A stretch of DNA of 18,053 bases from Deltaproteobacteria bacterium (GTDB lineage Bacteria > Myxococcota_A > Polyangia > Polyangiales > Houyiibacteriaceae): NCBI GenBank assembly GCA_034670305.1, contig JAXMNT010000086.1:1-18053 (forward strand). Reading direction: 5' to 3'. This document shows positions 1 through 18,053 of this stretch, piece by piece (within the stretch, counting starts at the first letter, position 1; the number at the start of each line of letters is the position of its first letter). The position numbers and the translations under genes are program-made. The notes under the pieces are model-generated. The model was not told the DNA's origin. It saw only the letters and a program-made list of their open reading frames with translations, and did no database searches.

Positions 1-124
1 CGCGATGCTCGTCGCGCTGATCAAGCGATCTGACCGCTGATCCGCGGGCAAGGGCAAAGGCAAGGGCAGGGGCAAGGGGCAGGCTGCGAGAACGCCCTGC
101 GGGCGTTCTTCAGCAACCTGCTAG
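1..124 (+). repeat. Left copy of a 124-bp perfect inverted repeat (reverse complement of 17930..18053); probable end of a multicopy element
   Basis: Base-by-base comparison: 1..124 equals the reverse complement of 17930..18053, and identity stops immediately after CTAG (121-124). Contains an ORF tail (2-40), a GGGCAA/GGGCAG tract (about 46-83) and a hairpin (80-120). Confidence 0.97.
2..40 (+). CDS. Partial CDS (3' end only, AMLVALIKRSDR*), probably a four-helix-bundle protein
   Basis: GCG ATG CTC GTC GCG CTG ATC AAG CGA TCT GAC CGC TGA. The AMLxxL C-terminus resembles the internal four-helix-bundle gene (CAMLYKLSR*); both share CGCGATGCTC and end in CCGCTGA. Only 12 codons are visible. Confidence 0.5.
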   Translation, partial: AMLVALIKRSDR

Positions 125-939
125 CGCACCTGCAGGGTGGCGACGGTGGGCCAGACTTCGTCGGTGACGGGTTGCGGCCGGTCGGGGCGGGTGAGGCCGA
201 TGGCGAGGCCGGCGCCGGCGATTGCGAGGGCGACGCCGATCCACAGCCAGGGGGAGCGGCGCACGCGCCGTTCGCTGCCTCGTCCGAGACCGGGTGGTGG
301 CAAGGGAACGACGAGTGAACGATGCGCGCCGGCGGCGAGGTCGATGTTGGTCTCGGCGAACCGTTCGTCGGCGGTCGTCACGGTGACGACGTGGGGGCCG
401 GGGTTCAGACGCGTGGTGCCGAGCACCCGTTCGCCATCCACGCGAACGATGGTGCCGGCGCCGCCGTCGTGTTCGATGCGGAGCTCTGCGACCTGGAGTC
501 TGGCCCGCTCGATGACGCCCTCCGCCTCCGCGCGCCCTTCGGCGCTGAGGGTGCCGAACTCGCCGGTGGTCAACGCGATGAGCACGACCTCGGCGCCGCG
601 CGGGTTGCCCATCGCTTCGAGCACGAGCGCGAGGTTGAACGCGGTGGCGGGGCGGGGCACGTCGGCGAGCGAGTCTTCGAACGCGGTTCGGGCGCGCGCG
701 AGTTGTCCCGCACGCATGGCCTCGACGCCCTCCCGGAAGCGCGTCTGTGCGGAGGCTCCGTCCGCGTGCACCGGGGACGGGAACAGCGTGAGCACAGCTG
801 CGATGGCGAGCACGCACGACGCCGCGGCCGTGGATGCGGCGCGCACTTGGTTTCCGCGCGCGCGTGTCTTCGGCGCAGGTTCCAATGGGCGCACCGCGGT
901 TGCCGAAGACCGCACCCTCAATGTTCGGTCCACGACCAC
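121..939 (-). CDS. TPR-like plus PEGA-like membrane protein (myxobacterial type); start uncertain
   Basis: Hydrophobic N-terminal segment, TPR-like helices (RFREGVEAMRAGQLARARTAFEDS...TAFNLALVLEAMG), PEGA-like beta region (IVRVDGERV...LNPGPHVVTV) and a C-terminal TM (SPWLWIGVALAIAGAGLAIGL). Overlaps the kinase stop, suggesting an operon. Its stop TAG lies within the CTAG at 121-124. Confidence 0.75.
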   Translation of the reverse strand: MVVDRTLRVRSSATAVRPLEPAPKTRARGNQVRAASTAAASCVLAIAAVLTLFPSPVHADGASAQTRFREGVEAMRAGQLARARTAFEDSLADVPRPATAFNLALVLEAMGNPRGAEVVLIALTTGEFGTLSAEGRAEAEGVIERARLQVAELRIEHDGGAGTIVRVDGERVLGTTRLNPGPHVVTVTTADERFAETNIDLAAGAHRSLVVPLPPPGLGRGSERRVRRSPWLWIGVALAIAGAGLAIGLTRPDRPQPVTDEVWPTVATLQVR

Positions 940-2306
940 CCACCGAGCCCGGCCGGCCGATCGGCCATGCCGGTACTGCGTTTGGCGCGGCGTCTCATGC
1001 CACGTCTCGGCGTGCCATCGCGAGGACCCTCGGTGGTGCCGAGGGTCTCGTCCGGGACCTCTTCCATGGTGGAAGAAGTTTGGATGGCATCGGCCGGGAC
1101 CACGACGGTGGTCCGCTGCTCCGTCGCGGACGCGTGCTCGACCGGGGCTTCGACCGCAGCGGTGTCGGCTGTAGGCATCGCGGCGGGCGTCGGCCGATCC
1201 GAATCCGAACTCGAAGTGGATTGTGCAACGACCGCGACGACCAGCGCGCCCGCCACCGCCACCGACGCCAAAGCCGCGACCCCGAGTTTTCCTCGCCAGC
1301 GCTTCGGCGCCACTGCGACGCCCACGGACAACACTGCGGTTCCCGAAGCCAGCACCGTGGCCTCCTCCGCCGCCATCAAGAGCGCGGGCAGATCCTTCTT
1401 CGCGTCGCCGGCGATCTCCTGGACGAACGCGGAGAGGTCGAGCGGCAGATCGTCGAGATCGAGCGCGGCTTCGTGCAGCGCGTCGGCGACCTCTTCGGCG
1501 GTGGCCGGGCGGGCGCCAGGGTCCTTGGCGAGCAAACCGAACAGGAGATCGACCAACGCGAAGGGCACGTCGGTACGGAACTCGCCGATGTCCGGAGGCG
1601 GCTCGTCCAGGATGCGTTCACCCGCCGAGCGGCCGTCCTCGTTTCGGTACAGCCGCTCGCCGCTGAGCGCTTCGAAGAGCAGCACCCCGAACGAGAACAG
1701 ATCGGAGCGCCGGTCCAGCGTTCGGTACTGAAGCTGTTCCGGTGAGAGGTAGCCGAGTTTGCCTTTGAGCACCCCGGTGGCGGTTCGGAGCGAGTGGCCG
1801 TGGGCCTTGGCGATCCCGAAGTCGGTCAGGCGCACGCTGCCGTCGAACCCCAGCAAGATGTTCTGGGGCGAGACGTCTCGGTGCACGAGTCCGAGAGAGA
1901 CGCCGGCTTCGTCGCAGAGTTCGTGTGCCGCGTGCAGACCCCGCGCGACGTCCCTCATGATTTGGAGCACGAGCGGCAGTGGGATGCGCTGCCCGCGCGA
2001 CGCGAGTCGGCCCATCACGACGCGCAGGTCGACCCCGTCGATGTAGTCCATCACGAGGTACGGACCGCGCTCGTCGATGGCGACCTCGTGCACCGCGACG
2101 ACGTTCGGGTGGTGGATCATGCCCGCGAGCCGGGCCTCCTCCAGGAACATCTGCTGGAACTCAGGATCGGAGTGAAGGTGGGGGTGCAACCGTTTGACCG
2201 CGTACGGCCGCCGCACGACGCTGTGGGCCCGCACGCACAGATCCACGAAGCCCATCCCGCCTTCGGCGAGTCGGCAGATCCGTCGAAAGCGTTCGGGGTC
2301 GGGCAC
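918..2306 (-). CDS. Membrane-anchored Hanks-type Ser/Thr protein kinase
   Basis: LAEGGMG, AVK, HRDVSPQNIL, DFG, GKLGYLSPE and DLFSFG motifs, then a TM helix (LGVAALASVAVAGALVVAVVA) and a low-complexity tail. GTG at 2306 chosen as start (the ORF track extends to 2483 but overlaps the divergent gene); TACCCT lies 6 nt upstream. Confidence 0.93.
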   Translation of the reverse strand: MPDPERFRRICRLAEGGMGFVDLCVRAHSVVRRPYAVKRLHPHLHSDPEFQQMFLEEARLAGMIHHPNVVAVHEVAIDERGPYLVMDYIDGVDLRVVMGRLASRGQRIPLPLVLQIMRDVARGLHAAHELCDEAGVSLGLVHRDVSPQNILLGFDGSVRLTDFGIAKAHGHSLRTATGVLKGKLGYLSPEQLQYRTLDRRSDLFSFGVLLFEALSGERLYRNEDGRSAGERILDEPPPDIGEFRTDVPFALVDLLFGLLAKDPGARPATAEEVADALHEAALDLDDLPLDLSAFVQEIAGDAKKDLPALLMAAEEATVLASGTAVLSVGVAVAPKRWRGKLGVAALASVAVAGALVVAVVAQSTSSSDSDRPTPAAMPTADTAAVEAPVEHASATEQRTTVVVPADAIQTSSTMEEVPDETLGTTEGPRDGTPRRGMRRRAKRSTGMADRPAGLGGWSWTEH

Positions 2307-2350
2307 GGGTTCAGGGTAGGGGGTCGGACCCACCGCACGCAATCGCGCGT

Positions 2351-3946
2351 GTGGACCACCCGTCTCGCGACGCGCACCAGGCCTGTACCGTGGTAAGAAC
2401 GTTCGTGGCCGACGAGCAGGGGCGCGAGGCGTACGAGCGGGGACGGGCCGGGGTCCTGGCCGAGGCCGCGCTCCTCGCAGCACTCGACGCAGGTGCGGCC
2501 GCCGAACAGGCCTGGGCCTGCGCGCTCCGTTGGCAGCGTTGGTTCGCCGGCGCGGATGCGCACCCGCCGAACTCGGACGCGCTTCGTTCTTTGAAGGTCG
2601 ACGACGCGTCCGCCCCCGCCCTCGATCGCGTGCTGCATCTCCACGCGCGGGCGCGCTGGTTGGCGCGGGACGCCGCCGCCGCGCGCGAGACGCTGGCCCA
2701 CCACGAGCAAGCGTGTGGCCGCACCATGCGGTGGTTGCTCTCGCGTGCGTGGGTGGAGGTCATGGTGGGCAGCCCGGCGTCCGCTCGCGCCGCCATCGCC
2801 GAACTGCAGGACGCTCCTCGGGCGGTGGAAGCGGAGGTCGTCATCGAAGCGGCGGCGCTCCGAGCGATGGGCGCGGTGCTCGGCGGCGATCTCGAAGAGG
2901 CCGTCTCTGTGGCGCGCCGGGCTTCGCGCATGGCGCGCACCGAGTCGTTTCCGCAGCAAGAGTATCTGGCGAACGTGGTGCTCGCTCGCGTGCGTCGTTT
3001 GTCTGGTCGGCCCTTTCTCGCGGCGCGGATTCTGGGAGTGCTCGACCGGGTCGCGCCGCCTATGTGGCGCAGCTGGATCGGTTGGGAGCGGCTCATGAGC
3101 GGCGACTCGGAAGGCGGTGCGGGCGAGGACCGCCACCACGCGAACGCGCTCGGAGCGTTGCTCGCCGCATTGGCGGAGGGGCGGCCGCCCACGACCGACC
3201 TGCCCCAAGAGGGTCTCTTCGGCACCGACGTGCACACCATCCTGGGCGTGTGTGGGCACACCGATGCGCCGGGATCGGCGGTCGCGCGTTGGCGGAGTGG
3301 CGCGGCGCTCGAGGTGCCGGACGGTCTCCAAGCGCTCGGTGCGACCGATCCCACCGCAGCGGTGGCGCTGGTGGTCGCGCTGCCGGGCGCGCGCGGCACC
3401 CGCGTCCTCGCGCTGAGCCGAGCGGCGCTCGAAGCCCGCGGTCACCGGGAGTTGCCGCCCGCTGCCGGCGCGCAGATGCGCACCGACTCCGCCATCGCGG
3501 AGCTGGCCCTGGCCGGCCCGGACGGGTTGGAGATCGACGACTTCTTCGCGCGGCTCTACGGGTTCGAGTACCGGAACGAACGCCACCGCAGCGTTCGCAA
3601 CATGCTCGTGCATCGGGTGGATCGCCGGCTCGAATCGGTGGGGACCGTCGCCCGGGAGAACGATCGAATTCGTTTGGTGACGGAGCATGCGTTCTTCCTC
3701 TCGGACCCGCGCTGCATCGCGCCGCCCGAAGAGCGTCTGCTCTACGCGGCCGCGGCGTGGGGCGCGCTCTCCTCGCGCAAGGCGGCGGAGCGTCTCGGCA
3801 TGCCGCTCCGCACCGCGCAAGAAGCACTCCGGCGTTTGGCCGAAGACGGCGCGTTCAAGGTCGAGCGGCAGCAGCGCGAGTTCGTGTACTCGCTCGAAGA
3901 CACGACGTTTCAAGAGCCCACCTGGATCGATCGTCTCGACAACTGA
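2351..3946 (+). CDS. Hypothetical regulator-like protein: Ala-rich helical (TPR-like) N-terminus and C-terminal winged-HTH-like domain(s); start uncertain (2351/2390/2405)
   Basis: 531-aa ORF with protein-like composition. C-terminal LSSRKAAERLGMPLRTAQEALRRLAEDGAFKVERQQREFVYSL is HTH plus wing-like, and a second candidate is IDDFFARLYG...SVRNMLVHRVDRRL. Divergent from the kinase. Confidence 0.65.
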   Translation: MDHPSRDAHQACTVVRTFVADEQGREAYERGRAGVLAEAALLAALDAGAAAEQAWACALRWQRWFAGADAHPPNSDALRSLKVDDASAPALDRVLHLHARARWLARDAAAARETLAHHEQACGRTMRWLLSRAWVEVMVGSPASARAAIAELQDAPRAVEAEVVIEAAALRAMGAVLGGDLEEAVSVARRASRMARTESFPQQEYLANVVLARVRRLSGRPFLAARILGVLDRVAPPMWRSWIGWERLMSGDSEGGAGEDRHHANALGALLAALAEGRPPTTDLPQEGLFGTDVHTILGVCGHTDAPGSAVARWRSGAALEVPDGLQALGATDPTAAVALVVALPGARGTRVLALSRAALEARGHRELPPAAGAQMRTDSAIAELALAGPDGLEIDDFFARLYGFEYRNERHRSVRNMLVHRVDRRLESVGTVARENDRIRLVTEHAFFLSDPRCIAPPEERLLYAAAAWGALSSRKAAERLGMPLRTAQEALRRLAEDGAFKVERQQREFVYSLEDTTFQEPTWIDRLDN

Positions 3947-3962
3947 GGTGCGGCACGTGACG

Positions 3963-5072
3963 ATGGGGACGATGCCCGCGACCCGAACCCCGCTCGGCTC
4001 GGCCGGCCTCCTGGTCGCATGGCTGGTCGCATGGCCGGTCGCGGGGCTGGTCGGGTGCAGCTCGAGCGCCGCACCGATCGCGGACGCCGGAGTGGACCAA
4101 GGGTTGACGATCGATGCCGCGCGGACCGACGCGCGCCGCGATGCCCCGCCGGAGATCTGCCCGTGCTTCGAAGGCGACGGCTCGTACTGCGGGGCGGACG
4201 CGGTCGAACGCGCGGCCGCATGGGGCTGCACCCTTCCAGACAGCGGCGACACCGACCTGCTGACCTGCCGAGCCGGGCGCTGGTCGTCGCCGACCCCTTG
4301 TGAACACGGATGCGTCGATGGAGAACCCGGGGGCGCTTCCTGCGATCTCGTGCGGTGCGCGTGTTTCGTCCGCGAGAGCTGGTGCGGCGCGAGCGCGCAG
4401 CGACACGCGCTCACCCTCGACCCGCCGTGCCGGGTTCCGCTCCTCCCAGCACACGAGCACGATCTGCTCGGATGCGACGGACGCCGCTGGATCGTGCTCG
4501 ACGATTGCGAGCTCGGTTGTCACGAAGCGCCAACCGGTCTCGCGGATGCGTGCAACCCAGACGCGTCCCCGGATTACCCCGGCTGGCCCGAGTGTCTGAG
4601 CCGTCCACGCATCGCGTACGGCGTGCACCCCGAAGCGTCCGACCGGCTTCGATGCGCTGGCATCACCTCCGACCGAATCGTGCAGACCATCGGCAGCGCG
4701 CCCGAGTCGGCCGGCGACCACGGCGTGGACGGGACCGCCGCTGGTGGCCAGCCCTACACGGCCGCCATCGATCTGAGCGTCACCGACTTGGACGACGACG
4801 CGATTCGCGGGGAGCTCCAGGCGCTCGGTCAAAACGGCTTCGCGGCCTGGTACCGCGCGCCCGGCGTCGACGGCTGGCCCCCAGACGGCGCCCCCCACAT
4901 CCACGCGGTGTTCGCGGGTGTCCCGATGAAGATCCGTTTGCGCCGACAAGTGCGCGCCTACCTCGCCAACGAAACCGGCCTCACCCCGGAAGAGCCCTAC
5001 CGCTTCTGGACCCCACCCAGAGACGTCCGCGACATCGTCGAGCTCCTCTTCACCCGCAACTACACCCCCTGA
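3963..5072 (+). CDS. Lipoprotein with two Cys-rich repeats and a putative LAS/M15-like Zn peptidase domain
   Basis: Lipobox LVGC after a hydrophobic stretch. Two modules CxC...(Y/W)CG...LLxC...W...CxxGC...C. C-terminal SAGDH...AIDL...GFAAWYR...PHIHAV (H...D...HxH Zn-ligand pattern). Start at 3963 or 3972; the track ORF from 3687 overlaps the previous gene. Confidence 0.7.
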   Translation: MGTMPATRTPLGSAGLLVAWLVAWPVAGLVGCSSSAAPIADAGVDQGLTIDAARTDARRDAPPEICPCFEGDGSYCGADAVERAAAWGCTLPDSGDTDLLTCRAGRWSSPTPCEHGCVDGEPGGASCDLVRCACFVRESWCGASAQRHALTLDPPCRVPLLPAHEHDLLGCDGRRWIVLDDCELGCHEAPTGLADACNPDASPDYPGWPECLSRPRIAYGVHPEASDRLRCAGITSDRIVQTIGSAPESAGDHGVDGTAAGGQPYTAAIDLSVTDLDDDAIRGELQALGQNGFAAWYRAPGVDGWPPDGAPHIHAVFAGVPMKIRLRRQVRAYLANETGLTPEEPYRFWTPPRDVRDIVELLFTRNYTP

Positions 5073-5100
5073 GGACAGGCGAATGACGACGTAGGATGGT

Positions 5101-5384
5101 TCGGCGTCGGCATCGGATTCGGATTCAGCGTCGGCGTCGGGATCGGTATCGGCATCGGCATCGGATTCGGATTCGGCTTCGGCTTCGGATTCGGATTCGG
5201 CTTCGGATTCGGATTCGGCTTCGGATTCGGATTCGGCGTCGGATTCGGGATCGGCTTCGGATTCAGCTGCCGCCACCGCTCCCGCTTCCGCTTCCGCTTC
5301 CGCTTCCGCTCCCGCTTCCGCTTCCGCTTCCGCTTCCGCTTCCGCTTCCGCGCCCGCGACCGCTCCCGCTCCCGCTTCCGCTTC
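5101..5384. repeat. Composite hexamer tandem array: (TCGGAT/TCGGCT/TCGGCG/TCGGCA)n block then (GCTTCC/GCTCCC)n block
   Basis: Directly visible 6-nt periodicity; blocks at about 5101-5265 and 5270-5384. Confidence 0.95.
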
Positions 5385-5402
5385 TTCGTTGGGCGGGTGG
5401 GT

Positions 5403-5530
5403 GCCCGGCGGGTGATCAAGCGTGCCGTCTGGCGGAACAGGCCTCAAGGGGGCCTTCGGCCCGGCGCCTTCGCGCCGCTTCGCCCTTGACCCCTGACCCG
5501 CCAGACGGGGGCGGCCTGCGGCCGCCGGGC
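5403..5530 (+). other. Highly structured leader (nested stems, two inner hairpins) upstream of the four-helix-bundle gene; candidate cis-RNA or ssDNA structure
   Basis: Perfect pairings: 5403-5411/5522-5530 (9 bp), 5425-5435/5498-5508 (11 bp), 5444-5450/5483-5489 (TCAAGGG/CCCTTGA). Inner hairpins GGCC-TTC-GGCC and GGCGC-CTTC-GCGCC. Alternative hairpin GGCGGCC-TGC-GGCCGCC at 5510-5526. Confidence 0.7.
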
Positions 5531-5565
5531 AACGTCGCTCGGTCGTCTTCACACAGGGGTCTCCG

Positions 5566-5880
5566 ATGATCGTTCTACAAACTTCTTTCGAACTCGTGCG
5601 TTCGCTTCGCGCTCAGGTGCTGCCGGCCGTGCGGAAGCACGACGCTTCGCTCGCTTCTCAGATGCAGCGGGCGGCGCAGTCGGTCGTGCTCAACATCGCG
5701 GAGGCTCGGCAGGCGCGGGGGCTGCGTTGCCACGACAAGTTCTCGATTGCGTACGGGGAGTGCAGTGAGCTGAAGGCGGCGATGCAGCTCGCAGAGGTGT
5801 TCGGGTACATCGAACTCGACGCGGGGCTGCTCGACCGGTGCGACCACGTCTGCGCGATGCTCTACAAGCTCAGCCGCTGA
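5566..5880 (+). CDS. Four-helix-bundle protein (23S rRNA IVP / bAvd-like, TIGR02436-type family)
   Basis: 104 aa with family hallmarks LASQMQRAAQSVVLNIAE, FSIAYGECSELKAAMQLA..FGYI and C-terminal AMLYKL. AGGGG SD-like sequence upstream. Confidence 0.9.
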   Translation: MIVLQTSFELVRSLRAQVLPAVRKHDASLASQMQRAAQSVVLNIAEARQARGLRCHDKFSIAYGECSELKAAMQLAEVFGYIELDAGLLDRCDHVCAMLYKLSR

Positions 5881-5886
5881 GGGTGC

Positions 5887-5912
5887 GGCCGGCGTCCATC
5901 TGGGCGCCGGCC
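5887..5912 (+). other. GC-rich hairpin between the four-helix-bundle stop codon and the downstream repeat array
   Basis: GGCCGGCGTCC-ATCT-GGGCGCCGGCC: 11-bp stem with one G-U pair and no U-tract. Confidence 0.6.
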
Positions 5913-6019
5913 GTTCCGCTTCCGCTTCCGCTTCCGCTTCCGCTTCCGCTCCCGCTCCCGCTCCCGCTCCCGCTTCCGCTCCCGCGACCGCTTCCGCGAC
6001 CGCTTCCGTTTCCGCGACC
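5911..6019. repeat. (GCTTCC/GCTCCC/GCGACC)n hexamer array, direct repeat of the 5270-5384 block
   Basis: Same unit and orientation as the upstream block; both contain the variant CCCGCGACCGCT. Confidence 0.95.
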
Positions 6020-6147
6020 TGCCGTTTCACCCCAACAAACACGGGCACGGCCTCCGGTGCCGGCCTCCCGGTCCAGCGCGCAGTGCTCGTTATCGTGGGT
6101 GTGGGTCCGCTTCCTCTAGCTTCCGGGAACTGGCTGAGGAGGTCGAC

Positions 6148-7122
6148 GTGGACAAGAAGAACGTTGGGTTGGGTGTGTGTGTGGCGGTTGTGTTCGGGAT
6201 GGGATGCACCGGGGAGATCCTCGAAATCGATCCCCTCGACCCCGGCTCGGCGCCTGAAGAGGTCTGGCACGAGGGAGAGATCGGCCCCGACGGAGAACAC
6301 ATCGAACACCATCTGGAGCCCCCGCCTGGCGAGGTCTGGCCCGAGTCGCCGGAACAATGGGCGGACGAGGAGACCTTCACGTTCGACGAGATGGACGACG
6401 AGGTCGGCGCGGTCCAGCAGGGGCTCTCGGTCGGTGTGTTCCAGCTCCCCTTCCCTTGTGGACAGGTCTGGGCGGGGTCGACCCGCAGCAGCCATAGCCC
6501 GCAGAACTCGATCGACTTCAACCGCGCGAGCGACTTCGGAGATACGGTCGTCGCGGCCGCTTCGGGCACCGTCTCGGTGGTCGGCAACACCGGGTCGACG
6601 AGTTACGGCCGGTGGGTCGAGATCGACCACGGCGACGGCTACCGCACCCGTTACGCGCACCTCAACAGTGTCTCGGTCTCGCGCGGCCAGCGATTGTCCC
6701 GCGGCCAGCGGCTCGGCACGGTCGGAAGCACCGGCGGTTCGACCGGCCCGCACCTGCACTACGAACTCCGCCGCTACGGAACCGCGCTGCGTCCGGTCTT
6801 CAACGGCAGCCGCGCGTACTACTTCGGCACGCGCAGCTACCGAAGCACGAACCGCTGTTCGACCTCCACGTCCGGAGCCAACGGCACCGTGCGGACCTCC
6901 GGTGTGGCCCTGACCGTGCGCAGTGGCCCAGGCACTGGCTACCGCGCCGTCGGCACGGTCTCCAACGGGCAGCGCCTTCGGATCCGCTGCCACAAGACCG
7001 GAAGCCGGGTCAACGGAACCTACGGCTCCTCGCGCCTCTGGGACTACATCGGCACCGGCTACGTCTCGGACGCCTACGTCTACACCGGCTCGGACGGTCG
7101 CGTCGCCCGCTGGTGCGACTGA
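6148..7122 (+). CDS. M23 family metallopeptidase with C-terminal SH3b-like domain; lipoprotein with acidic N-terminal region
   Basis: GAGGAGG RBS (6136-6142) before GTG; lipobox-like GMGC. M23 motifs H(SPQNSI)D, VVAAASGTV, YGRWVEIDHG, YAHL, VGSTGGSTGPHLHYE. SH3-like LTVRSGPGTGYRAVG...GYVSDAYV. Confidence 0.92.
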   Translation: MDKKNVGLGVCVAVVFGMGCTGEILEIDPLDPGSAPEEVWHEGEIGPDGEHIEHHLEPPPGEVWPESPEQWADEETFTFDEMDDEVGAVQQGLSVGVFQLPFPCGQVWAGSTRSSHSPQNSIDFNRASDFGDTVVAAASGTVSVVGNTGSTSYGRWVEIDHGDGYRTRYAHLNSVSVSRGQRLSRGQRLGTVGSTGGSTGPHLHYELRRYGTALRPVFNGSRAYYFGTRSYRSTNRCSTSTSGANGTVRTSGVALTVRSGPGTGYRAVGTVSNGQRLRIRCHKTGSRVNGTYGSSRLWDYIGTGYVSDAYVYTGSDGRVARWCD

Positions 7123-7140
7123 AGGCTCGCGGCGACCGAC

Positions 7141-7187
7141 AAAAGAGAAACGGCCGGCACCCTTTCGGATGCCGGCCGCTTCATTTT
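7141..7187. terminator. Probable bidirectional intrinsic terminator between convergent genes
   Basis: Stem CGGCCGGCA (7151-7159) / TGCCGGCCG (7170-7178), flanked by AAAAGAGAAA and CTTCATTTT. Confidence 0.8.
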
Positions 7188-7212
7188 GGAACGACGGTTG
7201 TGAGTGGAGCCG

Positions 7213-8547
7213 TTAGCGGCTGGTGAAGACGAAGGGGTAGCGGACCGAGGTGACGCCTTCGGTCTGCGGGAAGGACCAGCGGGAGACCGACTGCGCGACG
7301 CACTGGCCGACCCGGTCCGTCATGCCGCCGGCGGGGGTGGCGACCGAGGAGCGGACGCTGCCGTCTTGGCTGACGAGGAACTGCACTTCGACGCGGCCGG
7401 CCAGGTCGGGGCGGCTCTGGAGCTGCTGGCTGTAGCAGTGAAGCACTTCGGGGCGGTGGCGGCGGACGACGCGGAGGATGTCGTTGCGGCTGAGTCCACC
7501 GACGGTCCGCACGTTGGTCGTGTAGTCCATGTGCGGCACGACGTCGGGGCGGTCGCGGCCCGGTCCGAGGTCGCCGGTGCCGGGGGCACCCGGGCGGCCG
7601 TTCTGTCCGGGGCGGTCCATGAGGCGGGTCAGTCGCGCCACGCCGTCGCCGCAGTGGTCACCGGTACAGGTGCCGACGCCGGCGTGGGTCATGTCGAGTC
7701 CACCGAAGTTGCCGTCGCCGCCAGGAATGCCCGCGAGCGCCATCCAGCTGCGGCCGTCATCGGCCAGGCTGTTGAACGGGGAGCCGGCGTCGGCCGGGCG
7801 GAGCAGGCCGGCCATGTGGCGCAGGGCCGCGAAGGTGCCGAGGTTGTTCACGTCGCTGGCGGTGGTGGCCACCGGGCGTTCGCCGCGGCGCATGGGCGTG
7901 CGGCCAGGGTTCGCGACCGGGCCGGGCTCTCCGTCGCCGCCCGTCGGGGAGGCTTCACCGGCTTCGCCGTCGCCGCCGCCGGTCGAGTTCTGCGCCGGGA
8001 CCTCGGGCGGGTTCTCACGGGCGATCGACTGCAGCTCGTAGCGCAGGTACTCGACCCGGTCGTGGTCGATGTCGAGCGAGAGCGCCGACGCGTTCGGTGG
8101 CGCGAGCATCAGCAGGCCGATGAGGAGCAGCGCGAAGGCGAAGGTGCCCGCCAGCATGCGACCGAAGGTGCGGTCGAGTGTGATCGGCGCGCGGGGCGTG
8201 GTCGGGGTCGCTTCGGTGGTGCGGACGGTGAAGCGGAAGTCGCCGATGCGGACTTCGCAGACCATGCCGGCTTCGAGCACGAGCGGCGCGTCCGTGGTCA
8301 GCGTCTCGTCGCCCCGGCTGGCCACCAGGGTGGCGCCGAGCAGCTGCGAGCCGTCGACCACCCAGCCCCGCTCGTCGCGGGAGGCGAGGGTGAGGCGGCG
8401 GCTGACCACCTCGGCGGGAAGCAGGAAGGTCGAGTCGGCTTCGCCCACCGTGATCGCCCCCTCTTTCCGCAGCTCCTGAGCGAGGGGGGTGCCCTCCCAG
8501 CTCATGATGACTTCCAGTTCCGTTTCGTTGTGTGCTTCGTGCGTCAT
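7213..8547 (-). CDS. AgmX/PglI C-terminal domain (TonB-C-like) membrane protein, GltG-like architecture
   Basis: Cytoplasmic beta-rich N-terminus, TM (AFALLLIGLLML), Gly-rich linker, and C-terminal GGLSRNDILRVVRRHRPEVLHCY...LAGRVEVQFLVSQDGSV...VGQCV...WSFP...VRYPFVF. GGAG RBS upstream. Confidence 0.85.
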   Translation of the reverse strand: MTHEAHNETELEVIMSWEGTPLAQELRKEGAITVGEADSTFLLPAEVVSRRLTLASRDERGWVVDGSQLLGATLVASRGDETLTTDAPLVLEAGMVCEVRIGDFRFTVRTTEATPTTPRAPITLDRTFGRMLAGTFAFALLLIGLLMLAPPNASALSLDIDHDRVEYLRYELQSIARENPPEVPAQNSTGGGDGEAGEASPTGGDGEPGPVANPGRTPMRRGERPVATTASDVNNLGTFAALRHMAGLLRPADAGSPFNSLADDGRSWMALAGIPGGDGNFGGLDMTHAGVGTCTGDHCGDGVARLTRLMDRPGQNGRPGAPGTGDLGPGRDRPDVVPHMDYTTNVRTVGGLSRNDILRVVRRHRPEVLHCYSQQLQSRPDLAGRVEVQFLVSQDGSVRSSVATPAGGMTDRVGQCVAQSVSRWSFPQTEGVTSVRYPFVFTSR

Positions 8548-8595
8548 GTTCCGTCTCCGTCGTTCCGGGCCGTGTTGGCCTCAGGGACATGACAT

Positions 8596-8612
8596 TGCGA
8601 CAGCCGTGCCAA
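8596..8612 (-). promoter_or_regulatory. Sigma54 (-24/-12) promoter for the AgmX/PglI-domain gene
   Basis: Minus strand reads TTGGCACG-GCTG-TCGCA, matching TGGCACG-N4-TTGCW with one mismatch, 48 nt upstream of the ATG at 8547. Confidence 0.75.
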
Positions 8613-8741
8613 GCCAGAGTTCCTTGAAATCATTGGGAACTTTCCGCCATGACGGATGTCGCGGGTCGAAAAACCCGTGTGGGTTTGTGGAAACGCAGTG
8701 CTCGTGACGCGTCCCGTTACGCGAAACAGTTACGCTGCCGC

Positions 8742-9272
8742 ATGGCCCCTCCGAAGCTGATTTTCCGCGTCGAAACGAACGATCTGGCGGGGTTTCTGGC
8801 CCACGCCCTCACGGAAACGGAGCTGGAGGGCCAGCTCGCGATCGAAGGGGTCGATCCCTTCGTGCCGGCGGGAACCACGGTGGCGGCGGCGCTGGATCAG
8901 CTGGGGGCGTTGCCAGGCTTCGCGATCGAGCGGGCAGATGAGGCGCTGAGCGTCTGGGCGGAACAACCCGACGCCGACGTGGATCCGATGGGTGCCGACA
9001 TCGATTTTGTGACCAGCCTGCTCGAGCTGGCCGCCGATCGGGGCGCGCGCGGGTACCTGCATCTGATGCACGTCCTGATCGCGCACGACGAAGTGGAGCA
9101 CGCGCACCTGCGTGCGCAGGACGGGATCTGCGAAGAACAGATCGAAGCGCCCGCGATGGTGGAAGAGGTGTGGGCGCGGTTCGAGGCCCGCGGGGTTTGG
9201 CCGGTCGCGGAGGATCTGCACCACTGGCTGGACGATCCGGATCCGATCGACGAAGTGGTGGAAGTGGACTGA
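8742..9272 (+). CDS. Hypothetical acidic protein (176 aa)
   Basis: Protein-like composition in the gap between genes. ATG at 8742 is preceded by TACGCT plus 5 nt (track ORF starts at 8649). No recognisable family. Confidence 0.65.
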   Translation: MAPPKLIFRVETNDLAGFLAHALTETELEGQLAIEGVDPFVPAGTTVAAALDQLGALPGFAIERADEALSVWAEQPDADVDPMGADIDFVTSLLELAADRGARGYLHLMHVLIAHDEVEHAHLRAQDGICEEQIEAPAMVEEVWARFEARGVWPVAEDLHHWLDDPDPIDEVVEVD

Positions 9273-9282
9273 GCCCGCCGCG

Positions 9283-9438
9283 GCCCCTGCCGCGGCCCTT
9301 GCCCCTGCCCTTGCCCCTGCCCTTGCCCTCCGAAAGCGAAGCGGAAGCGGAAGCAGAAGCGGAAGAAGCCGAAGCCGATCCCGAAGCCGACCCCGAAGCC
9401 GACCCCGAAGCCGATCCCGACCCCGATCCCGACCCCGA
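9283..9438. repeat. Composite hexamer array: (GCCCCT/GCCCTT)n, (GAAGCG)n, (GAAGCC/GATCCC/GACCCC)n
   Basis: 6-nt periodicity fills almost the whole gap between convergent stops at 9272 and 9452. Confidence 0.93.
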
Positions 9439-9451
9439 GAAGACCGATGCG

Positions 9452-10519
9452 TTACGGGGTCGCGGGCTGAGCGGCGGCCGGCTGGGCGGCGGGAGCGGCG
9501 GGAGCGGCGGCGGGAGCTTCTGCTTCGACGGGCTGGAGATCCGCGATGCGGACCATGCCGCGCATGGCGACCTGGTCGTTTACGGCGACGAAGAGGTCGA
9601 CCTCTTGGGTGTCCTCGTAGCGGTTCATCTCCCGGCCGTACCCGGCTTCCGCGAGGATGCCGACGGTGTTGCCGTCGAACCGGATGCGGGTGTCGGGGGC
9701 CAGGCGCCAGAGCGGTTTGTCGGCTTCGGCGCGCAAGCGACTGGGCACACCGGTGGCGCCAGCGGCGAACACCGTGTCTTCGCCGGGGTCGGCGAGCTCG
9801 ACGTTCACGTAGCCGATCAAGTACGGGCCTTCGCCGACGCGGACGCCCTTCCAGGTGCCACGGTCGCGCAGGACTTCGACGCGCGTGCCCGGCTCGAGCG
9901 CGGGGAGCGTGGTGATGACTTCGCGGGGGGTCGCGTGGAGCGGCACTTCTTGGCCAGCCGGCAAGCGGAAGGTCTCGCCCGTGCTCAGCGGCGTGGCGTT
10001 CGCGGGCACGTCGCCCGCCGTGAGTGCCGTCATGGCGAATGTGCCGGTGTGGCCACTGCCGAAGATCTGATCGGCGAACCGCGGGAGCGCTTCGACGCGC
10101 GCCAGCCCTTCCACCGCGTCGGGCGAGACGAAGCGGACCAGGTCGCCCGGGCCGACGTAGGCCGGCGTGCCTTCGATCTTGCCGGGCTCCGTCACCCGCA
10201 GCGCGAGTCGTTCGGCGCTGATCCACGCGCGCACCTTCAAGGCACCGCGGATCCGCACCGGCAGGCGACCGTTCTGAGGGGCGCCCCGGGTCTCGATCGC
10301 CACGTTGGGCGAGACGTATCCGAGCGCGGGCGCGTCGGCGGACTCGGAGAGGAAGAGGGCCGGCCCGGTGCCGTAGCCAGTCACGAATTCGGTCGGCCAA
10401 CGCTCGTCGTTGGCGGCCGAGGCGGCGCCTTCGCCGTTCGCAGTGGTGGAGACATCGGTGCTGGCGGGCGTGCACGCCGCGGCCAGCAGGAGAACAGAGA
10501 GAAGTCCGCGTAGAGTCAT
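9452..10519 (-). CDS. Lipoprotein with several SH3-like beta domains
   Basis: MTLRGLLSVLLLAAAC lipobox. SH3-like segments (LFLSESADAPALGYV...RLPVRI...VRAWI and VPLHATP...GTRVEVLRDRGTWKGVRV...LIGYV). Ala/Pro tail. Domain call is by eye. Confidence 0.7.
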   Translation of the reverse strand: MTLRGLLSVLLLAAACTPASTDVSTTANGEGAASAANDERWPTEFVTGYGTGPALFLSESADAPALGYVSPNVAIETRGAPQNGRLPVRIRGALKVRAWISAERLALRVTEPGKIEGTPAYVGPGDLVRFVSPDAVEGLARVEALPRFADQIFGSGHTGTFAMTALTAGDVPANATPLSTGETFRLPAGQEVPLHATPREVITTLPALEPGTRVEVLRDRGTWKGVRVGEGPYLIGYVNVELADPGEDTVFAAGATGVPSRLRAEADKPLWRLAPDTRIRFDGNTVGILAEAGYGREMNRYEDTQEVDLFVAVNDQVAMRGMVRIADLQPVEAEAPAAAPAAPAAQPAAAQPATP

Positions 10520-10677
10520 GGAGTCGTCGGGATAGCCCAACCACCGCATCCCGGGCAAGGTCCCGGCATGGTCGAGCGCGCGCTCAGCCACCGAAGACCG
10601 TCAAGTTCGCTCTACTTTGCCACACTCGAGGTGGAAGCCGAGCATCGGGCGGTGGCCATCCCGGCGACCGCACGTCG

Positions 10678-10698
10678 GGGTCCGAAGGCCTCGGACCC
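10678..10698. other. Short perfect inverted repeat just downstream of the 10705..11466 gene
   Basis: GGGTCCGA-AGGCC-TCGGACCC with no U-tract; function unknown. Confidence 0.35.
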
Positions 10699-10704
10699 GT
10701 TCGC

Positions 10705-11466
10705 TCAGCGGTAGCGGACCCGGAGTCGAACGCCGAGGTTGCTGGCGATTTGTTGTGCGATCGACCGCGGGATGCGGTCGAGTCGGTCTTCCACCACCGC
10801 CCGGGCGCGGGCGTGCGGCTCGCCCTTGAGGGCCGGCAGCACGATTTGGGACCAGCGCAACAGCGTCTTGCCGTTCGCGCCCTCGAGCGCGAGGGTCAGC
10901 ACCGGCTCGAGGCGTTTCTGGTAGGCGACCGACGCGGTGCACAGGTTCGCGAAGGTGCGCACCAGTCCGTCTTTGCCGTCCTCCAGTGTGGGTTCGAAGG
11001 CGGCTTTGAGCGTGTCGAGGTGTTTGGCGACGCGCGCCGGCGCGATCTTCGCGATGGCCGGGAGCGCATCGGCGGAGGTCTGCACCACCCGCTTGTGTTT
11101 GGACGTGATGCCCTGCGCGAACTTGTCGACGTGGCCCTGCAAGAGCTCCGGCTTGTCGTTGACGAGTTCGTGGAGAATGCGCGCCGCTTTGGTCGCGGTC
11201 GTCGAGCGGGGGTCGAGCAACAGAGCGGCTTGTTCCGCCACCTGCGCGGCGGTGTCGTCCGCATCGATCAGAGCCGCTGCAGCCGCGCCGGCACCCGACT
11301 TCGGCTTGTCGTCTTCGACCGGCGCTTCCACCGCGGCGGCCGCAGCCTTCGCCGCCTTCGCGGGCTTGGTCGACTTCTTCGCCTTCTTGGCCGCAGCCGA
11401 CGCCTTCTTGGCCTTCTTGGCCGGGGCTTTCTTGGTGCTGCTCTTGGACGTCTTCTTCGCGGCCAT
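10705..11466 (-). CDS. Protein with Lys/Ala-rich histone-H1-like N-tail and HEAT/ARM-like helical domain
   Basis: AGGAG RBS; MAAKKTSKSSTKKAPAKKAKKASAAAKKAKK...; then amphipathic helical repeats (ALPAIAKIAPARVAKHLDTL; LVRTFANLC). TAGGAT -10-like box at 11521-11526 (minus strand). Confidence 0.8.
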   Translation of the reverse strand: MAAKKTSKSSTKKAPAKKAKKASAAAKKAKKSTKPAKAAKAAAAAVEAPVEDDKPKSGAGAAAAALIDADDTAAQVAEQAALLLDPRSTTATKAARILHELVNDKPELLQGHVDKFAQGITSKHKRVVQTSADALPAIAKIAPARVAKHLDTLKAAFEPTLEDGKDGLVRTFANLCTASVAYQKRLEPVLTLALEGANGKTLLRWSQIVLPALKGEPHARARAVVEDRLDRIPRSIAQQIASNLGVRLRVRYR

Positions 11467-11611
11467 GTCTCTCCTCTGTCTCCTGCGTCGTGCCGGGACC
11501 CGAGCGCAGAATGGGGTGTCATCCTACCTGGGCGCGCTGCCCACGGGAAGGAACGGTTTGGCCCCCGCGGTTTGGCCTGAGTGCTTGGCGGCCCCAGTCA
11601 GTGGAACGGCC

Positions 11612-13528
11612 TCAGCGGAGGTTTCTTAGCAGCTGGGCGGCGTCTTGCAGCGCTTGGTTGCTGTCGGCACCACCGAGCCCGGTCGAATTGTTCGGCCCGG
11701 CGGGTGCCCCGCCGCCTGGCACCGGGCCGCCGAGCCCGGGGATCGCCCCGCCCCCGAGCCCCTGCGTCATCTGCTGGAGCAGGTTCTGAAGGTTGCCGAT
11801 CGTCTGACCGCCGCCGAGCCAGTCTGCGGTCATCTGCCCCATGTCGGCCTGGCCCAGGTCCTCGTCTCCGTGGGTCTCCTCGAGCCACCGACGTTCGAGC
11901 CGCCGCACCCGGGCGCGGTGCCGGCCGCGGGCGAGCTCGTCGAAGAGCGCGCGGGGCGGAGCGACGGCGAACCGGTTGCGTCCGACGTAGCGCTGGACCC
12001 CCGCGAAGAACTGCCGGTCGCCCACCACCTCTCGGATGCGTTCGTACGCGAAGGCGCCCTTGCCGTAGACGAGCCCGGCGTACGCCATCTCGTTCTGGAA
12101 CCCGTCCACCGGCTGGTCGACCGCGGCATCCGCCGCGCCGGTCATGCGCATCATGTGGTAGTTCGACGCCACCTGCCGGCGCGCTTCCTGGTCGGCGCGC
12201 TCGTTCCCGTGCCGTTCGCGCATGTAGAGGATCGAGCTGAACTGGGCGAGCGACTCGTCGACGAATGGGTGTCGGCGCGCGTCGCTGCCGACCACGCCAT
12301 GCCACCACTGGTGCGCGACTTCGTGCGCGACGACGAACTCGAGCATGGACTCCCGCATGCCGCCGCCATTGGTGTTGCCTGAGGATCGCAAGAGGCTTCC
12401 GACGACCCCGAGGCCCATGCCCCCGCCCGAGCCATAGAACATCTTCGCGAGCGTCACGAGTCCGCTGAACTCGACTCCGCCGGCACCGCCGACGAGCGGG
12501 GCCTCCACGAGATCCAGATCGAGGTAGGGGTACCGGCCGAAACGGCGCTCGTAGATCTCGAGCGCGGCTGCCGCGGCGTCGAGCGCGGCCCGTCCATCGG
12601 TGGCGTCGGCCGGCAGATGCCAGCTCCGCACCGTGACGCCCGAGACCTCGCGCTCTTGCACATCGAACTGGGGACTGACGATCGCCGCGAAGTTCCGGCT
12701 GAGCCCCGCCACCGCGACGACTTCGTGGTGCGCGGGCCGGCCGGACTGGCCAAGCAGTGTCTCTTCCCGAACGACCGTTCCGCTGATGGCGACGCGCGAC
12801 CCTTGGGCACAACGGACGCGGGCGCGGAAGTGCGAGAGCCCACCCGCGCCGAGGTCGCCCATGGTGCTCGCGTCGGAGGTCACCCACGCGCCGTCCCGGC
12901 GGTCGGCCAGCATCGCGTAGAAGTTGCCGAGCGATGCGATGCCGCCGCTCTCTGCGAGCAGGCCGTATTCTCCGTGGAGGTTGCCGGACCCGCCGCTGAG
13001 ACGGGTCATGCCTTCCATCGCCTGCGCCATCATCCCGGTTCGGGTGGGATCGATGTGTTGCAGGGTGGCGCGCAGCTGAAGCCGGATGCGGAGCCGGCCG
13101 CCGGGTGCGACCGGGTGCTCGGGATGGATCAGGATCGTGCTGCGTCCATCGAACTCGACTTGGCAGTTCGTGCCGACGCATTCGGAGCCGGTGAGCCGGA
13201 CCCGCGGTTCGGTGCCCACCGCGTTCGCGTAGATGCGCAGGGCGACGTCCGGCAGGGTCTCGGTGCTGGTGTTCGTGAACCAGACGTCTTCCTGCGCCTG
13301 CATCTCTCGCTGATCGTCGGACAGGCGGATGTCGAGGTCGTAGAGCGGGAGGGTGTCGAGGCCGGCCGGCGCATACTGCGCCGCTTCGCGTCGATCTTCG
13401 GGCCGGAGGTTGCGCAGCAGCGGCGCGGCTTCGTACCACTGGGTCTGCGCGTCTGCGGTCTCGTCGCATCCGGTGCTGCCCCCGAAGAGGAGCGCCGCGA
13501 GGAGGAGCGGAGTGAACATGGAGCGCAT
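11612..13528 (-). CDS. M1 family Zn aminopeptidase, probable lipoprotein
   Basis: HEVAH-x18-E (HEVAHQWWHGVVGSDARRHPFVDE), GAMEN-equivalent GGVEF, and VYGKG Tyr motif. Signal with STGC. Start ATG at 13528 (or 13519), with TATTCT 7 nt upstream. Confidence 0.92.
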   Translation of the reverse strand: MRSMFTPLLLAALLFGGSTGCDETADAQTQWYEAAPLLRNLRPEDRREAAQYAPAGLDTLPLYDLDIRLSDDQREMQAQEDVWFTNTSTETLPDVALRIYANAVGTEPRVRLTGSECVGTNCQVEFDGRSTILIHPEHPVAPGGRLRIRLQLRATLQHIDPTRTGMMAQAMEGMTRLSGGSGNLHGEYGLLAESGGIASLGNFYAMLADRRDGAWVTSDASTMGDLGAGGLSHFRARVRCAQGSRVAISGTVVREETLLGQSGRPAHHEVVAVAGLSRNFAAIVSPQFDVQEREVSGVTVRSWHLPADATDGRAALDAAAAALEIYERRFGRYPYLDLDLVEAPLVGGAGGVEFSGLVTLAKMFYGSGGGMGLGVVGSLLRSSGNTNGGGMRESMLEFVVAHEVAHQWWHGVVGSDARRHPFVDESLAQFSSILYMRERHGNERADQEARRQVASNYHMMRMTGAADAAVDQPVDGFQNEMAYAGLVYGKGAFAYERIREVVGDRQFFAGVQRYVGRNRFAVAPPRALFDELARGRHRARVRRLERRWLEETHGDEDLGQADMGQMTADWLGGGQTIGNLQNLLQQMTQGLGGGAIPGLGGPVPGGGAPAGPNNSTGLGGADSNQALQDAAQLLRNLR

Positions 13529-13661
13529 GGGCGGGAGAATAGCGCCCCTGCCGCCGCGCCGCGAACGCAGAGGCGATCCGCACCTGCGTTTCCAAAGGAC
13601 AACACTGGGTTTCGCCTTGGCGCCGCGTAACGAAGACGCAGGGTTCGCAGTACGCTCCGGC

Positions 13662-15503
13662 ATGCGCACCCCCATTTTCTTCTTGGTCGCAGGGTTGGCC
13701 GCCTGTGGCGGCACACCCGTCTCGGGACCAGGCACGACAGCGGCCTCGTCGTCGGGGTCGATCGAGTGGCAGGCGTTCGGCGCGGACGCATTCGCCGAAG
13801 CGGAGCGGGACGGGAAACTCCTCCTGGTCGACGTGGGCATCGAAGGCTGCACCGCGTGCCGCTGGATGGCGGAGGCGACCTACACCCATCCGGACGTCGT
13901 CGCGCGGGTGAACGCGCACTTCGTTCCTGTCGCGGTCGACGCCAACCTCCGGCCCGACCTCGGCGAGCGCTGGTCGCGTTGGGGCTGGCCGGCCACGATC
14001 GTGCTCTCCCCCTCCGGCGAGCAACTCTTCGCGGTCCGAGGCAACAAGCGGCCCCGCAACTTCGTCCCCCTCCTCGATCAGATCCTCACCGCGCGCGCGG
14101 ACGGCACCCTGCGGCCCGAGATGGATCCGTTGCCCGACGCGGCGCCGGAGGGCGCAGTGGAACTCAGCTGCCGCGAAGTGAACGACGCGCTGGAGTCGCG
14201 CCGCGCGGCGCTCGGATGGGACGGAGGGTTTCTGATGGTGCGCGGCGCACCGCTCGCCCATGAGTTTCTGCGCCACGACACCCGCGGCGCGGATCTCGAG
14301 CACGCACTCGGCACTGCGGAGGCATTCCAGCGCCTGCTCGATCCGGTTTGGGGTGGTGTGTTCGTGGCCGGACGAGAAGCGGACGGCGGGTTTCAGGTGA
14401 TTGCCGAGAAGCGGGTGCTGCACAACGCGGCGGCCCTGCACGCGTTCGCGCGTCTCCACGCGCTTCATGGGGACCCGGGTTCGCGGCAGGCGGCCGAAGA
14501 GATCCACCGCTACCTCGCCGACTGGATGACCGCCCCGGACGGGACGTTCTACGCCACGCAGGAAGACGACGCGCCGGGCCTCCCGTCGGGCATGCGGGCC
14601 GCGGACTACTACGCACTTCCCGACGCCGAGCGGCGCGCCCTGGGCATCCCGCCGATCGACCACGCCGTCTACACGGACTTGAACGGCCGCATGATCGAAG
14701 CGTACGCCAACGCCTTCATCGTCCTGCGCGACCCGCGGTACCTCGACGCGGCGAGGCGCGCGACCGAGACGCTCCTGCAGGATCGCGTGAGCGCCGATGG
14801 ATGGATTCGGCAGACCGCGCCCACCGACGCGGTGGCCTCCGACGATCGCATGCGCGACTTCGAGGCGGGCGCGGGCGGTCCCTACCTGGCGAGCCAGGCC
14901 TGGATGCTCGTCGCGACCCTCGCGGTCTACGACGCGACCTTGGAGCCGGTCTTCTTGGAGGCGGCGACGGGGATCGCAGATGCGTCGCTGGCGGCGCTTC
15001 GGCATGAACACGGCGCTCTGCTGGCGGGCCCGCCGGACCCTTCGACCGAACGCCTCGCGCCGAGGTTCCCCGTCGAAGACAACGCGGTGATGGCGCGCGG
15101 GTTGGTGCGGCTGGCGGCGTTCACCCACGAAGCGCGATACCGCGCCGAAGCCGAAACCATTCTGCGCGCCGTCGCGCCGCCAGGCGCGCTGACCCGACGC
15201 GGCGCCAACGTGCAGGCGGAAGCCGCGCTCGCGTTCGAACACCTGCTGCTCGGGCCCCTGGAAGTCAGCATCGTCGCCGACCCCGACGACCCCGACGCGG
15301 CCGCGCTCTTCGAGGCTGCGATGCAAGTGCGGTCGAGCCGGCGCGTCGTGCACTTCGAGCCGGACGGACGCTACCCGCGGCAAGCGCACCCGATCCTGCA
15401 CGTGTGCAGCAACGTCGCGTGCTCGAGCCCGATCGCCGACCCGAACCGAGTCCAGGAAGTCGCCGCCCAGCTCGCGCGGGTGGAGGGCGGCGCGTGCGAG
15501 TGA
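13662..15503 (+). CDS. YyaL/SSP411-like (DUF255) thioredoxin-domain protein with lipoprotein signal
   Basis: [15 protein letters not shown] lipobox; [23 protein letters not shown] (CxxC); [54 protein letters not shown]-terminal [10 protein letters not shown]. Confidence 0.92.
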
Positions 15504-15509
15504 GGTAGA

Positions 15510-15810
15510 GGAAGCGGGGCAGCGGAAGCGGAAGCGGAAACGGAAGCGGAAGCGGAAGCGGAAGCGGAAGCGGAAGCGGAAGCGGAAGCCGACGCCGAAG
15601 CCGACGCCGACGCCGAAGCCGTTTCCGAAGCCGAAGCCGATCCCGACGCCGACGCCGAAGCCGAAGCCGACGCCGACGCCGAAGCCGAAGCCGTTTCCGA
15701 AGCCGAAGCCGACACCGAAGCTGAGGCCGAAGCCGAAGCTGACGCCGAAGCCGAAGCTGACGCCGAAGCCGAGCCCGACGCCGACGCCGACGCCGATCCC
15801 GAATCCGAAG
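15510..15810. repeat. Composite hexamer array: (GCGGAA)n block then (GCCGAA/GCCGAC/...)n block
   Basis: 6-nt periodicity; blocks at about 15510-15588 and 15588-15810. Reverse-complement architecture of 5101-5384. Confidence 0.95.
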
Positions 15811-15896
15811 GAGAGGGTGTGCGGTGCCCGTGCCCGTGGTTCTCCCGACTCTCCTGCGCGGTGGTCCCTCCGGCGGGCCGTGCTAGGTGGGGCGGC

Positions 15897-17933
15897 ATGA
15901 GTTTGGTGGTGCTTGAAGACGTGTCTCTCCATCTCGGCGGCAAGAAGATCGTCGAGGGGCTTGGGCTGCGCATTGCCGAGCAAGATCGCATCGGACTCAT
16001 CGGGCCCAATGGGTCCGGCAAGACCACGCTTCTGCGGCTTCTGTGTGGCGAACAGATGCCGGACGGCGGCGTGATTCGGCCCCGCAACGGGGTGCGCATC
16101 GGCTACCTGCCACAGGACGTCACCGTCGACGGGGGCCTCACCCTGATGCAGTTCGTGCGCAAGAGCGTGCCGGGCCGGGCCGAGATCGAGCAGCAGCTCG
16201 CCGCGGCCGAAGCCGAGCTCACCACGATGCCGCTCGACCTGCCCGACTACGAAGAGCGGATGATGGAGTCCGCCGCGCTCGTGGCCGAGCTGCACGAACG
16301 GGCGCTCGATTTCGAACGGCTCTACAGCGACCACGAAGCCAAACGCATTCTTTCAGGGCTTGGGTTCACCGAGGCGGACCACGATCGCGACATCGGGGAG
16401 CTCAGCGGCGGTTGGAAGATGCGGGCCGTGCTCTCGTCGTTGCTCTTTCAGCGCCCGGACCTGCTCCTGCTCGACGAGCCGACCAACCACTTGGACATGC
16501 CTTCGGTCGCGTGGCTGTCCTCGTTCATGCAGCGCTACGATCGCTCCTTCATCCTCATCAGCCATGACCGCGAGTTTCTCGACGAGCAGATCGCGCGGGT
16601 CGTCAGCTTCGAGGTCGAAGGGGTTCGCTCCTACCCAGGCAACTACGAGAAGTACCTGAAGACCCGCGCCGAAGAACGGATCCTGCTCGAGAACCGGGCC
16701 AAGAACCTGGCCCGCGAGCGCGAGCAAATGGAACGGTTCGTCAAACGGTTCCGCGCGAAGGCATCCAAAGCCAAGCAGGTCCAGAGCCGGGTGAAGCGGC
16801 TCGAGAAGATGGACGACGTCGAGATGCTCAGCGAGCAGCAGGTGATGTCGATCCGATTCCCGACGATCGAACGCGCTGGCAAGACGGTGCTGGAGGTCGA
16901 CGGGCTCGAGAAATCGTACGGCGACCACCAGGTGCTCAAGGGCGTCGACCTGCGCGTGTCTCGTGGAGACCGCATCGCGCTGCTCGGGGTCAACGGCGCC
17001 GGCAAGACGACGCTGTTGCGCACGCTCGCCGGAGAGATCGAAGCGACCGGCGGCTCCTACCAGTTCGGTCACAAGACCAAACTCGGCTACTACGCCCAGC
17101 ACCACGCCGAAACGCTCGACCGCACCCTGACCGTCTACGATTCGATCGCACAGTGTGCGAAGGACGCGAACCACCAGCAGGTGCGCCAGGTGCTCGGCGC
17201 GATGCTCTTCGGGGACCGTGAGATCGACAAACTCGTCGGAGTGCTCAGTGGTGGAGAACGCGCCCGCATCGCCCTCGCTCAGATCTTGATCGACCCGGGC
17301 AACGTGTTGCTCATGGACGAACCGACGAACCACTTGGACCTCGCGTCGAGCGACCGGCTCGCCGACGCGATGGAGGGCTTCGAAGGCACGCTGCTCTTCG
17401 TCAGCCACAACCGCGCCTTCATCCGCCGGCTCGCCAAGACCATCTGGTTCGTCGAGGACGGCAAGGTGGAGGTCTACCCCGGCACCTTCGACGACTACAT
17501 GGCGAAGTGCCGCATGGAAGAGACCGGTCCGGTCGCCGCGGCCACGTCGGATGCGAGCGTCGCCGTCGCGATGCCGGGCGGCACCGGCGGCAAGAAGAAG
17601 AAGAAAAAGAAGGCGAGCATCCGCCCGAGTGCGCCCGAGGAACCCGCCGCGCCCGTGACCAAAGCCGATGACAAGAAGCGTCGCCGGGCCGAGGCCGACG
17701 CCCGCCGCAAACGCAAGCCGCTCGAACGGCGCTGCGCGGAGCTCGAGAAACGCATCGCCAAGATCGAAGCCGAACAGGCAGACCGGGCCAAGCAGCTCCA
17801 AGACCCCGAGGTGTACGAGGACCCCCAGGCGCAGCAGGCGGTCACCCAGGAGATGGCCCGGGCCCAGGCCGAACTCGAAGTCGCCATGGAGACGTGGACG
17901 GAGACCCAGGAAGAGTTGGAGAACCTGGACTAG
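15897..17933 (+). CDS. ABC-F family ATPase (YheS/Uup-like) with C-terminal coiled coil
   Basis: Two NBDs: GPNGSGKT / LSGGW / [11 protein letters not shown] and GVNGAGKT / LSGGE / MDEPTNHLD. Inter-domain linker ([18 protein letters not shown]), no TM. Start ATG at 15897; stop TAG lies in the CTAG at 17930-17933. Confidence 0.96.
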
Positions 17934-18053
17934 CAGGTTGCTGAAGAACGCCCGCAGGGCGTTCTCGCAGCCTGCCCCTTGCCCCTGCCCTTGCCTTTGC
18001 CCTTGCCCGCGGATCAGCGGTCAGATCGCTTGATCAGCGCGACGAGCATCGCG
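17930..18053 (-). repeat. Right copy of the 124-bp perfect inverted repeat
   Basis: Exact reverse complement of 1..124. Confidence 0.97.
18014..18052 (-). CDS. Partial CDS (3' end, AMLVALIKRSDR*), second copy, probably a four-helix-bundle protein
   Basis: Identical to 2..40 on the opposite strand. Confidence 0.5.
   Translation of the reverse strand, partial: AMLVALIKRSDR

Follow-up and report, generated by a model that had tools for sequence, protein, structure and literature searches.

The question raised by this locus is whether a small gene from the family of 23S rRNA intervening-sequence proteins, lying between two hexanucleotide arrays and between protein-coding genes, belongs to an inserted, repeat-associated cassette or to a resident gene family of the host. 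The window, by which the whole stretch of 18,053 nucleotides analysed is meant, carries this arrangement on the plus strand at 5100-6015, where a (TTCGGN)n array, a (GCTNCC)n array, a folded leader, the ORF, a GC-rich hairpin and a second (GCTNCC)n array follow one another. The neighbouring genes are protein-coding, at 3963-5072 upstream and at 6148-7122 (an M23 peptidase) downstream. The arrays, leader, 104-aa ORF and 3′ hairpin listed in the first-pass annotation were all recovered in place.

The distal upstream array (5100-5253) consists of about 25 (TTCGGN) units and makes up the first half of a composite array, a type seen again elsewhere in the window; the TRF row of this region (5100-5348) has a period of 6 and 0% indels. 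The proximal upstream array (5254-5384) holds 21.8 (GCTNCC) units on the cassette sense strand, with 85% matches and 0% indels, and the downstream array (5914-6015) holds 17. The two (GCTNCC)n arrays are in direct orientation and have the variant CCCGCGACCGCT in common (5353-5364 and 5981-5992), exactly as had been proposed. Composite (TTCGGN)n + (GCTTCC)n arrays without a cassette are present at 9277-9438 and 15510-15810, so that the window copy is placed within the (GCTNCC)n part of an array type which also occurs empty in the window. The earlier statement that the arrays at 9331-9438 and 15510-15810 have the layout expected after removal of the cassette is correct for their composite make-up; their orientation is reverse-complement. 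The cassette does not lie in a 23S rRNA gene; no Rfam family reached its gathering score in the 18-kb window, and the repeat array gave nothing beyond weak matches to miRNA models, at the level of chance (E 0.28-3.4). A simple scan of the plus strand at 5000-6200 found neither a sigma-70-like promoter nor a T-run terminator.

The ORF (5566-5880) encodes, as judged from profile scores, a predicted four-helix-bundle protein of 104 aa that is a member of the 23S rRNA intervening-sequence protein family. It matches PF05635 at 56.5 bits (cut-off 33.8), with residues 2-100 on profile positions 4-105 of 106, and TIGR02436 at 58.7 bits (cut-off 24), and the nearest solved relative of its product is XCC0516 (PDB 2GSC, E = 2.2e-5, residues 8-98). 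The GC3 phase agrees with the reading frame. Purifying selection acts on the cassette ORFs (dN/dS 0.06-0.13), as evident from values of 0.093 for eight copies of subfamily A, the subfamily of the window copy, 0.134 for subfamily B and 0.060 for subfamily C, while the dS among copies within these subfamilies is 0.45-0.63; the intact ORFs number 33, and selection seems to act on each of them. Proteins of PF05635/TIGR02436 are common in bacterial genomes and are often multi-copy, and to our knowledge their function outside diversity-generating retroelements is not known. A PADLOC search with the cassette protein gave no match. According to passages of one paper (PMC10053308), the PF05635 family resembles Avd, with a homologous four-helix-bundle fold, and is also linked to the ORFs of rRNA intervening sequences.

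The leader of 136 nt (5399-5534) is supported by covariance-model matches and covariation. It follows a G-rich array/leader junction (5385-5398, from the subfamily-A alignment), where a 'cap' hairpin module is found in five of eight subfamily-A copies and is absent from the window copy. A linker (5535-5565), which is kept within subfamily A, leads from the leader to the ORF and includes a purine-rich putative ribosome-binding stretch (GGGG) 8 nt 5′ of the ATG. The predicted leader architecture is a three-way junction, with a closing stem around a long stem, which contains an invariant UCAAGG/CCUUGA helix with two hairpins. The window leader has a folding energy of −106.5 kcal/mol (z = −3.08), 1 of 200 shuffles being as good, and it scores 137.9 bits with covariance model R1 and 105.3 bits with model R2, from the building of which subfamily A was left out.

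Covariation supports this fold within the genome as well as across genera. When the B and C sequences were placed on the structure obtained from subfamily A only, 88.0% of the cells pair, as compared to 32-44% with the partners slid, and 29 of 50 pairs are changed on both sides, with 0 of 500 shuffles reaching the observed value; for the cross-genus leaders, the pairing is 88.6% as compared to 40-49% with the partners slid, and 38 of 50 pairs are changed on both sides, again with 0 of 500 shuffles reaching the observed value, the alignments in both cases being fitted to the covariance-model structure, which favours pairing, and the copies being kin. Covariance-model alignments were used because a MAFFT alignment of the three subfamilies gave no common structure, as the stem registers differ. 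One alignment (A4), which included reverse-strand matches of eight subfamily-A copies, was left out, and the leader copies C28, C68 and C10:56795, with insertions of 70-80 nt, were kept out of the model seeds. Because G-U pairs are frequent, the structure can be assigned to the sense strand, where the leader most likely forms as RNA. A search of Rfam 15 gave no match to the leader. On the evidence of sequence comparison, the leader is a new conserved structure, in which a conserved fold goes together with compensatory changes among genera and a constant position ahead of the gene.

The window locus is one subfamily-A copy of a multi-copy cassette of ∼0.5 kb. The 7.9-Mb genome has 47 matches to PF05635, 39 of them above the cut-off and several at contig ends, and its family members fall into three subfamilies that are intact (A, B and C) and a fourth that has decayed (D). 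The four have a common plan, i.e. an array, often the small 'cap' hairpin, the 136-nt leader, the ORF, the hairpin and an array. Identity to 5385-5910 is 86-92% in seven further near-full-length copies; the similarity among subfamily-A copies begins at the leader and ends directly after the hairpin, and in the closest copy pairs the homology ends at the arrays, with unrelated flanks. The copies are thus numerous, share their ends and lie scattered among flanks that are unrelated to one another, as those of a MITE or another non-autonomous transposon do. The 3′ hairpin (5887-5912), which has a GC stem of 8 bp below a variable loop, forms the right end of the conserved unit, its stem being conserved and its loop differing among the subfamily-A copies; it is not followed by a T-run and is not called by the intrinsic-terminator scan. 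This hairpin was also considered as a genome-wide REP-like element and rejected, its 31 regex matches (palindromes counted on both strands) being almost all from subfamily A.

In two ORF-less derivatives (C18:54400-54600 and C68:17800-17900), the 5′ end and the 3′ hairpin are retained and the flanking arrays are still there. In one copy pair the ORF bases are identical (309/309), yet the identity over 560 nt is 94%, a pattern expected from gene conversion. Subfamily D yields MITE-like deletion derivatives: dozens of internal-deletion forms of a gene-bearing element of 538 bp are present, mostly with 90-99% identity over the retained ends, and 65 inverted pairs of its 33-bp (CCCTTG) units are less than 1 kb apart, as compared to five pairs in the opposite arrangement. 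Of 29 cases examined, 21 have a co-directional host gene upstream of the cassette. As a whole, the cassette constitutes an expression module, in which the leader, a selected four-helix-bundle gene and the GC-rich hairpin are set in subfamily-specific arrays. The suggestion of a compact cassette devoid of an enzyme of its own is borne out by its multiple copies, its reproducible ends and the ORF-less derivatives retaining both ends.

The association of the cassette with the arrays was evaluated by comparing the flanks of the 47 family matches with those of 4,502 gene calls, obtained with a crude home-made caller that covers 76% of the genome. A period-6 array is present within 500 bp upstream of 38 of the 47 matches as compared to 10.6% of the gene calls, and within 500 bp downstream of 28 as compared to 19.3%; the corresponding values are 21 of 47 and 2.4% for arrays on both sides, and 45 of 47 and 27.6% for an array on either side, although the family copies are kin and these counts overstate their independence. 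The predicted enrichment is hence confirmed, and the proposal survives the refutation formulated along with it, that four-helix-bundle genes would be flanked by repeats no more often than other genes. The unit type and strand of the arrays are fixed for each cassette subfamily. An upstream (GCTNCC)n array in the window orientation is found in seven of nine subfamily-A copies and in the opposite orientation in none, and on the downstream side five of the nine have a flagged period-6 array, of the related GCTNNC type, shorter arrays being visible in others; the arrays of the genome show little strand bias relative to the host genes (175 vs 146).

Two further claims on the arrays find no support. 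The hexamer arrays in general are not explained by the cassette, since of 1,583 period-6 array rows just 78 have a family gene nearby (≤400 bp) and 1,505 (∼95%) have none; after merging, the genome counts 1,228 hexamer arrays, 153 kb in total (∼2% of the genome). Simple insertion into one pre-existing array does not hold family-wide either: the upstream and downstream arrays of subfamily B have different units, and those flanking the cassette in one relative (G033) are inverted, and a single split array therefore does not explain the family.

In the relatives, 9 of 11 leader matches are located 13-49 nt upstream of a same-strand family ORF, and 10 of the 11 loci adjoin a short-period array with units unrelated to those of this genome. 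The relative G012 has a period-6 array within 400 bp at 19 of 20 family loci, the background being 13 arrays in 400 kb, and G033 has just five period-6 arrays of at least 40 bp in a 400-kb sample, with all five leader loci flanked by arrays. By sequence comparison, the whole arrangement is conserved across genera, and the tie to the arrays holds where arrays are rare. The copy number of the family ranges from 0 to 31 among 40 relatives. A scan of named genomes for related loci gave one relative, a Myxococcota MAG, with 39% identity and a heptamer array upstream and without a full leader match. The literature search found no paper on stand-alone PF05635-family genes with flanking repeats. Passages of the Geobacter metallireducens genome paper deal with other multicopy heptamer elements and make no mention of the PF05635 family, and a figure legend in another paper (PMC10910872) has the label '23S rRNA IVP' among CRISPR-linked genes, which, speculatively, could reflect repeat arrays of this kind mistaken for CRISPR arrays.

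Taken together, the window copy is probably an insertion cassette that is non-autonomous and associated with repeats, and similar in kind to MITEs and to the ORF-carrying intervening sequences of 23S rRNA. Such a cassette would be spreading, or would once have spread, to dozens of places between genes, most of them downstream of a co-directional gene, with the arrays as its cis sites. An oligomeric form of the protein may bind the arrays, and/or the arrays may serve as a substrate for homology and slippage, copies being made or exchanged by recombination or gene conversion. The cassette would be mobile, and the protein may bind the arrays or the leader.

The strongest competitor, unlikely but to be weighed seriously, is a resident, non-mobile paralogous family with a host function (e.g. 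RNA binding or chaperoning, regulation or defence), in which the leader would be a cis-regulatory 5′ UTR and the arrays would be by-products or regulatory spacers inherited via old duplications. The copies are old (dS ∼0.5 in A, B and C), and the strong purifying selection on each of the 33 intact ones also fits a maintained host gene family; the covariation of the leader and its position before the ORF, kept at 9 of 11 loci in the relatives, resemble those of regulatory 5′ UTRs. Evidence of movement was also sought directly. The cassette encodes no transposase, recombinase or reverse transcriptase, and none is linked to it. An empty orthologous site was not found, the upstream protein (3963-5069) having full-length matches in 0 of 40 relatives; the best matches have 47-49% identity over the C-terminal half of the query. 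The window is represented as contigs in four sequencing runs of one study, none of them RNA, whose contigs end at the arrays (4300-5178 and 6020-7000) with nothing bridging the cassette, and no empty-site or excision junction was found in these runs, the listed joints being inside repeats with short sides. Subfamily A has no terminal inverted repeats, unlike subfamily D with its inverted hexamer units, and no recognisable target duplication, its flanks being tandem repeats; the subfamily-D flanks show no excess of target duplications over shuffled flank pairs. A resident family, on the other hand, does not readily explain copies at unrelated, dispersed loci with homology ending at the arrays, ORF-less derivatives with both ends kept, the dozens of highly similar deletion derivatives of subfamily D, or copies at contig breaks. 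As many as 47 copies of one small gene are unusual for housekeeping, and the copy number varies among the 40 relatives; these observations argue against a resident family.

A bolder extension of the insertion cassette, doubtful at present, is that each protein clade reads its own repeat unit and leader RNA in a sequence-specific manner. Protein, leader and arrays would then constitute a transposase-free, self-propagating element, copied between arrays by repeat-templated recombination and seeding or maintaining a part of the hexamer microsatellites, with the ORF-bearing rRNA intervening sequences as a special case.

Movement in trans by a known type of enzyme had also been envisaged. A non-autonomous IS200/IS605-like (palindrome-associated) element, moved as ssDNA by an HUH (Y1) transposase and inserted beside a short motif supplied by the arrays, is improbable. 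The hairpins at or near both ends, without terminal inverted repeats or target duplication, the strict tie of cassette orientation to the array strand and the 11 Y1_Tnp genes of the genome are consistent with it. However, these genes form an IS-like unit of their own, with long inverted ends that bear no relation to those of the cassette, and just 3 of the 11 have any hexamer array within 600 bp, and the claim of an HUH partner finds no support here; the 3′ hairpin is not common to the Y1 units, and the G-U pairs of the leader and its fixed place before the ORF better suit an RNA role.

A retroelement accessory, i.e. an Avd-like protein partnering a reverse transcriptase that would make the arrays by repeated copying of a short template, is very improbable. 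The resemblance of the family to Avd, noted in passages of PMC10053308, and array units that vary by substitutions without indels would suit such an origin. The variable unit positions, however, are not restricted to adenines, and the genome has just three RVT_1 matches against 47 family genes, all with retron type XIII as the best PADLOC model, none in the window and none of the DGR type, so that the reverse transcriptase partner suggested initially is rejected. Chance co-location of cassettes and arrays in permissive long intergenic regions is hardly credible, for although the genome is rich in arrays (1,228, or 153 kb) and these favour gene 3′ flanks (19.3% downstream vs 10.6% upstream) as do the cassettes, unit type and strand are subfamily-specific and the tie persists in G033 (5/5 leader loci flanked, five arrays in 400 kb) and G012 (19/20 vs 13 in 400 kb).

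The present analysis ties the PF05635/TIGR02436 family to a covariation-supported RNA-like leader, lineage-specific arrays and MITE-like derivatives, and it leads to the hypotheses that the protein recognises the repeats and the leader and that the cassette spreads by recombination. The evidence points to an insertable element of a kind not yet described, and suggests that the classical intervening sequences of rRNA are members of a wider class of insertable cassettes; some of the hexamer microsatellites, which are unusually dense in this myxobacterial lineage, may be explained in this way.

Among the known systems, bAvd of the diversity-generating retroelements belongs to a homologous four-helix-bundle fold family, as described in passages of PMC10053308, whereas the cassette is without an adjacent reverse transcriptase or a template/variable repeat pair, and the genome is without a DGR-type enzyme. 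The arrays resemble prokaryotic hexanucleotide microsatellites in being ordinary-looking period-6 repeats with substitution variants, and differ from them in that, for a subset, unit type and strand are coupled to the cassette, across genera despite the change of unit. Like MITEs, the cassette is small, multi-copy and intergenic, with internal-deletion derivatives that keep both ends and, in subfamily D, inverted terminal units; unlike MITEs, subfamily A is devoid of inverted termini, no target duplication was detected and no cognate transposase was found, and purifying selection acts on the cargo gene of every copy. Intervening sequences that carry an ORF in 23S rRNA genes (Leptospira, Coxiella and others) are small and enzyme-less, bounded by structured sequence and sporadic in distribution. 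The cassette shares with them the S23p/PF05635 protein family and a small insert-like unit without an enzyme of its own, and differs in its location between protein-coding genes rather than in rRNA. In place of the inverted-repeat stem of the intervening sequences, the window copy is flanked by direct tandem hexamer arrays, while inverted flanks of that kind do occur in subfamily D and in the relative G033. A conserved leader of 136 nt and dozens of copies per genome further distinguish the cassette from the rRNA intervening sequences.

The region 4900-6300 was read, and its repeats were delimited with Tandem Repeats Finder. Beyond the stop codon of the gene that ends at 5072, a (TTCGGN)n array (5100-5253) is followed by a (GCTNCC)n array (5254-5384; 21.8 units, 85% matches, 0 indels), a non-repetitive stretch, an ATG-initiated ORF of 104 aa (5566-5880; frame backed by GC3 phase), a 3' hairpin with a GC stem of 8 bp (5887-5912) and a second (GCTNCC)n array of 17 units (5914-6015), all on the plus strand. 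Both (GCTNCC)n arrays contain the variant CCCGCGACCGCT (5353-5364 and 5981-5992). The neighbouring genes located by GC3 phase analysis (~3963-5072 and 6148-7122) are also on the plus strand, the latter encoding an M23 peptidase with an SH3 domain. The ORF product scores 56.5 bits against PF05635 and 58.7 bits against TIGR02436, the four-helix-bundle family of 23S rRNA intervening-sequence proteins, and the one solved structure related to it by sequence is that of XCC0516 (PDB 2GSC, E = 2.2e-5). The same composite, (TTCGGN)n joined to (GCTTCC)n, recurs on the opposite strand at 9277-9438 and 15510-15810, and therefore the window cassette is embedded in the (GCTNCC)n portion of a composite array type that recurs. 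Sequence reading and Tandem Repeats Finder thus agree with the first-pass annotation on the succession of arrays, leader, ORF, hairpin and second array at 5101-6019, and the layout it likened to the arrays at 9331-9438 and 15510-15810 was found there, though on the other strand.

A hairpin at 7152-7177, directly 3' of the M23 peptidase gene, has a GC stem nearly identical to that of the cassette's 3' hairpin, and is probably the terminator-like hairpin of that gene. At 5137-5252, weak Rfam matches of miRNA-precursor type arise from the (UUCGGN)n array because UCGG self-pairs via C-G and G-U, which would be valid only for RNA of the plus strand of that segment.

The family profile gives 47 matches in the 7.93-Mb, 105-contig genome, 39 of them above the cut-off and several at contig ends. 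BLASTN with 5385-5910 retrieves seven further near-full-length copies (86-92% identity), ~20 additional matches at 66-70%, and leader-only pieces. On sorting by translations, eight intact copies and one truncated copy fall into subfamily A, that of the window copy, 13 into B and 12 into C, the intact ORFs all being 103-104 aa; a fourth subfamily, D, has a decayed N-terminus. When the nine A copies are aligned with their flanks, the likeness starts at the leader (window ~5399) and stops right after the 3' hairpin, with only tandem arrays in common outside this unit; the compact cassette proposed earlier is hence borne out as a multi-copy unit with reproducible ends. Two small hairpins set between array and leader form an additional module, the cap, present in five of the eight full A copies but not in the window copy, and in 12 of the 13 B copies. 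Of 29 A, B and C cassettes that could be scored for position, 21 follow a co-directional gene; location between divergent genes is rare (2 cases). At 15780-15815, the reverse complement of the cap, which most A and B cassettes carry, forms the end of the empty composite array of 15510-15810; the cap contains TTCGGA repeats of its own, from which the (TTCGGN)n arrays may have expanded.

Period-6 repeats are unusually abundant in the genome (1,583 Tandem Repeats Finder rows, merging into 1,228 arrays of 153 kb in total), so the background rate matters for any link between gene and array. With a distance limit of 500 bp and 4,502 crude gene calls for comparison, a period-6 array lies upstream of 38 of the 47 family matches (10.6% of gene calls), which upholds, in this genome, the enrichment that the first-pass annotation had proposed to check. 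Arrays are downstream of 28 of 47 (19.3%), on both sides of 21 (2.4%) and on either side of 45 (27.6%). The converse fails, only 78 of the 1,583 array rows being within 400 bp of a family match. Unit type and strand are fixed for each subfamily: A has sense-strand GCT(T/A)CC-type units upstream in 7/9 copies and related sense-strand GCTNNC-type units downstream in 5/9, B has NNCAGC-type units upstream and TTCGGC-type downstream, and C has CCGANG-type units upstream. Around ordinary genes the commonest array type displays little strand bias (175 vs 146 downstream, 60 vs 54 upstream).

A covariance model of the B and C leaders (R2) finds 11 leaders in 6 of 40 relatives' genomes, nine of them preceding a same-strand family ORF by 13-49 nt. 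Ten of the 11 are themselves preceded, within ~100 nt, by a short-period array of 6-, 7-, 12- or 18-nt units, and the remaining one starts 40 nt from a contig end; at most of the loci a GC hairpin and another array follow downstream. The array units are unrelated in sequence to those of the window's genome. One relative, G033, whose two flanking arrays are mutually inverted, is array-poor: across a 400-kb sample, period-6 arrays of at least 40 bp number 5, of which one adjoins a weak family ORF (26.7 bits, under the cut-off) and another a G033-type cap. The complete 9.07-Mb genome of another relative (G012) gives no leader match with R2 and 31 family matches; of 20 family loci inspected there, 19 lie no more than 400 bp from a period-6 array, against a background of 13 such arrays in a 400-kb sample, two or more of them coding for acidic tails of proteins. 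In a named Myxococcota MAG, the locus with 39% identity is preceded by a heptamer array. As the link holds in G033, G012 and other relatives, it is not a by-product of one array-rich genome. Several relatives (G012 stretches L119, L120 and L125; G002; G013) carry convergent pairs of family genes, separated by ~80-100 nt and flanked by an array at either outer end. Some arrays of these genomes are not intergenic, since in another G012 stretch (L155, G012:C1:7300001-7320000) two period-6 arrays (2987-3123 and 4048-4192) are coding, forming the acidic tails of two adjacent genes whose translations resemble ScpA and ScpB.

The window leader is predicted to adopt a closed multi-stem fold (-106.5 kcal/mol, z = -3.08). 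RNAalifold predicts 50 pairs for subfamily A, 8 with compensatory changes at a mean column identity of 90%, and a covariance model from A alone (R1) aligns the B and C leaders end to end (34-56 bits). In 21 B and C leaders, scored with the A-derived structure, 88.0% of cells hold a standard pair (32-44% with partners slid), and in a second set of 14 leaders, 11 from relatives and 3 own, 88.6% do (40-49%); fitting both alignments to the structure of the model favours pairing, a bias carried only partly by the slid controls. Pairs changed on both sides number 29/50 and 38/50, and the covariation scores of 0.357 and 0.515 compare with highest slid scores of 0.115 and 0.124, none of 500 shuffles reaching the observed value in either set. 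The leader is a conserved structured element, for which Rfam has no matching family. Frequent G-U pairs assign the structure to the sense strand, as would be expected of an RNA transcribed with the ORF. Insertions of 70-80 nt occur at loop positions in three leader copies (C28:6881-6984, C68:36119-36200 and the C10:56795 locus), and the two of these that belong to subfamily B have the same insert.

Pairwise dN/dS within subfamilies A, B and C is 0.093, 0.134 and 0.060, with dS of 0.53, 0.45 and 0.63; this means that the copies did not arise recently and that the protein is being maintained. The ORFs at C10:56795 and C46:27803 are identical in 309/309 bases, yet the loci are 94% identical over 560 nt and their flanks are unrelated, which suggests gene conversion between copies.

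In the best-supported account, this is a repeat-associated, non-autonomous insertion cassette, for which we infer movement itself and its mechanism. It would be made up of a leader RNA, the four-helix-bundle protein gene and the hairpin, with the flanking arrays functionally tied to it; the protein may bind these arrays, they may serve as substrates for recombination copying, or both. The chief alternative is a gene family that is maintained without moving and whose leader is regulatory. The low dN/dS and the structured leader are in keeping with it, and the signs of mobility speak for the insertion cassette. Two derivatives that lack the ORF preserve the 5' end together with the 3' hairpin, and arrays still flank them. 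Subfamily D is the clearest case: (CCCTTG)4-5.5 units number 505 genome-wide, neighbouring pairs less than 1 kb apart being inverted in 65 cases vs 5 in the opposite arrangement, and BLAST with a 538-bp copy bearing a decayed family gene finds dozens of derivatives that have lost internal sequence and still preserve both ends, mostly with 90-99% identity. The D ends run on into conserved flanking hairpins, and target duplications are in no excess over a shuffled control. Three leaders that adjoin no PF05635 match (C22:10038-10173, C1:200929-201068 and C54:5127-5278) are solo or degenerate cassettes. The window's contig starts and ends with 33-bp (GGGCAA)5.5/(CCCTTG)5.5 units like those of D (46-78 and 17976-18008).

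Simple insertion into one pre-existing hexamer array, one of the mechanisms first put forward, fits the window copy and does not fit subfamily B or G033. The suggested search for empty alleles at the orthologous locus came to nothing, as there was no syntenic relative for comparison and no bridging contig at this locus in the four public runs holding the window. An RT or HUH enzyme encoded elsewhere finds no support either, since the genome's three RVT_1 matches are all of retron type XIII, with no DGR-type reverse transcriptase, and its 11 Y1 genes form a separate unit. The three reverse transcriptases (C23:86418, C10:168437 and C67:18832) each have the PADLOC retron type XIII model as best match. 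The Y1 unit, unrelated to the cassette, is present in eleven copies of ~1 kb (contigs C20, C31, C38, C68, C1, C11, C59, C14, C55, C15 and C63), each encoding a 230-245-aa Y1 (HUH) transposase-like protein between long, nearly perfect inverted ends.

The four-helix-bundle protein has no PADLOC match, and the literature retrieved on the family name, PF05635, TIGR02436 and hexanucleotide repeats in myxobacteria contains no description of such cassettes. Avd is related to PF05635 according to PMC10053308, and a figure legend in PMC10910872 places '23S rRNA IVP' among CRISPR-linked genes.
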